NCBI GenBank assembly: GCA_964458285.1
Contig: CAYWID010000004.1
Coordinates: forward strand, 147,842 to 211,841
Reading direction: 5' to 3'
Source: an uncultured Subdoligranulum sp.
Lineage (GTDB): Bacteria > Bacillota > Clostridia > Oscillospirales > Ruminococcaceae
DNA: 64,000 nt
In this document: piece after piece, positions 1 to 64,000 of the stretch
Layout: each line of letters opens with the position of its first letter
Position numbering within the stretch: the first letter of the stretch is position 1
The notes under the pieces: generated by a model
What the model saw: the letters and a program-made list of their open reading frames with translations, nothing else
Databases searched by the model: none
What the model was told of the DNA's origin: nothing
Translations under genes and position numbers: made by a program

Positions 1-96
1 CACGCTGAAGCGCCCGCTTCAAGACGCAGCGGGGCGCGCGCCGCCTTTTTTTGCCTGTTTTGAGGGGGTGCGGGGGCTTTTCCGGCCGGCCGGCGG

Positions 97-125
97 TTGA
101 ACCCGCCGCCCCGGCATGGTACAAT
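97..125 (+). promoter_or_regulatory. sigma-A promoter for the first CDS
   Basis: TTGAAC (97-102), 17 bp spacer, TG-extended TACAAT (120-125). Confidence 0.7.
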
Positions 126-155
126 GGTGCTGTTGAAAAAAAGGAGCCGGATACG

Positions 156-749
156 ATGATCGAACCCGAAAAAGCAAACGGAACCAACCATGCCGCGCTG
201 GGCTTTCTGCTGCTGGGGCTGGCGGCGGCGGGCCGCGCCCTGCTGGGCGTGCCCGGGCAAAGCAGCATGGCCGAGGTGACCCTCTCGATGCTGGGGGTGA
301 TCGGCCTGCTGCTGCTGGCCGACCGGCATTCCCTTCCGGCGCTGCCCTCCGCGCTGGGGCAGGTCGTGCTGGAACTGATTTTGTGCGGCAGCCAGACGGA
401 GGGCGCGTGGCGCCGGCTGCGCGTTGTGCTGCGCGCCGCCGATCTCTGGCTGGTGCTGGTCACGGTGGTGCTGGCGCTGGGCCTGGCCGCCTCGTTCGAC
501 CCCGGCGCGGCGTTTGCCAAAAGCAGCCGGGCCATGGGCGTAAGCGCGGCGGCGGTGCTGGCCGTGCAGACCGTGCTGCTGTGGCTTTCGGCCCGCAACC
601 CGGCCGACGCCGCGCTGGCCACGGCAAGCGCGGCGGTGTTTGTGGCGTTCTCGGTGCTGCTGCTGTGGTTTACCGCGCTGATGCTGCGGCTGTACGGCCG
701 CCTGCGCACCCCGCTGCCGCCGCGCCGCGGCTGGCGGCACCGGGGCTGA
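156..749 (+). CDS. hypothetical multi-pass membrane protein
   Basis: AAGGAG at 141-146 before ATG 156; several hydrophobic segments; no family recognised. Confidence 0.7.
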   Translation: MIEPEKANGTNHAALGFLLLGLAAAGRALLGVPGQSSMAEVTLSMLGVIGLLLLADRHSLPALPSALGQVVLELILCGSQTEGAWRRLRVVLRAADLWLVLVTVVLALGLAASFDPGAAFAKSSRAMGVSAAAVLAVQTVLLWLSARNPADAALATASAAVFVAFSVLLLWFTALMLRLYGRLRTPLPPRRGWRHRG

Positions 750-837
750 GGCCGGGCCGATTGCCTTGTCCGGCCCCGCCGGGCCGGATGCGCCCCGACC
801 CATAAGACAGGAAAAAAAGAAAGACAGGAAAAAAATC

Positions 838-1473
838 ATGCGTAAGCTGCAATACAATTCCCCGGTCGTTTTGTCGTTTTTCTTTCTTTCGCTGGCCGCG
901 CTGGGGCTGGGCTTTGCCACCGGCGGCCGCACCACAACGGCCTTCTTCAGCGTCTACCGCGCCTCGCCGCTGGACCCGCTTGCCTATGTGCGGCTGTTCG
1001 GCCATGTGCTGGGCCACGCCGGGTGGAGCCATTTCCTCAACAACATGCTGCTGCTGCTGGTGGTGGGCCCCCCGCTGGAAGAAAAATACGGCAGCAGGCC
1101 GCTGCTTGCCGGCATGGCAATCACGGCGCTGATCTCGGGCGTGCTGCAATGCCTGCTGTTCCCCGGCAGCGCCCTGCTGGGGGCCTCCGGCATCGTGTTC
1201 ATGCTGATCATGCTGTCCAGCCTGGCCGGCATGCGCAGCGGCGGCATCCCCCTCACGCTGGTTCTGGTGGCCGCGCTCTACCTGGGCCAGCAGGTGTACG
1301 CCGCACTTTTTACACAAGATAATGTCGCTTATTTTATGCACATTGTTGGCGGCGCCTGCGGCACCGGCTTCGGCTTTGCTTCCGCAAGCGGCGGTAAAAC
1401 GGCGCTGCCGCGCCGGATTTTTTGCCGCGGCAGCCCCCGCGCGCTTTTTGTGCGCCGTGCGCAGGCAAATTGA
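838..1473 (+). CDS. rhomboid family intramembrane serine protease
   Basis: HFLNNM, catalytic GASG and HIVGG motifs; multiple TM helices; start trimmed to ATG 838. Confidence 0.9.
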   Translation: MRKLQYNSPVVLSFFFLSLAALGLGFATGGRTTTAFFSVYRASPLDPLAYVRLFGHVLGHAGWSHFLNNMLLLLVVGPPLEEKYGSRPLLAGMAITALISGVLQCLLFPGSALLGASGIVFMLIMLSSLAGMRSGGIPLTLVLVAALYLGQQVYAALFTQDNVAYFMHIVGGACGTGFGFASASGGKTALPRRIFCRGSPRALFVRRAQAN

Positions 1474-1532
1474 CAAATCCCCCTTTTTTGTGGCATCCTA
1501 AAAGAGGATCACGGGGAAGGGGTTGGATAACG

Positions 1533-1895
1533 TTGAAATATCTTTGGCAATTCGCCGTCATACTGGCGGTTTCGTTTGCGGGGGAGGGGCTGCACGCGGC
1601 GCTGCCGCTGCCGGTGCCCGCCGGCATCTACGGGATGGCCCTGCTGTTTGCGCTGCTGGCCACCGGGCTGCTGCCCGCCGCCCGCGTGCGGGAAACCGGC
1701 GCGTTTTTGATCGAGATCATGCCGCTGCTGTTTATACCGGCGGCCGTGGGCCTGCTGGAAAGCTGGGGGCTGCTCCGGCCGCTGCTGGTGCCTTACCTGG
1801 TCATCACGGCCGTGTCCACGGCGGCCGTGATGGCGGTGTCCGGCAGGGTGACCCAGGCGGTTTGCCGCCGCACAAGGGCGGGGAGGGAACAATGA
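1533..1895 (+). CDS. cidA: CidA/LrgA family holin-like protein
   Basis: TTG start after GGAAGGGG; LPVPAGIYGM and LLFIPAAVG motifs; overlaps lrgB start (ATGA). Confidence 0.85.
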   Translation: MKYLWQFAVILAVSFAGEGLHAALPLPVPAGIYGMALLFALLATGLLPAARVRETGAFLIEIMPLLFIPAAVGLLESWGLLRPLLVPYLVITAVSTAAVMAVSGRVTQAVCRRTRAGREQ

Positions 1896-2584
1896 GCGCT
1901 TTTTTGCAGGGCTCGGCCTTCTTTGGGGTGCTTGTCAGCCTGCTGGCCTACGCCGCCGGGGAGGCTTTGCGCAAAAAGCTGCGCACGCCGCTGTGCAACC
2001 CGCTGCTGCTTGCGGTGGCGGCGGTCATGGCCGTGCTGGCGCTGGGGCATATCCCCTACAAAACCTACTACGCGGGCGCCCGGTATCTCAGCGAGCTGCT
2101 TACCCCGGCCACGGTCTGCCTGGCCATCCCGCTCTACGACCGCCTGGCCCTGCTCCGGCAGAACTGGCGGGCCATCCTGGCGGGCATCGGCGCGGGGGTG
2201 CTTACCGGCCTGTGCAGCATTCTGGCGCTGGCGGCGGCCTTCGGGCTTGACCACGCGGCCTACGCCACCCTGCTGCCCAAATCCGTCACAACGGCTATCG
2301 GGATGGGCATATCGCAGGAGCTGGGCGGCCACGTCACGCTGACGGTGGCCGTCATCCTGATCACCGGCGTGCTGGGCAATGTGTTTGCGGAGCTGATCTG
2401 CCGCCTGTTCCGCATCACGGAGCCGGTGGCCGTGGGGGTGGCGCTGGGCACCTCCGCCCACGCCATCGGCACGGCCAAGGCTATGGAGCTGGGCGAGGTC
2501 CAGGGCGCCATGAGCAGCCTTTCCATCGCGGTGGCGGGCATTCTGACGGTGGCGGGCGCCGGCGTGTTCGCCCGCTTTCTGTAA
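1892..2584 (+). CDS. lrgB: LrgB/CidB family protein
   Basis: PATVCLAIPLY, PKSVTTAIGM and GTSAHAIGTAKA motifs. Confidence 0.92.
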   Translation: MSAFLQGSAFFGVLVSLLAYAAGEALRKKLRTPLCNPLLLAVAAVMAVLALGHIPYKTYYAGARYLSELLTPATVCLAIPLYDRLALLRQNWRAILAGIGAGVLTGLCSILALAAAFGLDHAAYATLLPKSVTTAIGMGISQELGGHVTLTVAVILITGVLGNVFAELICRLFRITEPVAVGVALGTSAHAIGTAKAMELGEVQGAMSSLSIAVAGILTVAGAGVFARFL

Positions 2585-2658
2585 GCGCCCGGCACCTTGG
2601 CCGAATACAAAGGACTTTCCCGCGCCGGCGTGTTCGCCCGCTTTCTGTAAGCGCCCGG
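2556..2658 (+). repeat. 37-bp perfect direct repeat duplicating the lrgB 3' end, 29-bp spacer
   Basis: GCGCCGGCGTGTTCGCCCGCTTTCTGTAAGCGCCCGG at 2556-2592 and 2622-2658. Confidence 0.95.
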
Positions 2659-2757
2659 GCCGCAGGGCGCAGAACCGTTCTCAAAAAAACCGTTCCCGGA
2701 TCAAACCGCCCCGGGCGGCGCGCCGCCGGGAACCACACCGTCAGGAGGTATGCACAA

Positions 2758-4353
2758 ATGCTGGATCAGGGTAAAATTCTGTTGGGCCGGGGCCAGACCC
2801 CCGTCTGGATGCTGCCGGGCATGGCCAACCGCCACGGGCTGATTGCGGGGGCCACAGGCACCGGCAAAACCGTGACCGTGCGGGTGCTGGCCGAGGGGTT
2901 CTCGGCGCTGGGGGTGCCGGTGTTTCTGGCCGACGTAAAGGGCGATCTGAGCGGCATGGCGCTGCCCGGGCAGGACGGCGACAAGCTGCGCGCCCGGCTG
3001 GGGGCCGTGGGCATCGACCCCGCGCAGTTCCCGCCGGCGGGCTGCCCCTGCCGGTTCTGGGACGTGTTTGGCAAAATGGGCACCCCGGTGCGCACCACGG
3101 TCAGCCAGATGGGGCCGCTGCTGCTGGCCCGCCTGCTGGATCTGACCGAGGTGCAGCAGGGGGTGCTGAACCTTGTGTTCCGCCTGGCGGACGACCGCGG
3201 CTGGCAGCTGATCGACCTCAAGGATCTGCGCAGCCTGCTGGCCTTTGCGGGGGCCCACAGCAAGGACTTCACGGTTCAGTACGGGAACCTGTCGGCCCAA
3301 AGCATAGGGGCCATACAGCGCAGCCTGATGGCCCTGGAGACCGCGGGCGGCGACCGCTTCTTCGGCGAGCCCGCCTTCGACATCGCGGACTGGCTGCAAA
3401 CCGACGATGCCGGGCGGGGAATCGTCAACATCCTGCACGCGGCGGAGCTTTGCCGGCAGCCGCTGCTCTACGCGACCTTCCTGCTCTGGCTGCTGGGCGA
3501 GCTGTACGAGGCCCTGCCCGAGGTGGGCGACGTCCCCCGCCCCCGCCTGGTGTTTTTCTTTGACGAGGCGCACCTGCTGTTCGACGGCGCCCCCAAGGTG
3601 CTGACCGACCGCGTCGCCCAGGTGGTGCGGCTGATTCGCAGCAAGGGGGTGGGGGTGTATTTCTGCACCCAAAACCCCGCCGATATCCCGGACGACGTGC
3701 TGGCGCAGCTCAACAACCGCGTCCAGCACGCGCTGCGCGCCTACACCCCCGCGGAGCAGAAGGCCGTGCGGGCGGCGGCCCAGAGCTTCCGGCCCAACCC
3801 CGCCTTCAAAACCGAGGCGGTCATCGGCACGCTGGGCACCGGCGTGGCGCTGGTCAGCCTGCTGGACGCCGAGGGGGTGCCCGGCGTGGTGCAGCAGGCG
3901 ACGGTCTGCCCGCCCCAAAGCAGCTTTGCGCCGCTGGCCGATGCGGCCCGCGCCCAGATGATCGCCATGAACCCCCTGCACGCCAGGTACAGGGACGCCG
4001 TGGACAACCGCAGCGCCTACGAAATTTTGGCCGAGCAACAGCAGGCCGAGGACGAGAAGGCCAGAGCCGCCGCCGACGCCAAGGCCGACGCCGCGGCCCA
4101 AAAGGAGGAGGACCGCCTTGCCCGCGAGGAGGAGCGCGAACGCCAGCGCCGGTACAAGGAGGAAGGGCGGGACAGCAAGGGCCGCACCAAGCTGGAACGC
4201 AGCGTCCAGCACGCGGCCAGCCGCACGGCGGGCAGCATCGGCCGCAGCCTTGGCCGCCAGATCACCCGCGGCGTGCTGGGCACCGGCCACAGCACCGTCA
4301 CCAACGCCGCCGGAACGCTGGTGGGCAGCCTGCTGGGCGATCTGTTCCGCTGA
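2758..4353 (+). CDS. HerA-like / DUF853 (YjgR-type) P-loop ATPase
   Basis: NRHGLIAGATGTGKT Walker A, FFFDEAHLLF Walker B, RSKGVGVYFCTQNP; AGGAGG RBS. Confidence 0.92.
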   Translation: MLDQGKILLGRGQTPVWMLPGMANRHGLIAGATGTGKTVTVRVLAEGFSALGVPVFLADVKGDLSGMALPGQDGDKLRARLGAVGIDPAQFPPAGCPCRFWDVFGKMGTPVRTTVSQMGPLLLARLLDLTEVQQGVLNLVFRLADDRGWQLIDLKDLRSLLAFAGAHSKDFTVQYGNLSAQSIGAIQRSLMALETAGGDRFFGEPAFDIADWLQTDDAGRGIVNILHAAELCRQPLLYATFLLWLLGELYEALPEVGDVPRPRLVFFFDEAHLLFDGAPKVLTDRVAQVVRLIRSKGVGVYFCTQNPADIPDDVLAQLNNRVQHALRAYTPAEQKAVRAAAQSFRPNPAFKTEAVIGTLGTGVALVSLLDAEGVPGVVQQATVCPPQSSFAPLADAARAQMIAMNPLHARYRDAVDNRSAYEILAEQQQAEDEKARAAADAKADAAAQKEEDRLAREEERERQRRYKEEGRDSKGRTKLERSVQHAASRTAGSIGRSLGRQITRGVLGTGHSTVTNAAGTLVGSLLGDLFR

Positions 4354-4445
4354 CGGCCCCGGCGGGGGGGCCCCGCACCTGCCGTGGCGGACGGCTTTGC
4401 GCGCAAAACCGCCCGGCGGGGGGCCGGGCGGGGCGGAAGGGCGGG

Positions 4446-5429
4446 TCAGCCGTCCATAATCGGGATGCCGGCCTGGCGGCGCGCCCCGTCCAGCAGCGCC
4501 TGCACCAGCAGGCTCCTGTCCATCGCGTCGCGGCAGGCCTGCCGGTCCCGCCGGACAAAGATATCGGCAAAACGGGCCAGCTCGTAGTACAGCCGCTCGG
4601 GCGCATCGTTCAGGGCGTAGGCGGTCGCCTCGCCGCCGTTGGGCTGAAACGTGAAGGACGCGTAGCTGTTGGCCGGGCCGTCGCAGCGCAGGCAGCCGCG
4701 GTCGCCCTGCAGCTGCACCAGGCAGGGGGCCGCGCAGTTTTTGGCCGCGGTCAGGCTGGCCTGCATCCCCGGGTAGTGCAGCAGCAGCACGCCGGAGGTA
4801 TCGATGCCCCGCTCCAGGTTGGCAAAATAGTGCAGGCTTTGCGGCGCGCCGAACAGCCCCACCAGGAAGTACAGGTTGTACAGGTTGAGGTCCATCAGGG
4901 CGCCGCCGCTTTTTTGCGGGTCGAACACGGGCGGCAGCGCGCCCTGGCAAAAAGCGTCGTACCGGCGGGAATACTGCGAAAAATTGAGCGTGGCCACCCG
5001 CACCCTGCCCAGCGCGGGCAGCAGCGCCCGCGTTTTTTCGTAGTTGGGAAGATACTGGTTGCTGATGGCCTCAAACAGGTAAAGGCCCCTGGCCTCGGCC
5101 AGGACGGCCAGCTCCCGCGCCTGCCGCAGATTGGAGCAGAACGGCTTCTCGCAGATCACATGGCGCCCGGCCTCCAGCGCCTGCCGGGCAAAGGCGTAGT
5201 GCAGGTGGTTGGGCACCGCAATGTACACAAAGTCCAGCGATGGGTCGCGCAGCATCTGCGCATAGTCGGTCACCACGGCGGGGATGCCGTGCGCCGCCCC
5301 CAGCGCCTGCGCCTGCTCCCTGTGGCGGGGCGTGCCGCACAGCACGGCCACCTCCCAAGCGGGCAGCCTGGCCGCCGCCGCCAAAAAATCAGGCACGATG
5401 GCGCCCGCCCCCGCAATTCCCAGCTTCAT
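4446..5429 (-). CDS. Gfo/Idh/MocA family oxidoreductase
   Basis: GAGAI Rossmann start, HVICEKP motif, GGALMDL. Confidence 0.92.
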   Translation of the reverse strand: MKLGIAGAGAIVPDFLAAAARLPAWEVAVLCGTPRHREQAQALGAAHGIPAVVTDYAQMLRDPSLDFVYIAVPNHLHYAFARQALEAGRHVICEKPFCSNLRQARELAVLAEARGLYLFEAISNQYLPNYEKTRALLPALGRVRVATLNFSQYSRRYDAFCQGALPPVFDPQKSGGALMDLNLYNLYFLVGLFGAPQSLHYFANLERGIDTSGVLLLHYPGMQASLTAAKNCAAPCLVQLQGDRGCLRCDGPANSYASFTFQPNGGEATAYALNDAPERLYYELARFADIFVRRDRQACRDAMDRSLLVQALLDGARRQAGIPIMDG

Positions 5430-5485
5430 GGCTTGTTCCTCCCCCCCCTGATACATCCAAAACGACAATGGCGATAATCTAATCT

Positions 5486-5514
5486 ATCATACCACAAAAT
5501 TACGGGCGTGTCAA
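5486..5514 (-). promoter_or_regulatory. sigma-A promoter of the oxidoreductase
   Basis: minus strand TTGACA-17-TATGAT with TG extension. Confidence 0.75.
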
Positions 5515-5559
5515 GTACCATTCCCCGTTTTTTTTCGTACTCCCCAAAAAAAGAATGCA

Positions 5560-5800
5560 GTCGTCGTCCTCGTCGTTCAGCCTGCGCAACCGCCGCCGCG
5601 CCCGCCCTTTGCCGCAAAGCACGCCGCCTTCCTTCTTGGTTGGTGTTGACGTTGACGATGACGATGACTGTAATGTTGATGTTGATGTTGATGTTGATGT
5701 TTACGTTGATGTTGATGTTGGGTTTTTAAAAAACCGTTGGGTTAAAAAAAAACCGTTCGGTTTTTTTTGAGGGAGGGGGGGCGCCCCGGCGGGGGGCAAT
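5560..5800 (-). pseudogene. decayed fragment resembling the linker of DUF6291-type phage/ICE replication-initiator proteins
   Basis: minus frame reads RRGAPPPSKKTERFFFNPTVF*KPNININVNININININITVIVIVNVNT with one in-frame TAA at 5726-5728; family resemblance is from memory, not a search. Confidence 0.45.
5645..5719. repeat. imperfect (GTTGAT/GTTGAC)n hexamer tandem repeat
   Basis: directly visible; encodes an (N-I/V)n tract on the minus strand. Confidence 0.95.
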
Positions 5801-5908
5801 CGGCAGGGCCGGATGCCGAATAACGCAATAAAACGAAATAAAACGAAACAAATCAACCGGAAAGGCCGCGGCGGGGCAAGCCGCGCGGCGGAAAGGAAGC
5901 GTACGACC

Positions 5909-6601
5909 ATGGAGAAATGGGCCGAGGCCATGCCGGTGCTGCGCACCTCGCCGCTGTTTGCGGGCATAGACGACCGCGAGCTGACCGGGATGCTGACCTG
6001 CCTGGATGCCCGGCGGGAAACCTGCCCCAAGGGGGCCTTTGTGCTGCGCGCCGGGGACAGGGTGGAGGCCGTGGGCCTGCTGCTGGCGGGCAGCGTGCTG
6101 GTCCTGCAGGAGGATTTTTGGGGCAACCGCAACCTGATTGCCCGGCTGATGCCGGGGCAGCTTTTTGCCGAATCGTTTGCCTGCGCGCCGGGCGCGACGC
6201 TCAGCGTAAGCGCGCTGGCGGACGCCCCCTGCACGGTGCTGTGGCTGGATGTCCGCCGTATTTTGACCACCTGCCCCGCGGCCTGCGCCCACCACAGCCG
6301 GCTGATCCGCAACCTGCTCTCCGACCTGGCGGGCAAAAACCTGCTGTTCAACGAAAAGCTGACCCACATGGCCCAGCGCACCACGCGGGAAAAGCTGCTT
6401 TCCTACCTTTCGGCGCAGGCGCAAAAGCAGGGCGGCCCCACCTTTACAATCCCGTTCGACCGCCAGCAGCTGGCCGATTACCTGGCCGTGGAGCGCAGCG
6501 CCATGTCCGCCGAGCTGGGCCGCCTGCGGGACGAGGGCGTGCTGGATTTTACCCGCAGCCGCTTCACGCTGCGCCAGCCGCCCGCGGGCGGCACCGCCTG
6601 A
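5909..6601 (+). CDS. Crp/Fnr family transcriptional regulator
   Basis: cNMP-binding-like domain (GQLFAESF) and C-terminal HTH (RQQLADYLAVERSAMSAEL); GAAAGGA RBS. Confidence 0.92.
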   Translation: MEKWAEAMPVLRTSPLFAGIDDRELTGMLTCLDARRETCPKGAFVLRAGDRVEAVGLLLAGSVLVLQEDFWGNRNLIARLMPGQLFAESFACAPGATLSVSALADAPCTVLWLDVRRILTTCPAACAHHSRLIRNLLSDLAGKNLLFNEKLTHMAQRTTREKLLSYLSAQAQKQGGPTFTIPFDRQQLADYLAVERSAMSAELGRLRDEGVLDFTRSRFTLRQPPAGGTA

Positions 6602-6616
6602 TTTACGCCGCCGTAA

Positions 6617-6669
6617 GCAAAGCCGCCGGGGCGCGCCGTTTTTTGTGCGGCGCGCCCCGGCGGCTTTGC
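6617..6669. terminator. 22-bp perfect inverted repeat between the Crp/Fnr gene and the convergent sRNA
   Basis: GCAAAGCCGCCGGGGCGCGCCG (6617-6638) / CGGCGCGCCCCGGCGGCTTTGC (6648-6669); lacks a clean U-tract, so terminator role is uncertain. Confidence 0.55.
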
Positions 6670-6696
6670 CCGGTCAAGGGGCAAAAAAGGCGACAG

Positions 6697-6774
6697 GAAA
6701 GCCCCGCCGAGGGAGGGCGGGGCTTACAGAAAGGAGGAGGAGAAAACATGAAAAAGTGTAGTTTTGTTTGCTAC
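6697..6774 (-). ncRNA. putative anti-SD/anti-AUG small RNA, copy B
   Basis: TTGACG-17-TACAAT promoter; core CUUUUUCAUGUUUUCUCCUCCUCCUUUCUG; hairpin AAGCCCCGCC-CUCCCUC-GGCGGGGCUU; paralogue at 33124-33210. Confidence 0.75.
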
Positions 6775-6780
6775 GGTCTT

Positions 6781-6834
6781 ATTGTAACCGATTTGTTACG
6801 ATTCGTCAAGAGCAAATTGTTACGTTTTTGTAAC
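6781..6834 (-). promoter_or_regulatory. sRNA promoter with two 7-4-7 direct-repeat boxes (OmpR-family type)
   Basis: plus-strand TTGTAAC 6782, TTGTTAC 6793, TTGTTAC 6817, TTGTAAC 6828; -35 at 6804-6809, -10 at 6781-6786. Confidence 0.8.
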
Positions 6835-6971
6835 TTCCCTGTAAAAAGGCGGGCGCCCCGGCCGCCGTGCCGAAGGGGGCGCAGGCCGGGCGCGGTTTTG
6901 GCAAAAAAAGCCGCCGTTGCGCTTTGAATTTTGCGCATTCCGACAAAAAGAAAAAAAAGAATGCGCCCGTT

Positions 6972-7002
6972 GAAACAATTCTGTGACAAGCCTCGTTATA
7001 AT
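6972..7002 (+). promoter_or_regulatory. putative TCS operon promoter with a degenerate repeat box in place of -35
   Basis: GAAACAA-ttct-GTGACAA (6972-6989) then TATAAT (6997-7002). Confidence 0.5.
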
Positions 7003-7086
7003 GAATAAGGAGAATTGCGGCCGGGGTCGCCTGGAAACGGCGCGGCGGCATTTTGGAAACGGAAAACATAGGCGGAGGCATGGCAG

Positions 7087-7740
7087 ATGGCAAATATCCT
7101 GATCGCGGAGGACGAGCGTGCAATCAACAATCTGATGGCGGCCAACCTGCGGCTGGTGGGGCACGCCTGCACGCAGGCTTTTACCGGCCCCCAGGCGCTG
7201 GAGCTGGCGCAAAGCGGCGCCTTTGACCTGGTGCTGCTGGATGTGATGCTGCCCGGGCAGGACGGCTTTGCGGTGAAAAGCCTGCTTCCCGCCGAGCAGC
7301 CGGTTATTTTTGTGACGGCCCGCACCGGCCTTGGCGACAAGCTCAAGGGCCTTGGCCTTGGCGCGGACGATTACATCGTCAAGCCGTTTGAAATACTGGA
7401 GCTGCTTGCCCGGGTGGAAACCGTGCTGCGCCGCACCCGCCGCAATGCCGAGACGTTCGCTTTTAAAGATCTTTTGGTCGATCTGACGGCCCGGCGGGTG
7501 GTGCGCGGCGGCGAGACGCTGGAGCTTACCCCGCAGGAATTTGCCCTGCTGGAGGCGCTGGTCATCAACCGAAACCTGGCGTTAAGCCGAGAAAAGCTGC
7601 TTTCCATCGCCTGGGGCTACGATTACGAGGGCGAAACCCGCACCGTGGACGTACACATCCAGCGCATTCGCAAAAAGCTTGGCCTTGAGCAGGAGATTCA
7701 AACCGTTTTCAAGGTTGGCTACCGGCTCAACACGCGGTAA
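7087..7740 (+). CDS. OmpR/PhoB family response regulator
   Basis: ILIAEDE, LLDVMLP, GADDYIVKPF, winged-helix RTVDVHIQRIRKKL. Confidence 0.95.
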   Translation: MANILIAEDERAINNLMAANLRLVGHACTQAFTGPQALELAQSGAFDLVLLDVMLPGQDGFAVKSLLPAEQPVIFVTARTGLGDKLKGLGLGADDYIVKPFEILELLARVETVLRRTRRNAETFAFKDLLVDLTARRVVRGGETLELTPQEFALLEALVINRNLALSREKLLSIAWGYDYEGETRTVDVHIQRIRKKLGLEQEIQTVFKVGYRLNTR

Positions 7741-7761
7741 GCGGCGCAGAAAGGCACAACC

Positions 7762-9249
7762 ATGACAAAACAAGCCCGCCCTGCGCGGCGGATGGCCTTC
7801 TGGATGCGCACCTACCTTGCCACGCTGGCGCTGTTTCTGGCCTGCCTGGGCGGGGGCGTGCTGGGCGTTACGGTGTTGAGCCGCAACATGAGCTTTGGCG
7901 CCCGCAGCGAGGAATTTTTGACCCACCAGCATATTCTGCTGCAACAGATGGCCGAGGATATCGCGGCGGTGGCCGCCGACCGCCCCGCGGCGCTCAACGA
8001 GCTGTACACCTTTTACGGCCAGCGGGTGCGCGGGCAGGGGATGCGGCTGGCCGTGTGGCAAAACGGCCTGCTGCGCTACAACGACCAGCCCCGCCTTGCC
8101 GCCCGCCCCGAGCTGGACGCCCTGCGCCCCGGCCAGCGCAGCTGGCAGGTGCGGCGGCTGGACGGGCGGCATATCCTGTTCGCCACCACGGCCTTCACGG
8201 GCGAGCTGACCGGCTACACGGTCAGCTGCTGCGCCGATATTGAGGATTTCTACGCCCAGTGGCGGCGGATGGGCAGCCTGGCGCTGGGGCTGGGCGCGGG
8301 CGTCTGCGCGATGTTTGCGGCGGGGCTGTATCTGGTGCTGCGCCGCATGTACCGCCCGCTGGGCGCCCTTACCGCCACGGCCCGCACCCTGGCCGGGGGC
8401 GATTTTTCGGCCCGCGCCGCCGCCGCCCGGTCCGACGAGCTGGGCGAGCTGGCCCGCACCCTCAACGAGATGGCGGGCCGGGTGGAGCGCCAGGTGGGGG
8501 AGCTGGCCGCCGAGGCCGAGAGCAAGCAGCAGCTGGTGGACAACCTTTCCCATGAGATGCGCACCCCCCTTACGGCCATCGGCGGCTATGCCGAGTATAT
8601 CCAGCGGGCCGATCTGCGCGGGGACGAGCTGGCCGAGGCCGCCGACACCATCCTGTTTGAAAGCCGCCGCCTGCTGGGGCTGTCCAACCAGCTGGTCAAG
8701 CTGTCGGTGCTGACGCACGAAACGCCGGAGTTTTGCCGCCTGCTGCCGGAGGGGCTGCTGCGCCGGGCGGTGCAGACCGTGCTGCCCAAGGCCGAGGGGC
8801 GCGGCGTGGCCGTGGTGCTGGCGCCCGGCGCGCACAACGCCCCCGCCCTGGCGGGCGACGCCGATCTTTTGGAAAGCCTGCTGGTCAACCTGGCCGATAA
8901 CGGCATCAAGGCCTGCGGCGCGGGCGGCTCCGTCACCCTTTCCGCCGCGGCGGAAAAAGACGGCGGCTGCGTTTTTTGCGTGCGGGACACCGGGCAGGGG
9001 ATGGATGCGGCCACCCTGGCGCGCATCGGCCAGCCCTTTTACCGGGCGGACAAGGCCCGCTCCCGCGCCGAGGGGGGCGCCGGGCTGGGGGTGGCGCTCT
9101 GCCGCGCCATCGCGGAGGCCCACGGCGCCGTGCTGCAGTACGCCAGCAGCCCCGGCAGGGGCACGTCCGTCACCCTGCGCTGCCCGCCCTGGCGGGAAAC
9201 GCCCGGGCAGGATTTACCGGCCTGCAACATCCCCGATACAGCGCCATGA
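7762..9249 (+). CDS. HAMP-domain sensor histidine kinase
   Basis: two TM segments, HAMP (DELGELARTLNEM), H-box SHEMRTPL, N-box NLADNG, G-boxes DTGQG and GAGLG. Confidence 0.95.
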   Translation: MTKQARPARRMAFWMRTYLATLALFLACLGGGVLGVTVLSRNMSFGARSEEFLTHQHILLQQMAEDIAAVAADRPAALNELYTFYGQRVRGQGMRLAVWQNGLLRYNDQPRLAARPELDALRPGQRSWQVRRLDGRHILFATTAFTGELTGYTVSCCADIEDFYAQWRRMGSLALGLGAGVCAMFAAGLYLVLRRMYRPLGALTATARTLAGGDFSARAAAARSDELGELARTLNEMAGRVERQVGELAAEAESKQQLVDNLSHEMRTPLTAIGGYAEYIQRADLRGDELAEAADTILFESRRLLGLSNQLVKLSVLTHETPEFCRLLPEGLLRRAVQTVLPKAEGRGVAVVLAPGAHNAPALAGDADLLESLLVNLADNGIKACGAGGSVTLSAAAEKDGGCVFCVRDTGQGMDAATLARIGQPFYRADKARSRAEGGAGLGVALCRAIAEAHGAVLQYASSPGRGTSVTLRCPPWRETPGQDLPACNIPDTAP

Positions 9250-9293
9250 TACGGCGGCCGTATGCTGGGGCGTGCAAAGGAGGCTTGCAAGCC

Positions 9294-10406
9294 ATGAAAC
9301 ATTTTTTGAAAACGCTGGGCATCCCCGCGCTGCTGCTGGCGGCGGCCGTGTGTACCGCCGCGTGCGGCAGCCTGAACGGCCTGGGCGCCAAGCCCACCGT
9401 GGAGGCGGATACGATCCCGGCCAGCGAGGAGAGCGCCGTGGGCGCGGTGACGGCCCGCAGCGCGCAGGACGCGCCCTACCGGAAGGGCCTGGGCTTTACG
9501 GCGGAACCCGCCGCCACCGACCTTGCCCCCCAGGCGGCCGCCAACCGCGCGGCCGCGCTGTACCGGGATGTGGGCGGGGAAAGCGGCAGCCAGCCCTGGC
9601 TGCTCAACTACCTGCCAGCCGGCACGGCGCCGGGGCTGAACGGCGGGCGCTCGGCCTACCTGGCCGCCGTGTACGCGGACGGCAAAAGCATGGACGAAAG
9701 CACCCTCTATTTCGACTGCATCCTGGACGGCATCACCGGCCGCCCCGTGCAGTTTTACGCCAACTGGCCGCTGGCCGACATCTGGCAGGCCCTGGCGCTG
9801 ACCGACGGCCAGAGCCGGCAGCTGGCCGACGGGCAATCCCTCTCCGCGGCGGAATACGCCAATCTGGACGCCGTCTACCAGCCCATGGCCGAGCAGGCCC
9901 GCCACTGGCAAAGCACCCAGATGGACGATTACGCCGCCCTTGTCAAAAGCGCAGTGGGCCTGGCGGACGCGGACTGGCAGCGGGCGGCGCCCGCCCTGCC
10001 CGGCACGGCGCAGGAATACCTGGAAGGGCTGTATGCCGCCGACCGGCCGGGCGCCCCCGCCCGGGCGCTTGCCGTCCCCACCTACCGCGTTGCGCAAAAC
10101 GGGGCGCCCTACGTTCTGGAGATGGGCACCGCCGTTGAAAAGGCCGTCTGGTTCGGCCCCGAGCAAACCGACGACGGCGGCACCTTTTTGGTGGAGGACG
10201 ACGGCAGCTGGAACTACGCGCAGATCCCCCCCATGCCCGAGCAGAAGCCCGGGGACGAGGGCTGGTATGAGCAGGCCGGGGACGGCTCCTGGTACCATGT
10301 GGATCGGAACGGCGTGCCGGACGGCGCCGCGTCCGGCGGCACGCCCGCCACGGCGCAGGCGTCCGCCCCCGCGGCAAACGCACCGCCAGCCGGCTACAAA
10401 ACGTGA
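9294..10406 (+). CDS. lipoprotein of unknown function, third gene of the TCS cluster
   Basis: AAAGGAGG RBS; MKHF + hydrophobic stretch + TAAC lipobox; acidic/aromatic C-terminus. Confidence 0.8.
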   Translation: MKHFLKTLGIPALLLAAAVCTAACGSLNGLGAKPTVEADTIPASEESAVGAVTARSAQDAPYRKGLGFTAEPAATDLAPQAAANRAAALYRDVGGESGSQPWLLNYLPAGTAPGLNGGRSAYLAAVYADGKSMDESTLYFDCILDGITGRPVQFYANWPLADIWQALALTDGQSRQLADGQSLSAAEYANLDAVYQPMAEQARHWQSTQMDDYAALVKSAVGLADADWQRAAPALPGTAQEYLEGLYAADRPGAPARALAVPTYRVAQNGAPYVLEMGTAVEKAVWFGPEQTDDGGTFLVEDDGSWNYAQIPPMPEQKPGDEGWYEQAGDGSWYHVDRNGVPDGAASGGTPATAQASAPAANAPPAGYKT

Positions 10407-10444
10407 AAATCCACCCAAAAATCCCCGGTTTGCGCTTTTGGGGG

Positions 10445-10473
10445 TTGACAAACCCGCGCAATGCGGGTATACT
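10445..10473 (+). promoter_or_regulatory. sigma-A promoter of the trp operon
   Basis: TTGACA-17-TATACT. Confidence 0.88.
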
Positions 10474-10494
10474 GCAAACAATTCAATAAACTAA

Positions 10495-10780
10495 ACCGAT
10501 GAAGCGGAGATAAAAACGGGAAAAGCGCCCTACAGAGAGTCCGGCACAGCTGAGAGCCGGGCGGCGGCAGCCCGTTAAATGGACCGCGGAGGGTGCGGCG
10601 AACGGCCAAAAGGCCCGGTATCCCGCAACGTGGGGGCATACGTCAGTTGCCGCGGATATGTTGGTATCCGGCAGAGGGTGCGGGCGCGTCGGCGCCCGCA
10701 AAACGGGGTGGCACCGCGGATTTGTTTAAATTCGTCCCCGGCAAGGTACGCTGTTACTTTGCCGGGGGCGTTTTCTTTTT
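10495..10780 (+). promoter_or_regulatory. T-box riboswitch (Trp specifier) with intrinsic terminator
   Basis: AGAGA and GCTGAG stem I motifs, TGG specifier at 10580-10582, T-box GGGTGGCACCGCG at 10706-10718, terminator 10733-10780. Confidence 0.92.
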
Positions 10781-10816
10781 ATTTCGTCCCCGGCCCACAA
10801 AAAAGAGGTGCCCGCC

Positions 10817-12304
10817 ATGAAGCAATCCGTCCAGACCCCCACGCTGGAAACCGCCCGCGCCTACGCGCAGGACGGGGCCTTCCAGACCATCCCGCTCAGC
10901 CGGGAGCTGCTGGCCGACCTGCGCACGCCGCTGCAGGTTTTGCAGGCGCTGCAAAACGTCAGCAGCCATGTGTTTATGCTGGAAAGCGTGGAGGACCGCA
11001 CCCGCTGGGGCCGCTACACGTTTTTGGGGTACGACCCCGGGCTGGAGTTGAGCTGCCGGGCGGGCAGGCTCCGGGTGGGCGGCGCCACCCGGATTACCCT
11101 GGACAACGCCGACCCGCGCGCGGCCGTCCGCCAGGTTCTGGCCGAGAACAAAAGCCCCCGCCTGCCGGGGCTGCCCAGCTTTACGGGCGGGCTGGTGGGG
11201 TACTTCGGCTACGACTACATCCGCTACAGCGAGCCCACCCTGGCGCTTACGGCCCGGGACGAGGAGCAGTTCAACGATGTGGATCTGATGCTGTTCGACA
11301 AGATCATCGCGTTCGACCATTTTCGCCAAAAGATCATCCTGATGGCAAACATCCACACAAAGGACCTGGAAACGGAGTACCGGCGCGGGGTGCGCGCCCT
11401 GGACGAGATGGAGGCGCTGGTCCGCCGCGGCCAGCCCCGGCCCATCCCGCCCGCCAGGCTGGAAAGCGCCTTCCGGCCGCTGTTCACCAAGGAGCAGTAC
11501 TGCGCGATGGTGGCGCGGGCCAAGCAGTACATCTACGAGGGCGATATCTTCCAGGTCGTGCTTTCCAACCGGCTGGAAGCCGATTTTTCGGGCAGCCTGC
11601 TGGACCCCTACCGGGTGCTGCGCACGCTGAACCCCTCGCCCTATATGTTCTATTTCAGCTCGGAAGACATCGAGCTGGCGGGCGCCTCGCCCGAGACGCT
11701 GGTCAAGCTGGAAAACGGCGTGGTGCATACCTTTCCGCTGGCAGGCACCCGCCCGCGCGGCAAAACCGACGCGGAGGACAGGGCGCTGGAGGCCGAGCTG
11801 CTGGCCGACGAGAAGGAGGGCGCCGAACACGCGATGCTTGTGGATCTGGGCCGCAACGACATCGGCCGCATCAGCGAGTTTGGCAGCGTGGCGGTGGACC
11901 GGTACCGGAGCGTGGAGCGGTTCTCCCATGTCATGCACATCGGTTCCTCGGTGCGGGGCACCCTGCGGGCCGGGCTTACCGCCGTGGACGCCGTGGACGC
12001 CATCCTGCCCGCGGGCACCCTTTCGGGCGCGCCCAAGCTGCGGGCCTGCCAGATCATCAACGAGCTGGAGGACAACAAGCGGGGCATCTACGGCGGGGCG
12101 GTGGGGTATCTGGATTTTGCGGGCAACCTGGACACCTGCATCGGCATCCGGCTGGCCTTTGCCAAAAACGGGCGGGTGTTCGTCCGCTCGGGCGCGGGCA
12201 TCGTGGCCGACAGCGTGCCGGAAAACGAGTATCAGGAATGTCTGAACAAGGCCGGCGCCGTTCTCAAGGCGCTGGAGCTGGGGCAGGGAGGGCTGGACGA
12301 ATGA
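10817..12304 (+). CDS. trpE: anthranilate synthase component I
   Basis: LESVE, EGDIFQVVLS, NPSPYM, ASPETL, LPAGTLSGAPK motifs. Confidence 0.96.
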   Translation: MKQSVQTPTLETARAYAQDGAFQTIPLSRELLADLRTPLQVLQALQNVSSHVFMLESVEDRTRWGRYTFLGYDPGLELSCRAGRLRVGGATRITLDNADPRAAVRQVLAENKSPRLPGLPSFTGGLVGYFGYDYIRYSEPTLALTARDEEQFNDVDLMLFDKIIAFDHFRQKIILMANIHTKDLETEYRRGVRALDEMEALVRRGQPRPIPPARLESAFRPLFTKEQYCAMVARAKQYIYEGDIFQVVLSNRLEADFSGSLLDPYRVLRTLNPSPYMFYFSSEDIELAGASPETLVKLENGVVHTFPLAGTRPRGKTDAEDRALEAELLADEKEGAEHAMLVDLGRNDIGRISEFGSVAVDRYRSVERFSHVMHIGSSVRGTLRAGLTAVDAVDAILPAGTLSGAPKLRACQIINELEDNKRGIYGGAVGYLDFAGNLDTCIGIRLAFAKNGRVFVRSGAGIVADSVPENEYQECLNKAGAVLKALELGQGGLDE

Positions 12305-13893
12305 TTCTGCTGATCGATAACTACGACAGTTTTTCCTACAATCTTTACCAGATGATCGGCGGGATCTGCCCGGACATCCGGGTTGTGCGCAACGACGAGC
12401 TGACCGTGGAGCAGGTGGAGGCGCTGCACCCCAGCCACATTTTTCTTTCGCCCGGCCCCGGCCGGCCCGCCGATGCGGGCATCTGCGTGGCGCTGGTGCA
12501 AAAGCTGCGGGGCAAGATCCCGATCTTCGGCGTCTGCCTTGGGTTTCAGGCCATCTGCGAGGCCTACGGCGGCGTGGTGGACCACGCGCCCTGCCTGATG
12601 CACGGCAAAACCTCCGAGGTGACGGCCGACCCCCGCTGCACCCTGTTCAAGGGGATGCCGGCGCGTTTTCCGGCGGCGCGGTATCACTCGCTGGCCGCCG
12701 TGGAAGCCACCCTGCCCCCCGCGCTGGCCGTCACGGCCCGCGCCGCGGAGCGGGACGGCAGCCGCACCGTGATGGCCGTCTGCGATGAAGCGGCCCGCGT
12801 GTACGGGGTGCAGTTTCACCCGGAATCCATCCTGACGCCCAACGGCGAAACGATTGTACGGAATTTTTTGGAGGAGGGACACAAAGTGATTCGAGAAGCG
12901 ATCATTCAGCTTACCCAGAAAAAGGACCTCAGCTTTGCGATGGCGGAGCAGGTCATGGACGAGATCATGAGCGGGCAGGCCAGCGAGCTGCAGATCGGCG
13001 CCTACCTGATCGCGCTGAGCATGAAGGGGGAGACGATCGACGAGATCGCGGCCTCGGCCAAGGGGATGCGCAGCCACGCGGTCAAGCTGCTGCACGACAG
13101 GGACGTACTGGAAATTGTGGGCACCGGGGGCGACCATTCCAATTCCTTCAACATTTCCACCACCTCGGCGCTGGTGGTGGCGGCCGCCGGGGTGCCGGTG
13201 GCCAAGCACGGCAACCGCGCGGCGTCCAGCAAATGCGGCGCCGCCGACGTGCTGGAGGCGCTGGGCGTGGATATCACGGTATCGCCGGAAAAAAGCCGCC
13301 AGCTGCTCAACAACAGCAACATCTGCTTTCTGTTCGCCCAAAAATACCACCTGGCCATGAAGTATGTGGCCCCCGTGCGCAAGGAGCTGGCCGTGCGCAC
13401 CATCTTCAACATCCTTGGCCCCCTCTCCAACCCCGCGGGCGCCAACCTGCAGCTGATGGGCGTGTACGACCCCGCGCTGCTGGCGCCGCTGGCCGGGGTG
13501 ATGATGCGGCTGGGCGTGTACAGCGGCATGGTCGTGTACGGGCAGGACGGGCTGGACGAAATCTCGATGAGCGCGCCCACCGACGTCTGCGAGATCAAAG
13601 ACGGCAAAACCGCCTCCTACACCATCACGCCCGAGCAGTTCGGCCTGACCCGCTGCACCCGCGAGGAGCTGGTGGGCGGCACCCCCGCCGAGAACGCGGC
13701 CATCACCCGCGCGATTTTGGAGGGCGAAAAAGGCCCCCGGCGGGACGCGGTGCTGCTCAACTCGGCGGCGGCGCTCCACATTGCCAGGGGCATGACGATG
13801 GAAGAGGGGCTGGCCCTTGCGCGCGAAACGCTGGACAGCGGCAAGGCCCTTGCCAAGCTGGAAGAATTCATCCGCATTTCCAACGAACCGTGA
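12301..13893 (+). CDS. trpGD: fused anthranilate synthase component II (glutamine amidotransferase) / anthranilate phosphoribosyltransferase
   Basis: LIDNYDSF, GVCLG, QFHPES followed in frame, with no stop, by GTGGD, FNIST, KHGNR; internal SD + GTG at 12886. Confidence 0.92.
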   Translation: MILLIDNYDSFSYNLYQMIGGICPDIRVVRNDELTVEQVEALHPSHIFLSPGPGRPADAGICVALVQKLRGKIPIFGVCLGFQAICEAYGGVVDHAPCLMHGKTSEVTADPRCTLFKGMPARFPAARYHSLAAVEATLPPALAVTARAAERDGSRTVMAVCDEAARVYGVQFHPESILTPNGETIVRNFLEEGHKVIREAIIQLTQKKDLSFAMAEQVMDEIMSGQASELQIGAYLIALSMKGETIDEIAASAKGMRSHAVKLLHDRDVLEIVGTGGDHSNSFNISTTSALVVAAAGVPVAKHGNRAASSKCGAADVLEALGVDITVSPEKSRQLLNNSNICFLFAQKYHLAMKYVAPVRKELAVRTIFNILGPLSNPAGANLQLMGVYDPALLAPLAGVMMRLGVYSGMVVYGQDGLDEISMSAPTDVCEIKDGKTASYTITPEQFGLTRCTREELVGGTPAENAAITRAILEGEKGPRRDAVLLNSAAALHIARGMTMEEGLALARETLDSGKALAKLEEFIRISNEP

Positions 13894-13928
13894 CCCCCCT
13901 TTTTTTGCCCAAGACAGGAGAAAACGCG

Positions 13929-14744
13929 ATGATTCTGGAAAAAATCGTGGCCGATACCGTTTGCCGGGTGGCCGCGGCCAAGCAGGCCCTGCCCGCGGCC
14001 GAGGCGGCGCGCCGCGCGCTGGCCCTGCCCGTGCCGGCGGGCTTTCCGTTCCGCGCCGCGCTGGCCCGGCCGGGGCTTCGCTTTATCTGCGAGGTCAAAA
14101 AGGCCTCCCCCAGCAAGGGGGTCATCGACCCGGTGTTTGATTACAAGGCCATCGCCCGCGCCTACCGGGACGCCGGGGCCGACGCCGTCTCGGTGCTGAC
14201 GGAGCCGCATTTCTTTCTGGGCGGGCCGCAGGTCCTGGCCGATATCGCGGCCGAAATTTCCACCCCGCTGCTCCGCAAGGATTTTGTGGTGGACGATTAC
14301 CAGCTCTACGAGGCGCGGCTGCTGGGGGCCTCGGCGGTGCTGCTGATCAGCGAGATCACCGAGGAGGCGACGCTGGGGCGCCGCATTGCGCTGGCGCGGC
14401 GGCTGGGGCTTTCGGCGCTGGTGGAGGCCCACACCGAGCCTGAGATCGCCAAGGCGCTGCGGGCCGGGGCCGACCTTCTGGGGGTCAACAACCGCGACCT
14501 GCGCACCTTTGCGGTCGATTTCTCGGCGGCCGCGCGGCTGCGGGCGCTGGTGCCGCCAGGCGTGCTGTTTGTGGCCGAAAGCGGCGTTGCAAGCCCCGCG
14601 GACGCGGCGGTTCTGCGCCAAGCCGGGGCCGATGCCGCGCTGGTGGGCGAGTACCTGATGCGCGCGCCGGATAAAACCGCCGCGCTGGCCGCCCTGCGCG
14701 CCGCCGCCGCCCCCGCCGCCCCCGCCGCGGGCGGCGCGCCATGA
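13929..14744 (+). CDS. trpC: indole-3-glycerol phosphate synthase
   Basis: EVKKASPSKG, SVLTE, LRKDF, GVNNRDL. Confidence 0.95.
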   Translation: MILEKIVADTVCRVAAAKQALPAAEAARRALALPVPAGFPFRAALARPGLRFICEVKKASPSKGVIDPVFDYKAIARAYRDAGADAVSVLTEPHFFLGGPQVLADIAAEISTPLLRKDFVVDDYQLYEARLLGASAVLLISEITEEATLGRRIALARRLGLSALVEAHTEPEIAKALRAGADLLGVNNRDLRTFAVDFSAAARLRALVPPGVLFVAESGVASPADAAVLRQAGADAALVGEYLMRAPDKTAALAALRAAAAPAAPAAGGAP

Positions 14745-15367
14745 CCCCGCCGCGGGGGCCGGCCCCCAAAATCAAGCTCTGCGGGCTTTCGCGCCCGGCG
14801 GATATCGCGGCCGCCAACCGCCTGCTGCCGGATTACATCGGCTTTGTGTTCGCGCCCGGCAGGCGGCAGGTAAGCCCCGCCCAGGCGGCGGCGCTGCGGC
14901 GGCAGTTAAGCCCCGCCATCCCCGCCGTGGGGGTGTTTGTGGCCGAGCCGCCGGAAGAGATTGCCGCGCTGGCCGCCGCGGGCGCCATCAACGTCATCCA
15001 GCTGCACGGCGCGCCCGATGCCGCCGGGCTTTGCGCGCTGCGGCAGGCCACCGGGCTGCCGGTGTGGCAGGCCGTCCGGGTGACGGACGCCCAAAGCCTG
15101 CTGGCCGCCCGCGCCCTGCCCGCCGACCTGCTGGTGCTGGACGGCGGCGCGGGGGAGGGCCGCGCCTTTGACTGGACGCTGCTCAGGGGCTTTCCCCGCC
15201 CGTACTTTCTGGCCGGCGGGCTGAACGCCGGCAACCTGGCGGCGGCCATCGCGGTGGTGCGGCCCTACGGCGTGGACGTAAGCAGCGGCGCCGAAACAAA
15301 CGGTAAAAAAGACCCCGCCAAAATGGCCGCGCTGGTGGCGCTGGCCCGCGCGGCGGAATATCGCTGA
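14741..15367 (+). CDS. trpF: phosphoribosylanthranilate isomerase
   Basis: KLCGL, QLHG, LAGGL, GVDVSSG. Confidence 0.95.
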   Translation: MTPPRGPAPKIKLCGLSRPADIAAANRLLPDYIGFVFAPGRRQVSPAQAAALRRQLSPAIPAVGVFVAEPPEEIAALAAAGAINVIQLHGAPDAAGLCALRQATGLPVWQAVRVTDAQSLLAARALPADLLVLDGGAGEGRAFDWTLLRGFPRPYFLAGGLNAGNLAAAIAVVRPYGVDVSSGAETNGKKDPAKMAALVALARAAEYR

Positions 15368-15430
15368 ACGGGCGCCGCGCGGCTTTGGCGCGGCCCCCGC
15401 CGATCCATAGGAACAGGAGTGTGAAAAACC

Positions 15431-16615
15431 ATGTCGAAAGGCCGTTTTGGCGTACATGGGGGCCAGTATATCCCCGAAACGCTGATGAATGCCATGCTGG
15501 AACTGGAAACAGCCTACAAAACCTATAAGGACGACCCGGCGTTTCAGGCCGAGCTGACCGCGCTGCTCAACGAGTACGCGGGCAGGCCCAGCCGCCTGTA
15601 TTACGCCGCGCGGATGACCGCCGATCTGGGCGGGGCCAAAATCTACCTCAAGCGGGAGGATCTGAACCACACGGGCGCCCACAAGATCAACAACGTGCTG
15701 GGCCAGATGCTGCTGGCCCGGCGGATGGGCAAGACCCGCGTGATTGCGGAAACGGGCGCCGGGCAGCACGGGGTGGCCACGGCCACCGTGGCCGCCATGA
15801 TGGGGATGGAATGCGAAATTTTTATGGGCCGCAAGGACTGCGAGCGCCAGGCCCTCAACGTTTACCGGATGCGGCTGCTGGGGGCCAGGGTTCACCCCGT
15901 GGATACCGGCACCGCCACCCTCAAGGACGCCGTCTCGGCCACCTTCCGGGAGTGGACGGCCCGCATCGACGATACCCACTATGTGCTGGGCAGCGTGATG
16001 GGGCCGTACCCCTTCCCGGAGATGGTGCGGGATTTTCAGGCCGTCATCGGGCGGGAGATCCGCGCCCAGCTGCAGGAAAAGGAGGGCCGCCTGCCGGACG
16101 CCGTGCTGGCCTGCGTGGGCGGCGGCTCCAACGCCATCGGCGCGTTCTACGATTTTATCCGGGAGCCCTCGGTGCGGCTGATCGGCTGCGAGGCCGCCGG
16201 GCGGGGCATCGATACCGCCGAGACGGCCGCCACCATCAGCACGGGGCGGCTGGGCATCTTCCACGGGATGAAATCCTACTTTTGCCAGGACGGCCAGGGG
16301 CAGATCGCGCCCGTCTACTCCATCTCGGCCGGGCTGGATTACCCGGGCGTCGGGCCTGAGCATGCCTGGCTGCACGATACCCGCCGCGCCGAGTATGTGG
16401 CCGTGACCGACGACGAGGCCGTGGATGCCTTTGAGTATCTTTCCCGCATCGAGGGCATCATCCCGGCCATCGAGAGCGCCCACGCGGTGGCCTACGCCAG
16501 AAAGCTGGCCCCCGCCATGGGCCGGGACAAAATTCTGGTCGTCAACATTTCGGGCCGGGGCGACAAGGACTGCGCCGCCATCGCCCGCTACCGGGGGGAG
16601 GAGCTTTATGAGTAA
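15431..16615 (+). CDS. trpB: tryptophan synthase beta chain
   Basis: [39 protein letters not shown]. Confidence 0.97.
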
Positions 16616-17387
16616 CATTGCCAAAGCCTTTGACCATGGCAAGGCGTTCATTCCGTTTGTGACCTGCGGCGACCCAGACCTTGCCACGACCGAGCTGCTG
16701 GTGCCCGCCATGGCCGACGCCGGGGCCGACCTGATCGAGCTGGGCATCCCTTTCTCCGACCCCACGGCCGAGGGGCCCGTCATCCAGGAGGCCGACAACC
16801 GCGCCCTGGCCGCCGGCGCCACCACCGACAAGATTTTTGCGATGGTGCGCCGCCTTCGCGGCGCCGTCGCGGTGCCGATGGTCTTTATGACCTACGCCAA
16901 CGTCGTGTTCTCCTACGGGTCGGAGCGGTTTATCCGCACCTGCGCCGAGATCGGCATCGACGGACTGATTCTGCCCGACATCCCGTTTGAGGAAAAGGGC
17001 GAGTTTGAGGATCTCTGCGAGCGGTACGGGGTCGATCTGATCTCGCTGATCGCCCCCACCAGCCACGAGCGGATCACGCGGATCGCCGCGGCGGCGCACG
17101 GCTTCGTCTACTGCGTTTCCTCGCTGGGGGTCACCGGCACCCGCGCCGAAATCACCACCGACGTGGGCGCCATGGTAAGGCTGGTCAAGGCCGCGCGGGA
17201 CATCCCGTGCGCGGTCGGATTCGGCATTTCCTCCCCGGCGCAGGCGGCGGCCATGGCCGCCGTGTCGGACGGGGCCATCGTGGGCTCGGCCATCGTCAAG
17301 CTCTGCGCCCGCTACGGGCGGGACTGCGTGGCCCCCGTGGCCGATTACGTCCGCCGGATGAAGCAGGCCGTGTCCGGCACCGCGTGA
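16608..17387 (+). CDS. trpA: tryptophan synthase alpha chain
   Basis: [34 protein letters not shown]. Confidence 0.97.
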
Positions 17388-17420
17388 GCCGCGGCGCCGG
17401 TTCCGCCGCGCAAAAAGCAG

Positions 17421-17459
17421 CGGCGGGCGCCCCCCGGAAAGGGCGCCCGCCGTTTTTTT
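17421..17459 (+). terminator. intrinsic terminator of the trp operon
   Basis: CGGCGGGCGCCC/GGGCGCCCGCCG 12-bp stem + T7. Confidence 0.85.
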
Positions 17460-17480
17460 GCGCGCCGCGGCGCGCAGGCT

Positions 17481-17609
17481 TTACTTTCTGCCGGTAAAAT
17501 ACTGGAGCGCGTACACGGCGCCCACGATCACCCCGATCACGAGAAAGATGCCGACCATGCCGATCAGCATGGCGGGCAGGGTGGTTGTCACCGAAGCGGG
17601 ATACAACAT
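17481..17609 (-). CDS. OadG-like small single-TM subunit (42 aa), absent from the ORF track
   Basis: AAGGAGG RBS overlapping the oadB stop; MLYPASVTTTLPAMLIGMVGIFLVIGVIVGAVYALQYFTGRK. Confidence 0.8.
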   Translation of the reverse strand: MLYPASVTTTLPAMLIGMVGIFLVIGVIVGAVYALQYFTGRK

Positions 17610-17622
17610 GCCAAACGCCTCC

Positions 17623-18756
17623 TTACACGCCCATCAGGGTCAAAATCAGGCCGCCCGCAATCACCGAGGCAATCTGGCCCGAAACGTTGACGCTGATCGA
17701 ATACATCAGTAAAAAATTCTGGTTGTCCTCCTTGAGGCCCATCTGGTTGATGACGCGGCCGCTCATCGGAAAGGCCGAGATGCCCGCCGCGCCGATCATC
17801 GGGTTGAGCTTTTTGCCCGCGGGCAGGAACAGGTTGATCAGCTTGGCAAACAGCACGCCGCCCACGGTGTCAAACACAAAGGCGACCAGGCCCAGCGCCA
17901 GGATCAGCAGGGTATCGGGCCGCACAAACTTTTCGGCGGTCATCTGCCCGGCCACGGTCAGCCCCAGCACGATCGTGATCAGGTTGGCCAGCACGTTCTG
18001 GGCCGTCTCGGACAGAGCGTTCAGCACGCCGCACTCCCGCAGCAGGTTGCCGAACATCAAAAAGCCCACCAGCGCCACGCTGGCCGGGGCCACCAGCCCC
18101 GCAATGACCGTCACTGCGATCGGGAACAGGATGCGGGTGGTTTTGCTTACCCGGCCCTTTTGGTAGGGCATGCGGATGCTTCGCTCCTTCCGGGTCGTGA
18201 CCAGCCGGATCACCGGCGGCTGCACGATGGGCACCAGCGCCATATAGCTGTAGGCCGCCACCATGATCGCGCCCAGATAGCGGGATTTCAGCACGTTTGC
18301 CACAAAGATGGCGGTGGGGCCGTCCGCCGCGCCGATGATGGCGATGGAGGCCGCATCGTTGAGCGGGAAGAAAAAGCCCGCCACAAAAAAGGTGAAAAAG
18401 ATGCCGAACTGGGCCGCCGCGCCAAACAGCATCAGCCAGGGCTTTTCCAGCAGGGGGCCGAAATCGATCATGGCGCCGATGCCGATGAACAGCAGCAGGG
18501 GAAACAGCTCGTTCGACATGCCCGCGTCAAACAGCGCGGTGATGGGGCCCACCACATCGCCCTGCGTGATCGCGCCCGAGAGGGGCAGGTTGACCAAAAT
18601 CGCGCCAAAGCCCATGGGCAGCAGCAGGCTCGGCTCCATTTTTTTGGCGATGCCCAGATAAATCAGCAGGCCGCCGATGGCCCACATCACCGCCATCTGC
18701 CAGGTCAGGTTGCCAAAGTTGGCAAACAGGCTGGCGAAGGTTCCCAAAAAATCCAT
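17623..18756 (-). CDS. oadB: Na+-translocating decarboxylase beta subunit
   Basis: EPSLLLPMGFGAILVN, IIGAADGPTAIF, AYSYMALVP, IGAAGISAFPM; GAGGAGG RBS. Confidence 0.95.
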   Translation of the reverse strand: MDFLGTFASLFANFGNLTWQMAVMWAIGGLLIYLGIAKKMEPSLLLPMGFGAILVNLPLSGAITQGDVVGPITALFDAGMSNELFPLLLFIGIGAMIDFGPLLEKPWLMLFGAAAQFGIFFTFFVAGFFFPLNDAASIAIIGAADGPTAIFVANVLKSRYLGAIMVAAYSYMALVPIVQPPVIRLVTTRKERSIRMPYQKGRVSKTTRILFPIAVTVIAGLVAPASVALVGFLMFGNLLRECGVLNALSETAQNVLANLITIVLGLTVAGQMTAEKFVRPDTLLILALGLVAFVFDTVGGVLFAKLINLFLPAGKKLNPMIGAAGISAFPMSGRVINQMGLKEDNQNFLLMYSISVNVSGQIASVIAGGLILTLMGV

Positions 18757-18824
18757 ACGCAATCCTCCTCAACAAACTACCGTGCGGGGCAAAAGCGGGC
18801 GGGGGGCGGCCCCGGCGGGCCACC

Positions 18825-18871
18825 AAAAAAGAGACTTTTACCGCAGCAAACCATGCTGCGGTAAAAGTCTC
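18825..18871 (-). terminator. intrinsic terminator inside the oadB 5' leader
   Basis: 18-bp perfect stem GAGACTTTTACCGCAGCA/TGCTGCGGTAAAAGTCTC + T6 on the minus strand. Confidence 0.9.
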
Positions 18872-18960
18872 AGTGCAAAAGCGCGGTTCCGGGCTTTCGC
18901 CGTGATGACGAAGCCGCGCAGCGCGGCCGGGCCGCACCCCTTACTCCCTTTTATCCCATT
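18872..18960 (-). ncRNA. candidate riboswitch aptamer upstream of oadB (possibly Na+-sensing DUF1646-type)
   Basis: lies between promoter and leader terminator; nested stems GGUGC/GCACU, GCCGCG/CGCGGC, UUCGUC/GGCGAA; class not verified. Confidence 0.5.
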
Positions 18961-18967
18961 GCCTTTT

Positions 18968-18996
18968 AGTATAGCGGATGGCGGGGCGCTCTGCAA
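18968..18996 (-). promoter_or_regulatory. sigma-A promoter of the oadB leader
   Basis: minus strand TTGCAG-17-TATACT. Confidence 0.75.
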
Positions 18997-19051
18997 GTGC
19001 AAACAAAAATTTAGGGCAATGCCGCGCCTTTCCGGCCCGCCCCGGCCCGCC

Positions 19052-19100
19052 AAAAAACAAAACCGGGGCGGGCAGCCTGCGTTCAGTCTGCCCGCCCCGG
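19052..19100 (-). terminator. intrinsic terminator of ackA
   Basis: 13-bp stem CCGGGGCGGGCAG/CTGCCCGCCCCGG followed by T-runs on the minus strand. Confidence 0.75.
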
Positions 19101-19133
19101 CGCGGTTTTATGCGGGGAAAAAGCGCGCCGCGC

Positions 19134-20348
19134 TTACAGCCGCTCGCCCAGGGAATCCACGATGTTCCTGGTGTCCCGCGCAATCATCAGCTCCTCGTTG
19201 GTGCAGATGGCCAGCACCTTGACCCTGGCGTCGGGGCCGGTGATGTCGTTCACATCCAGGCCGCGGCGCAGGTTTTGCGCCTCGTCGATGGAAATGCCCA
19301 AAAAGTCCATGTCCTTGCAGACAGCCGCGCGGGTCTCCCAGCTGTTCTCGCCGATGCCGCCGCAGAACACCAGGCAGTCCAGCCCGCCCATGGCCGCCGC
19401 GTAGCCGCCGATGTATTTTTTGAGCTGGTAGGCCAGCATATCCAGCGCCAGGCGGGCGCGCTCGTCGCCCGCCTCGGCGGCGGCCGTCACGTCGCGGTTG
19501 TCGCTGGAAACGCCGGAAACGCCCAGCAGGCCGGACTTTTTGTTCATCACGTCGTCAAATTCAGCGGGGGTCATGCCGGCGGCGGCCTCAATGTAGCCGG
19601 GGATGGAGGGGTCCATGTCGCCGCTGCGGGTGCCCATGATCAGGCCGGAAAGCGGGGTCATGCCCATCGAGGTATCCAGCACCTTGCCGCCGTCCACCGC
19701 GGCCACCGAGGAGCCGTTGCCCAAATGGCAGGTCACGATCTTCAGCTCGCCGGGCTCGCGGCCCAGGTATTGCGCGGCCGCCAGGCTGACAAAGCGGTGG
19801 GAGGTGCCGTGGAAGCCGTAGCGGCGCACATGGTACTTCTCGTAATACTCGTAGGGCAGCGCGTACATATAGGCCTTGGGGGGCATGGTGGAATGGAAGG
19901 CGGTGTCAAACACGGCCACCATCGGCTTGTTTTCGCCAAAAACCTTTTTGGCGGCCTCCACGCCCAGCACGCAGGCGGGGTTGTGCAGCGGGGCCAGCGG
20001 GGCCAGCTCGTTCATCGTATCGATGACCGCGTCGGTGACAAGGCAGCTTTCCTTGAATTCCTCGCCGCCGTGAACCATCCGGTGGCCGATGGCGCCCACC
20101 TCGCCGATGTCGCCGATGACCTTGCCCTCGCCCTCGGTCATTTTTTTGACCAGCGCCTCAAACGCCTGGGTGTGGGTGGGGAAGGGCAGCATGGTTTTCC
20201 ACTTGCCGCCGTTGGCGCTGTGGGTGATGCTGCTGCCCGCCAGGCCGATGCGCTCGCACAGGCCCTTGCACAGGACATGCTCGTTTTCCATATCGATCAG
20301 CTGATATTTTAAGCTGGAAGAGCCACAGTTGATAACCAGAACTTTCAT
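19134..20348 (-). CDS. ackA: acetate kinase
   Basis: VINCGSSSLKY, GHRMVHGG, APLHNP, RRYGFHGTSH, CHLGNGSS, TNEELMIA. Confidence 0.97.
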   Translation of the reverse strand: MKVLVINCGSSSLKYQLIDMENEHVLCKGLCERIGLAGSSITHSANGGKWKTMLPFPTHTQAFEALVKKMTEGEGKVIGDIGEVGAIGHRMVHGGEEFKESCLVTDAVIDTMNELAPLAPLHNPACVLGVEAAKKVFGENKPMVAVFDTAFHSTMPPKAYMYALPYEYYEKYHVRRYGFHGTSHRFVSLAAAQYLGREPGELKIVTCHLGNGSSVAAVDGGKVLDTSMGMTPLSGLIMGTRSGDMDPSIPGYIEAAAGMTPAEFDDVMNKKSGLLGVSGVSSDNRDVTAAAEAGDERARLALDMLAYQLKKYIGGYAAAMGGLDCLVFCGGIGENSWETRAAVCKDMDFLGISIDEAQNLRRGLDVNDITGPDARVKVLAICTNEELMIARDTRNIVDSLGERL

Positions 20349-20533
20349 TTGTCCAGAATCCTCCTTCTTGAGGCGGAAACCCGCCCCCGTTTACGAATCG
20401 ATGAAAGTATTATATAATGGTTGCCGGGATTTTTCAAGGAAAATGGGATTTTGTAGGAAAAATGGACAAATAACAGGCAATATCGTACAAAAAACGGGGC
20501 CGGCGCGCGCCGGCCCCTTGCAGGGAGAACACG

Positions 20534-21739
20534 ATGGAATTTGCAGGCGTCATCACCGAGTACGACCCCTTCCACAACGGCCACGCGGCCCAGCTGGCCG
20601 CGCTGCGTGCGCGCGGCGCCACAACGATCGCCGTGTGCATGAGCGCGGGGCTTACCCAGCGGGGCGGGGTGCCGCTTTTGCCGGAGCCTGTGCGCGCAAG
20701 GGCCGCGCTGCTGTGCGGGGCCGATCTTGTGGTGGCGCTGCCCGCGCCCTACGCCTGCGCGGGGGCCGAGGCGTTTGCCGCGGCGGGGGTGGCCCTGCTG
20801 ACGGCGCTTGGCTGCGACACCCTGGCCTTTGGGGCCGAAACGCCGAGCGCGCCCCGGCTGCTGGCGGCGGCCGGGGCGCTGCAAAGCGGCGAGCTTTCGG
20901 CGGCGCTGCGCGCCGGGCTGGCGGGCGGCGCCCCGTTCGCGGCGGCCCGCGCCGCCGCCGCCGAGACCCTGCTGCCGGGCGCGGCGGCCCTGCTGCGCAG
21001 CCCCAACGATATTTTGGGCATCGAGTACTGCAAGGCGATCCTGGCCCAGCAAAGCCCGCTTGTGCCGCTGCCGCTGCCCCGGCTGGGCGCCGGGCACGAC
21101 GCCCCGCTGCCCGGGCGTGGGGCGGACGGCCGCCCGGTGGCCTCGGCGGGATACCTGCGGCGCCTGGCGGCCGCGGCGGGAAACGCCGGGGCCGGGCCGG
21201 AACCGCTGCGCCCCTTTGTTCCGCCCGAGGCGTTCGAGCTTTACTGCGCCGCCTTTGCGCGGGGGGAACAGAGCGATCCCGCCGCCTTTTCCACGGCGCT
21301 GCTGGCCCTGCTGCGCCTGGCCGACCCGGCCGGGTTCGCCCGGGTGCGCGGCCTGTCCGAGGGGCTGGAAAACCGGCTGGCCGCCGCGGTGCGGCAGGCG
21401 GGCAGCGCCGCCGCGCTGTACGATCTGCTCAAAACGCGGCGGTATTCCCACGCGCGGCTGCGCCGCCTGGCGCTGGACGCCGCGCTGGGGGTGCAGGCGG
21501 GCAGCCTGCCGCCGCTGCCGCCCTACCTGCACCTGCTGGGCGCGCGCAGGGCGGCCCTGCCGCGCCTGAAGGCCGCCCGCCTGCCCGCGGCCACCTCGCT
21601 GCGCACGCTGGCCGATACCGGCCCCGCGGCCCGCGCGGTGGCCGCGGCCCACGCCCGCGCCTGCGATTTTTCGGCCCTGTGCCGGGTCGCGCCGCAGCCC
21701 TGCGGCCTGGCCTACACCCAAAAGCCGGTGCTTTTGTAG
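20534..21739 (+). CDS. tmcAL: tRNA(Met) cytidine acetate ligase (YlbM-type nucleotidyltransferase)
   Basis: EYDPFHNGH, QRGG, PNDILGIEY, KTRRYSHARLRR. Confidence 0.88.
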   Translation: MEFAGVITEYDPFHNGHAAQLAALRARGATTIAVCMSAGLTQRGGVPLLPEPVRARAALLCGADLVVALPAPYACAGAEAFAAAGVALLTALGCDTLAFGAETPSAPRLLAAAGALQSGELSAALRAGLAGGAPFAAARAAAAETLLPGAAALLRSPNDILGIEYCKAILAQQSPLVPLPLPRLGAGHDAPLPGRGADGRPVASAGYLRRLAAAAGNAGAGPEPLRPFVPPEAFELYCAAFARGEQSDPAAFSTALLALLRLADPAGFARVRGLSEGLENRLAAAVRQAGSAAALYDLLKTRRYSHARLRRLALDAALGVQAGSLPPLPPYLHLLGARRAALPRLKAARLPAATSLRTLADTGPAARAVAAAHARACDFSALCRVAPQPCGLAYTQKPVLL

Positions 21740-21864
21740 CGGGCCGCCGCCCCCGCAAAAAAAACGGCGGGCGGCCTCTTTTGCAAGCGTTCCTGCGCTT
21801 GTAAAAAAGGCCGCCCGCGCCGCCGCGTTCCCGCCCCGCGCGCCGGCGCGCGGGGGGCGGCGGG

Positions 21865-22446
21865 TTATTCCGCCTGCTCGCGGAAGGTCAGGCCGCTGTC
21901 GCTCATGCGCTCCACAATGGCCAGGCTGCACACCTTGTAGCCCTCCGCGCGCAGCAGCACGCCGCCGGGCTGAAAGCCTTTTTCAATGCACACGCCGATG
22001 CCGCCCACCCGGGCGCCCGCCTGCCGGCAGATGTCCAGAAGGCCCTGCATGGCCTTGCCGTTGGCCAAAAAGTCGTCCACGATCAGCACGTTGTCGTCCG
22101 GGCCCAGAAATTTCTGCGCCAGCGTGATGTCGTAATCCTTGCCGTAGGTGTAGGAATGCACGACCGAGGTGTACACGTCGCCGTCCAGGTTTTTGCTTTT
22201 GGCTTTCTTGGCAAACACCACCGGCACCCCGAAATGCCGCGCCGTCATGCAGGCGATGGCAATGCCGGAAGCCTCGATCGTCAGGATCTTGTTGATGCCG
22301 TCGCCCTGAAACAGGCGGTGAAATTCCTCCCCGATGGCGTCCAGCAGGGCGACGTCCACCTGGTGGTTCAAAAAGCAGTCCACCTTCAGCACGTTGCCGG
22401 GCCGAACCTGCCCCTCCCGCAGAATGCGCTCTTCCAAAAGTTTCAT
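21865..22446 (-). CDS. xpt: xanthine phosphoribosyltransferase
   Basis: [31 protein letters not shown]. Confidence 0.95.
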
Positions 22447-22476
22447 AACACCATACCCCTTTCCAAAGTTGTACCC

Positions 22477-22505
22477 ATTATGGCAAATCACGACGTTTTT
22501 TGCAA
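22477..22505 (-). promoter_or_regulatory. sigma-A promoter of xpt
   Basis: minus strand TTGCAA-17-CATAAT with TG extension. Confidence 0.7.
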
Positions 22506-22632
22506 TCGGTCTTTTGCGGTTTTGGGGAATATTTTGATGGAATGTCAAATTGACACTATTCTGTAATTGAATTTTGTGCAGGGTGCATACAAAATCAAAA
22601 AACAAAAAAACAAACTATGTCGATTTAACGCA

Positions 22633-22661
22633 TTGAATAAAAAGCAAAAGAACATTATAAT
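22633..22661 (+). promoter_or_regulatory. sigma-A promoter of livK
   Basis: TTGAAT-17-TATAAT. Confidence 0.8.
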
Positions 22662-22749
22662 AAATTTCATCATTACAACGCAACTGTGCGTAAAAGGCGC
22701 CGCCTTCCGGCGGGGCCCGGCGTTGTAAAAGTACAGGAGGGAAAGATTT

Positions 22750-23976
22750 ATGAAAAAGTTCGTCAGCGTTGTGCTGGCCGCCGCCATGGCGGCCAGCCTG
22801 GCAGCCTGCGGCGCCACCGCGGATGCCACGGCGTCCTCCGCCACCGCGGAGGGCAGCGCCTCCACCGCCGCGGAGGGCAGCGCCTCCGCTTCCGGCGCCG
22901 CCATCAAAATCGGCGGCATCGGCCCCTTGACCGGCGCGGCCGCCGTGTACGGCAACGCCGTCAAAAACGGCGAGGAGCTTGCCGTCAAGGAGATCAACGC
23001 CAAGGGCGGCACCCAGTTTGAGCTGAAGTTTGAGGACGACGAGCATGACGCCGAGAAGTCCGTCAATGCCTACAACAGCCTGAAGGACTGGGGCATGCAG
23101 ATTCTGGCGGGCCCCGTCACCACCACCCCGACCCTGGCCGTTGCGGCCGAGGCCGCCGTGGACAATATCTTTGAGCTGACCCCCTCCGCCTCCGCGCAGG
23201 CCGTCATCGAGACCGGCGACAACGTCTTCCAGGTCTGCTTCACAGACCCCAACCAGGGCATTGCCTCCGCCGATTACATCGCCGAGAACAAGCTGGCCAC
23301 CGCCGTGGGCGTCATCTACGATTCCTCGGACGCCTACTCCAGCGGCATCTATGAAAAGTTCAACGCCGAGGCCCAGAGCAAGGGCCTCAAGGTTGTGGCC
23401 GCCGAGGCTTTCACCGGCGACAACAAGAGCGACCTTTCCACCCAGGTTACCAAGTGCAAGGATGCGGGCGCCGATCTGATCTTCCTGCCCATCTATTACA
23501 CCGAGGCCTCCCAGATCCTCAAGTACGCCAGCAGCATCGGCTACGCGCCCAAGTTCTTCGGCTGCGACGGCCTGGACGGCCTGCTGGACGTCGAGGGCTT
23601 TGACAAAAACCTTGCCGAGGGCGTCATGCTTCTGACCCCGTTCGCCGCCGATGCCACCGATGCAAAGACCCAGGCCTTTGTCACCGCGTATAAGGCCGCC
23701 TACGGCGAGACCCCGAACCAGTTTGCCGCCGATGCCTACGACGTCGTGTACTCGATCGCGCAGGCCTGCGACGCCGCCCAGGTCACGCCCGACATGAAGG
23801 CCGCCGATATCTGCGAGGCCCTCAAGGCCCAGTTCACCACCATGAAGTTCGACGGTCTGACCGGCACCGGCATGACCTGGGACGCCACCGGCGCCGTGTC
23901 CAAGTCTCCCCGCGCCGTCGTGATCGAGAACGGCTCCTACAAGGCGATGGCCGCCACCGCCGAATCCGCCAAGTAA
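22750..23976 (+). CDS. livK: branched-chain amino acid ABC transporter substrate-binding lipoprotein
   Basis: LAAC lipobox; IGGIGPLTG, EDDE periplasmic-binding type I; followed by livHMGF. Confidence 0.92.
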   Translation: MKKFVSVVLAAAMAASLAACGATADATASSATAEGSASTAAEGSASASGAAIKIGGIGPLTGAAAVYGNAVKNGEELAVKEINAKGGTQFELKFEDDEHDAEKSVNAYNSLKDWGMQILAGPVTTTPTLAVAAEAAVDNIFELTPSASAQAVIETGDNVFQVCFTDPNQGIASADYIAENKLATAVGVIYDSSDAYSSGIYEKFNAEAQSKGLKVVAAEAFTGDNKSDLSTQVTKCKDAGADLIFLPIYYTEASQILKYASSIGYAPKFFGCDGLDGLLDVEGFDKNLAEGVMLLTPFAADATDAKTQAFVTAYKAAYGETPNQFAADAYDVVYSIAQACDAAQVTPDMKAADICEALKAQFTTMKFDGLTGTGMTWDATGAVSKSPRAVVIENGSYKAMAATAESAK

Positions 23977-24100
23977 GCTTTCCGCCGCGCGGGCCGGCGC
24001 TTGGCCGCCAACAGAAAAAATCTGCCAAAGGGGGCTGCTGAGAGCAATCGGCGGCTCCCTTTTTGCGGTTTTGCCGCACCGGCGGATTTTTTTGGCCGTT

Positions 24101-24143
24101 CGGCGTGAAAAAAGTTGTTTCACGCCGCAAATTGTGGTACTAT
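24101..24143 (+). promoter_or_regulatory. internal promoter before livH with a 10-bp inverted repeat over the -35
   Basis: CGGCGTGAAA (24101-24110)/TTTCACGCCG (24118-24127); TTGTTT-17-TACTAT with TG extension. Confidence 0.55.
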
Positions 24144-24221
24144 TTGAAGTATTCCCGTTGATCTGCTGCTTGTGCGGCAGTTGGTGCGGCGGGGTATCGA
24201 ACAAGTGAGGTGTTTGTCGCA

Positions 24222-25103
24222 ATGCAGTTCTTATCCTACCTGATCAACGGCATCAGCCTTGGCAGCGTGTACGCGCTGATCGCCCTGGGTTATACGATGG
24301 TCTACGGCATTGCCAAAATGTTGAACTTCGCCCACGGCGATGTCATCATGATCGGCAGTTATGTGGTGTTTTTTGCGTTCGGTTCGTTCGGGCTCAACCC
24401 CATCGTGGCCATCGTCCTCTCGATGGCGGTCTGCACGATCCTGGGCGTCACGATGGAGCGGGTGGCCTACCGGCCCCTGCGGGAGGCGCCCTCCCTGGCC
24501 GTGCTGATCACGGCCATCGGCGTCAGCTATCTACTGCAGCAGATCGCGCAGCTGCTGTGGACCTCCAACCCCAAGTCCTTCACCTCGGTGGTGGGGGTCA
24601 AGCCGGCGTCCCTGTTCGGCGGCCGGCTCATGATCTCGGGCGAGACGCTCGTCACCATCCTGACCTGCATCGTCATCATGGTTTCGCTCAGCTGGTTTGT
24701 CAACCACACCTCGGCGGGCCACGCGATGCTGGCCGTGTCCGAGGACCGCGGCGCCGCCCAGCTGATGGGCGTCAACGTCAACGCCACCATCTCCCTGACC
24801 TTTGCCATCGGCAGCGCGCTGGCGGCGGTGGCGGGCGCGCTGCTCTGCTCCTCGTACCCAACCCTGCAGCCCACCACGGGCGCCATGCCCGGCATCAAGG
24901 CCTTTGTGGCCGCGGTGTTCGGCGGCATCGGCTCCATCCCCGGCGCCTTCATCGGGGGCATCCTGCTCGGCATCATCGAAAATCTGAGCAAGGCGTACAT
25001 TTCCACCCAGCTCTCGGACGCAATCGTGTTTCTGGTGCTGATTGTTGTGCTTCTTGTCAAGCCCACGGGTCTGCTTGGCAAAAAAGTCAACGTGAAAGTG
25101 TAA
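24222..25103 (+). CDS. livH: branched-chain amino acid ABC permease
   Basis: LIALGYTMVYG, NFAHG, GGIGS. Confidence 0.95.
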   Translation: MQFLSYLINGISLGSVYALIALGYTMVYGIAKMLNFAHGDVIMIGSYVVFFAFGSFGLNPIVAIVLSMAVCTILGVTMERVAYRPLREAPSLAVLITAIGVSYLLQQIAQLLWTSNPKSFTSVVGVKPASLFGGRLMISGETLVTILTCIVIMVSLSWFVNHTSAGHAMLAVSEDRGAAQLMGVNVNATISLTFAIGSALAAVAGALLCSSYPTLQPTTGAMPGIKAFVAAVFGGIGSIPGAFIGGILLGIIENLSKAYISTQLSDAIVFLVLIVVLLVKPTGLLGKKVNVKV

Positions 25104-25113
25104 GGTGAGCGGG

Positions 25114-26193
25114 ATGGCAATCACAAAAATCAAAAATCTGTCCAGGACGGCCAAAAGCAATTGCATCACCTACGGCATCGTCGTCTGCTTTTTTATCCTG
25201 ATCCAGATCCTCTCGGCGGCGGGGGCGCTCACCAGCTCCTTTGCGGGGCAGCTGGTGCCCATCTGCGCCTACATCGTGCTGGCGGTCTCCCTCAACCTGA
25301 CGGTGGGCATTCTGGGCGAGCTTAGCCTTGGCCACGCGGGCTTTATGAGCGTGGGCGCCTTCTCGGGCACGCTGGTCTGGATGGCGGCCGGCGCCGCCAT
25401 GCCGGGCTGGGCGGCGCTGCTGCTCTCGTTTGCGGTGGGCGGCGCGGTGGCCGGGCTGTTCGGGCTTATCATCGGCATCCCGGTGCTGCGCCTTTCGGGC
25501 GATTACCTGGCCATCGTCACCCTGGCCTTCGGCGAGATCATCAAAAACTTTATGAACGCCTGCTACCTGGGCGTGGATGCCGCGGGGCTTCACTTTTCCC
25601 TGAAGGACAGCGCCTCCCTCCACCTGGCCGCGGACGGCAAAATGCTGATCAACGGCGCCATGGGCGTAACGGGCATCAAAAAGGCCTCCACCTTCACCGT
25701 CGGCATCGTGCTGATCCTGATCACCCTGTTCGTCATCCTCAACCTGATCCACTCCCGCTCGGGCCGGGCCATCACGGCTATCCGCGACAACCAGATCGCG
25801 GCCCAGAGCGTGGGCATCAACATCACCCGCTACAAGCTGATGGCCTTCATCGTTTCGGCGGTTTTTGCGGGGATGGCGGGCGTGCTGTACAGCCTCAACT
25901 TCTCCACGCTGGTCGCCAAAAAGTTTGATTACAACACCTCCATCCTGATCCTGGTGTTCGTGGTGCTGGGCGGCATCGGCAACATCCGCGGCTCCATCAT
26001 CGCGGCGGCCATTCTGACGGTTCTGCCCGAGCTGCTGCGCAGCATGAACGACTACCGGATGCTGATCTACGCCATCGTGCTGATCGTCGTGATGATCTTC
26101 AACCAGAGCCCGCAGCTGGTGGCCTGGCGCAAAAAGCTGTTTGCCCGGTTTAAAAAACCGGACGGCAAAACCAAAACGAAGGGGGTGGCGTGA
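25114..26193 (+). CDS. livM: branched-chain amino acid ABC permease
   Basis: SLGHAGF, LRLSGDYLAIVTLAFGEI. Confidence 0.95.
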   Translation: MAITKIKNLSRTAKSNCITYGIVVCFFILIQILSAAGALTSSFAGQLVPICAYIVLAVSLNLTVGILGELSLGHAGFMSVGAFSGTLVWMAAGAAMPGWAALLLSFAVGGAVAGLFGLIIGIPVLRLSGDYLAIVTLAFGEIIKNFMNACYLGVDAAGLHFSLKDSASLHLAADGKMLINGAMGVTGIKKASTFTVGIVLILITLFVILNLIHSRSGRAITAIRDNQIAAQSVGINITRYKLMAFIVSAVFAGMAGVLYSLNFSTLVAKKFDYNTSILILVFVVLGGIGNIRGSIIAAAILTVLPELLRSMNDYRMLIYAIVLIVVMIFNQSPQLVAWRKKLFARFKKPDGKTKTKGVA

Positions 26194-26194
26194 G

Positions 26195-26956
26195 ATGGCC
26201 TTGCTGGAAGTCAGCAATCTTGGCATTGCGTTCGGCGGCCTGCAGGCCGTCTCGCAGCTGGATCTTTCGATTGAAAAGGGCCACCTGTACGGGCTGATCG
26301 GCCCCAACGGCGCCGGCAAAACGACCGTGTTCAACATGCTTACCGGCGTGTACCGCCCCACCGAGGGCAACATCGTGCTGGACGGCGTGGACATCACGGG
26401 CAAAAGCCCCGAGTTCATCAGCAAGTCCGGCGTGGCCCGCACCTTCCAGAACATCCGGCTTTTCAACGAGATGTCGGTGCTGGACAACGTCAAGGTGGGC
26501 CTGCACAACCAGGTGCAGTACGGGATGTGGACGGGCATTTTCCGCCTGCCCGCCTACCGCGAGAAGGAACACGAGATGAACCGCCGCGCCCTCAGGCTGC
26601 TCAAAATCTTTGATCTTGACGGCCAGGCGGAGCTTAAGGCGTCCCAGCTGCCCTACGGCCAGCAGCGCAAGCTGGAAATCGCCCGCGCGCTTGCCACCAA
26701 CCCCAAGCTGCTGCTGCTGGACGAGCCCGCCGCCGGCATGAACCCCAACGAGACCGAGGAGCTTATGCAGACCGTCCACAGCGTGCGCGACCAGTTCGGC
26801 ATTGCGATTCTGCTGATCGAGCATGATATGAACTTCGTCATGGGCATCTGCGAGGAAATCTCGGTGCTGGATTACGGCCGCATCATCGCGCAGGGCGACG
26901 GCAAGGCGATCCGCAATAACCCCAAGGTCATTGCGGCCTATCTGGGAGGTGACTGA
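26195..26956 (+). CDS. livG: branched-chain amino acid ABC ATPase
   Basis: GPNGAGKTT, RTFQN, LPYGQQR, LDEPAAG. Confidence 0.95.
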   Translation: MALLEVSNLGIAFGGLQAVSQLDLSIEKGHLYGLIGPNGAGKTTVFNMLTGVYRPTEGNIVLDGVDITGKSPEFISKSGVARTFQNIRLFNEMSVLDNVKVGLHNQVQYGMWTGIFRLPAYREKEHEMNRRALRLLKIFDLDGQAELKASQLPYGQQRKLEIARALATNPKLLLLDEPAAGMNPNETEELMQTVHSVRDQFGIAILLIEHDMNFVMGICEEISVLDYGRIIAQGDGKAIRNNPKVIAAYLGGD

Positions 26957-26958
26957 CC

Positions 26959-27678
<720 letters not shown>

Positions 27679-27914
27679 ACGCCCGCCCCCGCAAAAACAA
27701 CGCCGAAAGCCGCATGGACCGCTGTGCCATGCGGCTTTTCTGCGCCCGCGCGCCGGCGGCGCGCGGGCGCAGGGCGCGGCGCAGAAAAACGCATAAACGG
27801 CACAGGATACGCAAGGATACGGGAATAAACCCCCGCTTATCCCCCCAAAAAAGCAAGAAATCGCAAAAATACGCGGGAATTTTCAAAAATATCGCAGCAT
27901 TTGCGCAAATTCTA

Positions 27915-27942
27915 TTGACATACGGCACCCGCTCTGTATAAT
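27915..27942 (+). promoter_or_regulatory. sigma-A promoter of potABCD
   Basis: TTGACA-16-TATAAT. Confidence 0.8.
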
Positions 27943-28153
27943 AGCATTTGTGTCATGCTCTTGGGGCAAACGGCTGGGCCGCGCCCCGGAGCCCTGGCGC
28001 TGATCGCGCGGCCTGCCGCCGCCGGGCCTGTTTTGGGGGCCCGGCGGCGGCACAAACCTTTGCGGGGGCCGCGCAGGGGGCGCCGCTTTGCCCAACGTCC
28101 GGCGGCACGCCGGGCTATCGCCGCGGCAGCACCGCAAAGGGGGATGCAGAACC

Positions 28154-29200
28154 ATGGATGAATCGCTGATCGTCTCGCTCAAAAACATCGTGGTGGATTT
28201 TGATGGGGAAAAAGTGCTGAACGGCCTGTCCCTGGCAATCCACGATAAGGAGTTCGTGACCTTTCTGGGGCCGTCCGGCTGCGGAAAAACCACGACCCTC
28301 CGCGTCATCGGCGGGTTTATCACCCCGCAGTCCGGCCAGGTCTTTTTTGACGGCAAGGACATCACGGCCCTGCCGCCCTACCGCCGCCAGGTGAACACCG
28401 TATTCCAGAAATACGCGCTGTTCCCCCATCTGAACGTGTTTGAAAACGTCGCGTTCGGGCTTCGGCTCAAAAAAATGACCGAGACCGAGATCCGCCCCAA
28501 GGTGCTGGAAATGCTGGAAATCGTGGGCCTCAAGGGCTTTGAACGGCGCAGCATCACCCAGCTTTCGGGCGGGCAGCAGCAGCGGGTGGCCATCGCCCGC
28601 AGCCTGATCAACCAGCCGCGCGTTCTGCTGCTGGACGAGCCGCTCGGCGCGCTGGACATGAAGCTGCGCAAGGAGATGCAGCTGGAGCTCAAGCGGCTTC
28701 AGCGGGAGATGAACATCACCTTCGTCTACGTCACCCACGACCAGGAGGAAGCCCTGACCATGTCGGACACGGTGGTCGTCATGCAGAAGGGGAACATCCA
28801 GCAGATCGGCAGCCCGCAGGATATCTACAACGAGCCGCAGAACGCCTTTGTGGCGGATTTCATCGGCGCCTCCAACATTTTGGAGGGCATTATGATCCGG
28901 GACTTTCTTGTGGAGTTTGCCGGGCACGAGTTCACCTGCGTGGACCGCGGCTTCCGCCGCAACGAGCCGGTGCAGGTCGTCGTCCGGCCGGAGGATGTAG
29001 CGGTGGTGCCGCCCAGCGCCGGCATGTTGACCGGCCTTGTGCGGGAGGTCATCTTCAAGGGCGTCCATTTTGAGATGCACGTCGATGTGGACGGCAAGGA
29101 ATGGCTGATCCACTCCACCCAGGCCAGCCTGCCGGGCGAGCTGATCGGCATGAACATCGGCCCCGACGAGATCCACATCATGTCCCGGGCGGAGGTGTGA
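28154..29200 (+). CDS. potA: spermidine/putrescine ABC ATPase
   Basis: [35 protein letters not shown]-like tail. Confidence 0.95.
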
Positions 29201-29205
29201 CGGCC

Positions 29206-30027
29206 ATGCTCAAAACCAAAAACTCCCGCTGGCTGGCCACCCCCTACCTGATCTGGATGAGCCTTTTCATCGTGGTTCCGCTGGTCATTGTGGTCTACTA
29301 CGCCCTCACGGGCAGCGACGGCGCCTTTACCCTGCAAAACCTGACCCAGATCGGCCGGTATTCCTCGGTGTTTGCGCGCAGCCTGCTGCTGGCGCTGGAG
29401 GCCACCGTCCTCTGCCTGGTGCTGGCCTTTCCGGTGGGGTATCTGCTCTCCCGGCTGCGCGCCAACAAGCAGCACATCATGCTGATGCTGGTCATGCTGC
29501 CCATGTGGATGAACTTTTTGCTGCGCACCTACGCCTGGATGTCCCTGCTTGAAAAAAACGGCCTTCTCAACCGCTTTCTGGGGCTGTTCGGCCTCGGCCC
29601 CTTCAATATGATCACCACGGCGGGCGCCGTGGTGCTGGGCATGGTGTACAACTATCTGCCCTACATGATCCTGCCCCTCTACACGGCCATGACCAAGATC
29701 GACGATTCGGTCATCGAGGCCGCGCAGGATCTTGGCGCCGATACCCTCCATGTGCTGAACAAGGTGCTGATCCCGCTTACCCGGCCCGGCATCGCCACCG
29801 GCATCACGATGGTGTTTGTACCCGCGGTGTCCACCTTCATCATCAGCCGGATGCTGGGCGGCGGCGGCAACCTGCTGATCGGCGATCTGATCGAGCTGCA
29901 GTTCCTCGGCAACTCCTACAACCTCAACCTCGGCTCGGCCATGAGCCTGGTGCTGATGGTGATCGTGCTGCTCTGCATGAGCTTTACCTCCAGCTTTGAC
30001 GAGGAAGAGATGGAAGGGGTGATGTGA
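29206..30027 (+). CDS. potB: spermidine/putrescine ABC permease
   Basis: LPMWMNFLLRTYAW, EAAQDLGA. Confidence 0.93.
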   Translation: MLKTKNSRWLATPYLIWMSLFIVVPLVIVVYYALTGSDGAFTLQNLTQIGRYSSVFARSLLLALEATVLCLVLAFPVGYLLSRLRANKQHIMLMLVMLPMWMNFLLRTYAWMSLLEKNGLLNRFLGLFGLGPFNMITTAGAVVLGMVYNYLPYMILPLYTAMTKIDDSVIEAAQDLGADTLHVLNKVLIPLTRPGIATGITMVFVPAVSTFIISRMLGGGGNLLIGDLIELQFLGNSYNLNLGSAMSLVLMVIVLLCMSFTSSFDEEEMEGVM

Positions 30028-30869
30028 TGAATACCGCCAACGCAAGGCTGCTTCGCCGCACCTATCTGGTGCTGGTCTTCGGGTTTATGTACCTGCCCAT
30101 CGCGGTGCTGATCGCGTACAGCTTCAACGAGAGCAAAAGCCGCACGGTTTTTACCGGCTTCACCTTTCACTGGTACCAGAGTCTTTTTCACAACGATATG
30201 ATCCTTTCGGCGCTGGGGCTCAGCGTGGTGCTGGCGCTGGCCGCCTCGGTCATCGCCACGGTGCTGGGCACCCTGGCCACCATCGGCATCAACGCCATGG
30301 GCCGCAAAGCGCAGCTGCTGATCACCAACATCAGCTATGTGCCGGTCGTCAACCCGGAAATCATCACCGGCGTGTCCCTGATGCTGCTGTTCGTTCTTTA
30401 CCAGCGGCTGGGCCACGGGGGGGACGGCAGCGTGTTCGGCTGGTTCACCCTGCTGGCGGCGCACATCACCTTCGATGTGCCCTACGTCATCTTCAACGTG
30501 GCGCCCAAGCTCCGCCAGCTGGACCCCAGCATGTACAACGCGGCGCTGGATCTGGGCTGCACGCCCCGGCAGGCCTTTGTCAAGGTGCTGCTGCCCCAGC
30601 TTACCCCGGCCATCCTTTCGGCGTTTTTGATCTGCCTGACCTACTCGATCGACGACTTCATCATCTCCTACTTCAACTGCGGCACCATGCAGACCCTGCC
30701 CATCGCCATCTACAGCATGACCCGCAAAAAGGTCAGCCCCGAGATCAACGCCCTCTCGGCCATCATGTTCCTGGTCATTCTGTCCATCATCCTGCTTTCC
30801 AACGCGGCGGACAGCCGCACCTACCGCAAAAACCAGGCCGCCATCCGCCGCAACGCGGCGGAGCAGTAA
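30027..30869 (+). CDS. potC: spermidine/putrescine ABC permease
   Basis: YLPIAVLIAYSFN, PEIITGVSL, SIDDFIISYF. Confidence 0.93.
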   Translation: MNTANARLLRRTYLVLVFGFMYLPIAVLIAYSFNESKSRTVFTGFTFHWYQSLFHNDMILSALGLSVVLALAASVIATVLGTLATIGINAMGRKAQLLITNISYVPVVNPEIITGVSLMLLFVLYQRLGHGGDGSVFGWFTLLAAHITFDVPYVIFNVAPKLRQLDPSMYNAALDLGCTPRQAFVKVLLPQLTPAILSAFLICLTYSIDDFIISYFNCGTMQTLPIAIYSMTRKKVSPEINALSAIMFLVILSIILLSNAADSRTYRKNQAAIRRNAAEQ

Positions 30870-30881
30870 GGGGGCGGGCAG

Positions 30882-32135
30882 ATGAAACACAGCCTTTTGG
30901 CCCGGCGGCTGGCCGCCGGGACGGGCGCGCTGGCGCTGCTGGCCGCCGGGCCGGCGGTTTCCGTGCAGGCCGCCGATGCCGTCCGCGTCAGCGACGGCGT
31001 CGCCGTATCGGGCGATTACGACTGGACCCGCTTTGCCAACGACAACATCACCCTCAACATCTACAACTGGGGCCTGTACATCTCGGACGGCTCGGACGAC
31101 AGCGAGGACGTCCTCTCGGACTTTGAAAAGCTGACCGGCATCAGGCTCAACTACACCACGTTCGACGCCAACGAAAGCCTGTACGCCAAGATGAAATCCG
31201 GCGGCGCCACCTACGACGTGATCTTTCCCTCCGACTACATGATCGGCAGGATGATCCAGGAAAAGATGCTGGCCCCGCTGGATTTCCAAAACATCCCCAA
31301 CATGGCCAACATCGGCAACGCCTACAAGGGCTGGGCCTTTGACCCGGACAATACCTACAGCGTGCCGTATATGTGGGGCACCACCGGCATCGTGTACAAC
31401 ACCACGATGGTGGAAACGCCGCCCGACTCCTGGGCCGATCTGTGGGACGTGCAGTACGCGGGCAACATTTTAATGTTCAACAACTCGCGCGATGCCTACG
31501 CCATCGCGGCCAAAAAGCTTGGCTTGTCCCTGAACCCCACCTCCACGCAGGAGGTGGACCGGGTCATGGAGGAGCTGAAAGCCCAAAAAAACGTCGTGCA
31601 GGCCTACGTCATGGACGAGATTTTTGACAAGATGGAGGGCGGCGAGGCAGCCATGGCGCCCTACTACGCGGGCGACGCCCTGACCATGATCGCCGATAAC
31701 CCCGACCTTGCCTTTGTTTCCCCCAGGGAGGGCGTCAACTTCTTTGTGGACAGCATGTGCATCCCGGCCAACAGCAAAAACAAGGCGGCCGCGGAGCTGT
31801 TCATCAACTATCTGTGCGAGCCCTCGGTCGGCCTGGCCAACTGCGATTACATCGGGTATTCCACCCCCCTCACGGCGGTGCGGGAGCAGCTGGACGACAG
31901 CGTGAAAAACAGCCCGATCGCCTACCCGGACGCCGAGGTTATGAAAAAGGCCGAGGTGTTCAACACCCTGCCGGACAACATCAACAACCGCCTCTCGGAG
32001 GACTGGAGCGAGATGAAAAGCTACGACGGCAGCGGCAGCGGCTGGATGGTCGTGGTGTTTTTGCTGGTGGCCGTGGGGCTGTCCGGCTTCAACATCTGGC
32101 GCAAGATGCGCAAAAAGGAGCGCGACAACTACTGA
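30882..32135 (+). CDS. potD: spermidine/putrescine-binding protein with C-terminal membrane anchor
   Basis: IYNWGLYI, NESLYAK, PSDYM, PYMWGTTGIVYN; C-terminal hydrophobic helix + basic tail. Confidence 0.93.
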   Translation: MKHSLLARRLAAGTGALALLAAGPAVSVQAADAVRVSDGVAVSGDYDWTRFANDNITLNIYNWGLYISDGSDDSEDVLSDFEKLTGIRLNYTTFDANESLYAKMKSGGATYDVIFPSDYMIGRMIQEKMLAPLDFQNIPNMANIGNAYKGWAFDPDNTYSVPYMWGTTGIVYNTTMVETPPDSWADLWDVQYAGNILMFNNSRDAYAIAAKKLGLSLNPTSTQEVDRVMEELKAQKNVVQAYVMDEIFDKMEGGEAAMAPYYAGDALTMIADNPDLAFVSPREGVNFFVDSMCIPANSKNKAAAELFINYLCEPSVGLANCDYIGYSTPLTAVREQLDDSVKNSPIAYPDAEVMKKAEVFNTLPDNINNRLSEDWSEMKSYDGSGSGWMVVVFLLVAVGLSGFNIWRKMRKKERDNY

Positions 32136-32161
32136 ACGGTTGCCGCCCAATGCCTTTGGCA

Positions 32162-32194
32162 GGCGGGACGCCCGTGCGGCGTCCCGCCATTTTT
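32162..32194 (+). terminator. intrinsic terminator of the pot operon
   Basis: GGCGGGACGCC/GGCGTCCCGCC 11-bp stem + ATTTTT. Confidence 0.8.
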
Positions 32195-32274
32195 GGCGCG
32201 CCGGAACTGGCGTTTTGCCAAAAACTGTGCTATACTTTTTGGCGGATTGATGAAAAGAAAGAAGGAACGGCGCC

Positions 32275-33060
32275 ATGCTGCAACCCTATGAATTTGCCGA
32301 GGATTTTACCGTTTACGGGTACGACGGGGACTACCGGGGCCTTGCCAGGCCGGGGGCGCTGCTGCGCTACGCGCAGGAGGTGGCCGGGCAGCAGTGTACC
32401 CATTACGGCATCACCGGGGAGGTGTACGCCCGCACCCACACGGCCTATGTGCTGGCCAAAACGGCCATGCGCTTTGTCCGCGTGCCCCGCGTAGGCGAGC
32501 GCCTGACCCTGATCACCCAGCCGGAGGCCCTCAAGCGGGCCGTCAACAAGCGCCTGACCGTGGTGCGGGACGCCGCGGGGGAGGAGATTGCCCTGCTGGA
32601 CAGCCGCTGGGTGCTGATCGATACCGAAAAGCGGGTCATCCTGCGCCGCCACCCGCCCGAGGTCTGCGGCCCCTGGGCCGAGGAGCTGGGCCGCAGCCTG
32701 CCCATGAAGATGGCTTCCCGGCCCGGGGACGCCGCCCCCGTGGGGGAGCGCCGGGCCGTTTACTCCCTCTGCGATGCCAACGGCCACCTCAACAACACCC
32801 GCTATGTGGATCTGGTGCTGGACGCCCTGCCCCCGCAGGCGCTGGACGGCGCGGCGGTGGAAACCCTGCTGATCTTTTACCACAAGGAGGTGCCGCGCGG
32901 GGAAGCGTTTATGCTGTACCGGGCCCAAACGGCCCCCGGCCGCTGGTATTTTTGCGGCGTGCGGGAGGATAAATGCTGCTTTGAGGCCGAGCTTTCCCTC
33001 CGCGCGCTGCCCTGGCGGGACGGCGCCGCGGCGGGCGAAGCGCCGCAGGGCGGCGGCTGA
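32275..33060 (+). CDS. acyl-ACP thioesterase (FatA/FatB-like double hot-dog)
   Basis: LRYAQEVA, CDANGHLNNTRY motif. Confidence 0.88.
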   Translation: MLQPYEFAEDFTVYGYDGDYRGLARPGALLRYAQEVAGQQCTHYGITGEVYARTHTAYVLAKTAMRFVRVPRVGERLTLITQPEALKRAVNKRLTVVRDAAGEEIALLDSRWVLIDTEKRVILRRHPPEVCGPWAEELGRSLPMKMASRPGDAAPVGERRAVYSLCDANGHLNNTRYVDLVLDALPPQALDGAAVETLLIFYHKEVPRGEAFMLYRAQTAPGRWYFCGVREDKCCFEAELSLRALPWRDGAAAGEAPQGGG

Positions 33061-33063
33061 AAC

Positions 33064-33117
33064 GTTACAATTTGTTTACAAAAAGGCCTTGACAACTGAT
33101 GACAAAATTGTTACAAT
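33064..33117 (+). promoter_or_regulatory. sRNA promoter with two 7-4-7 direct-repeat boxes
   Basis: GTTACAA 33064, TTTACAA 33075, TTGACA 33089-33094, ATGACAA 33099, GTTACAA 33110, TACAAT 33112-33117. Confidence 0.82.
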
Positions 33118-33123
33118 AAGCTT

Positions 33124-33210
33124 GCAAGTTCAACCAATTCCTTCTTTTTCATGTGTTTTTTTCTCCTTCTCCTCTGCGCCCCCGCCAATCCCTCCGGCGG
33201 GGGCCTTTTT
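33124..33210 (+). ncRNA. putative anti-SD/anti-AUG small RNA, copy A
   Basis: own promoter; core CUUUUUCAUGUGUUUUUUUCUCCUUCUCCUCU; terminator GCCCCCGCC-AAUCCCUCC-GGCGGGGGC-CUUUUU; no sense ORF with an RBS. Confidence 0.8.
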
Positions 33211-33211
33211 A

Positions 33212-33240
33212 TTGACAGGGCGGCAGGTTTTTGCTATACT
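33212..33240 (+). promoter_or_regulatory. sigma-A promoter of the opp operon
   Basis: TTGACA-17-TATACT with TG extension. Confidence 0.88.
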
Positions 33241-33408
33241 GTATCAAACCACTCTTTACGGCGCGCAATAGAATTTGGAAAAAAGGGGCAAACAAATGAC
33301 TCACAAGGAAGTGGGCGTTGTTTGCTTTTTGTCTTTTTTGGGCGCCGCCCAAAGAGCGGGGGAGCGCCGGGCAGAACGCTGCGCGGCGGAAGAAAGGATG
33401 GAAACGTG

Positions 33409-35397
33409 ATGAAGAAAAGCGGTCAACTTTTGGCCGGCCTGCTGGCTGGCGCTTTTTGCTTTTCCCTGGCGGGCTGCGGCTCCGCCGGCGGCAGCGGCGC
33501 AACCGGGGAGGCGGCCTCCGGCGGCGCCGCGGCCCCCAGCGTCTACCGCACCCTGTATTCCAGCGAGGTAACCACCCTGAATTACCTCACCACCAGCAGC
33601 ACAAACGAGTACGCCATCGGCGCCAACGTCGTGGATTCCCTGGTCGAGTACGACAGCTACGGCAGGATCATCCCCTCCCTGGCCGAGAGCTGGAGCCACA
33701 ACGACGATATGACCGAGTGGACCTTCCACATCCGCAAGGGCGCCAAGTGGGTGGATCAGACCGGCAAGGAGGTGGCCGATGTCACCGCCAACGACTGGGT
33801 CTCCGCGGCGCGCTACGTCAACGACGCCCACAACGATTCCGCCAACCAGTATATGTACAACACGGGCGCGGTCGTCCACAACGCGCAGGCCTACTATGAC
33901 TACACGGCCTACCAGCTCACGCTGGAAACGAACAACCTTGCCACCGGCGAGAACGCGGCGGATTCGGACGGCAACCCCATCACGGTCGTGGACCCCGTGG
34001 ATCCCGCCAGCATCGGCGTGCGGGCCGCCGACGATTCCACGCTGGTCTACACGCTGGATCAGCCCTGCCCGTTCTTTCTCACAGTGCTGTCCTACACCTC
34101 CTATATGCCGGTGTACGGCCCGTTTTTGGAGGAGAAGGGCAGCCAGTTCGGCCTGGACAACGAGAGCCTGCTCTACAACGGCGCCTACATCCTCTCGACG
34201 TTTGAGCCGCAGGACAGTCATATCCTGACCAAAAACCCCGCCTACTGGGACAAGGACAACGTCTTTATCGATAAAATCCAGGAAAAGTACAACCCCGAGG
34301 CCACCAGCGTGGAGGCCACCATGTACAAGAACGGCGAGGTCGATCTGGCCCACATCAGCGCCGATCTGCTGGATTCCTGGCTGAAGGACGACGCCACCAA
34401 AAACCTTGTCCACGGTTCCCGGCCGGACAATGCGTTCAGCTATTTCTACTGCTTCAACTTTGACCCCGAGTTCGACGCCCAGTACGAGCCGGAAAACTGG
34501 AAAAAGGCCGTCAACAACGAGGATTTCCGCCTTTCGATCCTTCACGCGCTCGACCGCGTCAAGGCCAAGACGGTCAGCGAGCCGTACGACCCCAAGAGCC
34601 TGCTCTGCAACACGGTCACCCCGGCCAACTTTGCCGTGGGCGCCGGGGTGGATTACACCCAGTACCCGGCGCTGCAGGCGTTTACAAACGGCGACAGCTT
34701 TGACGCCGCCGCGGCCGCGGCCAGCCGGGACAAGGCCCGCACGGCGCTTGCCGCCGAGGGCGTTACCTTCCCCGTCAAGGTGCTGATGCCCTACAACCCC
34801 ACCTCCCCCAACTGGGACAAGGAATGCCAGGTGGTGGAGCAGCAGCTTGAGGGCGCCCTCGGCGCCGATTACATCGATGTCATCGTGCAGGCCGGCCCCG
34901 AGACGGGCTTCCTGTCCTCGGTGCGGCGCAGCGGCAACTACGCGCTGCTCAAGTGCAACTACGGCGCCGATTACGCCGACCCCATGACCTACACCGATCC
35001 CTTCACCAAGGGCAGCAACTACAATTTCTGGGATACCAGCACCGACCCCGCCACTGCGGCCCTGTTTGCCGAATGGGAGGCCAAGGTCAAGGCGGCCTCC
35101 GCCATCTATAACGACGACGGCGCCCGCTACAAGGCTTTTGCCGAGGCCGAGGCCATCCTGATCGACCACGCCATCGTAATCCCCTACAGCATTTCCTCGG
35201 GCGAGGGGTACGTCGCCAGCAACCTCAACCAGCTGGAGGGCGAGTACGCCCCCTACGGCGTGGCGCGGGAGCGGTACAAGTACGAGCATCTTTACCCCAC
35301 CTCGATGAGCATGGAAGAATTCCGGAAGGCCTACGACGCCTGGGTGGCCGAGCGCACCCGGGCGGTGGCCGCCGCCACAACGGAATCCGCGTCCTGA
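33409..35397 (+). CDS. oppA: oligopeptide ABC substrate-binding lipoprotein
   Basis: LAGC lipobox; TTLNY, DSLVEYD, WTFHIRKGAKW (SBP family 5). Confidence 0.93.
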   Translation: MKKSGQLLAGLLAGAFCFSLAGCGSAGGSGATGEAASGGAAAPSVYRTLYSSEVTTLNYLTTSSTNEYAIGANVVDSLVEYDSYGRIIPSLAESWSHNDDMTEWTFHIRKGAKWVDQTGKEVADVTANDWVSAARYVNDAHNDSANQYMYNTGAVVHNAQAYYDYTAYQLTLETNNLATGENAADSDGNPITVVDPVDPASIGVRAADDSTLVYTLDQPCPFFLTVLSYTSYMPVYGPFLEEKGSQFGLDNESLLYNGAYILSTFEPQDSHILTKNPAYWDKDNVFIDKIQEKYNPEATSVEATMYKNGEVDLAHISADLLDSWLKDDATKNLVHGSRPDNAFSYFYCFNFDPEFDAQYEPENWKKAVNNEDFRLSILHALDRVKAKTVSEPYDPKSLLCNTVTPANFAVGAGVDYTQYPALQAFTNGDSFDAAAAAASRDKARTALAAEGVTFPVKVLMPYNPTSPNWDKECQVVEQQLEGALGADYIDVIVQAGPETGFLSSVRRSGNYALLKCNYGADYADPMTYTDPFTKGSNYNFWDTSTDPATAALFAEWEAKVKAASAIYNDDGARYKAFAEAEAILIDHAIVIPYSISSGEGYVASNLNQLEGEYAPYGVARERYKYEHLYPTSMSMEEFRKAYDAWVAERTRAVAAATTESAS

Positions 35398-35547
35398 CGG
35401 CGCTTTTTTCAAAAATCCAACGCAGACAAAGTCCGCATTCCCCCGCAAAAAACAGGGGGGATGCGGCTTTGTCCGGCCTTCGGTACGGCGCGCACCGGGG
35501 GCGGGGCAAGGCCGCATCCGGGCAGACAGGAAAGGGGAAATCCTTCC

Positions 35548-36498
35548 GTGGCAAGCTACATTCTCAAGCGGGTGCTGCACGCTCTGGTCACGCTGGCCGT
35601 CGTCATCGTGATCGTGTTCGTGCTGCTCCGGCAGATGCCCATCGAGGGGTACTTCAACAATTTCGATAAATACACCCCCGCGCAGATCACGGTGGGCCTG
35701 CAAAAGCTGGGCCTGACCGATCCCGTCCCCGTGCAGGTGGCGCACTATTTCCGGCAGCTTGCGCACGGCGACCTGGGCACCTCCAACAAGTACCGGGAGG
35801 GGTATCCCATCGCCAGGATCATCGCCAAAAAGGCCCCCGTCTCGATCGAGCTGGGGCTGATCAGCCTGGCCGTCTCGCTGGCGCTGGGGCTGGGGCTGGG
35901 CATCCTGATGGCCCGCTCCACCCGCACCCGCTGGAAGCTGTGGGATACCTTCGGCACCGTGTTCATCGTCATTGTGCAGGCGGTGCCCTCGGCGGTCTAC
36001 CATCTGCTGATCCAGCTCTACGGCAGCGAGCTGCTGGGCGTGCCCATGCTGTTCGACGCCGCCCGGCCCGCCACCTGGGTGCTGCCCGTTTTTTCGCTTT
36101 CCATCGGCAACATCGCCTATTATGCCATGTGGCTGCGGCGGTACATGGTGGACGAAAGCAACAAGGATTACATCCGTCTGGCCCGCGCCAAGGGGGTGCC
36201 CGCCGGGCGGATCAGCCGCGTCCATGTGTTTCGCAACGCAATCGTGCCGCTGGTGCAATACCTGCCCAACTCGATCCTGTTCACGCTGATGGGCTCGCTG
36301 TATGTGGAATCGCTCTACTCGATCCCCGGCATGGGCGGGCTGCTGGTGCAGGTCATCAAATTGCAGGACAACACGATGGTGCAGGCGCTGGTGCTGGTGT
36401 ACGCGGCGGTGTCGGTGCTGGGGCTGCTGTTCGGCGATCTGATGATGGCGCTGGTCGATCCGCGCATCAGCTTTACCAGAAAAGAGGGGGCGCGCTGA
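35548..36498 (+). CDS. oppB: oligopeptide ABC permease
   Basis: GTG start; GDLGTS, DYIRLARAKG, SIPGMGGL. Confidence 0.93.
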   Translation: MASYILKRVLHALVTLAVVIVIVFVLLRQMPIEGYFNNFDKYTPAQITVGLQKLGLTDPVPVQVAHYFRQLAHGDLGTSNKYREGYPIARIIAKKAPVSIELGLISLAVSLALGLGLGILMARSTRTRWKLWDTFGTVFIVIVQAVPSAVYHLLIQLYGSELLGVPMLFDAARPATWVLPVFSLSIGNIAYYAMWLRRYMVDESNKDYIRLARAKGVPAGRISRVHVFRNAIVPLVQYLPNSILFTLMGSLYVESLYSIPGMGGLLVQVIKLQDNTMVQALVLVYAAVSVLGLLFGDLMMALVDPRISFTRKEGAR

Positions 36499-37520
36499 TG
36501 ACATACCGCGGCATGAGATCCCGCCGGCTGGAAGCCGCGCTGGAAACCGAACTGAAAAACCAGACCGGCCAGGCCGGCGCCGCTCCGTCGGAGGCCGGGC
36601 TGTTCGCCCCCGCGGATTTCGACCACACCCAGGCCGAGCGCGGCGGCTACTCCAACTACTCCTACTGGGGCGCCACGGTGCGCACCTTCTTCAAAAACAG
36701 GGCGGCGGTGTTTTTTCTCTGCCTGATCGCGGCCGTTTTGCTGTTTACCTACATCCAGCCGCTGCTGCCCAACCAGAAAAGCCCCAAAACCATCTACAAC
36801 GATCCCACGACCGGGGTGCAGATCATCAACCAGGCCCCCAGCGCGGAATTTTGGTTCGGCACCAACTCAATCGGGCAGGACCTTTGGGCGCGCACCTGGG
36901 CCGGCACCCGCACCTCGCTGGGCATCGGCTTTGCGGTGGCCTGCTTTGAGGCGCTGTTCGGCACCACGGTCGGCGTGCTGTGGGGGTATGTGCGCAAGCT
37001 GGATCTTGCTTTTACCGAGCTGTACAACATCTTCGACAATGTACCCCAGACGCTGGTGCTGATTTTGATCTCCTACATTCTGCGCCCCGGCGTGGGCACC
37101 ATCGTGTTCGCTCTTTGCCTGACCGGCTGGCTGGACATGGCGCGGTTCATCCGCAACCAGGTCGTCATCATCCGGGACCGGGATTACAACCTGGCTTCCC
37201 GCTGTCTTGGCACCACCACCCCCCGCATCGTGCTGAAAAACCTGCTGCCCTACCTGGTGTCGGTCATCACGCTGCGGATGGCGCTGGCCATCCCCTCGGC
37301 CATCGGCAACGAGGTGTTCGTCACCTACATCGGCATCGGCCTGCCCACGGACACCCCCTCGCTGGGCAATCTGGTGCAGGCCGGGCGGCTGCTGATGAGC
37401 CAGCCCAACCTTCGCTACCAGCTTTTGTTCCCCACGGCGGTGCTGGCCGTCATCACGATCTCACTCTATGTGGTCGGCAATGCGTTTGCGGACGCCGCCG
37501 ACCCCAAAAACCATGTGTAA
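36498..37520 (+). CDS. oppC: oligopeptide ABC permease
   Basis: WFGTNSIGQDLWARTW, TGATG overlap with oppB. Confidence 0.93.
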   Translation: MTYRGMRSRRLEAALETELKNQTGQAGAAPSEAGLFAPADFDHTQAERGGYSNYSYWGATVRTFFKNRAAVFFLCLIAAVLLFTYIQPLLPNQKSPKTIYNDPTTGVQIINQAPSAEFWFGTNSIGQDLWARTWAGTRTSLGIGFAVACFEALFGTTVGVLWGYVRKLDLAFTELYNIFDNVPQTLVLILISYILRPGVGTIVFALCLTGWLDMARFIRNQVVIIRDRDYNLASRCLGTTTPRIVLKNLLPYLVSVITLRMALAIPSAIGNEVFVTYIGIGLPTDTPSLGNLVQAGRLLMSQPNLRYQLLFPTAVLAVITISLYVVGNAFADAADPKNHV

Positions 37521-37533
37521 GGGGGCGGCAGTC

Positions 37534-38649
37534 ATGGCGTTGGAACAAGCGCAAGATCCCGGGCAGGCCCGGCCGGACCGGGCGGGGCCTGCCGCCCCGC
37601 TCATCGCCATCCGGGATCTCGATTTCCGCTTTACCCTGCGCGGGCAGACCCTCCATGCGCTGCGCGGCGTTTCGCTGGACGTTTACCCCGGCGAAAGCCT
37701 GGCCATCGTGGGGGAATCCGGCTCGGGCAAAAGCGTGCTGGTCAAAACCCTGATGGGCCTCAACGATGCCAACGGCTATGTGGCCGGGGGCAGCATCCGC
37801 TTCGGCGGCCGGGAGCTGACCGCCCTGCATACCGACGAGGAATGGCGCGCCATCCGCGGCCGGGAGATCGCCATGGTGCTGCAGGACCCCATGACCAGCC
37901 TGAACCCCCTCAAAAGCATCGGCTGGCAGATCCGGGAGGCCGTGGAGCTGCACCGCAACCTGCACGGCGAGGCCGCGCGGTCGGCCGCGTGCGCCCTGCT
38001 GGAGGAGGTAGGCATCAGCGACCCCGCCCGCCGCTACGGCCAGTACCCGCATGAGTTTTCCGGCGGTATGCGCCAGCGGGTGGTCATCGCCATCGCGGTG
38101 GCCTGCCGCCCCCGCGTGCTGATCTGCGACGAGCCGACCACGGCGCTGGACGTTACGATCCAGGCGCAGATCGTAAGCCTGCTCAAGCAGATGCAAAAAA
38201 AATACAACCTTACTACGATCTATATCACCCACGACCTGGGCGTGGTGGCCAATGTGGCCGACCGCGTTGCGGTCATGTACGCGGGCGATATCGTGGAGGT
38301 GGGCCGCTGCGCGGAGGTGTTTTACGACCCGCGCCACCCCTACACCTGGGCGCTGCTGTCCAGCTTGCCCCAGCTTGGCGTCAAGGGGGAACCGCTGTAT
38401 GCCATTGAGGGCACGCCCCCCAACCTGTTCCGGCAGGTGGCGGGGGACGCCTTTGCGCCCCGCAACCCGCAGGCGCTCAAAATCGATTTTGTCAGGCGCC
38501 CGCCGATGTTTGCCGTTACGCCCACCCACGCCGCGCGCACCTGGCTGCTGGACCCGCGCGCGCCCAGGGTGGAGCCGCCCGCCCACATCCGCGCGCTGCG
38601 CGAGAAGGGCCGCGCGGCCGCCTGCGGCAGGGAGGTGCCCCATGTCTGA
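37534..38649 (+). CDS. oppD: oligopeptide ABC ATPase
   Basis: [36 protein letters not shown]. Confidence 0.95.
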
Positions 38650-39589
38650 ATCGCAAGAACGCCTGCCTCTGCTGGAGGTTGACCATATCCGGGTGCAGTT
38701 TGGCAAACCGCGCCGCCCCTTTGTGGCGGTGGGGGATGTCTCGTTCTCGGTCTATCCGGGGGAGACGTTCGGCCTGGTGGGGGAGTCCGGCTCGGGCAAA
38801 ACCACAATCGGCCGGGCCGTCATCCGGGCCAACCCGCTGGCCGCGGGCGAGATCCGCTTTGCGGGCCGGCGCATCTCCGGCAAGCTGACCCCCGCGCAGG
38901 ACCAGCAGGTGACCCGCGATATCCAGATGATCTTTCAGGACCCGATGGATTCCCTCAACGAGCGGGCCAAGGTGGGCTACATCGTGGCCGAGGGGCTGTA
39001 CGCGCCGGGCCGCCGCACCACCGAGGCCGAGCGCCGCGCGCTGGTGGACAAGGCTTTGCTGGATGTGGGGCTGCTGCCGGAGTTTTCCAGCCGGTTCCCG
39101 CACGAATTTTCGGGCGGGCAGCGCCAGCGCATCGGCATTGCGCGGGCGCTGATCCTCAACCCCCGGCTCATCGTGGCCGACGAGCCGATCTCTGCGCTGG
39201 ATGTATCGATCCGGGCGCAGGTGTTGAACCTGCTTGCCCGCCTGCAAAAGGAGCGCGGGCTGACCTACCTGTTCATCGCGCACGATCTCTCGGTGGTGCG
39301 CTTTATCTGCGACCGCATCGCCGTCATCCGCCGCGGCGCCCTTGTGGAATTGGCTGAAAGCGAACTCCTGTTCGCCCATCCGCTCCACCCCTACACGCGG
39401 GCGCTGCTCTCGGCCATCCCGCAGCCGGACCCCATCGCCGAGCGGAACAAAAAACTGCTGGTCTACGACCCGTCCTGCCACCATTACGAGAGCGAACCGC
39501 CCCGCTGGGCGGAGCTGGAGCCGGGCCATTTTGTGCTGGGCAACGCCCCCGAACTGGCGGCCTACCGCGCGCAGCTGGCAAAGGGCTGA
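38642..39589 (+). CDS. oppF: oligopeptide ABC ATPase
   Basis: GESGSGKT, FPHEFSGGQRQR, HPYTRAL. Confidence 0.95.
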   Translation: MSESQERLPLLEVDHIRVQFGKPRRPFVAVGDVSFSVYPGETFGLVGESGSGKTTIGRAVIRANPLAAGEIRFAGRRISGKLTPAQDQQVTRDIQMIFQDPMDSLNERAKVGYIVAEGLYAPGRRTTEAERRALVDKALLDVGLLPEFSSRFPHEFSGGQRQRIGIARALILNPRLIVADEPISALDVSIRAQVLNLLARLQKERGLTYLFIAHDLSVVRFICDRIAVIRRGALVELAESELLFAHPLHPYTRALLSAIPQPDPIAERNKKLLVYDPSCHHYESEPPRWAELEPGHFVLGNAPELAAYRAQLAKG

Positions 39590-39628
39590 ACAGGCGGGGC
39601 CAGCCCTTGCAGAAAGGAACAAAACGCA

Positions 39629-40480
39629 TTGCAGAATGAACTTTACAGGGAGATCGATGCGCAGATTGCCGCGTTTCCCGCAAAAACGGCGGTGCTGTCC
39701 GCCTGGCTGCCTGCGCCCGGCGCCCCCGCCGTGCCGGGGCTGCCGGTGGCGGGCTGCCTGTACGGCTGCCGGGCGGAGGAATCCGTCGTATCGGCCTCCA
39801 CCGTCAAGGTGGCGGTGCTGCTGACGGCGCTTTCCCTCTGCGCGCAGGGCGCGCTCCGCCCGGAGGAGCAGGTTTCGCTGCCGGAGGCCGCCATCCTGCC
39901 CGACACCCAGGTGTTTGAGGCGGAAAACCGCCGCCCCGCCTACCCCCTGTGGGAGCTGCTCTACTGGATGACCGTGGAAAGCGACAACACGGCCACCAAC
40001 CGCCTGCTGGACCTGCTGGGCATGGACGCCGTCAACGAATTCTGCCGCCGCTGGGGCCTGGCGAGCACGGTCGTGCGGCGCAAAATGCTCGATTGGGACG
40101 CCGTCGCGGCGGGCAAAAACAATTTTACCAGCCTGGCCGATCAGTACCGGCTGTACGCGCTGCTCAACGCAAAAAGCTTCCTGCCGCCCGCGCTGCGCGC
40201 CCTCGGCTGGCGGATGCTGGCGGAGCAGCGGTTTGCGGACGGCATCCTGCGCTACCTGCCCCGCCACCCGGTTTTTGCGCACAAATCCGGCTGCCTTGAC
40301 TTTCTGGAACACGATGCCGGGGTGTTTTTGGGGCGCCGCCTGCTGTTTGCGGGGGTGTTCACCTGGGACGGCCCCTCGCCGGAGGGCGACCACCGCCAGC
40401 TGCGGCACATCGGCAAGATCGGGCGGAACCTATACCTGGCCGCCCGGGACGAGCTTGGCCAAGAGGAGGCGCTGCCATGA
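39629..40480 (+). CDS. class A beta-lactamase-fold serine hydrolase, no signal peptide
   Basis: SxxK (STVK), SDN and KSG motifs; TTG start after GAAAGGA. Confidence 0.85.
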   Translation: MQNELYREIDAQIAAFPAKTAVLSAWLPAPGAPAVPGLPVAGCLYGCRAEESVVSASTVKVAVLLTALSLCAQGALRPEEQVSLPEAAILPDTQVFEAENRRPAYPLWELLYWMTVESDNTATNRLLDLLGMDAVNEFCRRWGLASTVVRRKMLDWDAVAAGKNNFTSLADQYRLYALLNAKSFLPPALRALGWRMLAEQRFADGILRYLPRHPVFAHKSGCLDFLEHDAGVFLGRRLLFAGVFTWDGPSPEGDHRQLRHIGKIGRNLYLAARDELGQEEALP

Positions 40481-41316
40481 CCGCAATCGCCAACAAGGCC
40501 GTCTGCCCGCTCTGCGCGGCGCCCGCCGCAACGGCCGGCACGCCCGCGCTCTCCGGCCTGGAGGACGAGGTGCTGCTTGGCATGCCGGTGGAGATCACCG
40601 GCCCGGCGCAGGCGGGATGGGTGCCGGTACTCACCGAGTACCGCTACACCGGCTGGATGAAAACCGGCGATCTTGTCGCCGACCCCGCGCGGGTCGCGCG
40701 CTGGCAGCAGGCGGAGCGGCGGGTGATTCTGCACAAAAACGCCGTCGATGTGCTGGCCCTGCCCAAGGTACAGGGGGCCTTTGTGGCGCAGGCGCTCCCG
40801 CTGGGGGGCCGCCTGGCCCTGAACGGCCCCGCCGCCGGGGGCTGGCAGCCGGTCGCTCTGCCGGACGGCCGGGCGGGTTTTGTCTGCGCCAGCGCGCTCG
40901 ATGCCCTGTGGGAGGCGCCCTGCTGCGCCGCGCCCGCCGCGCTGCGCCGCGCGCTGACCGATGCCGCCCGCCGCTATGCCGGCACCCAGTACCGCTGGGG
41001 CGGCAAAACGCCCGCGGGCATTGATTGCTCGGGCCTGTGCAGCATGGCGTATCTTTTGTGCGGCATCCGCATCTACCGGGACGCCGCCATCAAACCGGGC
41101 TTTCCGATCCATGCAATTCCGCCCGCCGCCATGCAGGAGGGCGATCTGCTCTATTTTCCCGGCCATATCGCCCTGTACCTGGGCGGCGGGCTGTACATCC
41201 ATTCCACGGGCCGGGCGGGGGACGACGGCGTGACCGTCAACAGCATGGACGCGGACGCCCCCCTCTACCGGGCCGACCTTCCCGCCAGGCTTCTGGCCGT
41301 GGGGTCGTATTTCTGA
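40477..41316 (+). CDS. SH3-like + NlpC/P60 peptidase (YkfC/DPP-VI-like), no signal peptide
   Basis: YRWGG, IDCSG (Cys), GHIALY (His), IHST (His); N-terminal SH3-like repeats. Confidence 0.88.
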   Translation: MTAIANKAVCPLCAAPAATAGTPALSGLEDEVLLGMPVEITGPAQAGWVPVLTEYRYTGWMKTGDLVADPARVARWQQAERRVILHKNAVDVLALPKVQGAFVAQALPLGGRLALNGPAAGGWQPVALPDGRAGFVCASALDALWEAPCCAAPAALRRALTDAARRYAGTQYRWGGKTPAGIDCSGLCSMAYLLCGIRIYRDAAIKPGFPIHAIPPAAMQEGDLLYFPGHIALYLGGGLYIHSTGRAGDDGVTVNSMDADAPLYRADLPARLLAVGSYF

Positions 41317-41429
41317 CCGCGTGCCTCCGCGCGCGTTTTTGGGCAAGGAGTATGACTAAAACCGCGCTGACACAGCATATTGCCTAAGATTCCTGCCCAT
41401 GGGCAACAAAAGATTGTCTGTGCGGAATT

Positions 41430-41458
41430 TTGTATTTTGTGCGCGGATATGGTACAAT
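41430..41458 (+). promoter_or_regulatory. sigma-A promoter of the IMP dehydrogenase gene
   Basis: TTGTAT-17-TACAAT with TG extension. Confidence 0.7.
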
Positions 41459-41536
41459 GCTATCCAAGTAGAAACGGTTCAACCGGCGGCACAGCCGGTT
41501 TTTCGCAGCGGTTACGCAGTAAAAGGAGAGTCATAC

Positions 41537-43039
41537 ATGGCGCATTATTTTCAGGAGCCGTCCCGCACTTTCGGCGAATATCTGCTGGTTCCCGGCTATT
41601 CCTCATCCGATTGCATCCCTGACCGTGTCAGCCTGCAAACCCCGCTGGTGCGGTACCGCAAGGGCGAGGAGGACTGCCCGGTTCAGATGAACATCCCGAT
41701 GGTTTCGGCCATCATGCAGTCGGTTTCCGGCGAAAAGCTGGCCATTGCGCTGGCCCGGCAGGGCGGCGTCTCCTTTATCTACGGCTCCCAGAGCATCCAG
41801 AGCGAGGCCGATATGGTGCGCCGCGTCAAGGCGTACAAAAAGGGCTTTGTCACCAGCGATTCCAACCTTCCGCCGGAGGCCACGCTGGGCGATGTGCTGG
41901 ATCTGAAGGTGCGCACCGGCCACTCCACGGTAGCCGTCACGGACGACGGCACCGCGCACGGCAAGCTGCTGGGCATTGTCGCCTCGCGGGATTACCGGCT
42001 TTCCCGCATGAGCAACGAGCTGCGCGTCACCGAGTTCATGACCCCGCTGGACAAGCTTGTCACGGCCCCCGCCACCACCAGCCTGCACGAGTGCAACGAT
42101 ATCATCTGGGACAACAAGATCAATTCGCTGCCGCTGCTGGATGCGCAGGGCCGCCTGCAATACATCGTGTTCCGCAAGGACTACGACAGCCACAAGGAAA
42201 ACTTCAACGAGCTGCTGGACGCCAACAAAAGCTATGTGGTGGGCGCCGGCATCAACACCCGCGATTACGCCCAGCGCATCCCCGCGCTGGTGGAGGCCGG
42301 GGTGGACGTACTCTGCATTGATTCCTCGGAGGGCTTTTCCGAGTGGCAGGCCCGCACGCTGGGCTGGGTTCGGGAAAAGTACGGCGACAAGGTCAAGGTG
42401 GGCGCGGGCAACGTCGTGGATCGCGACGGTTTCCTGTTTTTGGCCAAAGCGGGGGCTGATTTCGTCAAAATCGGCATCGGCGGCGGCTCCATCTGCATCA
42501 CCCGGGAGACCAAGGGCATCGGCCGCGGCCAGGCCACGGCGGTCATCGAGGTGGCCAAGGCCCGCGACGAGTACTACCGCGAGACGGGCGTCTATGTGCC
42601 CATCTGCTCGGACGGCGGCATTGTGCAGGACTACCACATCACGCTGGCGCTGGCCATGGGCGCCGATTTTGTCATGCTGGGCCGCTATTTTGCCCGCTTT
42701 GACGAAAGCCCCACCAACAAGCTGCGGGTGGGCGGCAACTACGTCAAGGAATATTGGGGCGAGGGCTCCAACCGCGCCCGCAACTGGCAGCGGTACGATT
42801 TGGGCGGCGCCCAGAAGCTTGGCTTTGAGGAGGGCGTGGACAGCTATGTGCCCTACGCGGGCGCGCTGGCCGACGGCGTGAACACCACCCTCTACAAGGT
42901 GCGCAGCACCATGTGCAACTGCGGCGCCCTCTCCATCCCGGAGCTGCAGGAGAAAGCGCGTCTGACCGTCGTTTCTTCCACCAGCATCGTCGAGGGCGGC
43001 AGCCACGACGTTATCTTGAAAAACAGCCCCAACAACTGA
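41537..43039 (+). CDS. guaB: IMP dehydrogenase with CBS pair
   Basis: [18 protein letters not shown] catalytic loop, CSDGGI; AAGGAGA RBS. Confidence 0.93.
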
Positions 43040-43076
43040 GGCTGCGGCAATACACCCGCCAAAAGCACGCCGCAAA

Positions 43077-43119
43077 AAAGGCCCGGCCGTTTTCCGTCAG
43101 GAAAACGGCCGGGCCTTTC
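43077..43119 (+). terminator. terminator after guaB (likely bidirectional)
   Basis: AAAGGCCCGGCCGTTTT/AAAACGGCCGGGCCTTT inverted repeat. Confidence 0.75.
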
Positions 43120-43194
43120 TGTCGCAAGCGCTGGCGCGCCGGGGCAAAAAAGGGCGCCCCGCCAAGTTGCCCTGGCAGGGCGCCCTTTTGTAAA

Positions 43195-43278
43195 TGGTGC
43201 GGAAGATGGGACTTGAACCCACACGTCATGGACACACGCACCTCAAACGTGCCTGTCTGCCGATTCCAGCACTTCCGC
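43195..43278 (-). tRNA. tRNA-Leu(GAG), CCA encoded
   Basis: GCGGAAG/CTTCCGC acceptor stem, TT-GAG-GT anticodon loop, long variable arm, GGTTCAAGTCC T-arm. Confidence 0.97.
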
Positions 43279-43406
43279 AGGCTGCAGCGGCGGGGATAGC
43301 CCCGCGCTGCAAGAAGAATGATAGCACAAAACGGGGGGCAAAGTCAAGTGTTTTTTGCTTTCCGCGCCGGGTGCCGTTCCTGGGCAAAAGCGCCGGACAA
43401 AGCGGC

Positions 43407-44336
43407 TCAATCGGCAAACATCGGGGTGGAAAGGTAGCGGTCGCCGGTATCCGGCAGCAGCGCCACAATCAGCTTGCCCTTGTTCTCGGGGCGCCTGGCC
43501 AGCTGCTCGGCGGCCCACACGGCGGCGCCGGAGCTGATGCCCACCAGCACGCCTTCCTCGCGCCCGATGGCGCGGCCCGCGGCAAAGGCGTCCTCGTTTT
43601 CCACCGTAATCACCTCGTCATACACGCCGGTGTCCAGGGTGTCCGGCACAAAGCCCGCGCCGATGCCCTGAATCTTGTGGGGGCCGGCCTTGCCCTGGCT
43701 CAGCACCGGGGAACCGGCGGGCTCCACGGCAATGACCTTGACGTTGGGGTTCCTGCTCTTCAGGTACTTGCCCACGCCGGTCAGGGTGCCGCCGGTGCCC
43801 ACGCCCGAAACAAAAATGTCCACCTTGCCGTCGGTGTCCTCCCAGATTTCGGGGCCGGTGGTGGCCAGATGCGCCGCCGGGTTGGCCGGGTTGACAAACT
43901 GCCCCGGCACATAGCTGTTGGGGGTTTCGGCGGCCAGCTCGTTGGCCTTCTCAATGGCGCCCTTCATGCCGCGCGCGCCCTCGGTCAAAACGATCTCGGC
44001 GCCGTAGGCCTTGAGCAGGTTGCGGCGCTCCACGCTCATCGTCTCGGGCATCGTCAAAATGGCGCGGTAGCCGCGCGCCGCCGCGATGGAGGCAAGGCCG
44101 ATGCCGGTGTTGCCGCTGGTCGGCTCGATAATCACCGAGCCGGGCGCCAGCTTGCCGGCTTTTTCGGCCTCGTCCAGCATATTTTTGGCAACGCGGTCCT
44201 TAACGCTGCCCGCCGGGTTAAAGGATTCCAGCTTGACCACAATGGCCTTGTCAAGCCCGCGCTTGGCCGAGTAATTGTTGAGCGCCAGCAGAGGCGTGTG
44301 GCCGATCAGGGCGTCGATCTTTTCCGCAATTTTCAT
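43407..44336 (-). CDS. cysK: cysteine synthase A
   Basis: [36 protein letters not shown]. Confidence 0.97.
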
Positions 44337-44670
44337 TTGAATACCCTCGTTTCAAGATTGTGTGTCAATGTTGTAATTCATATCGGATTACTATGATTAT
44401 ACCGCGAAAAACCAAAATGTCAAGCACCCGCCCGCGTTTTTTTTACCCCCGCACCGGCAGGCGGGGGCGGCCCGCGCATGATCCGCCCGCGCGGCGCATA
44501 CAGCTTACCAGAGCATGACGCGGAAGGAACGCGGCGAAACGCCTGCGCTCTTTCGCAGGCTTGCCCCGCGGGAACGACCTGCCCGCCGGAAAAGGCCGCG
44601 CGCAAAGGGCCGAAAAAAACCGCCGGGCGGCGCTTTGCCGCAGATAAACGCGCAAAGGGGGAACACAGAG

Positions 44671-45516
44671 GTGAAATCGACTGCAAAAACCAAAAAGCGT
44701 CCCGGACTGCCTGCCGTATGGCCGGGGCTGGCGCTGGCGCTGCTGCTGTGCGGGGGGCTGGTGCTGCTGGGCTGGGTGCTGCCCCCGCCGGTGCAGGCCC
44801 GGGAGACCGCCACGCCCGACGACCGCTTTGCGCTGCCCGCCCAGGCCCGGCCCGGGGACGACGCGCAGGAGGTCATGCTGCTGAAGATCGTCTGCCTGAC
44901 CTTTGACGACGGTCCCTCGGTCAACACCGAAAAAATTTTGAAGCTCCTGGCCGAAAAGCAGGTCCCCGCCACCTTTTTTGTCACCGCGCAGGAGGCCAAC
45001 CTGCCCTACTACCCGCTTCTTGCCCAGGCGCAGGCCCAGGGCCACCAGATCGCGCTGCACAGCGCCTGCCATGACTATGCCCGCCTGTATGCAAATCCCC
45101 AGGCGTTCTGGCTGGACATCAAGGCGCTGCGCTGCGCGCTGCAGCCCTATGTGGAGGTGGGGGGCATCCACTGGCTGCGGTTCCCCGGGGGCAGCACCAA
45201 CACGGTCAGCCACCGCTACGGCGGCGCGGGGATCATGCAAACGCTGGAGGCGCAGGCCGGCGAGCGCGGCTACGAGTGGATCGACTGGAACGTTTGCGCC
45301 GAGGACGCAACGGCCAGCCGCCCCAACGCCGACCAGATCGTGCGCAACATCCAGGCCCAGTCCCAAAACCGGGATATCTGCGTGGTGCTGCTGCACGATA
45401 CCAGGGCCACCGGCCAGACGGTGCAGGCGCTGCCCCGCATTCTGGATTGGTATCAGGCGCAGGGATACCATTTTTGCACGGTGGAGGAAATGTACGAGAC
45501 GCGGGACGGCGGCTGA
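44671..45516 (+). CDS. polysaccharide deacetylase (CE4/NodB) with N-terminal TM anchor
   Basis: LTFDDGP, HSACH, RFPGGS, LLHD; GTG start. Confidence 0.9.
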   Translation: MKSTAKTKKRPGLPAVWPGLALALLLCGGLVLLGWVLPPPVQARETATPDDRFALPAQARPGDDAQEVMLLKIVCLTFDDGPSVNTEKILKLLAEKQVPATFFVTAQEANLPYYPLLAQAQAQGHQIALHSACHDYARLYANPQAFWLDIKALRCALQPYVEVGGIHWLRFPGGSTNTVSHRYGGAGIMQTLEAQAGERGYEWIDWNVCAEDATASRPNADQIVRNIQAQSQNRDICVVLLHDTRATGQTVQALPRILDWYQAQGYHFCTVEEMYETRDGG

Positions 45517-45616
45517 ACAGGGCGGTGTTTTCCAAACAGCGAAAAACAGCCGTATTGCATTCGCTTGCAGGTTATAGTATAATACAAACAGGCAGTTGCA
45601 GAGAGGGGGCGCGCCG

Positions 45617-46165
45617 ATGCGCAGTACACAAAGCCGCGCCACGGCGCTCTGCGGGGTGCTGGGGGCGCTTTCGTTCGTGCTGATGCTGCTGGGGCTGATC
45701 CCCTTTGCCACCTACTGCGCGCCGATGTTCGCCGCGTTTCTGCTGATCCCCGTGCGGGAGGAGTACGGCGCCCGCTATGCGCTGCTGCTGTACGGCTGCG
45801 TGGCGCTTCTCAGCGTGCTGTTTCTGCCCGATAAGGAGCCTGCGCTGCTCTACGCGCTGGTGCTGGGCTATTACCCGGTTCTGCGGGGGGCGCTGGGGCG
45901 GGTCCGCTCCGCGCCGCTGCGGTGGGCGACCAAGCTGGCCGTGTTCAACGGGGGCCTGGCGGCCGTTTACGCGCTGCTGCTGGCGGTGATGGCCTCCCCG
46001 GCGCTGCTGGCGGATTTTCAGCAGGCTGGCCGGGTGCTGCTGGCCGTAACGCTGGCGGCGGGCAATTTTGCTTTTTGGATGTTCGACAGGGCCTTGCTGG
46101 TACTGACGGCAGCATACCGGCAAAAACTTGGCCCAAAACTTCGCAGAATGCTGCATAACGCATGA
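45617..46165 (+). CDS. hypothetical membrane protein (DUF2232-like)
   Basis: about five hydrophobic segments; own TTGCAT-17-TATAAT promoter at 45555-45583. Confidence 0.75.
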   Translation: MRSTQSRATALCGVLGALSFVLMLLGLIPFATYCAPMFAAFLLIPVREEYGARYALLLYGCVALLSVLFLPDKEPALLYALVLGYYPVLRGALGRVRSAPLRWATKLAVFNGGLAAVYALLLAVMASPALLADFQQAGRVLLAVTLAAGNFAFWMFDRALLVLTAAYRQKLGPKLRRMLHNA

Positions 46166-46191
46166 TGAATTTGGGAAGGACGGGAAAAAGT

Positions 46192-47499
46192 ATGTGGTTC
46201 AACAAAGCGGTCGTCTATCAGGTCTACCCGCTGGGGCTTTGCGGTGCCCCGCTGCAAAACGACGGCGTGCCGGCGCATCGGATCCTGCGCATCCTTGACT
46301 GGGTGGCGCATATCCAGGCGCTGGGCGCCTCCTGCGTGCTGTTCAACCCCCTGTTTGAGAGCGATGCCCACGGGTACGATACCCGGGATTACACCCGGCT
46401 GGACGCCCGCCTTGGCACCAACGAGGATTTTGCGGCGGTCTGCCGCGCGCTGCACGCGGCGGGCATCCGGGTGATGCTGGACGGCGTGTTCAACCACGCG
46501 GGCCGGGGCTTTTGGGCCTTCCGGGATGTGCAGGAAAAAAAGTGGGACAGCCCCTACAAGGACTGGTTCCACCTCTCGTTTGAGGGCAACAACCGCTACA
46601 ACGACGGCTTTTGGTACGAGTGCTGGGAGGGCTGCGAGGAGCTTGTCAAGCTGAACCTGCAAAACCCGGCGGTGCGGCAATACCTGTTTGACGCCGTCCG
46701 CGGCTGGGTGCGGGATTTTGACATCGACGGGCTGCGCCTGGATGTTGCTTACTGCCTTGACAAGGGGTTTCTGGCCGAGCTTCGCGGCCTGACCGACAGC
46801 CTCAAGCCGGATTTTGTGCTGGTGGGCGAGACGCTGCACGGCGATTACAACCAGTGGATGAACGACAGGGCCTGCCACTCGGTCACAAACTACGAGTGCT
46901 ACAAGGGGCTGTATTCCAGCTTTAACACCGGCAATATGCACGAGATCGCCTACAGCCTCAACCGGCAGTACGGCAGCGAGCCCTGGTGCCTGTACACGGG
47001 CAAGCAGCTATTCAGCTTTGTGGATAACCACGACGTCACCCGCGCGGCCACCATCATGACCGATCCAAGGGAGCTGGCGCCGCTTTACGGCCTGCTGTTC
47101 GGGATGCCGGGCGTTCCGGCGGTCTACTACGGCAGCGAGTGGGGGATGGCCGGCGATAAGAAAAACGGCGATCCCGCCCTTCGCCCCGCCGTCGAAAAGC
47201 CGGAGGAAAACGAGCTGACCGCCTGGATTGCGGCGCTGGCCAAGGCCCGGCAGGGCAGCGCGGCGCTTTGCATCGGCAGCTACCGCAACGTGCTGGTGCA
47301 GCCCAGGCAGCTGCTTTTTGAGCGCCGCGCCGCCGGGGAGCGGGTGCTGGTTGCCATCAACGCGGACAGCGCCCCCTGCCACCTGGATTTCAACGCCGAG
47401 GCGGGCTGCGCCACCGATCTGATCACCGGCCAGTACCATGATTTCGGCGGCGGCAGCGATCTGCCCGCCTACGCCTGCCGTTTCTGGAAAACCGAGTAA
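46192..47499 (+). CDS. GH13 alpha-amylase family (cyclomaltodextrinase/neopullulanase-like), cytoplasmic
   Basis: HGYDTRDY, DGVFNH, DGLRLDVA, VGET, FVDNHD. Confidence 0.92.
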   Translation: MWFNKAVVYQVYPLGLCGAPLQNDGVPAHRILRILDWVAHIQALGASCVLFNPLFESDAHGYDTRDYTRLDARLGTNEDFAAVCRALHAAGIRVMLDGVFNHAGRGFWAFRDVQEKKWDSPYKDWFHLSFEGNNRYNDGFWYECWEGCEELVKLNLQNPAVRQYLFDAVRGWVRDFDIDGLRLDVAYCLDKGFLAELRGLTDSLKPDFVLVGETLHGDYNQWMNDRACHSVTNYECYKGLYSSFNTGNMHEIAYSLNRQYGSEPWCLYTGKQLFSFVDNHDVTRAATIMTDPRELAPLYGLLFGMPGVPAVYYGSEWGMAGDKKNGDPALRPAVEKPEENELTAWIAALAKARQGSAALCIGSYRNVLVQPRQLLFERRAAGERVLVAINADSAPCHLDFNAEAGCATDLITGQYHDFGGGSDLPAYACRFWKTE

Positions 47500-47554
47500 A
47501 AGGGCCGCAGGCCGGCCGATGCAGGCCGCCCAGGCGTCGGCCGCCGCACCCAAC

Positions 47555-47614
47555 AAAAAACCGCAGCGCGTTCGGGTCCCCCCAAAAGGGGGCCGGAACG
47601 CGCTGCGGTTTTTT
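47555..47614. terminator. bidirectional terminator between the GH13 gene and gltD
   Basis: AAAAAACCGCAGCGCGTTC ... GAACGCGCTGCGGTTTTTT. Confidence 0.8.
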
Positions 47615-47691
47615 GCGCGGCAAACGGCGCGCGCCGTTCGCTTTGCTTTGCTTTTATTCTCTTTACACCGGCTGCGCCGGGCAGCCCGCGC

Positions 47692-49173
47692 TCACAGGTT
47701 GCTGTAGCCCATCAGGCAGGCGTCCACGGCGGCGGCGGCGTCCCGGCCCTCGCGCAGGGCCCACACCACCAGGCTTTGGCCCCGGCGCATATCGCCGCAG
47801 GCAAACACCTTGGGCACATCGGTGGCAAAGCGGCGCTCGGCCACGTTGCCGCGCCCGGTCAGCGATACGCCGAACGCATCGGCCACATAGCGCTGGCAGC
47901 CGGTAAACCCGGCGGCAATCAGCACAAGGTCGCACTCCACGGCAAATTCCTCGCCGGTGGGCACCATCCCGCGCCGCCCGGTGGCCTCGTCCACCACCCG
48001 GCTTTCCAGCTTGCTGATCAGCGCGCCGCACACCTGCCCGGCGTCGTTGCGGTAAAATTCCTTGACGGTGGTCTGGTAAATGCGGGGATCGCCGCCGAAT
48101 TTGGCGATGGCCTCCTGCTGGCCGTAATCGGTTTTCAGCACGCGGGGCCACTCCGGCCAGGCGTTGGCGGGGGTGCGGCAGGCGGGCGGGCAGGGCATCA
48201 TTTCCAGCTGCACCACCGCGGTGCAGCCCTGCCGGACGGCGGTGCCCACGCAGTCGTTGCCGGTGTCCCCGCCGCCGATGACCAGCACCTTTTTGCCTGC
48301 CGCGCTGATGGCCTTGCCGTCCGCAAAGCCGCTGTCCAGCAGGCTGTGGGTCACGCTGGAAAGGTAATCCACCGCAAAATGGATGCCCCCGGCCTCGCGG
48401 CCCGGCGCGCCCACGTCGCGGGGCTGCTTGGCGCCGCAGCAAAGCACCACGGCGTCGTAGGCGTCCAGCACGGTCTGCGCGTCCACCGCGCCGCCCACGT
48501 CGGCGCCGGTCTGAAAGGCGATGCCCTCCTCGGCCAGCAGGGCGGCGCGCCGCGCAATGACGGATTTTTCCAGCTTCATGTTGGGGATGCCGTACATCAG
48601 CAGGCCGCCCACCCGGTCCTCCCGCTCCAGCACGGTCACGCTGTGGCCGCGCTTGTTGAGAAGATCGGCCGCCGAAAGCCCGGCAGGCCCGGCGCCCACC
48701 ACGGCCACCTTTTTGCCGGTGCGGGTCGGCGGGGGGCAGGCGCGCAGGGCGCCGCTGGCGTAGCCGTACTCGATGATGGCGCGCTCGTTCTCCCGCACGG
48801 TGACGGGGTCGCCGGTGGCCATGCCGCAGGTGCAGGCCGCCTCGCACAGAGCGGGGCAGACCCGGCTGGTAAACTCGGGAAAGCGGTCGGTGACCATCAG
48901 GCGGCGCAGGGCCAGCTCCCACTTGCCCTGGTAGACAAGATCGTTCCACTCGGGGATCAGGTTGTTGAGCGGGCAGCCGCTGGCCATCCCGCCGATCATC
49001 ATGCCGCTCTGGCAAAAGGGAACGCCGCAGTCCATGCAGCGGGCGCCCTGCCGCTGCTGCTCGTCCCGGTGAAGAGGAATGTGAAACTCGTCAAAATTTT
49101 CAATGCGCTGTTCCGGCGGCAGCTCGGTGCTGGTTTGCCGGGTGTATTCCATAAAGCCTGTGGGTTTTCCCAT
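47692..49173 (-). CDS. gltD: glutamate synthase small subunit
   Basis: RCMDCGVPFCQ, VVGAGPAG, YGIPNMK, IGGGDTG, GDMRRGQSL. Confidence 0.96.
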   Translation of the reverse strand: MGKPTGFMEYTRQTSTELPPEQRIENFDEFHIPLHRDEQQRQGARCMDCGVPFCQSGMMIGGMASGCPLNNLIPEWNDLVYQGKWELALRRLMVTDRFPEFTSRVCPALCEAACTCGMATGDPVTVRENERAIIEYGYASGALRACPPPTRTGKKVAVVGAGPAGLSAADLLNKRGHSVTVLEREDRVGGLLMYGIPNMKLEKSVIARRAALLAEEGIAFQTGADVGGAVDAQTVLDAYDAVVLCCGAKQPRDVGAPGREAGGIHFAVDYLSSVTHSLLDSGFADGKAISAAGKKVLVIGGGDTGNDCVGTAVRQGCTAVVQLEMMPCPPACRTPANAWPEWPRVLKTDYGQQEAIAKFGGDPRIYQTTVKEFYRNDAGQVCGALISKLESRVVDEATGRRGMVPTGEEFAVECDLVLIAAGFTGCQRYVADAFGVSLTGRGNVAERRFATDVPKVFACGDMRRGQSLVVWALREGRDAAAAVDACLMGYSNL

Positions 49174-49187
49174 GTTGGCCGCCCTCC

Positions 49188-52100
49188 TTATTTCGCGTTT
49201 TTCATGGCGTAGAACGCTTCGATCTGCGCCTGCTCGCTGTCCTCGCCCTTTTCTTCCATCTGGGCGATCAGCCGCAGCATTTTGTCGTAATCGTGCGGAA
49301 GCACCTTTTTGAACTTGGGCAGATACTCGCCGAAATTGTCCAGAATCTGCCTGCCGCGCGGGGAGCCCGTCAGCTCCACATGCTCGCGGATCAGCTCCTT
49401 CAGCAGCGAAACGTCGTATTTGTGTTCCACCGGTTCCAGGCTGACCATGTCCTTGTTGACGCGCTGGTAAAAATCCCAGTCCTCGTCCAGCACATAGGCG
49501 ATGCCGCCGCTCATGCCCGCGGCAAAGTTTTTGCCGGTTTTGCCCAGCACCGCCACGGTGCCGCCGGTCATATACTCGCAGCCGTGGTCGCCCACGCCCT
49601 CCACGACGGCCGTTGCGCCCGAGTTGCGCACGCAGAACCGCTCGCCCGCAACGCCGTTGATAAAGGCCTTGCCGGAGGTGGCCCCGTACAGCGCCACGTT
49701 GCCGATCACGATGTTCTGGCTGCGGTCGTAGGCGACGGCGTCGGACGGGTAGACGATCAGCTTTCCGCCCGAAAGCCCTTTGCCCAGGTAATCGTTGGAA
49801 TCGCCCACCAGCTCCAAAGTCAGCCCCGCGGGCAAAAAGGCGCCGAAGCTCTGTCCGCCGTAGCCGCGGCACTTGACATGGAAGGTGTCCTCCGGCAGGC
49901 GGTTGCCGAACCTGCGGGTGATCTCGCTGCCAAAGATCGTGCCGAACGCGCGGTCGGTGTTGCCCACGGCCAGCTCCACGGTCATGGGGCGGGGTTCCTC
50001 GGCGTCGAAGTTCTTCTTGAATTTCTTCATCAGAACCTTCATGTCGGCGGTCTTTTCCAGGCCGAAGTTGTAGGCGGCCTTGCGCTCAAAGTGAACGTTG
50101 GAATCCGCAATCAGGGGGTTGTTGAGCAGCGCGCTCAGATCCAGTTCGCTTGCGCGGCTGCCGGCGGGGGCCTCCCGCACGCGGAGCAGGTCGGTGCGGC
50201 CCACCAGCTCCTCCACGCTGCGCACGCCCAGCCGGGCCATGTACGCGCGCAGATCCTGCGCCATAAAGCGCATAAAGTTCATCACATACGCAGGCTTGCC
50301 CTTGAACCGCTTGCGCAGCTCGGGGTTTTGGGTGCAGATGCCCATGGGGCAGGTGTCCAGATTGCAGACCCGCATCATCACGCAGCCCATCGCAACCAGC
50401 GGGCCGGTGCCAAAGCCGAATTCCTCGGCGCCCAGCATGGCGGCCACGGCCACATCGCGGCCGCTCATCAGCTTGCTGTCCGTCTCGATGCGCACGCGGG
50501 TGCGCAGGCCGTTCATGATCAGGCATTGGTGCGCCTCGGCCACGCCCAGCTCCCAGGGCAGGCCCGCGCCGTGGATCGAATTGCGGGGGGCGGCGCCGGT
50601 GCCGCCGTCAAAGCCGGAGATCAAAATGACCTCGGCGCCTGCCTTGGCCACGCCCGCCGCAATGGTGCCAACGCCCGCCTCGCTGACCAGCTTGACGTTG
50701 ATGGCGGCGCTGCGGTTGGCGCATTTGAGGTCGTAGATCAGCTGGGCCAGATCCTCGATGGAGTAGATATCGTGGTGGGGCGGGGGAGAGATCAGCCCCA
50801 CGCCGGTGGTGGAATGGCGGGTTTTGGCCACCCACGGGTAAACCTTGCCGCCGGGCAGCTGGCCGCCCTCGCCGGGCTTGGCGCCCTGCGCCATCTTGAT
50901 CTGGATTTCCTCGGCGCTGACAAGATAGTTGCTGGTCACGCCGAACCGGGCGGAGGCCACCTGCTTGATGGCGGAGTTGGCCTCGGTGCCGTACCGTTCC
51001 TCGGCCTCGCCGCCCTCGCCGGTGTTGCTTTTGCCGCCCAGCCGGTTCATGGCGATGGCCATGCACTCGTGGGCCTCCTGCGAGAGGGCGCCGTAGCTCA
51101 TGGCCGCGGTCTTGAACCGGTGAACGATCGATTCCACGCTCTCCACTTCCTCAAGGGGAACGCCCTGCGCCGGATAGTTGAAGTCCAGCAGGCTGCGCAG
51201 ATGCACCTCGTCGTCGTTGGTCCGGTTGATGGCGTCGGCATAGGCCTGGAACTTTTGAAAATCGCCGGTCCAGCAGGCCTGCTGCAGCAGATGGATCGTC
51301 AGGGGGTTGTACAGGTGCTGCTCGGCGTGTTCGCCGCTGCGGAATTTATGCTCGCCCAGGCTGGCCAGCTCCATGTTGATGTCCAGGCCCAGCGGGTCAA
51401 ACGCCTGCTGATGGCGGGTTTCCAGATCCTGCTGGATATCGCGCAGGGTGATGCCGCCCACCCGGCTGACCGTGTTGGTAAAGTATTTGTCCACCACGGC
51501 CCGGCTGATGCCCAGCGCCTCAAAAATCTGGCTGCCCTGGTAGGACTGTATCGTGGAAATGCCCATCTTGGAGGCGATTTTCACAATGCCCGCCAGCACG
51601 GCCTTGTTGTAATCGTCCACGGCGGCGTAGTAGTCCTTGTCCAGCAGCCCCTGTTCGATCAGCTCGGCCACCGTCTCCTGCGCCAGATAGGGGTTGATGG
51701 CGCAGGCGCCGTACCCCAGCAGGGTGGCAAAGTGATGCACCGCGCGCGGCTCGCCGCTTTCCAGCACCAGCGCCATGGCGGTCCGCTTTTTGGTGCGCAC
51801 CAGGTACTTGGATACCGCGCCCACGGCCAGCAGGCTGGGGATGGCGACGTGGTACTCGTCGATATCGCGGTCGGACAGGATCAGGATGTTGGCGCCGTCG
51901 CGGTAGGCGCGGTCCACATCGACGAACAGCCGGTCGATGGCCTGCTCCAGGCTGGTGTTTTTATAGTAGCAGATCGAAACGGTCTCGACCTTAAAGCCCG
52001 GCACCTGCATCGATTTGATCTTCAAAACGTCGGTCTCGGTCAGGATGGGGTTGTTGATTTTCAAAACCTTGCAGTTGTCGCTGTTTTCTTCCAGCAGATT

Positions 52101-53738
52101 GCCCTGCGCGCCCACATAGACGGTGGTGGAGGTGACGATTTTTTCCCGCAGCGCGTCGATGGGCGGGTTGGTGACCTGGGCAAACATCTGCTTGAAGTAA
52201 TCAAACAGCGGGGGATGGTTTTTGCTCAGCACGGCCAGCGGGGTATCGCTGCCCATGGCCCCGGCGGGCTCGGCGCCGTTCTTGGCCATCGGCAAAATCA
52301 GGGTGGAAACATCCTCGTACTGGTAGCCGAAGGCCTTCTGCAGCCGCACCAGCTCCTCGCGGTCGTGGCTGGGCACCTTCTGGTTGGGAATTTTCAGCCC
52401 GGCCAGGTTGACAAGGTTGCGGTCCAGCCACTCGCCGTAGGGCTGGCGGGAGGCATAGTCGGCCTTCAGCCGGTCGTCGTCCACCAGCTCGCCCTTCACG
52501 GTGTCCACCAGCAGCATCTTGCCGGGGCGCAGGCGGTCCTTGCGCACCACCTCGGCGTCCGGGATGTCCAGCACGCCGACCTCGGAGGAAAGGATCAGCC
52601 GTCCGTCCGCCGTGATGTAGTACCGGCTGGGGCGCAGGCCGTTGCGGTCCAGCACGGCGCCCATCACGTCGCCGTCCGAGAACAGGATCGACGCGGGGCC
52701 GTCCCACGGCTCCAGCATGGTGGCGTAATACTGGTAAAAATCCCGTTTTTTGGGGTCCATGCTCTTGTTGTTGCTCCACGGCTCGGGGATTGTGACCATA
52801 ACGGCCAGCGGCAGATCCATGCCGTTCATCACCATAAATTCCAGCGTGTTGTCCAGCATGGCGGAATCGCTGCCGTCCTGGTTGACGATGGGCAGGATCT
52901 TGGTCATGTCGTCCTTCAGCACGCTGCTGCCGATGGTTTCCTCGCGGGCCAGCATGGTGTCCACGTTGCCGCGGATCGTGTTGATCTCGCCGTTGTGCAG
53001 AATATAGCGGTTGGGGTGGGCGCGGTTCCAGCTGGGCGCGGTGTTGGTGGAAAACCGGCTGTGTACCATGCCGATGGCCGAGCGGTAATCGGCGCTTTGC
53101 AGATCGGGGTAGAACAGGCGCAGCTCCTTGACCAAAAACATCCCCTTGTAGACGATCGTGCGGCTGGAAAGGCTGCACACATAGGTGTTCAGGCAGCTCT
53201 GTTCAAAGATGCGGCGCACCACATACAGTCTGCGGTCAAAATCGATCCCCGCCGCCACGCGGGCGGGCTTTTCCACAAAGCCCTGCCAGATGCTGGGCAT
53301 ACAGTCCCGCGCCTTGTTGCCCAAAACCTCAGGGCAGGTGGGAACCGCGCGCCAGCCCAAAAAGGTCAGACCTTCCTTTTTGCAGATAATCTCAAACAGC
53401 TTGCGGGCCTGGTTGCGCTGCAACTCGTCCTGCGGAAAAAAGAACATTCCCACGCCGTATTCCCGCTCCCGGCCCAGGGCGATGCCCTCGGCGGCCGCGG
53501 CCTTTGCAAAAAATTCATGGCCGATTTGCAGCAGAATGCCCACGCCGTCGCCGGTTTTGCCCTCGGCGTCCTTGCCCGCGCGGTGTTCCAGATGCTCCAC
53601 GATCTGCAAGGCGTCGTCAATGGTTTTGTGGGTCTTGCGGCCCCGGATGTCCACCACGGCGCCGATGCCGCAGTTGTCGTGTTCAAAGCGGGGGCTGTAC
53701 AGCCCGGCGCTTTCGCTGCGCACTGTAAAGTCTTCCAT
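49188..53738 (-). CDS. gltB: glutamate synthase large subunit
   Basis: EHDNCGIG, HSRFSTNT, HNGEINT, KMAQGAKPGEGG, CVMMRVCNLDTC, GDHGCEYMTGG. Confidence 0.97.
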   Translation of the reverse strand: MEDFTVRSESAGLYSPRFEHDNCGIGAVVDIRGRKTHKTIDDALQIVEHLEHRAGKDAEGKTGDGVGILLQIGHEFFAKAAAAEGIALGREREYGVGMFFFPQDELQRNQARKLFEIICKKEGLTFLGWRAVPTCPEVLGNKARDCMPSIWQGFVEKPARVAAGIDFDRRLYVVRRIFEQSCLNTYVCSLSSRTIVYKGMFLVKELRLFYPDLQSADYRSAIGMVHSRFSTNTAPSWNRAHPNRYILHNGEINTIRGNVDTMLAREETIGSSVLKDDMTKILPIVNQDGSDSAMLDNTLEFMVMNGMDLPLAVMVTIPEPWSNNKSMDPKKRDFYQYYATMLEPWDGPASILFSDGDVMGAVLDRNGLRPSRYYITADGRLILSSEVGVLDIPDAEVVRKDRLRPGKMLLVDTVKGELVDDDRLKADYASRQPYGEWLDRNLVNLAGLKIPNQKVPSHDREELVRLQKAFGYQYEDVSTLILPMAKNGAEPAGAMGSDTPLAVLSKNHPPLFDYFKQMFAQVTNPPIDALREKIVTSTTVYVGAQGNLLEENSDNCKVLKINNPILTETDVLKIKSMQVPGFKVETVSICYYKNTSLEQAIDRLFVDVDRAYRDGANILILSDRDIDEYHVAIPSLLAVGAVSKYLVRTKKRTAMALVLESGEPRAVHHFATLLGYGACAINPYLAQETVAELIEQGLLDKDYYAAVDDYNKAVLAGIVKIASKMGISTIQSYQGSQIFEALGISRAVVDKYFTNTVSRVGGITLRDIQQDLETRHQQAFDPLGLDINMELASLGEHKFRSGEHAEQHLYNPLTIHLLQQACWTGDFQKFQAYADAINRTNDDEVHLRSLLDFNYPAQGVPLEEVESVESIVHRFKTAAMSYGALSQEAHECMAIAMNRLGGKSNTGEGGEAEERYGTEANSAIKQVASARFGVTSNYLVSAEEIQIKMAQGAKPGEGGQLPGGKVYPWVAKTRHSTTGVGLISPPPHHDIYSIEDLAQLIYDLKCANRSAAINVKLVSEAGVGTIAAGVAKAGAEVILISGFDGGTGAAPRNSIHGAGLPWELGVAEAHQCLIMNGLRTRVRIETDSKLMSGRDVAVAAMLGAEEFGFGTGPLVAMGCVMMRVCNLDTCPMGICTQNPELRKRFKGKPAYVMNFMRFMAQDLRAYMARLGVRSVEELVGRTDLLRVREAPAGSRASELDLSALLNNPLIADSNVHFERKAAYNFGLEKTADMKVLMKKFKKNFDAEEPRPMTVELAVGNTDRAFGTIFGSEITRRFGNRLPEDTFHVKCRGYGGQSFGAFLPAGLTLELVGDSNDYLGKGLSGGKLIVYPSDAVAYDRSQNIVIGNVALYGATSGKAFINGVAGERFCVRNSGATAVVEGVGDHGCEYMTGGTVAVLGKTGKNFAAGMSGGIAYVLDEDWDFYQRVNKDMVSLEPVEHKYDVSLLKELIREHVELTGSPRGRQILDNFGEYLPKFKKVLPHDYDKMLRLIAQMEEKGEDSEQAQIEAFYAMKNAK

Positions 53739-53976
53739 CCTGTTTCTCCTTCCCGTGTACCCGATGCGCGGTCCGCCCGGCTGTGCCATAGGGCAAAACC
53801 GGGCCGGACGGCAAAAAAAAGACGCCCCGCGGCGGGGCGCAATGGCCCCTGCCGGGAACGTCTTTGTTCTTGCCATCACTATACCATGGCAAGCGCGCAT
53901 TTACAAGGGAGAAACAAAAGATTCTTTAAAAATTCAGGCAAAAAACAATGCAAAATTAAAATGCAAGGTATTCTGC

Positions 53977-54402
53977 TTACGATTCTTTTGCATCGTGGCC
54001 GTTCTGGGCCTTCAGCTCGGCCAGGATGTCGGTCAGCAGCTCCTCCTGGGTGGGCTTCTTGGGCTCGTCCTCGGCCTCCTCGGTCTTGCCTTCCAGAGAT
54101 TTGCGCAGGTCGCTCAGGCGGTTCATGCCTTTCAGGATGCAGAACAGCACCAGCGCCATCAGGAAGAAGTTGATGACGGTGGAGATAAAGGCGCCGATGC
54201 CAAGGCTTACGGTGGGGGTCAGCTGGATCGCCACGCCGCTGAAATCGGTTTGAAAGATCAGGCCGATGAGGGGGTTGATGATGTTGGCCGTCAGCGAATC
54301 CACAATGCCCTTGAACGCGCCGCCGATGATGACGCCGATGGCCATGTCCATCACGTTGCCCTTGAGGGCGAACGCGCGGAATTCTTCCCAAAATTTTTTC
54401 AT
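53977..54402 (-). CDS. mscL: large-conductance mechanosensitive channel
   Basis: EFRAFALKGNVMDMAIGVIIGGAF, LLTDI. Confidence 0.96.
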   Translation of the reverse strand: MKKFWEEFRAFALKGNVMDMAIGVIIGGAFKGIVDSLTANIINPLIGLIFQTDFSGVAIQLTPTVSLGIGAFISTVINFFLMALVLFCILKGMNRLSDLRKSLEGKTEEAEDEPKKPTQEELLTDILAELKAQNGHDAKES

Positions 54403-54494
54403 AGAGAATGCCTCCTTGCTTGCAATTCAAACCGGCCCCGGAAGTCCCGAGGCCGGCTGTAGACGTATTTCCGGGCCGCTTACGGGGGGCGCGC

Positions 54495-55322
54495 TCAGCC
54501 TTTCAGCAGGGCGGCCACGGCCTTGGCGGCCTCGTCCAGATAGCTGCCGGCAAAGGTCTCGATCATGCCGGCGTCGGCCTCCCTGGCCAGCTCGGGGTCG
54601 ATGGGCATTTTGGCCAGCACCGGCAGGCCGTAGCGGGCGGCGGTTTCCTCCACATGGCTGTCGCCAAAGACGGAGATATGTTTGCCGCAATCGGGGCAGA
54701 CGGCGTAGCTCATGTTTTCCACAATGCCCAGGAGCGGCACCTTCATCATCTGGGCCATCTGAACGGCCTTTCCCACGATCATGCCCACCAGCTCCTGCGG
54801 GCTGGAAACGATGACGATGCCGTCCACCGGCAGCGTCTGAAAGACCGTGAGGGGAACGTCGCCGGTGCCCGGGGGCATATCGACGAACAGAAAATCGACA
54901 TCCTGCCAGATCACATCCTGCCAGAATTGCTTGACGGCCCCGGCAATGACCGGGCCGCGCCAGACGACGGGGGCTTCCTCGTCCTCCAGCAGCAGGTTGA
55001 TGCTCATGATCGAGATATCGGTATGGCTTTTGACGGGGTAGATGCCGTCGTCGTCGCCCCCGGCGGGGCCGTGGACGCCGAACAGCCTGGGGATGGAGGG
55101 GCCGGTGATGTCGGCGTCCAGAATGCCTACCGAATAGCCCAGACGGCGCATGGAAACGGCCAGCATGGCGCTGGTCATGCTTTTGCCCACGCCGCCCTTG
55201 CCGGATACCACGCCGATCACCTTTTTAATATGGCTTTTGGCGTGCGGCGGCTCGTGCTGCGGGGGGCGGCTGTCGCAGCTGGCGCTGCAATGGTCGCAAT
55301 CGTGGTTGCAAGATTCACTCAT
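54495..55322 (-). CDS. Mrp/NBP35 family Fe-S cluster carrier ATPase
   Basis: SGKGGVGKS, DADITGPSIP, DMPPGTGD, ENMS-CPDC. Confidence 0.94.
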   Translation of the reverse strand: MSESCNHDCDHCSASCDSRPPQHEPPHAKSHIKKVIGVVSGKGGVGKSMTSAMLAVSMRRLGYSVGILDADITGPSIPRLFGVHGPAGGDDDGIYPVKSHTDISIMSINLLLEDEEAPVVWRGPVIAGAVKQFWQDVIWQDVDFLFVDMPPGTGDVPLTVFQTLPVDGIVIVSSPQELVGMIVGKAVQMAQMMKVPLLGIVENMSYAVCPDCGKHISVFGDSHVEETAARYGLPVLAKMPIDPELAREADAGMIETFAGSYLDEAAKAVAALLKG

Positions 55323-55429
55323 ATTGAAAGTTCTCCTTATTGTAATGGGTACAGTTCCAGTTTACGCCCCTTTCGGACGTTTTGCAAGAGGCGCGGTCGG
55401 CCTTTGCCGCGCGCTTTCCGCGCCGTGCG

Positions 55430-56263
55430 TCAGGGCAGCGCGGCCACAATGCCCGCCACCAGCGCTTCAAACACCGGGCCGCGGCGGTTGGCCGTGGCCA
55501 GCACCTCGTCGCCGTCCAGCCGCTTGTCCGCCATGCCGGCGGCCATGTTGGTCAGCAGGCTGAGGCCCAGCACCGGCAGGCCGCAGTGGGCCGCCGCAAT
55601 GGCCTCGGGCACGGTACTCATCCCCACGGCGTCCGCGCCCAGGGTGCGAAAAGCCCGGATCTCGGCGGGCGTCTCAAAGCTGGGGCCCATGTAGCCCAGG
55701 TAAACGCCGGAGCGCAGCGTCACGTTTTGGGCCATGGCGACATCCAGAGCGATTTTTTGCAGCTCCGGCGCATACACATGGGTCATATCGCAAAAGCGGG
55801 GGCCGATGGCGTCATCGTTGGCGCCGCGCAGCGGGTTGGCGCCCATAAAGTTGATGTGGTCGGTGATCAGCATAAAATCGCCCACCGAAAAATCCCGGTT
55901 GACGCCGCCCGCCGCGTTGGTCAAAAGCAGGGCGCGGCAGCCCAGCGCCTTCAGCACCCGCACCGGCAGCGCGATGGCGGACATCTCGTGTCCCTCGTAG
56001 TAGTGGTACCGCCCCTGCATGCACAGCACGGGGGCGCCGCCCAGCGTACCGGCCACAAAGCGGCCCGCGTGGCCGGGCGCGGTGGCGGCGGGAAAGCCCG
56101 GCACCTCCGCGTAGGGGATGAAAACGGGGTCGGCGATGCGGTCGGCCAAACCGCCCAGCCCGGAACCCAGCACCAGCGCGTACCGGGGCGCAAAGGGCAG
56201 GCGGCCTTGCAGATAGCCGGCGGCGGCCCGCACGGCGGCCCCATCGGCGGAAATGTGTGACAT
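55430..56263 (-). CDS. punA: purine nucleoside phosphorylase (trimeric type)
   Basis: LGSGLG, QGRYHYYEG, TNAAGG, GPSFETPAE, VGMST. Confidence 0.95.
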   Translation of the reverse strand: MSHISADGAAVRAAAGYLQGRLPFAPRYALVLGSGLGGLADRIADPVFIPYAEVPGFPAATAPGHAGRFVAGTLGGAPVLCMQGRYHYYEGHEMSAIALPVRVLKALGCRALLLTNAAGGVNRDFSVGDFMLITDHINFMGANPLRGANDDAIGPRFCDMTHVYAPELQKIALDVAMAQNVTLRSGVYLGYMGPSFETPAEIRAFRTLGADAVGMSTVPEAIAAAHCGLPVLGLSLLTNMAAGMADKRLDGDEVLATANRRGPVFEALVAGIVAALP

Positions 56264-56348
56264 GGCAAATCCCTCCAAAATACCAAAGTTGCGTTTTTAC
56301 CAGTGTACCATAGGACATGGCGCGATACAAGCGGGAGGAACCGACAAA

Positions 56349-57854
56349 ATGCGGACGAAAACCTATTTAAAAAACGCAGCGCTGCTCACGGCGTCCGGGC
56401 TGGCGCTGCGGGCGCTCGGGATGGTGTTCCGGGTGTATCTGGCCGGGCAGCTGGGCGGCGAGGGGATGGGGCTGTACCAGCTGATCCTGTCGCTGTACAT
56501 GGTGTTTGTCTCGCTGGCCACGGCGGGCATCAACGTGGCCTCCACCCGGCTGGCCGCCGAAAATCTTGCCCGCGGGTGGGGGATCGGCCGCACGGTGCGG
56601 CGGCTCTCGGTCACGGCGGCGGTGCTGGGCACGGCGGCCATGATGGGGCAGACGGCGCTGGCGGGGGTTCTGTCCCGCGCCGTTCTGCACGATGCCCGCG
56701 CCGAGCTGGCGCTGCGGATTCTGGCGCCCAGCCTGCCTTTTATGGCGGTGGCGGGCAGCCTGCGCGGCTGCTTTTTAGCCGGGCGCAAGGTGCAGCCCAA
56801 CGTGACGGCCCAGATGGTGGAGCAGCTGCTGCGTATGGGCGTTGTGTTTGTAACCCTGCGCCGGTTTGTCGGCTGGGGGGCCGGGTACGGCTGCGCGGCG
56901 GCGCTGGCCGGCAACACGGTCAGCGAGGCCGTCTCCTGCCTGATCATGGTGGGCTATGCCCGGCGGGACAAAGCGCTGCGCACCCCGGCGGCCCGGCGGG
57001 GCAGCGGCTACGCCAAACGGGAGCTGCTGGGCATTCTGCTGCCCGTGGAGGGCGGCCGGATGCTGGCCAGCGGGCTGCAGGCTGCCGAAAGCGCCCTGAT
57101 TCCGCTGTGCCTGGGGCAATACCTGGGCGCGCGGGCGCTGGCGGTGGCCCAGTACGGCGCGCTGAAGGGGATGGCCGAGCCGCTGCTGTTTTTTCCCTTC
57201 TCGGTGCTGGCGGCCCTCTCGGGGCTGCTGATGCCCGAGATCACCCGCGCCCGCACCCGGAAGGACGCGGCCGCCGCGGCGCGGCTGATCGACCGGATGA
57301 TGACGGCCAGCGGGTTGTTTTCGGCGCTGGCGGCGGTGCTTTTTCTGCTGTTTGGCCGCCCGGCCGCCCTGCTGCTGTACCGGGACGAGACGGTGGGGGC
57401 CTACGTTCAGATTTTGGGCGCGGCGGCCCCTTTCCTGTACACCGAAAGCTTGGTGGACGGGGTGCTGCGGGGCCTTGGGGAGCAGTGGGCGACCTTCCGC
57501 TTCTCGGTGGAGGATTCTGTGCTGCGGATTGCGGGGATCCTGCTGCTGCTGCCCCGCTGGGGGATGGGGGCGTTTCTCGGCATCATGCTGGCGTCCAATG
57601 CGATGACCTGCGCCCTCAACACGGCGCGGATGCTGCGCTGCACGGGCGCCCCGGCGCACTGGGGCCGCTGGGTGCTGGCGCCGCTGGGGTTTGCCTGCCT
57701 GGGCGGCGGGGGCGGCTGGGCGCTGCTGTGCTGGCTTACGGCCGAAACCGCCGCCCCCGCGCCGCTGCGGCTGGCGCTGGCGCTGGCGCTGGTGCTGGGG
57801 GTCTACGGCGGGCTGGCGCTGCGGTGCAAGATGGTTCGCTCGCTTACGGGCTGA
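56349..57854 (+). CDS. SpoVB-like / MOP superfamily polysaccharide flippase
   Basis: FRVYLAGQLGGEGMGLYQL N-terminus typical of SpoVB; about 12-14 TM segments. Confidence 0.85.
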   Translation: MRTKTYLKNAALLTASGLALRALGMVFRVYLAGQLGGEGMGLYQLILSLYMVFVSLATAGINVASTRLAAENLARGWGIGRTVRRLSVTAAVLGTAAMMGQTALAGVLSRAVLHDARAELALRILAPSLPFMAVAGSLRGCFLAGRKVQPNVTAQMVEQLLRMGVVFVTLRRFVGWGAGYGCAAALAGNTVSEAVSCLIMVGYARRDKALRTPAARRGSGYAKRELLGILLPVEGGRMLASGLQAAESALIPLCLGQYLGARALAVAQYGALKGMAEPLLFFPFSVLAALSGLLMPEITRARTRKDAAAAARLIDRMMTASGLFSALAAVLFLLFGRPAALLLYRDETVGAYVQILGAAAPFLYTESLVDGVLRGLGEQWATFRFSVEDSVLRIAGILLLLPRWGMGAFLGIMLASNAMTCALNTARMLRCTGAPAHWGRWVLAPLGFACLGGGGGWALLCWLTAETAAPAPLRLALALALVLGVYGGLALRCKMVRSLTG

Positions 57855-57890
57855 AAAGCCCGCGGCGCGGCCCCGCCCCCGGAATACCCC

Positions 57891-57923
57891 AAAAAGACCC
57901 CCCGGCGATTGTTCGCCGGGGGG
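57891..57923 (-). terminator. intrinsic terminator of malQ
   Basis: CCCCCCGGCGA/TCGCCGGGGGG stem + TCTTTTT on the minus strand. Confidence 0.75.
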
Positions 57924-57967
57924 CATAGGGGAAGTGAAATGACAAGGTGAAACGGCGGGGCGGGGGG

Positions 57968-59485
57968 TCAGGCCTTTTCGGCAGGCGCAGGCTCCCGGCC
58001 GGCCTGGGTGCCCAGCCGCCCGTACAGGGTCATCTGGTGGCGAAGCCTGCGCGCCAGCGTGGGGGTAAAGGCTCCCGGCAGCGCGCGCCAGCACCAGTTT
58101 CCGCCCAGGGTGGAGGGGGTGTTCATCCGGGCCGCGTGGCCCAGCTCCAGCACGTCCTGCGCCTGCACGATGGCAAGATCGGCCACGCTGGACCAGGCGC
58201 CCCGCATCATCCCCCAAACGTACCCTTCCTCGGCGGTCAGCTTGAGGTAATCGATCGCGTGGGCGACATCGTCGCGCGGGGCGGTGTCGAACCAGCCCGC
58301 CGTCGGCTCGTTGTCGTGGGTGCCGGTGTACACAATGCACTTGCGCGGGTAGCTGTGGGGCAGGTAGTCGCCGCCGTCCCGGCTGTCAAAGGCAAATTCC
58401 ATCACCTTCATGCCGGGGTAGCCCGCGTCGGCCAGCAGCCGGCGCACATCGTCCGAAAGAAAACCCAGATCCTCCGCAATGATGTCCCGCGGGCCAAGCG
58501 CCTCGTTGACAGCGCGGAACAGCTTCATGCCGGGGCCGGTGCGCCAGCGGCCCTGGCAGGCGTCGGTGGCGCCGTAGGGGATGGCGTAATACCCGGCAAA
58601 ACCGCGGAAATGGTCGATGCGCAGCACATCGTAGATGCCGCACAGATGCCGGATGCGGCGTATCCACCAGCGGAAGCCGTCGGCCTCCATGGCGTCCCAG
58701 TCAAACAGCGGGTTGCCCCACAGCTGGCCGGTAGCCGAAAATCCGTCCGGCGGGCAGCCCGCCACCTCAATGGGGCGCAGCGCCTCGTCCAGTTGAAATT
58801 CCTGCGGGTTGGCCCAAACGTCCACGCTGTCCGCCGCCACATAGATCGGCAAATCGCCGATGATCGAGACGCGGCGGCTGTTGGCATAGGCCTTGAGGGC
58901 CGTCCACTGGCGGGTGAAAAGATACTGCACGGCCTGCCAGAACGCGATGTCCCCGGCGCAGGCCGCGCGGGCTTTTTCCAGCACCGCGGGGTCGCGGCGG
59001 CAGAGGGAAGGCTCCCAGGTGTTCCAGGCCGCGCCGCCGTGCTGGTCCTTCAGGGCCATGAACAGGGCGTAGTCCGGCAGCCAGAAATCGTTTTGCGCGC
59101 AAAACGCCGCATACCCGGCCGGGGGATGGGCCAGCAGCCGTGCGGCCGCCTTGCGCAGAACGGGATACCGCTTTTGGTACAGCGCGCCGTAGTTCACGCT
59201 GTCCGGCGCCGCCTCCCAGTCGATCCCCTTGTACTCCTCGGGCAGCAGCAGTCCCTCGCGGGCCAGCTCGTCCAAATCGATCAGGTAGGGATTTCCTGCA
59301 AAGGTGGAAAAGGATTGATAGGGCGAATCGCCGTAGCTGGTGGGGCAAACCGGCAGGATCTGCCAGTAGGTCTGCCCGGCGGCGGCCAGAAAATCGACGA
59401 ATTCGCGTGCTGCCGCGCCCATGGTGCCGATCCCGCAGGGGGAGGGCAGACTGGATAGGTGCAGCAGGATACCGCTTGCTCTCAT
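57968..59485 (-). CDS. malQ: 4-alpha-glucanotransferase (amylomaltase, GH77)
   Basis: GILLHLSSLP, DSPYQS, GDLPIYV, RIDHFRG, AEDLG, YTGTHDN. Confidence 0.96.
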   Translation of the reverse strand: MRASGILLHLSSLPSPCGIGTMGAAAREFVDFLAAAGQTYWQILPVCPTSYGDSPYQSFSTFAGNPYLIDLDELAREGLLLPEEYKGIDWEAAPDSVNYGALYQKRYPVLRKAAARLLAHPPAGYAAFCAQNDFWLPDYALFMALKDQHGGAAWNTWEPSLCRRDPAVLEKARAACAGDIAFWQAVQYLFTRQWTALKAYANSRRVSIIGDLPIYVAADSVDVWANPQEFQLDEALRPIEVAGCPPDGFSATGQLWGNPLFDWDAMEADGFRWWIRRIRHLCGIYDVLRIDHFRGFAGYYAIPYGATDACQGRWRTGPGMKLFRAVNEALGPRDIIAEDLGFLSDDVRRLLADAGYPGMKVMEFAFDSRDGGDYLPHSYPRKCIVYTGTHDNEPTAGWFDTAPRDDVAHAIDYLKLTAEEGYVWGMMRGAWSSVADLAIVQAQDVLELGHAARMNTPSTLGGNWCWRALPGAFTPTLARRLRHQMTLYGRLGTQAGREPAPAEKA

Positions 59486-59512
59486 GGAAGTAAATTCCGC
59501 CTTTCTCAAAGA

Positions 59513-60541
59513 TCACGAAATCAGGGGCTGGGGTACGATCAGCTGGCGGACGCTTTCGCCCTCCACCAGCTCAAAGGGAACGATCTCATGCACGGCGGAG
59601 CTGTTTTCCTCCACGCAGTGCAGCAAAATTTCCACGCCGCGCGTCGCCAGCCTGCTCACGTTTTGCCGGATGGTCGTAAGGCGGGGAACACAGTAGCCGG
59701 CCAGGGCCACGCCGTCAAAGCCGGTGACGGAGATGTCCTGCGGCACCTGCCGCCCGTGGTCCTGCAAAGCGCGCAGCGCGCCCATGGCCATCAGATCGCT
59801 CATGGTAAAAACCGCCGTCATGGCGGGGCAGTGGGCCAGCAGCCAGCACATGGCCTGGTAGCCGCCGTCCATCGAAAACCTGGCGTACCCGTACTGGGTG
59901 TCGCGGTCAAAGGCAAGCCCGCGGCGCAAAAACGCCTGCTGGCAGCCCGCCAGGCGGGAGAACGAGGGGCGCGAAAGCTCGGGCCGGCTGCCGATCAGGC
60001 CGAACTTGCGGTGGCCGCGTTCGTACAGGTAGTCGATCATCCGGGCGGAGGCGGCCGCGTCGTCCACGCTCACGCTGGACAGATTCCGGATATCCAGCGC
60101 GGCGGCGCTGTTGGTCACCAGCACGCAGGGCACGCCCAGATCCGCCAGCGCGGGGGTAAAGTAGTCCAGGTTGGAGCCCAGAAACACGATGCCGTAGGGC
60201 TTGCGCTCCTGGCAGACCACGGTGGCCTGCTCCACCTCGTTGGCTTCCTCGTCGATGTAGTAAAGGATGCTTACATAGCCGCGCTCCTCGATCAATGCCT
60301 GCATTTTTTCGATGATGGCGGCAAACAGCATGTTCTGGGTGCCTTTGACGATCAGAGCAATGCCCGAGCTGGCCTGCATCTTCAGATGCTTGGCGTTGGC
60401 GTTGGGCTGAAAATTGTGCTTTTGCACCACATCCAGGATGCGGGCGCGGGCAACCTCGCTGACGTTGGGATCGTTGTTCAGCACGCGGGATACCGTGCCC
60501 ACCGCGTACCCAGATTCCCGAGCGATGTCCTTGATCGTCAT
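59513..60541 (-). CDS. LacI family transcriptional regulator (MalR-like)
   Basis: TIKDIARESGYAVGTVSRVLN HTH, PQDISVTGFD. Confidence 0.95.
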   Translation of the reverse strand: MTIKDIARESGYAVGTVSRVLNNDPNVSEVARARILDVVQKHNFQPNANAKHLKMQASSGIALIVKGTQNMLFAAIIEKMQALIEERGYVSILYYIDEEANEVEQATVVCQERKPYGIVFLGSNLDYFTPALADLGVPCVLVTNSAAALDIRNLSSVSVDDAAASARMIDYLYERGHRKFGLIGSRPELSRPSFSRLAGCQQAFLRRGLAFDRDTQYGYARFSMDGGYQAMCWLLAHCPAMTAVFTMSDLMAMGALRALQDHGRQVPQDISVTGFDGVALAGYCVPRLTTIRQNVSRLATRGVEILLHCVEENSSAVHEIVPFELVEGESVRQLIVPQPLIS

Positions 60542-60587
60542 GGCTCGACACTCCTTTGCGAAAAAACTTTCTGCATTTGCCAGTATA

Positions 60588-61436
60588 TCAGCCTTTTACG
60601 GCGCCTGCAATAACGCCGTCGATAATATATTTCTGGCAGACAAGGTACAGGACGATCACGGGCAGGATTGTGATGATGATGCAGGCCATCATGGGCGCCA
60701 TCTGCACGCTGCCGTAGCTGCCGCGGAAATACTGGATGGCCATGGGGATGGTGCGGAACTGCTTGATGTCCAGCACCAGGGTGGGCAGCAGGTAGTCGTT
60801 CCACACCCACATGGTTTCCAGGATGGCGGTGGAGATCATGGTGGGCTTAAGGATGGGAATGACCACCTTGAAAAAGATCTGCAAAGGGTTGCAGCCGTCG
60901 ATCATGGCGGCCTCCTCGATCTCAAGGGGCATGGATTTTACAAAGCCGGTGAACATGAACACGGCCAGGCCGGCGCCAAAGCCCAGGTAGATGATGCAGA
61001 TGTTGAACGGGTTGTTCAGGCGCAGGGTATCGGCGGTTTTGGCCAAAGTGAACATGACCATCTGGAAGGGGACGACCATCGAGAAAACGCACAGGGCGTA
61101 CATTCCCTTGGAAAGAACGCCGGTCACGCGGGTGATGTACCACGCGCACATCGAGCAGCACAGCAAAATCAAAAACACCGAGGATACCGTGATGACCAGG
61201 CTGTAGCCGAACGATTTAAGAAAATCCATCGACTGGATGCCGTAGATGTAGTTGGCCAGGCCGACAAAGGTGTCGGCGGTGGGCAGCTCGAACGCGCGGG
61301 TGGTGGAGATGGCAAGTTCATCCTTGAGCGAGTTGGAAAGAATCATGAAGATGGGGTAGATGTATACCACGCACAGCAGCCCCAAAATGACCGAGATGAC
61401 CGCGTTTACGCGGGACTGACTTTTGGAAGAAACCAT
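60588..61436 (-). CDS. carbohydrate ABC permease (MalG-like)
   Basis: EIEEAAMIDG EAA motif, WVWNDYL. Confidence 0.93.
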   Translation of the reverse strand: MVSSKSQSRVNAVISVILGLLCVVYIYPIFMILSNSLKDELAISTTRAFELPTADTFVGLANYIYGIQSMDFLKSFGYSLVITVSSVFLILLCCSMCAWYITRVTGVLSKGMYALCVFSMVVPFQMVMFTLAKTADTLRLNNPFNICIIYLGFGAGLAVFMFTGFVKSMPLEIEEAAMIDGCNPLQIFFKVVIPILKPTMISTAILETMWVWNDYLLPTLVLDIKQFRTIPMAIQYFRGSYGSVQMAPMMACIIITILPVIVLYLVCQKYIIDGVIAGAVKG

Positions 61437-62287
61437 TATTGCTGCACCTCCTTGGAACGGGTGATCCGAAGCTGTACCATCGAGATGATGACGACGAACA
61501 GGAAGAATACCACGGCCTTGGCCTGGCCGATGCCCTTCCACTGGGGTCCGCTGCGGGCATAGAAGGTATCGTAAATGTTGAGGGCCAGCATCTGAGAGTT
61601 TTTGGCAGGCTCGCCGCCGGTCAGGGAGAGGTTCTGGTCAAAGAGCTTGAAGGAGTTGGTCAGGGTAAGGAAGGTGCAGATGGTGATGCTGGGCATGACC
61701 ATGGGCAGCTTGATGCGGAACAGGATCTGGCTGTTGGTGGCGCCGTCGATCTTGGCGGCCTCGATCAGATCGCCGGGCACGTTCTGCAAACCGGCAATGT
61801 AGATGATCATCATGTAGCCGATCTGCTGCCAGCACATCAGGATGATCAAGCCCCAAAAGCCGGATACGGCGTCCAGCGCCAGCAGCGGCTTGCCCAGATA
61901 GGTCAGCAGGCCGTTGAGCAGGATCTGCCAGATATAGCCCAGAACGATGCCGCCGATCAGGTTGGGCATGAAAAAGATGGTGCGGAACACGTTGGTGCCG
62001 ATCAGCTTGCGGGTCAGCAGCAGGGCGATGGCAAAGCCCAGGATGTTGATAAGCAGGGTGGACACGATGGTGAACAGCACCGTAAAGAAAAACGCATGGT
62101 TGAAGGTATCGTCGATCCAGATGTTCACATAGTTGCTGATGCCCACCCATTTGACGTTGTTCACGGTGGTGAACTTGCAGAACGAAAGCGCGATGCCCCA
62201 GATAAACGGCCATACAAACCCGATGACAAAGGCGATCAATGTGGGAAGCACAAAGACCGGCCAGTATTTTTTCATAGCTTTTTGCAT
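61436..62287 (-). CDS. carbohydrate ABC permease (MalF-like)
   Basis: DLIEAAKIDGA, FKLFD. Confidence 0.93.
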   Translation of the reverse strand: MQKAMKKYWPVFVLPTLIAFVIGFVWPFIWGIALSFCKFTTVNNVKWVGISNYVNIWIDDTFNHAFFFTVLFTIVSTLLINILGFAIALLLTRKLIGTNVFRTIFFMPNLIGGIVLGYIWQILLNGLLTYLGKPLLALDAVSGFWGLIILMCWQQIGYMMIIYIAGLQNVPGDLIEAAKIDGATNSQILFRIKLPMVMPSITICTFLTLTNSFKLFDQNLSLTGGEPAKNSQMLALNIYDTFYARSGPQWKGIGQAKAVVFFLFVVIISMVQLRITRSKEVQQ

Positions 62288-62439
62288 TTCATTTCCCCCT
62301 GAAATTTCAAAGCAATCTCAAACGGACGGCCAGCGGCGCCTGGCGCACCATAAAAAGGGGCGGGCGATCGTTTGGCATCGCCCACCCCTTTCCTGCAATT
62401 TCTCAAAGCGCCGCGGTCAAAACAATCCTTTCAGCGCGA

Positions 62440-63816
62440 TCAGCCATTGGCAAGCTTATACTCGGTCGCCCAGCCGTCCACAAACGCGGTCTTGACGGCA
62501 TTCCAGTCGCCGGTGCCGGCAGCGTAAGCGGTCAGAGCGGAACCGACGCCATTCTTCCAGTTCTCGGAAGGCATGGTGGAGAAGCACCACGCAACCGGGG
62601 TCTTGCCGTCGGCAATATACTGGTTGGAAGCCTGGATCAGCGGGTTGGTTGCCTCGTATTCGCCGGTAAAGGTGTCAAACGGAGTGACGAAGCCCATATC
62701 CTGGCTCATGGATTTGCGGCCCTCGTCGCTGGTAATCACCCAGTTCAGGAAGTCGAGGGTGGCCTGGATGTCCTCAGGCTTGGATTCCTTGTTCACGCAC
62801 CAGTAGTTCTCGGAGCCGGTGCAAAGGCCCTGGTTCTCCTCGCCCTCGGCGCCGATGTAGATGGGCAGCATGCCCAGGTTGTCGTCGCCCAGGCTCTTGA
62901 TGTCGTTGTAGGCCCAGGTGCCGTTCTGGTAGAACACGGCCTTGCTGCCCGCAAACTCTGCGGTGGCGTCATCGCCGGTCTTGCTGGCCAGCAGGGTGGG
63001 GTCGCAGGTGGAATCGGTGATGTACAGATCCCAGATCTTCTTGTAGTTGTCGAGGTAGGTGCCCTTGATGGCGGCGGTGGAAGTCTCGTTGTCGGCCTTG
63101 TACTCATAGTAGATGGGCAGGTTGGCCAGGTGGGTCTTGAAGCGCCAGTCGGAGGAGGAATCCATGCCGGCGGAGGTGAAGGCGCCGTCCACGCCAAGCT
63201 CGGCCTTGCGTGCCTGGATATCGTCTGCGGCGGCCTTCAGCTTGTCAAAGCTGTTGATGTCCTCGGCCTTGTAGCCTGCCTTGGTCAGCAGCGCCTTGTT
63301 GTAGATGATGCCGTAGGTCTCAATGACGTAGGCGATGCCGTCCACCGCGCTGCCGTCCTTCAAAGCGAAGTCGTCGCTCTTGAGGTGCTTGTACAGCTCG
63401 GAGCCGGACAGGTCGTAGCAGTAATCCTTCCAGTTGGCAAGACCCACGGGGCCGTTGACCTGGAACAGGGTGGGCGCGTCGGTCTTGGCAATCTCGCTCA
63501 TCAGGGTAGTCTCGTACTCGCCGGAGGCGGCGGTGACGACCGTCACGGGAACGCCGGTCTGCTGGGTGTAGGTGGTGGCCAAAGCCTGCCAATCCTTATC
63601 CTGCTCGGGCTTGAAGTTCAGGTAGTATACCTTGCCGCCTGCGCTGGTAGCGGCGGTGCTGGCCGCGGTGTCCGCGGTGGACGATGCGGCGGCTTCGCTG
63701 GAAGCGGCGGTAGACTCACTGGAAGCGGCGGACGAAGCGCTGGAACCGCACCCGGCCAGCATACCCGCTGCCATGGCGGACGCCATACTGATGGCAAGAA
63801 CTTTCTTAGCTTTCAT
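62440..63816 (-). CDS. maltose/maltodextrin ABC substrate-binding lipoprotein
   Basis: LAGC lipobox, Ser/Ala linker, YYLNFKPE, SBP family 1; context with malQ. Confidence 0.9.
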   Translation of the reverse strand: MKAKKVLAISMASAMAAGMLAGCGSSASSAASSESTAASSEAAASSTADTAASTAATSAGGKVYYLNFKPEQDKDWQALATTYTQQTGVPVTVVTAASGEYETTLMSEIAKTDAPTLFQVNGPVGLANWKDYCYDLSGSELYKHLKSDDFALKDGSAVDGIAYVIETYGIIYNKALLTKAGYKAEDINSFDKLKAAADDIQARKAELGVDGAFTSAGMDSSSDWRFKTHLANLPIYYEYKADNETSTAAIKGTYLDNYKKIWDLYITDSTCDPTLLASKTGDDATAEFAGSKAVFYQNGTWAYNDIKSLGDDNLGMLPIYIGAEGEENQGLCTGSENYWCVNKESKPEDIQATLDFLNWVITSDEGRKSMSQDMGFVTPFDTFTGEYEATNPLIQASNQYIADGKTPVAWCFSTMPSENWKNGVGSALTAYAAGTGDWNAVKTAFVDGWATEYKLANG

Positions 63817-63859
63817 TGCTATTCTTCTCCTAAAATGCTTGGTTGTGATTTGCTGAACG

Positions 63860-63873
63860 TGAAACCGTTTCCA
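63860..63873. promoter_or_regulatory. LacI-family operator downstream of the sugar ABC promoter
   Basis: minus strand TGGAAACGGTTTCA fits TGNAANCGNTTNCA. Confidence 0.8.
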
Positions 63874-63889
63874 CATCCGGTATGCTTGC

Positions 63890-63918
63890 ATTATAGGCCA
63901 GGCCCAAAGAAAATGCAA
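63890..63918 (-). promoter_or_regulatory. sigma-A promoter of the maltodextrin operon
   Basis: minus strand TTGCAT-17-TATAAT. Confidence 0.82.
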
Positions 63919-64000
63919 GTGTTTTTCATCGAAAAAACTTAAAAACGTCATATATCATTAAATATTGAAACGGATTTTATGCAATACGTCAAACGCTGAT

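Follow-up and report, generated by a model that had tools for sequence, protein, structure and literature searches.

A genus-wide, uncatalogued small RNA of Gemmiger with a second, probably functional copy in one lineage, predicted to mask translation initiation regions

Does the minus strand between a convergent Crp/Fnr-type gene and a divergent two-component system encode a regulatory RNA, is that RNA the sibling of another one in the same genome, and what might it do? These questions were raised by one intergenic stretch of an uncultured Subdoligranulum sp. (GCA_964458285.1), a genome whose genus is Gemmiger in the GTDB sense. The stretch lies within 64,000 nucleotides of contiguous DNA, analyzed as a whole and referred to here as the window. 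A first-pass annotation of the window had proposed a minus-strand sRNA gene (copy B) preceded by GTTACAA-aaac-GTAACAA and TTGACG-17-TACAAT, with a G at 6774 as the probable first nucleotide, and followed by a core and a hairpin with a CUCCCUC loop. Each of the proposed elements was recovered on the minus strand (Table 1). The flagged stretch very probably contains a genuine gene for a small regulatory RNA. With moderate confidence, we read copy B as a functional, free-standing minus-strand gene for a trans-acting sRNA that would mask translation initiation, and as a lineage-specific duplicate of an sRNA present throughout the genus.

Table 1. Positions of the two sRNA copies, their parts, and neighboring genes in the window.
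Feature	Position	Strand	Remarks
Copy B, whole element	6683-6834	minus	direct reading of 6400-7100
Copy B, upstream direct repeats GTTACAA-aaac-GTAACAA	6817-6834 (GTTACAA 6828-6834; GTAACAA 6817-6823)	minus	at about -59 and -48; part of the 11-bp-phased TTNCAA array
Copy B, sigma-70-type promoter TTGACG-17-TACAAT	6781-6809 (-35, 6804-6809; -10, 6781-6786)	minus	
Copy B, second repeat pair	GTAACAA 6793-6799; GTTACAA 6782-6788	minus	inside the spacer and the -10
Copy B, predicted transcription start (G)	6774	minus	7 nt 3' of the -10; from promoter geometry
Copy B, divergent 5' segment UAGCAAACAAAACUACA	6757-6773	minus	able to form a small GUAG/CUAC hairpin
Copy B, CU-rich unpaired core CUUUUUCAUGUUUUCUCCUCCUCCUUUC (DNA CTTTTTCATGTTTTCTCCTCCTCCTTTC)	6729-6756	minus	folds; ungapped match to the genus core
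Copy B, terminator hairpin AAGCCCCGCC-CUCCCUC-GGCGGGGCUU (DNA AAGCCCCGCC-CTCCCTC-GGCGGGGCTT)	6699-6725	minus	stem covariation, fold
Copy B, 3' tail UCCUGUCGCCUUUUUU	6683-6698	minus	termination expected within the tail
Copy A, syntenic paralogue (ancestral locus)	33064-33213	plus	same architecture as copy B
Copy A, repeats	33064-33081	plus	
Copy A, -35 / -10	33089-33094 / 33112-33117	plus	
Copy A, start	~33124	plus	
Copy A, core	33144-33175	plus	
Copy A, hairpin	33178-33204	plus	U-tail to 33213
Acyl-ACP thioesterase gene	32275-33060		upstream of copy A
Crp/Fnr-type gene	5813-6601		convergent to copy B
OmpR-family response regulator gene	7087-7740	plus	divergent from copy B
HAMP/HisKA histidine kinase gene	7762-9249	plus	divergent from copy B
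Two-component-system promoter GAAACAA-ttct-GTGACAA-gcctcgt-TATAAT	6972-7002	plus	repeat box in the -35 position

The promoter of copy B was a 10/12 match in a promoter scan in which dinucleotide shuffles gave an expectation of 0.2 sites. Two GTWACAA repeats had been described; both are present, but their number was underestimated, since copy B carries four such heptamers. They are part of an array of TTNCAA-like hexamers with 11-bp phasing at about -59, -48, -35, -24, and -13, and the upstream repeats are a candidate binding site for a response regulator of the OmpR type. The RNA that would start at 6774 is expected to be ~80-92 nt long. Its 5' segment has lost the UUGCAAG motif of the family. 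The core that follows contains a segment complementary to codons 2 and 3, an anti-AUG triplet (CAU), and the anti-Shine-Dalgarno (anti-SD) segment CUCCUCCUCC, the latter two being unpaired in both the minimum-energy and the centroid fold. The terminator hairpin has a folding energy of -22.5 kcal/mol (z = -4.3) and is followed by TCCTGTCGCCTTTTTT, the U-tract directly after it being broken (UUUCCUGUCGCCUUUUUU). Further 3' on the same strand are a second hairpin and then the 3' end of the convergent Crp/Fnr gene. Like copy A, copy B is thus an intergenic element with a promoter and an intrinsic terminator on one strand.

When copy B alone was used as a BLAST query, one clear homologue was retrieved from each of 15 other genomes of the genus, with E values down to 4e-19. 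From an alignment of 17 sequences (A2), a covariance model was built; with this model, 35 of 41 genus genomes were found to carry the element, including all 25 that are at least 90% complete, and practically always once per genome. Two strong matches occurred solely in the genome of the window, and pattern and covariance-model searches of that genome (2.35 Mb, 63% G+C) likewise yielded only two copies. The promoter is conserved in all homologues. In the alignment, the -10 and the 5' end are conserved (GGTTACAATTTAGTTGCAAG); after a variable stretch of 13-24 nt follows a block of 28 nt, CTTTTTCATGTGTTCTTCTCCTCCTTTC, which is invariant. The terminator stem carries compensatory substitutions (CCCCCGCC/GGCGGGGG, TCCCCGCC/GGCGGGGA, CCTCCGCC/GGCGGAGG, and CCGCTGCC/GGTGGCGG) around a constant loop (UUUCCCUCA), with double changes in 4 of 11 pairs (RNAalifold). 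In single-sequence folds, the CU-rich block was unpaired and the hairpins ranged from -22 to -27 kcal/mol (z = -3.3 to -4.8). A U-rich tail 3' of the hairpin is found only on the strand with CUUUUUCAUG. The proposal that the two copies belong to a selected sRNA family is supported by this combination of presence in every high-quality genome, invariant core, compensated stem, and strand-specific U-tail.

The covariance model also matched 12 other genera of the same family, and an exact-pattern scan with one genome per species returned 60 loci, in genomes named Gemmiger, Allofournierella, Subdoligranulum, Candidatus Cibiobacter, and some "Faecalibacterium"/Oscillospiraceae MAGs (Ruminococcaceae in the GTDB sense). 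The related genera share the promoter, the 5' sequence CUUUUUCAUGUG, CUCCUCC, and the terminator with the UCCCUC loop, in a longer RNA. Whereas the short form of the window's genus comprises ~95-115 nt, the long form comprises ~150-170 nt: CUUUUUCAUGUGU is followed by GAGGCGUCU, which pairs with GGGCGUCUC to make a closing helix (an A-U/U-G variant, GAGGCAUCU/GGGUGUCUC, occurs in one lineage). Inside this helix is a stem on which CUCCUCC is exposed; the terminator loop is GUCCCUCC. An Rfam scan of the window at gathering thresholds and E-value scans of 16 homologous loci, short and long, returned only noise; among the matches below threshold that were listed up to E = 1, there was neither a csRNA nor an LhrC family. 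Literature searches retrieved no description of this RNA. The element is thus an uncatalogued, genus-wide sRNA family, although of a known regulator type.

The paralogue (copy A), claimed to lie ~26 kb away, was found at a distance of 26.3 kb, on the plus strand and with the same layout; its promoter is an 11/12 match in the promoter scan. An acyl-ACP thioesterase gene precedes copy A, as it precedes the element in several genera, in both its long and its short form, which identifies copy A as the ancestral, syntenic copy. The two copies have diverged unevenly. Their promoters are identical at 38 of 57 positions, concentrated in the hexamers, their cores at 26 of 32, and their terminators at 28 of 38, the changes in the outer pair being compensatory; the 5' segments share only 13 of 23 bases, in agreement with the observation that the 5' ends differ. 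Compared with the genus core, copy B is identical at 26 of 28 positions without a gap, whereas copy A requires indels. The duplicate has thus retained the ancestral seed, and the resident copy has drifted. A TACAAT-AAG junction is common to both copies and to two relatives (G014 and G008), whereas the others have TACAAT-TTAG; this lineage-specific junction points to intragenomic duplication within the lineage, rather than acquisition from a distant relative.

Similarity was also expected to be preserved at orthologous loci. This holds for the orthologues of copy A, but not for copy B: in five relatives with an orthologous two-component system (regulator 77-80%, kinase 55-60% identical), no copy-B-like element lies upstream of that system. 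At those five loci, the upstream synteny differs and the Crp gene is missing. Two pattern scans of metagenome contigs for the copy-B-specific core likewise returned no true homologue, only two chance gene starts. Because it is absent from the loci of the relatives, copy B is a lineage-specific duplicate, and it is through the orthologues of copy A that selection on the family is demonstrated.

A duplicate confined to one lineage may be a real paralogue that is decaying or neutral, without expression or function, with copy A alone doing the work. Copy B occurs in no other genome searched, being missing from the orthologous loci and from the metagenome scans, nearly all relatives manage with one copy, the 5' UUGCAAG motif and the hexamer at -2 have been lost, and the U-tract is interrupted, all of which such decay would account for. 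Nevertheless, we consider it unlikely. Both promoter hexamers have been kept at the 17-nt spacing (10/12), the core is preserved at 26 of 28 positions without an indel and hence better than in copy A, and the hairpin is intact with its outer pair compensated; the 5' segment has diverged to 13/23. Had the duplicate evolved neutrally for the time suggested by this diverged 5' segment, it would not be expected to retain exactly those modules. A tail beginning with UUUC is typical of the orthologues, too. Preservation of the modules next to a diverged 5' segment argues for selection on copy B, although a comparison of two sequences only is no more than suggestive of purifying selection on its functional modules. 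Copy B is thus very probably a species-specific sibling copy that is still functional.

Anchored at the -10, 57 unique promoters of the family showed TTNCAA-like hexamers at -59, -48, -35, -24, -13, and -2 (spacings of 11, 13, 11, 11, and 11 bp), and the spacer TCAAAA-GGTTACAAT-TTAG-TTGCAAG was nearly invariant. This conservation goes far beyond what sigma-70 recognition needs. Copy B has retained five of the six phased hexamers, the one at -2 being lost. Regulators of the OmpR/PhoB family usually bind to direct repeats phased in this way; OmpR half-sites contain GTTACA, and the PhoP repeats of Bacillus read TT(A/T/C)ACA. Transcription is probably controlled by an OmpR/PhoB-type response regulator via the 11-bp-phased TTNCAA/GTWACAA array.

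The regulator that would bind the array may, in the source species, come from the adjacent two-component system. The promoter of this system has a box similar to the sRNA repeats, and the orthologous loci have TGTAACAA-N4-GATACA-N7-CGTTATAAT. As the conserved regulator of the family, however, this system was rejected on its phyletic pattern: kinase orthologues were found in 5 and regulator orthologues (at least 69% identity) in 8 of 40 genus genomes, whereas the sRNA is present in 35 of 41. A system restricted to 5-8 of 40 genomes cannot be the conserved regulator of a nearly universal sRNA, and the adjacent system is at most a candidate local regulator in the source species.

The proposed mode of action follows the layout of the RNA. 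Upstream of the terminator, it would be mostly unstructured and would expose an exact, pyrimidine-rich mirror of a translation initiation region, namely, the anti-SD sequence CUCCUCC, a spacer, the anti-AUG CAU, and a sequence complementary to AAAAAG. Over 10-15 or more contiguous base pairs, this stretch could pair with the region from the SD sequence to codon 3 of mRNAs that start with AUG-AAA-AAG behind a strong SD sequence. The pairing would block binding of the 30S subunit, and translation of the target mRNAs would be repressed. The conserved UCCCUC loop of the terminator may provide a second anti-SD site, through which the RNA could bind a further SD sequence. That the repeated CUC offers several SD-to-AUG registers, as had been suggested, is plausible from the sequence. 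No Hfq gene was found in the source genome (99% complete), and the proposed mechanism consequently does without Hfq.

Which mRNAs would be affected? In the source genome, the predicted targets are mainly mRNAs for substrate-binding lipoproteins of ABC transporters. If the sRNA gene itself is disregarded, the 13-mer complement ACACATGAAAAAG is found about a dozen times in the genus genomes, compared with about 0-1 for the reversed control, and nearly all occurrences inspected are starts of lipoprotein genes. Ten of the proteins encoded at such sites were scanned, and each of them is a substrate-binding protein of an ABC transporter (five SBP_bac_3, each from a different species, two Bmp, two SBP_bac_5, and one Peripla_BP_4). 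The source genome has 24 SD-preceded genes that start with ATGAAAAAG, 13 of them with a lipobox. With the AUG as anchor, the initiation regions of these 13 lipoprotein genes, which start with AUGAAAAAG, are predicted to pair with the sRNAs at 18-28 of 34 positions, the contiguous runs being 9-15 bp long, against a high background. In part, binding proteins are favored by the approach itself, because about half of the SD-preceded AUGAAAAAG genes encode lipoproteins anyway. Across 9,595 candidate starts, duplex energies averaged -16 to -19 kcal/mol, and a genome-wide ranking by duplex energy was non-discriminating, as windows rich in G+C and in SD sequences dominate it; in a genome of 63% GC, an anti-SD sequence pairs with many initiation regions.

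According to duplex prediction, some targets prefer one of the copies. The start at C1:273260 (SBP_bac_8; start-codon coordinates refer to G000) would form a duplex of -22.6 kcal/mol with copy A and of -28.6 kcal/mol with copy B, and that at C5:60340 (SBP_bac_1) one of -35.5 kcal/mol with copy A and of -25.7 kcal/mol with copy B. C4:39675 is likewise predicted to prefer copy B, and C5:144893 copy A. Further predicted targets are C7:117220 and livK, the latter at about 22749 in the window. C5:60340 is the best predicted target here, but was rejected as a conserved one, as it has no orthologue in 40 genus genomes. Translational repression of binding-lipoprotein mRNAs by masking of their initiation regions is the best-supported of the predicted readings, and the RNA thus probably blocks translation of mRNAs for nutrient-uptake lipoproteins.

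A bolder formulation is tentative and rather doubtful at present: the core might be a clade-wide "initiation-region mask" instead of an ordinary gene-specific repressor, with its job split by duplication in the source species. The 28-nt block would then combine a copy of the anti-SD tail of 16S rRNA with the triplet of the initiator anticodon and the complement of two lysine codons. An mRNA class would be recognized by its signal-peptide signature, AUG-AAA-AAG behind a strong SD sequence, and the global capacity for nutrient uptake of abundant gut Ruminococcaceae would be set in this way. Copy B would hold the ancestral and copy A the drifted seed, with different predicted preferences.

The same properties would also fit an RNA that represses no particular gene, but acts as a decoy: by mimicking the 3' tail of 16S rRNA, together with an anti-AUG, it might titrate strong initiation regions or a protein that binds pyrimidine tracts (ribosomal protein S1, for example). 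Across a genus in which orthologous proteins are only about 55-80% identical, the core of 28 nt does not vary at all, which exceeds the constraint usually imposed by a few targets; it is predicted to pair with very many initiation regions, and it resembles the anti-SD end of 16S rRNA. High conservation of the seed is, however, also a property of the csRNAs and LhrC, which have multiple targets, and the long forms tolerate a structured insert between CAUGUG and CUCCUCC, which speaks against a strictly contiguous mimic. We regard a decoy as improbable.

That the functional strand could be the plus strand has to be considered, as the core in this direction reads GGAGGAGGAGAAAAC-ATG-AAA-AAG, much like a textbook ribosome binding site. 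A small protein gene (GGAGGAGGAG-N5-ATG at 6752) or a type I toxin, with the minus-strand RNA as its antisense RNA, would have a very strong SD sequence at good spacing and an ORF of 59 codons starting with ATG-AAA-AAG (6752-6931). In type I toxin-antitoxin systems, the antisense RNA covers the initiation region of the toxin, as it would here. The ORF is not conserved, though, and both variants were rejected. In about 17 homologues, neither sequence nor frame is conserved after ATGAAAAAG, the ORFs being 5, 5, 5, 5, 5, 7, 12, 12, 13, 13, 13, 13, 14, 20, 24, and 26 amino acids long; that of copy A (13 aa) is unrelated to that of copy B beyond MKK. The long forms place a structured insert of 20-30 nt between the "SD" and the "ATG," no plus-strand promoter precedes the ORF, the hairpin has no U-tail on the plus strand, and the DNA after the ATG is the most variable part of the element. 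Thus, a gene on the opposite strand is very improbable. Equally implausible, and rejected on gene context, is a cis-acting leader or attenuator controlling a downstream gene: despite the fact that promoter, roughly 80-nt leader, and terminator make up an attenuator layout, and that copy A is located 200 nt upstream of an oppA-like gene, no gene follows copy B on its strand, the gene downstream of copy A has its own promoter (TTGACA-17-TATACT) after the terminator, downstream genes vary among orthologous loci, and the fold shows no alternative antiterminator structure.

The closest analogues of the minus-strand sRNA are the csRNAs of streptococci (cia-dependent, CcnA-E), sibling sRNAs of 51-202 nt with unpaired anti-SD and anti-AUG sequences (PMC3091779). 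Their promoters contain CiaR direct repeats (NTTAAG-N5-TTTAAG) located 10 bp upstream of the -10, and the bacteria have no Hfq (PMC3091779). Like the csRNAs, the RNA described here is encoded by small, free-standing sibling or multicopy genes, with an unpaired anti-SD sequence followed by CAU and a Rho-independent terminator, with direct repeats spaced by 11 bp in the promoter, which are known or, here, candidate sites of an OmpR-family response regulator, and in a host without Hfq. Unlike them, it has no Rfam match by sequence or covariance model. Its repeats are GTWACAA-N4-KTWACAA, and the canonical -35 is kept, with phased hexamers extending to the start, whereas the csRNA repeats replace the -35. 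Furthermore, its 5' stem-loop is weak or variable, and the host belongs to the Ruminococcaceae (Clostridia), not to Streptococcus.

A second comparison is with LhrC1-5 of Listeria monocytogenes, which block translation by binding SD regions through redundant UCCC motifs, located in a loop, in a single-stranded stretch, and in the terminator loop; these sRNAs are multicopy, Hfq-independent, and two-component-system-dependent, and they target surface or lipoprotein genes (PMC4132741). The RNA described here resembles them in its multicopy state in this genome and in that its genome has no Hfq. In part, it also resembles them in the placement of CU-rich motifs, its terminator loop carrying UCCCUC throughout the family. 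It differs in that Rfam detects no homology, in that the single-strand motif is CUCCUCC rather than UCCC, in that the invariant block of 28 nt extends through the start codon and two further codons, and in that most species have one copy, the two found here not being in tandem. The LhrC targets include oppA. By these likenesses, the RNA is predicted to work as the csRNAs and LhrC do, but it is a member of neither family, as shown by the lack of a model match, the different repeats and their placement, and the taxon.

With respect to the predicted regulon, AbcR1/AbcR2 of Rhizobiales and GcvB of Enterobacteria are comparable, since mRNAs for ABC-transporter substrate-binding proteins dominate their regulons; the AbcR RNAs are also a sibling pair, and they use anti-SD motifs of which some are looped and some single-stranded. 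The binding-protein regulon is a prediction in the present case. AbcR and GcvB differ in being Hfq-dependent, in belonging to Proteobacteria, and in their unrelated sequence and structure. Moreover, the GcvB seed is G/U-rich and directed at C/A-rich enhancers, whereas the present RNA is an anti-SD/anti-AUG mirror.

The mechanism itself is not new. With this RNA, the csRNA/LhrC design would reach beyond Bacilli into Clostridia, and its reuse may be either convergent or very old. Among the gut commensals of humans and animals, Gemmiger, Subdoligranulum, and Allofournierella are abundant; to our knowledge, essentially no RNA regulators have been characterized in them, and their genetics is poor. 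In this setting, a genus-universal, uncatalogued sRNA has an easily interpreted seed, and its predicted regulon of ABC-transporter binding lipoproteins can be tested. The two-copy genome of the source species represents a natural experiment in the evolution of sibling sRNAs.

The core of copy A, the syntenic paralogue, reads CUUUUUCAUGUGUUUUUUUCUCCUUCUCCUCU and departs, with indels, from the core of the genus, which is otherwise invariant, whereas the duplicate, copy B, has retained 26 of the 28 genus-core bases. The drift of copy A, together with the retention in copy B, suggests that the seed diverged following the duplication. Copy A is followed, immediately 3′ of its terminator, by a separate promoter driving an SBP_bac_5 (oppA-like) lipoprotein gene (see the table); the sRNA therefore adjoins a gene of the class that it is predicted to target. 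Hfq (PF17209) was not detected in the whole genome containing the window (99% complete).

A long form of the same RNA (∼150–170 nt) was found in related genera. Between CUUUUUCAUGUGU and the terminator it carries an insert in which a closing helix, which covaries, encloses an inner stem presenting CUCCUCC. The 5′ end of the long form, GCAAGAAAG, can pair with CUUUUUCAUGU, and this pairing may sequester the anti-AUG. The short form also occurs in two public bins labelled Bulleidia sp. (L065) and Coriobacteriaceae bacterium (L085), where it is almost identical to the copy in a Subdoligranulum variabile MAG (L064); both contigs are probably mis-binned.

Features and their coordinates
Feature	Location	Strand
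Long-form sRNA, locus L079	3587-3744	
Long-form sRNA, locus L050	5070-5223	
Long-form sRNA, locus L060	699-862	
Long-form sRNA, ∼25 other loci		
(GTTGAT) x 13.7, tandem repeat	window 5639-5720	
19-nt repeat	window 5717-5765	
Second hairpin	window 6620-6670	
Direct-repeat box, -35 position of two-component system promoter	window 6972-7002	+
Copy A core	window 33144-33175	
Promoter TTGACA-17-TATACT	window 33212-33240	
SBP_bac_5 lipoprotein gene	window 33409-35397	

The two-component system divergent from copy B carries a conserved direct-repeat box in its own promoter, similar to the repeats of the sRNA promoter; in the orthologous promoters (L161–L164), it takes the form TGTAACAA-N4-GATACA-N7-CGTTATAAT. 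The box is probably an autoregulatory site. On the other side of copy B, a second hairpin, long and G+C-rich (GCCGCCGGGGCGCGCCG...CGGCGCGCCCCGGCGGC), separates the copy B terminator from the stop codon of the convergent Crp/Fnr-like gene, and is probably a bidirectional terminator insulating the two units. Immediately upstream of the Crp/Fnr-like gene, the tandem hexanucleotide repeat is followed by the 19-nt repeat.

Follow-up and report, generated by a model that had tools for sequence, protein, structure and literature searches.

Predicted OmpR/PhoB-type operators at the promoters of a Gemmiger small RNA and the possible part of a neighbouring two-component system

Two copies (A and B) of a small RNA (sRNA) gene of Gemmiger, an abundant human gut commensal, are present in the window, the whole stretch of 64,000 nucleotides analysed here, and the boxes at their promoters look like real operators with the 11-bp period typical of OmpR/PhoB-type response regulators. 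Judging from comparison within the genus, the two-component system (TCS) next to copy B, with the response regulator RR1, cannot be the original regulator of this sRNA family, and may have captured copy B as a species-specific input. The explanation as a whole, namely OmpR/PhoB-type operators, a genus-wide original regulator other than RR1, and RR1 probably added as a second input on copy B, is a tentative one that we rate somewhat short of probable. The two sRNA genes are as follows.

6686-6774, minus strand: sRNA copy B, covariance-model match G000:C4:154527-154615, E 4.5e-16.
33121-33218, plus strand: sRNA copy A (transcript about 33124-33210), covariance-model match, E 1.3e-18.

The predicted fold consists of a long open 5' region and a terminator, with z-scores of -3.8 for copy B and -3.5 for copy A. 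The unpaired 5' region holds CUUUUUCAU and CUCCUYCUCCU, and the terminator hairpin then follows. In copy B the part without structure is about 50 nt long and bears the anti-AUG CUUUUUCAU and the anti-SD CUCCUCCUCCU, and the hairpin lies at about 6725-6700, among the terminator-like sites of the scan. Each of the Gemmiger relatives has one strong copy by covariance-model search, which in most of them is syntenic with copy A and is usually found after a thioesterase-like gene; the thioesterase-like ORF preceding copy A (32254-33060) is the basis of this synteny. In this comparison copy B, divergent from RR1 and adjacent to it, is found only in this genome; copy A is about 26 kb from RR1. Neither copy matches an Rfam family at the gathering threshold, tRNA being the only family found in the window, and the covariance model gives no match at E <= 1e-5 in 80 other genera of the family under strict filters. 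Weak covariance-model matches within the order are mostly antisense of lipoprotein gene starts, and a pattern scan of the genome contigs for the sRNA core is too promiscuous, hitting mainly the antisense of real gene starts. A literature search found no described regulatory RNA from Gemmiger. A small ORF on the opposite strand, with a strong RBS and ATGAAAAAG, was rejected as coding: it ranges from 5 to about 60 codons across species by hand translation, its promoter is absent and the terminator points the other way.

The promoters and predicted operators of the two genes are listed below.

6781-6809, minus strand: copy B sigma-70-type promoter, -35 TTGACG (6809-6804), 17-nt spacer, -10 TACAAT (6786-6781); promoter scan 10/12.
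6818-6834, minus strand: predicted distal operator of copy B, GTTACA-AAAAC-GTAACA, about -60 to -44.
6783-6799, minus strand: predicted proximal operator of copy B, GTAACA-AATCG-GTTACA, about -25 to -9, overlapping the spacer and -10.
33064-33080, plus strand: predicted distal operator of copy A, GTTACA-ATTTG-TTTACA.
33089-33117, plus strand: copy A promoter, TTGACA-17-TACAAT, -35 33089-33094, -10 33112-33117; promoter scan 11/12.
33099-33115, plus strand: predicted proximal operator of copy A, ATGACA-AAATT-GTTACA, inside the promoter and overlapping TACAAT.

Read as 7-4-7 repeats, the distal boxes are GTTACAA-AAAC-GTAACAA in copy B (6834-6818) and GTTACAA-TTTG-TTTACAA in copy A, separated by 7 nt from the -35 and from TTGACA, respectively, and the proximal boxes are GTAACAA-ATCG-GTTACAA(T) (6799-6783) and ATGACAA-AATT-GTTACAA(T). 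Copy B has an additional in-phase half-site, TTTACA, at 6845-6840. At the sRNA promoters TGTWAH-N5-TGTWAH is matched at 6783-6799, 6818-6834, 6829-6845 and 33064-33080, and the proximal box of copy A (TGTAAC-AATTT-TGTCAT on the other strand) is one base off the strict consensus. The sequence agrees with the original prediction as to the coordinates of the boxes, the 7-bp gap to the -35 and the second box over the spacer and -10, and a pattern scan recovers the three consensus matches that it had named (6783-6799, 6818-6834 and 33064-33080); its description of the boxes as identical holds for their geometry and consensus, but not for their sequences, which differ from box to box.

OmpR/PhoB-type response regulators bind direct repeats of 11-bp period head-to-tail. 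Throughout this genome (2.35 Mb, GC 63%) TGTWAH-N5-TGTWAH has 12 matches, a third of which (4/12) are at the two sRNA promoters, versus 3 for the pattern read backwards as a control and 1-5 for each of the other half-site spacings from 0 to 15. The layout of the sRNA promoter (box, 7-8 nt, TTGACA, box across the spacer and -10) is found in 28 of the 41 Gemmiger genomes, the same number in which the position of the distal box at copy B is conserved, and a composite box-plus-35 pattern has 30 matches in 28/41 genomes versus 2 control matches. The composite matches whose place was compared are all at the sRNA promoter but for a single one, which precedes a PadR-family gene. Across the genus there is hardly any change in the half-sites, in contrast to the 4-5-nt spacers and the 7 nt ahead of the -35, which vary. 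It is because the half-sites are conserved while the spacers drift that the boxes look like real operators; with the enrichment of the N5 spacing, this supports the earlier assignment to OmpR/PhoB-type operators of 11-bp period. The other eight consensus pairs of the genome are near genes for a BMP-type lipoprotein (named from sequence only) and a repeat-rich secreted protein, plsX, purE, the Pho locus and an XRE gene, and no cell-wall hydrolase gene is among their neighbours. An XRE-family regulator gene is preceded by a further conserved site of the motif. A third sRNA promoter of like type (G000:C10:39076-39104) was rejected as a member of the regulon, the promoters of relatives being without the box; the RNA itself is conserved within the genus and has no Rfam match.

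The TCS cluster beside copy B comprises the following features.

6972-6989, plus strand: predicted operator of the RR1 operon, GAAACA-ATTCT-GTGACA at the -35 position, 7 nt before the -10 TATAAT (6997-7002).
7087-7740, plus strand: RR1, OmpR/PhoB-family response regulator (Pfam: receiver domain and Trans_reg_C).
7762-9249, plus strand: HK1, histidine kinase (Pfam: HAMP, HisKA, HATPase_c).
9300-10406 (start position provisional), plus strand: third gene, probable lipoprotein (…LLLAAAVCTAACGS…), no Pfam family.

The RR1 operon has a conserved predicted operator at its own promoter, of the same motif class as the sRNA boxes. In 7 of 8 relatives the promoter of the orthologous operon has the sequence TGTAACA-N4-GATACAT-N6-GTTATAAT, versus GAAACA-N5-GTGACA in the window. 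The degenerate copy noticed earlier before the -10 of the cluster (GAAACAA-TTCT-GTGACAA, 6972-6989) is present as described, and the accompanying claim that RR1 controls its own operon gains support from the direct repeat kept at the -35 position in 7/8 orthologs, through which RR1 would act on its operon, implying positive autoregulation. RR1 orthologs (69-80% identity) are distributed among 8 of the 40 other Gemmiger genomes, in none of which (0/8) are they on the contig of the sRNA. In G014 and G008, where HK1 is 59-60% identical, a uppS-like gene (by its translated 3' end only) precedes the orthologous TCS and there is no sRNA upstream, and the third gene of the cluster has no match in the DNA compared, a part downstream of the kinase gene. 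Complete genomes in which the best match to RR1 is about 48% identical, that is, at paralog level, also conserve the sRNA boxes. Since RR1 orthologs are patchy and unlinked to the sRNA, and the boxes are kept without RR1, the proposal of RR1 as the regulator of the sRNA family is not supported; the TCS-sRNA linkage expected in relatives is seen in none of the eight genomes with RR1, copy B being unique to this one.

The relation of RR1 to the individual boxes was assessed with a matrix made only from the RR1 operators of five relatives, ranking 4.69 million genome positions under six matrix settings. The proximal box of copy B ranks first, its distal box 24th-106th and the copy A boxes 11th-154th; the window's own RR1 operator is 169th-223rd. 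As matches to this matrix, the copy A boxes are no better than boxes of species without RR1. The altered half-sites of copy B are both GTAACA, which is how the first half-site of RR1 operators invariably reads, and this makes the proximal box of copy B the top match genome-wide. Because of this first rank RR1 may have captured copy B, and the location of copy B beside RR1, with half-sites that are now GTAACA, suggests that RR1 was probably added as a second input. That the promoters are caught in the course of rewiring, one copy having kept the genus-wide regulator and the other having landed by a patchy, probably horizontally moving TCS with conversion of its half-sites to the preferred GTAACA, is rather doubtful.

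Since RR1 is patchy and unlinked to the sRNA, and no relative shares copy B, the ancestral regulator must, on genome comparison, be genus-wide; candidates are the WalR/MtrA-like RR4 and RR5, or RR2. In 37/41 genomes there is a single copy of RR5, at 80-90% identity, and its operon has the gene order lipoprotein-RR-HK, as does walA-walR-walK of C. difficile (PMC9210968). Three of the four boxes and the extra overlapping pair exactly match the operator consensus of WalR (YycF), TGTWAH-N5-TGTWAH (cited in PMC9210968). On the other hand, the best scores for the YycF equivalog NF040534 (cut-off 340) are 239.6 bits for RR4 and 212 for RR5, although this model is built on Bacilli and leaves room for a clostridial WalR; no regulator, RR1 included, reaches an NCBIfam equivalog cut-off, and the lack of cell-wall hydrolase genes by the other pairs may be a difference from the WalR regulon. 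No strict-consensus box pair was found near regulator genes when the coordinate lists of relatives were compared by eye, which agrees with the lack of autoregulation in wal operons (PMC9210968). TTHACA-like half-sites seem to serve several regulators of this genome (as at the Pho locus and the RR2 promoter), so that the motif does not identify the protein; nor do NCBIfam models, PDB matches or gene neighbourhood single out one regulator. We know of no sRNA that is a target of WalR. The PhoP boxes of Bacillus subtilis are TT(A/T/C)ACA repeats of 11-bp period, and PhoP-activated promoters are not known to carry a -35 element. The Gemmiger boxes fit this consensus in the direction of sRNA transcription, and the Pho locus of this genome has similar half-sites, but the sRNA promoters have a consensus -35, and G007 keeps the sRNA (its distal box cut by a contig end) with only RR2, RR4, RR5 and an RR1-like fragment as regulators, none of them PhoP-like. 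Because of the contig end, G007 is a weak guide to the choice among the candidates.

In the proposed mechanism, the sRNA boxes would be operators for OmpR/PhoB-type response regulators, two of which bracket a nearly consensus sigma-A promoter in each gene. Of the two, the distal one, at about -60 to -44, is retained in all species, and the proximal one extends over the spacer and -10. The distal site would recruit or stabilise RNA polymerase when the regulator is low, and the proximal site would block the promoter when it is high. The unstructured 5' part, with its anti-AUG and anti-SD, would pair with initiation regions of the AGGAG-N8-AUGAAAAAG type, which are typical of lipoprotein and substrate-binding-protein mRNAs, and would block ribosome binding. 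Predicted duplex energies with targets are no better than those of shuffled sRNA, and only single candidates stand out, such as a lipoprotein mRNA at C5:60340. The original regulator would be present throughout Gemmiger, with RR4 and RR5 as the best candidates, and RR2 and the Pho-locus RR3 as less favoured ones. A duplicated copy of the sRNA gene would have landed beside RR1 in this species alone, and its half-sites would have become GTAACA, RR1 probably being a second, lineage-specific input on copy B.

An alternative, rather unlikely in our estimation, is that one genus-wide regulator (WalR/MtrA-like RR4 or RR5, or RR2 or RR3) serves both copies, the adjacency of RR1 and the likeness of its motif being coincidence. 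The phyletic pattern of the boxes fits conserved regulators, not RR1, and TTACA-type half-sites are common in OmpR-family operators; moreover, G011 and G002 have a different, unrelated TCS beside the sRNA, which suggests that TCS-carrying islands insert near this locus. However, a new copy would fall directly beside one of six OmpR-type operons with a chance of about 0.5% (a rough estimate), and the altered copy B half-sites are both exactly GTAACA, giving the top RR1-matrix match. It is unlikely that in this species both sRNA copies are under RR1 along with its own operon, as the csRNAs are under CiaR. This would account for the divergent position of copy B, for the presence of all four sRNA boxes in the top ~150 of the 4.69 million positions and for the conserved operator of RR1 itself, but copy A, 26 kb off, matches RR1 no better than boxes from RR1-less species do, its arrangement predates the patchy distribution of RR1, and selection on the boxes without RR1 implies another binder, presumably still present here. 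It is highly improbable that the repeats are sites of another type of factor or mere promoter architecture (UP-like A/T-rich DNA, phased bends), as might be thought from the near-consensus core promoter that needs no activator, the A/T-rich region within a 63% GC genome and the second conserved site upstream of the XRE-family gene, since conservation is specific to the TTACA half-sites and the 11-bp spacing while A/T-rich spacers drift, N5 is enriched across the genome, and in eight species a response-regulator operon has the motif at its -35 position.

By its sequence features, the Gemmiger sRNA joins the class of TCS-controlled anti-ribosome-binding-site sRNAs (csRNA/CiaRH, LhrC/LisRK). The csRNAs of Streptococcus (PMC8186281, PMC3091779) are likewise short stand-alone sRNAs complementary to the ribosome-binding site and AUG, with paralogous copies, an intrinsic terminator and a promoter direct repeat of 11-bp period for an OmpR-family regulator, which is predicted here. 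The CiaR box is TTTAAG-N5-TTTAAG (PMC8186281), whereas the Gemmiger boxes are GTTACA-N5-TTWACA and do not match it. The Gemmiger sRNA also differs in that two predicted operators flank a complete -35/-10 promoter, in having neither an Rfam match nor homology to catalogued csRNA families, in its lineage (Oscillospirales) and in being single-copy in most species. The analogy with CiaRH-csRNA drawn in the original prediction survives for the sRNAs, which resemble csRNAs, but not for RR1 as the family regulator. LhrC1-5 of Listeria monocytogenes are multicopy sRNAs, TCS-dependent (LisRK) in that organism, which use CU-rich motifs to block the translation of mRNAs for cell-envelope proteins (PMC4132741), as the Gemmiger sRNA may do; there is no relation in sequence, and a single long anti-initiation-region stretch is found here in place of the three redundant CU-rich loops of LhrC.

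Streptococci and Listeria already provide examples of this kind of circuit, in which a TCS drives an anti-ribosome-binding-site sRNA. What is defined here is a genus-wide sRNA with a sharply delimited predicted operator and a short list of candidate regulators, and possibly a natural case of an sRNA paralog recruited by a second TCS; the results also correct a tempting conclusion, namely that the regulator encoded next to the sRNA is the one that controls it. Should the genus-wide input be WalR-like, this would be, to our knowledge, the first link of a WalR-like system to a global anti-ribosome-binding-site sRNA. If the rewiring is true, two envelope signals would converge on one set of lipoprotein and transporter initiation regions.

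The sRNA is present in two copies in the window, copy A (plus strand, ~33124-33210) and copy B (minus strand, 6686-6774), of which copy B adjoins a two-component system (TCS). At each promoter, one repeat pair lies upstream of the -35 (distal box) and another across the spacer and -10 (proximal box).

Within 6686-6850, minus strand: copy B promoter, TTGACG-17-TACAAT (promoter scan)
Upstream of this promoter, ending 7 nt before the -35, minus strand: copy B distal box, GTTACAA-AAAC-GTAACAA
Reaching into the -10, minus strand: copy B proximal box, GTAACAA-ATCG-GTTACAA
11 bp further upstream, minus strand: additional in-phase half-site of copy B, TTTACA
33064-33117: copy A promoter and boxes, with the geometry of copy B
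7087-7740: RR1, OmpR-family response regulator
Adjoining gene of the same TCS: HK1, HAMP-HisKA-HATPase histidine kinase
Third gene of the RR1 cluster: probable lipoprotein of no known family

All the elements named in the original prediction were found in place when the sequence was inspected. The strict pattern TGTWAH-N5-TGTWAH has 12 matches on both strands of the 2.35-Mb genome (63% GC), four of them at the two sRNA promoters; the reversed pattern has three, and half-site spacings other than N5 have one to five apiece. GTAACA occupies both inner half-sites only at copy B, which differs in this from copy A and all relatives.

Each promoter is followed by ~87 nt and an intrinsic terminator, and the two loci can be aligned from the distal box through the terminator. 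Both RNAs are predicted to fold into an unpaired 5' part of ~50 nt and a terminator hairpin (z-scores -3.5 and -3.8). The unpaired part, CUUUUUCAUG…UCUCCUYCUCCU, is antisense to a strong Shine-Dalgarno sequence and AUGAAAAAG. An ORF on the opposite strand, translated by hand, ranges from 5 to ~60 codons between the sequences compared and is unconserved, and the RNA reading is therefore favoured. No Rfam family matches these sRNAs.

A covariance model built on 16 sequences detects a single strong copy in nearly all Gemmiger genomes and two in this genome only; 80 further genera of the family yield none at E <= 1e-5. In most relatives a thioesterase-like gene precedes the sRNA, as at copy A; oppA lies downstream in this genome only. 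In the promoter alignment (consensus AtaGTTACAA…tTTtACAA.t..Cc.TTGACAaatGgTt.CAAAA.GGTTACAAT) the half-sites hardly change, whereas the spacers and the stretch ahead of the -35 vary; two relatives (G014 and G008) retain the distal box and have lost the proximal one. The composite TTACA-N5/6-TWACA-N7-9-TTGAC matches 30 times, in 28 of the 41 genomes (control: 2 matches), and those compared by position all lie at sRNA promoters, bar one in G022. By phylogenetic footprinting, the boxes clearly mark a protein-binding site of 11-bp period. The exception (L176, G022:C38, 1456-1560) is a second promoter of box-plus-TTGACA layout that serves a gene for a PadR-family regulator; the sRNA of G022 is 7 kb away. 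In a genome of a different family of the same order (G032, locus L039), a weak covariance-model match, CUUUUUCAU…UCUCCU with a strong terminator, is preceded by the direct repeats GTTAAC-GGCTG-GTTAAT, and may be a distant analogue of this arrangement.

RR1 had been proposed to control both its own operon and the sRNA family. The first part is supported by the RR1 promoter, where the -35 position is taken up by a direct repeat, TGTAACA-N4-GATACAT-N6-GTTATAAT in 7 of 8 orthologs with varying spacers (GAAACA-N5-GTGACA in the window), which is of the same motif class as the sRNA boxes; its position points to positive autoregulation. The second part is not supported: TCS and sRNA are unlinked in relatives, an outcome that the prediction itself had named as refuting it. 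Orthologs of RR1 (69-80% identity) occur in 8 of 40 other genomes of the genus, never on the contig of the sRNA; the operons of G014 and G008 lie downstream of an uppS-like gene, a name given from the translated 3' end alone, and no sRNA intervenes. In complete genomes such as G001, G002, G009 and G011, the best RR1 match is at paralog level (<= ~48% identity), and the sRNA and boxes are retained. Judged by these sequences, RR1 therefore cannot be what maintained the boxes genus-wide.

An input of RR1 on copy B is a separate matter. A matrix of half-sites from five relatives' RR1 operators, this genome excluded, was run under six settings over 4.69 million ranked positions. The copy B proximal box ranks first under all six, the copy B distal box 24-106, the copy A boxes 11-154 and the RR1 operator in the window itself 169-223; RR1 operators invariably have GTAACA as their first half-site. 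For a genome of ~2,300 genes with six operons of OmpR type, we estimate the chance of direct adjacency at ~0.5%, which makes it plausible, if somewhat short of probable, that RR1 acts on copy B in this species specifically. At most, RR1 joined the circuit late and locally.

L210 (G007:C43) contains an ORF of 110 codons on its minus strand, at 663-995, whose product consists solely of an RR1-like DNA-binding domain (…RTVDVHIQHLRKKLGLGREIQTVYKVGYRLS) and lacks the receiver; this is a remnant, or else a free-standing winged-helix protein. G011 (L172, G011:C45, 1853-4800) and G002 (L173, G002:C52) carry an insertion that separates the sRNA from the thioesterase-like gene; it comprises a TraX-like membrane protein gene and an unrelated OmpR-type TCS whose recognition helix, TAITQHIKNIRAKL, differs. 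A TCS thus adjoins the sRNA in a second case, independent of the first.

The genome encodes six OmpR-family regulators. RR3 lies in a Pho locus beside a PhoR-like kinase, a Na/Pi-PhoU protein and pstSCA, and half-sites of the TTTACA type occur in its intergenic region. Between the nptA/phoU-like gene and pstS (G000:C11:5010-5160, outside the window), TGTAAAATCCGTGTAAA and a near-inverted copy, TTTACACGGATTTTCCC, stand ~115 bp apart, with more TTHACA-like half-sites ahead of pstS. RR4 is among the best scorers with the MtrA and YycF models, and RR5 with the YycF model. Of 41 genomes, 37 have a single RR5 copy at 80-90% identity, and its lipoprotein-RR-HK operon resembles C. difficile walA-walR-walK (PMC9210968). 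Matches like RR2 and RR4, of fitting gene length and span, occur in almost all of 15 genus genomes searched (sequence-confirmed in G007). No regulator of the genome passes an equivalog cut-off, and TTHACA-like half-sites seem to be used by several regulators; thus the motif alone cannot name the protein. Comparison by eye of the coordinate lists of box pairs and regulators found no strict-consensus pair near a regulator gene, which fits, weakly, a non-autoregulated WalR-like system (PMC9210968).

This genome (G000:C5:30779-30795, outside the window; gene at C5:31015-31692) and 11 relatives share a second conserved box pair, RTTACA-AWWTG-GTTACA, 230-530 nt ahead of orthologous genes for an XRE-family regulator; CACAATATTTGTAC stands ~45 nt past the pair, and the regulon may include this site as well. 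A stand-alone RNA of ~210-230 nt (G000:C10:39110-39335, outside the window; locus L050, ~410-640) is conserved in at least 9 Gemmiger genomes and has no Rfam family; its 3' part, …GACGCUCUGUUUUUCUCCUUCUUUUU plus terminator, is invariant, and TTGCACAAA and TTGTACA are conserved upstream.

From the promoters, operators, operator conservation and sRNA architecture, which are directly shown, we infer regulator action and target masking. An OmpR-family dimer on the distal site (~-60 to -44) would aid RNA polymerase, and a second dimer on the proximal site (~-25 to -9) would block it when the regulator is highly phosphorylated. The sRNA would then mask mRNAs for lipoproteins and substrate-binding proteins at their initiation regions. 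A candidate target is the lipoprotein mRNA at C5:60340, with 10 + 13 nt complementary to copy A; predicted target energies are overall no better than those of shuffled controls. Such a circuit would work like CiaRH-csRNA (PMC8186281) and LisRK-LhrC (PMC4132741), although it is a member of neither because box sequence, operator layout, sequence family and lineage differ. The association of the sRNA with its boxes is real and well defined, and belongs to a kind of circuit that is already known.

Follow-up and report, generated by a model that had tools for sequence, protein, structure and literature searches.

A putative three-way-junction yybP-ykoY-type metal riboswitch in the leader of a stand-alone oadB-like gene of an uncultured Subdoligranulum

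Riboswitches of the yybP-ykoY family respond to metal by the stabilised docking of two helical legs. The closest described relative of the RNA considered here is the S. pneumoniae mgtA riboswitch (SN44), a three-way-junction yybP-ykoY Mn2+ riboswitch in which an invariant UNAAA linker takes the place of helix P4 (Martin et al. 2019, PMC6649816). The mgtA aptamer requires G16, G17 and A18 for metal-dependent folding, carries an invariant and required C49/A50 pair of nucleotides, and possesses an invariable AGA after a variable nucleotide on the 3' side of L1, and Mn2+ activates read-through of the switch both in vitro and in vivo (PMC6649816). A second kind of cation-sensing RNA, the Na+-I riboswitches (DUF1646, RF03071), consists of terminator-bearing ON switches that occasionally precede oxaloacetate decarboxylase genes (White et al. 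2022, PMC9337991). Here we compare these systems with the leader of an oadB-like gene in a 64,000-nt window (the whole stretch of contig CAYWID010000004.1 that was analysed) from an uncultured Subdoligranulum sp., for which an earlier note, made from sequence alone, had proposed an ion-sensing riboswitch.

The oadB leader and every element studied lie on the minus strand, with ackA upstream of the locus and a convergent trp operon downstream. The leader promoter comprises a -35 box read from sequence (TTGCAG, 18991..18996, with CTT invariant in 16 same-genus leaders) and a -10 box (TATACT, 18968..18973, with TATA.T invariant in the same number), and a 17-nt spacer separates the two (18996-18991 and 18973-18968). 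It was not called by a consensus promoter scanner. Transcription would start near 18961. Further along lies an intrinsic terminator (18825..18871) built of a perfect 18-bp stem (18871-18854 / 18848-18831), a 5-nt UGGUU loop and U6 (18830-18825), followed by a G+C-rich spacer (18771..18824), an RBS read from sequence (GAGGAGG, 18764..18770) and, 7 nt after it, the ATG at 18756. Much of the spacer is an insertion specific to this genome, its extra ~35 nt being missing from 15 same-genus leaders, and a promoter scan of it returned no promoter-like site. The earlier note had thus been right about a promoter before the leader, whose invariant positions recur in 16 species of the genus, and about a perfect 18-bp terminator with U6 (18871-18825), while its distance of about 70 nt from terminator to RBS was slightly off, as the U-tract lies ~55 nt before the RBS and ~69 nt before the ATG. 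At the far end, a two-way terminator (17419..17454, both strands) with a 14-bp G+C-rich stem and T-runs on both strands is common to oadB-oadG and the trp operon.

Between the predicted start and the terminator lies the candidate aptamer (18863..18952, 90 nt), whose structure is supported by covariation in 53 homologues. A covariance model made solely from oadB leaders (model R1) scores it at 83.9 bits (E 5e-18), the sequence having been in the R1 seed. The fold of the leader is better than those of its shuffled versions (z = -4.5, with 0/200 shuffles as good). Its outer helix P1.1 pairs AAAAG (18948..18952) with CUUUU (18863..18867, read 18867-18863), the latter being the presumptive switching sequence that also lies in the terminator 5' arm. 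P1.1 encloses the L1 5' side GGAGUA (18942..18947; GGGAGUA with the preceding G, 18948-18942) and the L1 3' side GAGA (18868..18871), where the base before AGA is G or A among the aligned homologues. The P1.2 5' strand AGGG (18938..18941) pairs with CACU (18875-18872) through one G.A mismatch; an alternative register uses GGUGC (18938-18934), and the P1.2 register in this genome's leader is uncertain. Then follows the P2 hairpin (GUGCGG-CCCGG-CCGCGC, 18921..18937), which has a counterpart of variable length and sequence in all homologues and was left out of the covariance model because no common column register was achievable. P3 (18881..18919) is composed of P3.1 (GCGCGGCUUCG / CGGAACCGCGC), the L3 bulge and P3.2 (GGC-GAAA-GCC), with the bulge UCAUCAC (18902..18908, in the context CGUCAUCAC, 18910-18902) holding the C-A that contacts metal in solved relatives. 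A 5-nt J3/1 linker, UUUUG (18876..18880), connects P3.1 and P1.2 in the place of helix P4.

These helices refine the earlier description of about 90 nt of nested stems: the leader is indeed a structured 90-nt RNA and the stem GGUGC/GCACU is, or overlaps, P1.2, but GCCGCG/CGCGGC and GGCUUCGUC/GGCGAAAGCC give way to the comparatively supported P2 (GUGCGG/CCGCGC), P3.1 (GCGCGG..UUCG/CGGA..CCGCGC) and P3.2 (GGC-GAAA-GCC). The minimum free energy structure of the aptamer alone differs from the family fold (-40.4 vs -27.3 kcal/mol), and since in G+C-rich members of the genus the single-sequence optimum is not the conserved fold, we relied on comparative data. Orthologous oadB leaders with the same blocks were found in 23/30 relatives. 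RNAalifold on a MAFFT alignment recovered only P3, with P1.1 and P1.2 added by hand and then tested on an alignment of 53 RNAs fitted to the model (alignment A5). This revealed that 89.7% of cells were paired, against 32-52% when partners were slid, that 21/23 pairs had changes on both sides, and that 0/500 shuffles reached the observed values, all of these pair counts being inflated by that fitting. By helix, P1.1 was paired in 98% of cells with compensatory changes at 4/5 pairs, the two outer pairs of P1.2 formed in 53/53 sequences with 3-4 pair types, and changes on both sides were found in 10/11 P3.1 pairs and 3/3 P3.2 pairs; in P3.1, compensatory changes are seen within the genus as well. 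L1 5' GGAGUA, L3 C..CA (alignment columns C64, C67 and A68) and L1 3' AGA are all 100% conserved across the 53 aligned RNAs. Most homologues have U-A-A-A in J3/1, with A at two columns in 47-48/53, and the UUUUG of this leader is an exception.

Taken against the yybP-ykoY family, the leader possesses the diagnostic parts (L1 5' GGGAGUA, L1 3' GAGA, L3 CGUCAUCAC, and helices P1.1, P1.2, P2 and P3). The conserved L1 5' side GGGGAGUAG has its counterpart in GGGAGUA at 18948-18942, whose GGAGUA is identical to the RF00080 consensus GGGGAGUAGC; the L1 3' AGA is found in GAGA at 18871-18868; the bulge with its metal-contacting C-A corresponds to CGUCAACAUAC in the RF00080 consensus; and P1.1, P1.2, P3.1 and P3.2 are supported by covariation in the model-fitted alignment. 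The canonical four-way members (RF00080; L. lactis yoaB, E. coli mntP, B. subtilis yybP) share the conserved L1 and L3 sequences, and their gene partners MntP, P-type ATPase and GDT1/UPF0016 also occur under this type of RNA, whereas the leader has no four-way junction with P4, only UUUUG standing between P3.1 and P1.2, and its L3 is 1-2 nt shorter, lacking the UGG whose pairing partner in the Rfam consensus is UCA. The S. pneumoniae mgtA (SN44) RNA is closer still in layout, sharing the helix order P1.1-L1-P1.2, P2, P3.1-L3-P3.2 without P4, the motifs L1 5' GGGAGUAG, L1 3' N-AGA and L3 CGUCA..AC, an intrinsic terminator overlapping the 3' side of L1/P1.1, and a presumed ON logic. It differs in its linker, the UNAAA of that subclass being replaced here by UUUUG, in its P2 and P3, which are G+C-richer and longer here, and in the gene controlled, which is a P-type ATPase there and OadB-family here.

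Public models see little of this. RF00080 (cut-off 45 bits) gave no match at E<=10 either to the oadB leader or elsewhere in this genome, and none at its cut-off in 301 Clostridia genomes, although five R1 loci were also matched by it below threshold (22-38 bits). RF02617 (SSRC10, cut-off 56 bits) likewise did not match the leader at E<=10, yet no other Rfam family scored better on orthologous leaders or on the leaders of this genome's mntP and ATPase genes (27-34.5 bits, E 1e-3 to 8e-3); two orthologous oadB leaders, L022 and L023, reached 34.5 and 31.3 bits. Judged by gene context and consensus, SSRC10 is probably the terminated form of SN44, even though Rfam files it as a Streptococcus sRNA. 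Direct membership by the RF00080 model was therefore dropped and the family assignment kept on other grounds: because neither RF00080 nor SSRC10 matches the leader, membership rests on our own model and on the sub-threshold bridges. On these grounds we consider it quite probable that the oadB leader belongs to the yybP-ykoY (Mn2+) family as a transcriptional ON riboswitch with a three-way junction and no P4. As for other Rfam families, scanning the window at gathering thresholds and the leader at E<=10 gave chance hairpin matches only (miRNA models, and a c-myc IRES on the wrong strand).

The assignment leaves little room for the earlier note's own reading, a member or variant of the Na+-sensing DUF1646 class or else a new class. 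Its suggested check, a search with the Rfam DUF1646 model, came back empty: with RF03071 (cut-off 40.5 bits), an E<=10 search of 18700-19150 found nothing, nor did an E<=1 search of the complete genome or a search of 16 orthologous oadB leaders. A genuine RF03071 match from a related family has the consensus GGUUGGGC..UUUCAAGA..GGGUGGGAAGCC, which shares nothing with the oadB leader, and neither the Na+-I P1 base nucleotides (GGUUGG..UUUCAAGA) nor the P2 loop (GGGUGGGA) have a counterpart there. What the two RNAs would have in common is the logic of an ON switch that senses a cation and acts through a terminator; Na+-I members at times precede oxaloacetate decarboxylase genes (PMC9337991), and the OadB encoded after this leader does keep its Na+-binding residues. 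The two differ in sequence and in fold, Na+-I consisting of two hairpins over 55 positions, and the same RNA type in this genome also precedes mntP and a P-type ATPase. A Na+-sensing leader is barely credible, and Na+-I family membership is refuted. Nor is a new class supported, the leader sharing the invariant nucleotides and helices of yybP-ykoY.

The genes that follow the RNA bear on both the yybP-ykoY assignment and the ligand. In this genome R1 finds two more copies, one before mntP (46 bits; the gene following it matches Pfam Mntp at 2.3e-45) and one before a P-type II ATPase (69 bits), and across the Clostridia it has matches in 92/300 genomes. Among 69 downstream genes examined, a sample whose top matches favour oadB leaders, OadB was the most frequent target (26), followed by P-type ATPase (20), CaCA (13), MntP (4) and GDT1 (2). 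None of the CaCA loci in the sample had oadB within about 400 nt downstream. The association with Mn2+/divalent-efflux genes thus holds for the RNA type (mntP and P-type ATPase here; P-type ATPase, CaCA, MntP and GDT1 across Clostridia); to our knowledge, OadB has not been recognised as a Mn2+ homeostasis gene. By analogy to the S. pneumoniae relative, and given the same RNA type before mntP and a P-type ATPase, Mn2+ is most likely the ligand of the oadB leader.

It is unlikely, though worth weighing, that the fold is the same while the ligand of the Clostridia three-way subclass is Ca2+, or Ca2+ together with Mn2+. The regulon would then be a Ca2+/Na+ circuit of Ca2+-ATPases, Na+/Ca2+ exchangers and a Na+ pump restoring the Na+ gradient, in keeping with the 33/69 downstream genes that are P-type II ATPases or CaCA Na+/Ca2+-exchanger family members alongside the 26 OadB, and in vitro the affinity of the S. 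pneumoniae aptamer is higher for Ca2+ than for Mn2+ (PMC6649816). In S. pneumoniae and B. subtilis reporters, however, only Mn2+ activated expression in vivo (PMC6649816), MntP and GDT1 genes, including the mntP of this genome, lie under the same RNA type, and the metal-contacting nucleotides are those of Mn2+-sensing structures, all of which count against a Ca2+ ligand.

The arrangement of aptamer and terminator bears on how such a switch would work. As in the mgtA subclass, the terminator follows directly on the aptamer and overlaps its 3' strand: the terminator 5' arm GAGACUUUUACCGCAGCA (18871-18854) contains both L1 3' and P1.1 3', so that terminator and aptamer are mutually exclusive, and the same arrangement is found in relatives and, within this genome, in the leaders before mntP and the ATPase gene. 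RNA starting near 18961 would fold its 90-nt aptamer into P1.1-L1-P1.2, P2 and P3.1-L3-P3.2. A cation bound between L1 (GGAGUA/GAGA) and L3 (UCAUCAC) would dock the two legs and hold together the weak, A-U-rich P1.1, keeping GAGACUUUU out of the 18-bp terminator and letting polymerase pass on to transcribe oadB and the small gene resembling oadG. With no metal, the far more stable terminator would form and transcription would stop at U6. We infer this metal-stabilised ON direction because terminator and aptamer share GAGACUUUU. The conditional read-through proposed in the earlier note gains support here in the form of a putative terminator-based cation riboswitch with yybP-ykoY invariant nucleotides and helices.

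Two other readings of the same transcript deserve mention. The terminated RNA of ~130 nt might act, wholly or partly, as a trans sRNA, or a protein might control termination; the Streptococcus homologue was, after all, detected by Northern blotting as an abundant RNA of ~113 nt, and Rfam lists it as an sRNA. This is nonetheless highly improbable, as the RNA always immediately precedes a cation-transport gene in the same orientation, its terminator overlaps the aptamer, the homologue was demonstrated to act in cis as a riboswitch (PMC6649816), and any OFF-by-default riboswitch accumulates terminated leaders. Alternatively, this copy of the leader may be a decaying, non-functional relic, with oadB constitutively terminated or read from elsewhere. 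Its J3/1 without the usual UAAA, its imperfect P1.2, the 35-nt G+C-rich insertion after the terminator and a minimum free energy structure that is not the family fold would suit such decay, which we still regard as very unlikely given that this copy retains all of the 100%-conserved nucleotides, the promoter and a perfect 18-bp terminator that complements the switching sequence, that P3.1 has compensated within the genus, and that no promoter-like site was found downstream.

The gene under this putative metal riboswitch (17623..18756) encodes a 377-aa OadB-like Na+-translocating decarboxylase beta subunit of a riboswitch-linked clade. The proposed oadB is well founded, with Pfam OAD_beta (PF03977) matching at 4.8e-144 (480 bits) and TIGR01109 at 402 bits (cut-off 190.6). 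Less straightforward is the proposed oadG, a 42-aa ORF (17481..17609) with one hydrophobic stretch that we read as a truncated OadG: its position after oadB is kept in other families, a homologous small ORF following OadB in at least 10/21 other loci, whereas its HMM matches fall below cut-off (NF040909 'OadG-related small transporter subunit', E = 0.017; PF04277, E = 0.38) and it is short. The pair is an orphan as had been claimed, in that no alpha subunit or biotin carrier lies beside oadB; in place of a full-length gamma subunit, only the 42-aa OadG-like peptide follows. This genome's single carboxyltransferase and biotin carrier are located at C7:152440-154094, and a 141-aa gamma with a second beta at C11:13301-14930.

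An alignment with Salmonella OadB (PDB 6IVA; 2020, PMC7274780) spans almost the entire protein (1.3e-91), which shares E40, D203, S382, N412, S419, Y229, N373 and G377 with it. The Na+-site residues D203, S382 and N412 are conserved in 20/20 members of the riboswitch-linked clade and, with E40, are kept in the OadB described here. The cavity residues important for decarboxylation, R304 and N311, fare differently: R304 is replaced in 20/20 clade members (A here, S in the 19 others) and N311 is K in 17/20 (N here), with T148 also being I in 20/20, whereas both cavity residues are retained in this genome's second OadB. Unlike the Salmonella system, the partner is a 42-aa peptide with no adjacent alpha subunit or biotin carrier. 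Across families the clade is highly conserved, with 65-74% identity in all but one member, while its identity to this genome's second OadB is only 48%. A strong biotinyl-domain protein was found in 24/26 genomes with a riboswitch-linked OadB, the other two being only ~91% complete.

Our best guess is that the OadB/OadG-like pair takes part in a divalent-metal-excess response, whether as an alternative beta subunit for Na+ pumping or as an independent transporter. A bolder version, which we hold tentatively and as somewhat doubtful, is that the OadB clade with its 42-aa OadG is no decarboxylase subunit at all and works as a stand-alone Na+-coupled Mn2+/Ca2+ efflux transporter or as a metal-stress Na+ extrusion module. 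It would fit a clade that is conserved yet far from the second OadB and that keeps the Na+ site having lost R304 (and mostly N311), a partner far shorter than this genome's other OadG, and an RNA whose other well-represented genes are cation exporters; the retained E40 and the bona fide biotin carrier in 24/26 genomes count against it.

The RNA class is itself already known, and what is unusual is its predicted control of a stand-alone sodium-pump-type OadB with a tiny partner; we did not find the pairing of this RNA class with a lone OadB and truncated OadG in the literature searched. As the public Rfam Mn2+ model reaches threshold in 0/301 Clostridia genomes while our three-helix model matches 92/300, and as the type given to SSRC10 is that of a Streptococcus sRNA, a whole layer of metal control appears to be missing from the annotation of gut Clostridia. 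The other well-represented genes under this RNA type all export divalent cations, and with OadB and its truncated OadG as the most frequent partner in our own sample, the association suggests an unrecognised link between Mn (or Ca) stress and Na+ pumping, or else a new transport function. Were the efflux or Na+ extrusion version true, the OadB clade would be an unrecognised member of the Mn2+ homeostasis machinery.

The leader of oadB lies on the minus strand downstream of ackA, a gene that runs to 19134 and is closed off by a terminator of its own (~19100-19050) before the leader promoter. That promoter combines a -35 element, TTGCAG (18996-18991), with a -10 element, TATACT (18973-18968), 17 nt further on; a simple promoter scanner left it uncalled, and leader comparison found its core bases invariant in 16 same-genus species. 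Downstream of it lie a structured region of 90 nt (18952-18863) that folds better than its own shuffles (z = -4.5), a terminator read from the sequence as a perfect 18-bp hairpin (18871-18831) with U6 (18830-18825), a G+C-rich spacer of 54 nt, and the RBS GAGGAGG (18770-18764) ahead of the oadB ATG at 18756. The earlier note had described a structured leader with a promoter and then an 18-bp perfect terminator with U6, and both are present (18996-18968 and 18871-18825), so that its observation holds in essentials while some of its proposed stems and its RBS distance do not. Beyond oadB itself (377 aa; Pfam OAD_beta, 4.8e-144) stands a 42-aa ORF (17609-17481, minus strand) whose product has a single hydrophobic stretch, and then a two-way terminator (17419-17454, a G+C-rich hairpin of 14 bp flanked by T-runs on either side) between oadB-oadG and the convergent plus-strand trp operon (trpB 15431-16615, trpA ending at 17387).

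The earlier note took this leader for a Na+-sensing (DUF1646) riboswitch, a variant of it, or a new class, and the Na+ idea was reasonable, given that oxaloacetate decarboxylase genes are occasionally found downstream of Na+-I riboswitches (PMC9337991). Scanned with Rfam 15 at gathering level, the window gave no match other than one tRNA gene (43198-43278, minus strand, 46.2 bits). An Rfam scan of 451 nt spanning the leader at E<=10, which includes the search with the DUF1646 model (RF03071) that the note had proposed, gave only chance hairpin matches, with neither RF03071 nor a Li+ family among them; RF03071 also has no match anywhere in this genome at E<=1, nor on the leaders of oadB in relatives. 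A true RF03071 match from another family of the order has the consensus GGUUGGGC...UUUCAAGA...GGGUGGGAAGCC, completely unlike this leader. These negatives and the unrelated consensus of a genuine member rule out membership of this Na+ riboswitch class.

Of 61 related genomes, 54 encode an OadB orthologue, and 23 of the 30 best orthologues have a recognisably homologous leader. Such leaders share, in order, AAAAGGGAGUA(A)G, a variable hairpin, CGUCA..ACGG-hairpin-CCCG, a linker of short length, N-AGA-CUUUU and, last, a terminator with the 3' arm AAAAGUCU. We made a covariance model (R1) from 17 oadB leaders with the structure set by hand, and 53 matches were then aligned to it. In this alignment, which is fitted to the model and so biased in the structure's favour, the four modelled helices had 89.7% of cells paired versus 32-52% with slid partners, both-sided changes occurred at 21 of 23 pairs, and the observed pairing values were reached by none of 500 shuffles; despite the fitting, P1.2, P3.1 and P3.2 vary widely and in a consistent manner. 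Invariant in all 53 sequences are GGAGUA (5' side of loop L1), C..CA (L3) and AGA (3' side of L1). Five same-genus oadB orthologues (loci L021, L024 and L028-L030; 72-74% identity) are without the riboswitch, and in four of them (L021, L024, L029, L030) TTGACA..CATAAT lies close to oadB within an unrelated upstream region that is conserved among the four; loss or replacement of the riboswitch has therefore taken place inside the genus.

Although trained on oadB leaders alone, R1 finds two more copies in this genome, which lends independent support from gene context. Both are on contig C1, one (311415-311517) before mntP (311600-312160; Pfam Mntp, 2.3e-45) and the other (312209-312301) before the gene for an 886-aa P-type II ATPase (312388-315048). 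They stand in tandem (L042 and L043; C1:311415-315048) with one terminator each, overlapping GAGAC plus P1.1 as in the oadB leader. R1 matches occur in 92 of 300 Clostridia genomes, and downstream genes were classified for 69 matches, the top-scoring of which are biased to oadB by the model's training: OadB of this clade (26, plus one OadB fragment), P-type II ATPase (20), CaCA (Na_Ca_ex; 13), MntP (4), GDT1/UPF0016 (2), and CNNM/CorC, Band_7 and DUF368-like genes (one each). Those other than oadB are classical partners of Mn2+ riboswitches. The OadB fragment (L079, G172:C7:49429-51019; residues ~160-232 only) is probably a pseudogene, and ~7 kb off on the same contig a second riboswitch (L058) precedes an intact oadB. 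Elsewhere, two copies (L089 and L090, G144:C14:37354-40123) separated by ~1.2 kb on a single strand make up a tandem duplication of riboswitch plus exchanger: the gene downstream of each clusters with CaCA (Na_Ca_ex) genes confirmed by Pfam.

The best Rfam match, on two orthologous leaders and both other genome copies, was RF02617 'SSRC10' (27-34.5 bits, E 1e-3 to 8e-3, all below its threshold of 56 bits). SSRC10 is an S. pyogenes RNA detected by Northern, with a 'putative calcium transporter' gene directly downstream in the same orientation (PMC3675131). Its consensus includes UgAAA, gAGAC and CGUCAAUACGG. Martin et al. 2019 (PMC6649816) describe the S. pneumoniae mgtA leader as a three-way-junction yybP-ykoY riboswitch in which UNAAA takes the place of P4, L1 has a conserved 5' side and a 3' side of one variable base plus invariable AGA, L3 holds an invariant C-A, a terminator lies directly 3' of the aptamer, and Mn2+ activates read-through both in vitro and in vivo; these are exactly the features of the present leader type. 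From gene context and consensus we infer that SSRC10 and SN44/mgtA are one element, and RF02617, which Rfam classes as a Streptococcus sRNA, seems to represent such riboswitch leaders in their terminated form. The Rfam Mn2+ model, RF00080, has no match in this genome, the mntP and ATPase copies included; it also matches five R1-found loci (22-38 bits), and its consensus GGGGAGUAGC...CGUCAACAUAC is plainly the same as GGGAGUAAG...CGUCAUCAC of this leader. The evidence thus supports the note's interpretation in part, for a conditional, cation-sensing riboswitch, but one of the Mn2+ type and neither Na+ nor a new class: both this class of RNA and its variant with a three-way junction have been described before, and this leader is a new member missed by public models.

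The aptamer (minus strand) consists of P1.1 (AAAAG/CUUUU, 18952-18948/18867-18863), L1 (GGAGUA/GAGA, 18947-18942/18871-18868), P1.2 (AGGG/CACU with one G.A mismatch, or GGUGC/GCACU in a shifted register, 18941-18938/18875-18872), P2 (GUGCGG-CCCGG-CCGCGC, 18937-18921) and P3 (18919-18881; L3 bulge UCAUCAC at 18908-18902). Because the terminator 5' arm GAGACUUUUACCGCAGCA includes the L1 3' side and the whole P1.1 3' strand, aptamer and terminator are mutually exclusive. In a nearest-neighbour model the terminator state is ~34 kcal/mol more stable (-61.2 vs -27.3), which points to termination by default: without ligand the terminator would form and transcription stop, and a ligand-stabilised aptamer would be needed for read-through into oadB, the same logic as demonstrated for S. 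pneumoniae mgtA. The ligand is presumably Mn2+, less likely Ca2+, and the switch would act in the ON direction. In this copy P1.2 is imperfect, the aptamer MFE differs from the family fold, the linker replacing P4 is UUUUG (A-A at that place in 47-48 of 53 relatives), and a ~35-nt G+C-rich insertion (GGCCCGCCGGGGCCGCCCCCCGCCCGC..., 18785-18823, minus strand), the sole case among 16 same-genus leaders, lies between terminator and RBS and could form a small hairpin (GGCCC/GGGCC). Functional decay is unlikely, since the promoter, every invariant position and the terminator with its perfect pairing have been retained.

The oadB product aligns with Salmonella OadB (PDB 6IVA; E 1.3e-91). Of the residues that Xu et al. 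2020 (PMC7274780) examined, it keeps E40, D203, S382, N412, S419, Y229, N373 and G377; R304 is A here and S in all 19 other riboswitch-clade members, N311 is retained here and K in 17 of 20 members, and T148 is I in all 20. The genome's second OadB (C11:13746-14930, 48% identical) keeps all mapped residues. Riboswitch-linked OadBs of other Clostridia families share 58-74% identity with the OadB of this locus (at least 65% in most cases), which suggests a conserved group of orthologues distinct from other OadBs. The 42-aa partner recurs 3' of OadB in other families and shows weak similarity both to the NCBIfam 'OadG-related small transporter subunit' (E = 0.017) and to the beginning of OAD_gamma; the canonical gamma (OadG) on C11 has 141 aa with an Ala/Pro-rich linker, and the C-terminal part of OadG binds the alpha subunit. 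Parts of the Na+-translocating decarboxylase are scattered, with OadG and the second OadB at C11:13301-14930 and the carboxyltransferase and biotin carrier on C7. As the latter (C7:152440-154094) are the genome's only ones, this OadB could, judging from gene content, be an alternative beta partner for them or act alone; by co-occurrence count, 24 of 26 genomes with a riboswitch-linked OadB have a genuine biotin carrier.

A literature search of partial coverage returned no link between yybP-ykoY and an oxaloacetate-decarboxylase-type gene, both terms meeting only in the Na+ riboswitch paper. The three-helix form is missed by the public model, with RF00080 above cut-off in 0 of 301 Clostridia genomes versus 92 of 300 for R1, and the point of interest is the OadB/OadG-like target of a Mn2+-type riboswitch.

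Follow-up and report, generated by a model that had tools for sequence, protein, structure and literature searches.

A putative Gemmiger small RNA family complementary to translation initiation regions, with livK as one plausible target among many

In enterobacteria, the small RNA (sRNA) GcvB lowers many amino-acid and peptide ABC periplasmic binding proteins (oppA, dppA, livJ/livK). It pairs through a G/U-rich seed (R1) with C/A-rich sites next to the Shine-Dalgarno (SD) sequence or upstream of it, depends on Hfq and is under GcvA/GcvR control. RsaE/RoxS of the Bacillales pairs through C-rich motifs with the SD, and its targets in Staphylococcus aureus include opp-3 genes. RsaE displays two CCCC motifs in loops, acts mainly on central metabolism and has no anti-AUG or anti-codon extension.

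The csRNAs (Ccn) of the Streptococcus CiaRH regulon are stand-alone RNAs, present as one to several sibling copies in Hfq-less hosts (PMC3091779, PMC4507080). They expose an unpaired stretch with an anti-SD sequence and CAU and are thought to block initiation, as was shown for comC; four of their six known targets are transporter genes (PMC3091779, PMC4507080). Specificity hinged on the spacer between SD and AUG, and complementarity to the comC spacer matters (PMC4507080). The csRNA promoters contain the CiaR box TTTAAG-N5-TTTAAG, with the −10 box 10 bp downstream of it (PMC3091779). In Listeria monocytogenes, LhrC1-5 are multicopy, pyrimidine-rich RNAs controlled by LisRK, which pair with the ribosome binding sites of surface and lipoprotein mRNAs, including those of OppA and TcsA (PMC5880928). 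Members of the genus Gemmiger are abundant in the human and animal gut, and their post-transcriptional control is almost unknown; a literature search for sRNAs described in Gemmiger or Subdoligranulum returned no paper.

The window, that is, the whole stretch of 64,000 nt analyzed here, carries two copies, A and B, of a putative sRNA gene. The source genome (2.35 Mb, 63% G+C) belongs to the genus Gemmiger. The elements predicted for both copies are the following.

33089..33117, + strand: promoter of copy A, TTGACA-17-TACAAT, with TG before the −10 box (11/12 matches)
33124..33211, + strand: sRNA copy A, ~88 nt (predicted ends), an unpaired 5' part of ~55 nt plus an intrinsic terminator
33141..33175, + strand: anti-initiation-region core of copy A, CUUCUUUUU-CAU-GUGUUUUUUU-CUCCUUCUCCUC, of which 33144-33167 pairs with livK
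33187..33195, + strand: terminator loop of copy A, AAUCCCUCC, containing UCCCUC
6684..6778, − strand: sRNA copy B, a BLAST match to copy A, with core CUUUUUCAUGUUUUCUCCUCCUCCUUUCUG at 6756-6727 and terminator at 6723-6699
TTGACG at 6809-6804 and TACAAT at 6786-6781, − strand: promoter of copy B, TTGACG-17-TACAAT

The copy A promoter is a near-perfect match to the consensus, with no such match expected in shuffled sequence, and is conserved in congeners. Copy B lies divergent from genes encoding an OmpR-type response regulator and a histidine kinase, and the promoters of both copies carry GTTACAA/GTAACAA/TTTACAA repeats. The predicted fold of copy A consists of the terminator hairpin only (33178-33204; −21.9 kcal/mol, z −3.4), leaving the core CUUUUUCAUG...CUCCU unpaired. 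Searching Rfam with copies A and B gave no family at gathering score and, at E ≤ 10, only noise. A gene for Hfq was not found in this genome, which is 99% complete.

Homologues of the sRNA are present in at least 19 same-genus genomes. The genus consensus reads (C)UUUUUCAUGUGUUCUUCUCCUCCUUUC, in which the block UUUUCAUGUGUUCUUCUCCUCCUUUC does not vary among 19 congeners; the preceding C is found in most. A search for the exact 26-nt core found it in 45 species-representative genomes; almost all of these bear the label Gemmiger or 'Subdoligranulum variabile', and the cultured strains G. formicilis ATCC 27749 and G. gallinarum DSM 109015 are among them. Congeners differ in both the sequence and the length (15-55 nt) of the 5' linker, some of the longer 5' parts adding a hairpin (e.g. 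in the congener G009). CAU is the anticodon triplet of the initiator tRNA. The 3' part of the consensus block is identical to the final 10 nt of 16S rRNA in the genus, GGAUCACCUCCUUUCU (tail CCUCCUUUCU); this tail was taken from congeners because the 16S 3' end is absent from this assembly.

Copy A is located immediately upstream of oppA, and the reverse complement of its core reads as a textbook SD-AUG-AAA-AAG start. Both features would suit a block that is not part of a trans-acting sRNA at all and serves instead an opposite-strand peptide beginning with MKK or a cis leader of opp, with the livK complementarity arising by chance. We consider this highly improbable. The opposite-strand ORFs run from 3 to ~60 codons and are unrelated between species (MKK-stop, MKKIC-stop, 13 aa etc.), and a conserved small protein was rejected on that basis. 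Promoter and terminator, on the other hand, are conserved on the sRNA strand, the terminator stems differing among congeners by compensating pairs. A cis leader was likewise rejected, as the sRNA has its own terminator and opp a separate promoter beyond it, and as congeners retain the thioesterase gene upstream of the sRNA but have different genes downstream of it.

Among known systems, this putative trans-acting RNA comes closest to the csRNAs of streptococci and to LhrC of Listeria; it is not a csRNA and probably not an LhrC RNA either. Like the csRNAs, it comes as sibling copies in an Hfq-less host and exposes an unpaired anti-SD sequence with CAU; csRNA promoters contain direct repeats serving a response regulator of the OmpR type, and the Gemmiger promoters carry the GTTACAA-like repeats. 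However, TTTAAG is absent from both Gemmiger sRNA promoters, the sequences are unrelated, and the hosts belong to the Clostridia and to Streptococcus, respectively. Two stem-loops flank the unpaired stretch of csRNAs, whereas copy A has only its terminator hairpin. Moreover, the Gemmiger block takes in 5-6 nt of coding sequence (its anti-Lys-Lys part) and copies the 16S tail over 10 nt. It resembles LhrC in being multicopy and pyrimidine-rich, possibly under a two-component system, in its predicted pairing with ribosome binding sites of lipoprotein mRNAs and in a loop motif of the UCCC type, a single UCCCUC being invariant in the Gemmiger terminator loop; CU-rich single strand is present as well. 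LhrC, in contrast, uses several short UCCC seeds in loops and single strand, with no continuous mirror of SD, spacer, AUG and codons 2-3, and has no sequence or Rfam similarity to the Gemmiger sRNA.

The initial annotation had proposed a GcvB/RsaE-like function. What survives of this analogy is the proposed role in nutrient uptake; the pairing logic is of the csRNA type and Hfq is absent. Unlike that of GcvB, the Gemmiger seed is C/U-rich and faces SD plus AUG, again with no Rfam match. RsaE/RoxS is similar in that C-rich motifs pair with the SD but differs in anatomy, and the Gemmiger sRNA does not match its Rfam family.

The candidate target for which complementarity was first noticed is a livK-type gene located in the same window.

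22633..22661, + strand: likely livK promoter, TTGAAT-17-TATAAT, from a promoter scan
22735..22758, + strand: livK translation initiation region, with SD AGGAGGG, a 10-nt spacer, AUG and AAA AAG; pairing site for sRNA copy A
22750..23976, + strand: livK-type gene for a branched-chain amino-acid type ABC substrate-binding lipoprotein (Pfam Peripla_BP_6, 1.8e-47)

The LivK N-terminus, MKKFVSVVLAAAMAASLAACG, contains a lipobox. From the predicted promoter the leader measures ~80 nt and, in a fold of 22669-22800, forms a GC-rich hairpin followed by an accessible initiation region. Orthologues of livK were found in 12 of 15 congeners, and all 12 keep AGGAGGG-N9-12-AUGAAAAA(A/G).

Positions 22735-22758 of livK read AGGAGGGAAAGATTTATGAAAAAG, and the reverse complement of sRNA positions 33144-33167 reads AGGAGAAAAAAACACATGAAAAAG. 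Together they form 18 Watson-Crick and five G-U pairs with a single U-U mismatch and no gap (23/24 paired). ViennaRNA returned the same duplex at −24.4 kcal/mol. The gap-free 24-nt pairing put forward in the initial annotation was thereby confirmed in its details. Opening the sites costs 3.0 kcal/mol for the mRNA and 0.3 kcal/mol for the sRNA.

The rarity of such pairing was evaluated by an ungapped scan of the copy A 24-mer against all 4,689,868 genome positions on both strands. At least 23 of 24 positions pair at three sites only, namely the antisense of the sRNA gene itself, livK and C5:144893, a gene for a Bmp/PnrA-type binding lipoprotein; livK and C5:144893 are engaged in identical register on the AUG. 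Shuffled 24-mers (n = 100) yielded on average 0.08-0.3 sites at this threshold and never more than one. Geometry, in the form of ungapped pairing, is more discriminating than energy.

This geometry does not extend to the family. Neither copy B nor the genus consensus forms a gap-free mRNA duplex of at least 22/24 in the genome, and the sRNAs of congeners have no gap-free mRNA partner at that threshold either. Gap-free pairing as the family's mode of action was rejected, since the near-perfect ungapped matches of the consensus 24-mer in 25 congeners are the sRNA genes themselves; further matches with two mismatches number ~1 per genome versus ~0.5 with a reversed control. Copy A departs from the genus consensus in its U7 spacer and in CUCCUUCUCCUC, and the gap-free livK duplex is peculiar to copy A because the U7 spacer pairs with any purine. 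Covariation between livK and the sRNA was sought across the 12 congeners and none was found: livK spacers drift, the sRNA showing no matching changes, and the base 5' of the sRNA U-run (C or A) is independent of the third base of codon 3 in livK orthologues. Paired with the consensus core, the livK orthologues have duplex energies that place them anywhere from the 2nd to the 37th percentile among initiation regions.

For a genome-wide ranking, 1899 genes were called with a home-made scorer based on codon bias and SD, and 1896 regions from −35 to +25 were scored. Accessibility was taken into account by an IntaRNA-like sliding-window scheme with opening energies, a home-made approximation in which coarser grids move the livK rank between 33 and 54. 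By raw duplex energy livK ranks 15 (copy A) and 60 (copy B) of 1896. With opening energies included it ranks 33 (A), 49 (B) and 26 (genus-consensus sRNA) of 1896, its value with copy A being −22.3 kcal/mol versus a genome mean of −10.5 (sd 4.9). Depending on the method, livK is therefore found in the top 0.8-2.9% of the 1896 initiation regions, and only 7 of 400 (A) and 5 of 400 (B) dinucleotide-shuffled sRNAs bind it as well. The expectation that livK would lie in the top tail of energies was borne out by the ranking and by the shuffles alike.

Energy rank alone is nevertheless weak evidence, because purine-rich ribosome binding sites are matched by pyrimidine-rich RNAs of every kind. Between 30 and 50 initiation regions, most of them not of lipoprotein genes, score at least as well as livK, and copy A reaches −22 kcal/mol or lower at 66 initiation regions compared with 19-65 for shuffled CU-rich sRNAs. 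Shuffled RNAs thus yield as many low-energy matches, which favors a reading that we regard as possible but doubtful: the sRNA is real, its fit to binding-protein mRNAs is a by-product of complementarity to an ideal initiation region, and it has few true targets, to which livK does not belong. These would be set by the spacer match, by a conserved 5' UUGCAAG and by the UCCCUC loop. The missing covariation across the 12 congeners and the failure of copy B and the consensus to form a gap-free mRNA duplex are in line with this reading, as is the precedent of the csRNAs, for which the same anti-SD plus anti-AUG design has only six verified targets, one of them spacer-dependent (PMC4507080). It is opposed by the fact that copy A has its two gap-free sites at binding-protein starts, paired in exact register.

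Two further binding-protein genes of the window had been named as fitting the sRNAs.

33390..33417, + strand: oppA initiation region, AAAGGA-UGGAAACGUG-AUGAAGAAAAG; coding sequence 33409-35397 (Pfam SBP_bac_5)
63808..63840, − strand: initiation region of an SBP_bac_8 sugar-binding lipoprotein gene (Pfam); coding sequence 62440-63816

The oppA start reads AAGGA-UGGAAACGUG-AUGAAGAA and that of the SBP_bac_8 gene UAGGAG-AAGAAUAGCA-AUGAAAG. The spacing previously given for oppA, and the 10-nt spacing at 63816, equal to that of livK, are both correct. The sRNA duplexes with oppA are interrupted. By raw energy oppA ranks 132 (A) and 72 (B) of 1896, and with opening energies it takes a middling 165 (A) and 37 (B). 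At the SBP_bac_8 gene the duplex includes an internal loop of 4-5 nt; this gene ranks 547 (A) and 1223 (B) of 1896 by raw energy and 272 (A) and 609 (B) with opening energies. It falls outside the energy tail, so that one of the three targets named does not stand out.

We also examined which classes of genes are found among the best-scoring initiation regions. Lipoproteins were labelled with a lipobox regular expression, giving 67 genes that include some false positives, as do the gene calls. By chance ~1.8 lipoproteins are expected in a top 50; they amount to 3% of the remaining genes. The top 50 of copy A contains 11 (p = 6e-7; shuffles 1-7) and that of the genus-consensus sRNA in the same genome 15, with the strongest enrichment for copy B (15-16; p = 3e-11; shuffles 4-5). 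ABC substrate-binding proteins, identified by Pfam, make up 25 of the 32 best-ranked lipoproteins and represent the families SBP_bac_1, 3, 5, 8 and 11, Peripla_BP_4 and 6, Bmp, NlpA, ABC_sub_bind and PBP_like_2. The suggestion that other ABC binding-protein mRNAs also fit the sRNAs is supported in silico.

The analysis was repeated on a second genome, the complete congener G009 (first 1.6 Mb, 1155 genes, home-made calls), with its native sRNA. Eight lipoproteins appear in its top 30 (p = 3e-6; shuffles 0-4; truncated sRNA 3) and its top 5% holds 15 of 40 (shuffles 1-5). Among the 1155 initiation regions of G009, that of the livK orthologue is placed 40th. The enrichment exceeds that of every shuffle tested for copy B, the consensus and G009, which argues against a mere by-product of initiation-region complementarity.

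The commonest N-terminus in the genome is MKK (61 genes), shared by 27 of the 67 predicted lipoproteins. Within the MKK set the median is −18.1 kcal/mol for lipoproteins versus −13.4 kcal/mol for non-lipoproteins (p = 8e-5), and 33% to 52% of MKK lipoproteins reach the top 5%, compared with ~4% of ordinary genes. A preference for exported proteins starting with MKK, as originally formulated, is consequently too broad, lipoproteins scoring better than the rest; the class preference itself is retained in silico.

When the sRNA was cut at CAU, the number of lipoproteins in the top 50 dropped to 3-5 and livK to rank 217-309. The lipoprotein preference is therefore due to the (C)UUUUU 5' of CAU, which pairs with AAA-AAG and is lost on truncation. 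This block is conserved while the sequence 5' of it varies freely, and the dependence of the preference on a conserved element is a second point against a by-product. Strong SD, A-rich spacer and AAA as second codon, however, mark efficiently translated genes generally, and hence the enrichment could still have arisen in that way.

These results also bear on a broader function, in which an abundant mimic of the 16S tail and the initiator anticodon titrates many strong initiation regions, for example at entry into stress or stationary phase, without binding-protein bias in vivo. The identity of the consensus anti-SD with the last 10 nt of 16S rRNA, the near-consensus promoter and the preponderance of non-lipoproteins among the top 50 predicted targets would all be consistent with such a global brake. 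Yet a single sRNA would be needed in large excess over hundreds of mRNAs, the codon 2-3 extension and the conserved spacer would be superfluous in a generic anti-SD, and the median predicted energies of MKK lipoproteins and other genes lie 6-8 kcal/mol apart. We judge a global brake to be unlikely.

A class-level preference for binding-protein mRNAs thus holds in silico, and ~15 to 30 nutrient-binding lipoprotein mRNAs, livK included, are predicted to fit the family-wide design. Whether livK is one plausible target among many of a genus-wide sRNA family pairing with initiation regions is, in our estimation, an evenly balanced question. From the sequence we infer that the sRNA is transcribed, that it represses livK and other binding proteins, and that it has a physiological role.

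In the mechanism that we propose for this targeted family, an sRNA of ~90 nt with its own promoter and terminator would act in trans, independently of Hfq. Read 5' to 3', its unpaired block would place (C)UUUUU opposite AAA-AA(G), the Lys-Lys codons, and CAU opposite AUG, followed by a U-rich spacer of 8-10 nt and by CUCCUCCUUUC, identical to the 16S rRNA 3' tail. As the block carries both the 16S tail and the anticodon triplet, an mRNA would meet on the sRNA the contacts that it makes with a 30S subunit during initiation. It would cover −20 to +9 and block initiation, possibly with subsequent mRNA decay. Since the block reaches codons 2-3 and needs a strong SD, an open purine-rich spacer and AUG-AAA-AA, it would best fit the starts of ABC substrate-binding lipoprotein genes, which appear to combine these features most often. 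The likely role would be to lower the synthesis of nutrient-uptake lipoproteins in response to a signal, for which a two-component system is a possible source, with livK as a good but not a privileged target. More tentatively, and with less confidence than not, we suggest that this ribosome mimic may recognize the signature common to lipoprotein starts (strong SD, open purine spacer and AUG-AAA-AAG at the beginning of the signal peptide) and so hold down the nutrient-binding lipoproteome in its entirety, Hfq-free and in response to a two-component signal, and that copies such as A may have been retuned through their spacer to individual genes, e.g. livK.

If this were true, one sRNA would set the level of many ABC binding proteins (for sugars, amino acids, peptides, nucleosides and methionine) and thereby shape uptake, and Hfq-free sRNA specificity would be achieved by long, register-exact complementarity that includes the first signal-peptide codons. 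The finding is useful rather than surprising, given that this kind of regulator is already familiar (csRNA- and LhrC-like), and it comes with a ranked list of predicted targets. The best one for copy A is the SBP_bac_1 gene C5:59027, which pairs perfectly over stretches of 13 and 10 nt. Because none of 15 congeners has an orthologue of this gene, it cannot be the conserved target of the family.

Outside the anti-initiation core, the loop motif UCCCUC is invariant in 21 of 21 sRNA copies and is complementary to GAGGGA of the livK SD, pointing to a possible function of the terminator loop. The initiation regions of 13% of lipoprotein genes contain GAGGGA, versus 4% of others (p = 0.003).

The terminator loop of the predicted ~90-nt sRNA carries the motif UCCCUC, which is identical in all 21 copies (the sibling copies A and B of the window and the 19 congener loci L012-L030) despite variable stems. 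Its complement, GAGGGA, is present in the Shine-Dalgarno (SD) sequence of the lipoprotein binding-protein gene livK (GGAGGGA) and in 12 of 12 livK orthologues. UCCCUC may constitute a second, loop-borne anti-SD, a putative counterpart of those in LhrC and RNAIII. The positions of this loop and of the promoter regions are as follows.

33187-33195, plus strand: terminator loop with UCCCUC, copy A
6714-6708, minus strand: terminator loop with UCCCUC, copy B
33060-33117, plus strand: promoter region with direct repeats, copy A
6840-6781, minus strand: promoter region with direct repeats, copy B

No Hfq gene was found in the whole 99%-complete assembly of the source genome. The same assembly lacks rRNA operons and, therefore, the 16S 3' end was not found in it either.

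The top predicted target of copy A in this genome is a species-specific SBP_bac_1 lipoprotein gene (contig C5, 59027-60340, minus strand), whose start region is identical to the reverse complement of copy A over two stretches, one of 13 and one of 10 nt (BLAST E 0.04). Retuning of copy A to this gene is one possibility; another is that copy A arose from a start region of this kind.

Both sRNA promoters contain direct repeats (GTTACAA/GTAACAA/TTTACAA) that recur every 11 bp, both upstream of the -35/-10 region and across it. Genes encoding an OmpR-type response regulator (7087-7740) and a histidine kinase (7762-9249) are divergently oriented from copy B. The predicted copy A transcript opens with UUGCAAG (33122-33128), conserved in all 19 congener homologues and missing from copy B.

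A 748-aa open reading frame (33151-35397), running from an ATG within the sRNA core in frame into oppA, was rejected as an artefact of high G+C content; the true oppA start, at 33409, is served by a separate SD and promoter.

Within the 22669-22730 part of the ~80-nt livK leader, a GC-rich hairpin, closed by ACAACGC/GCGUUGU and showing neither an Rfam match nor a T-run, immediately precedes the SD. Elsewhere, imperfect repeats of 6 and 12 nt (GTTGAT/GTTGAC/GATGAC) follow one another at 5639-5722, between an oxidoreductase-like gene (4446-5429, minus strand) and a Crp/Fnr-type regulator gene (5813/5909-6601).
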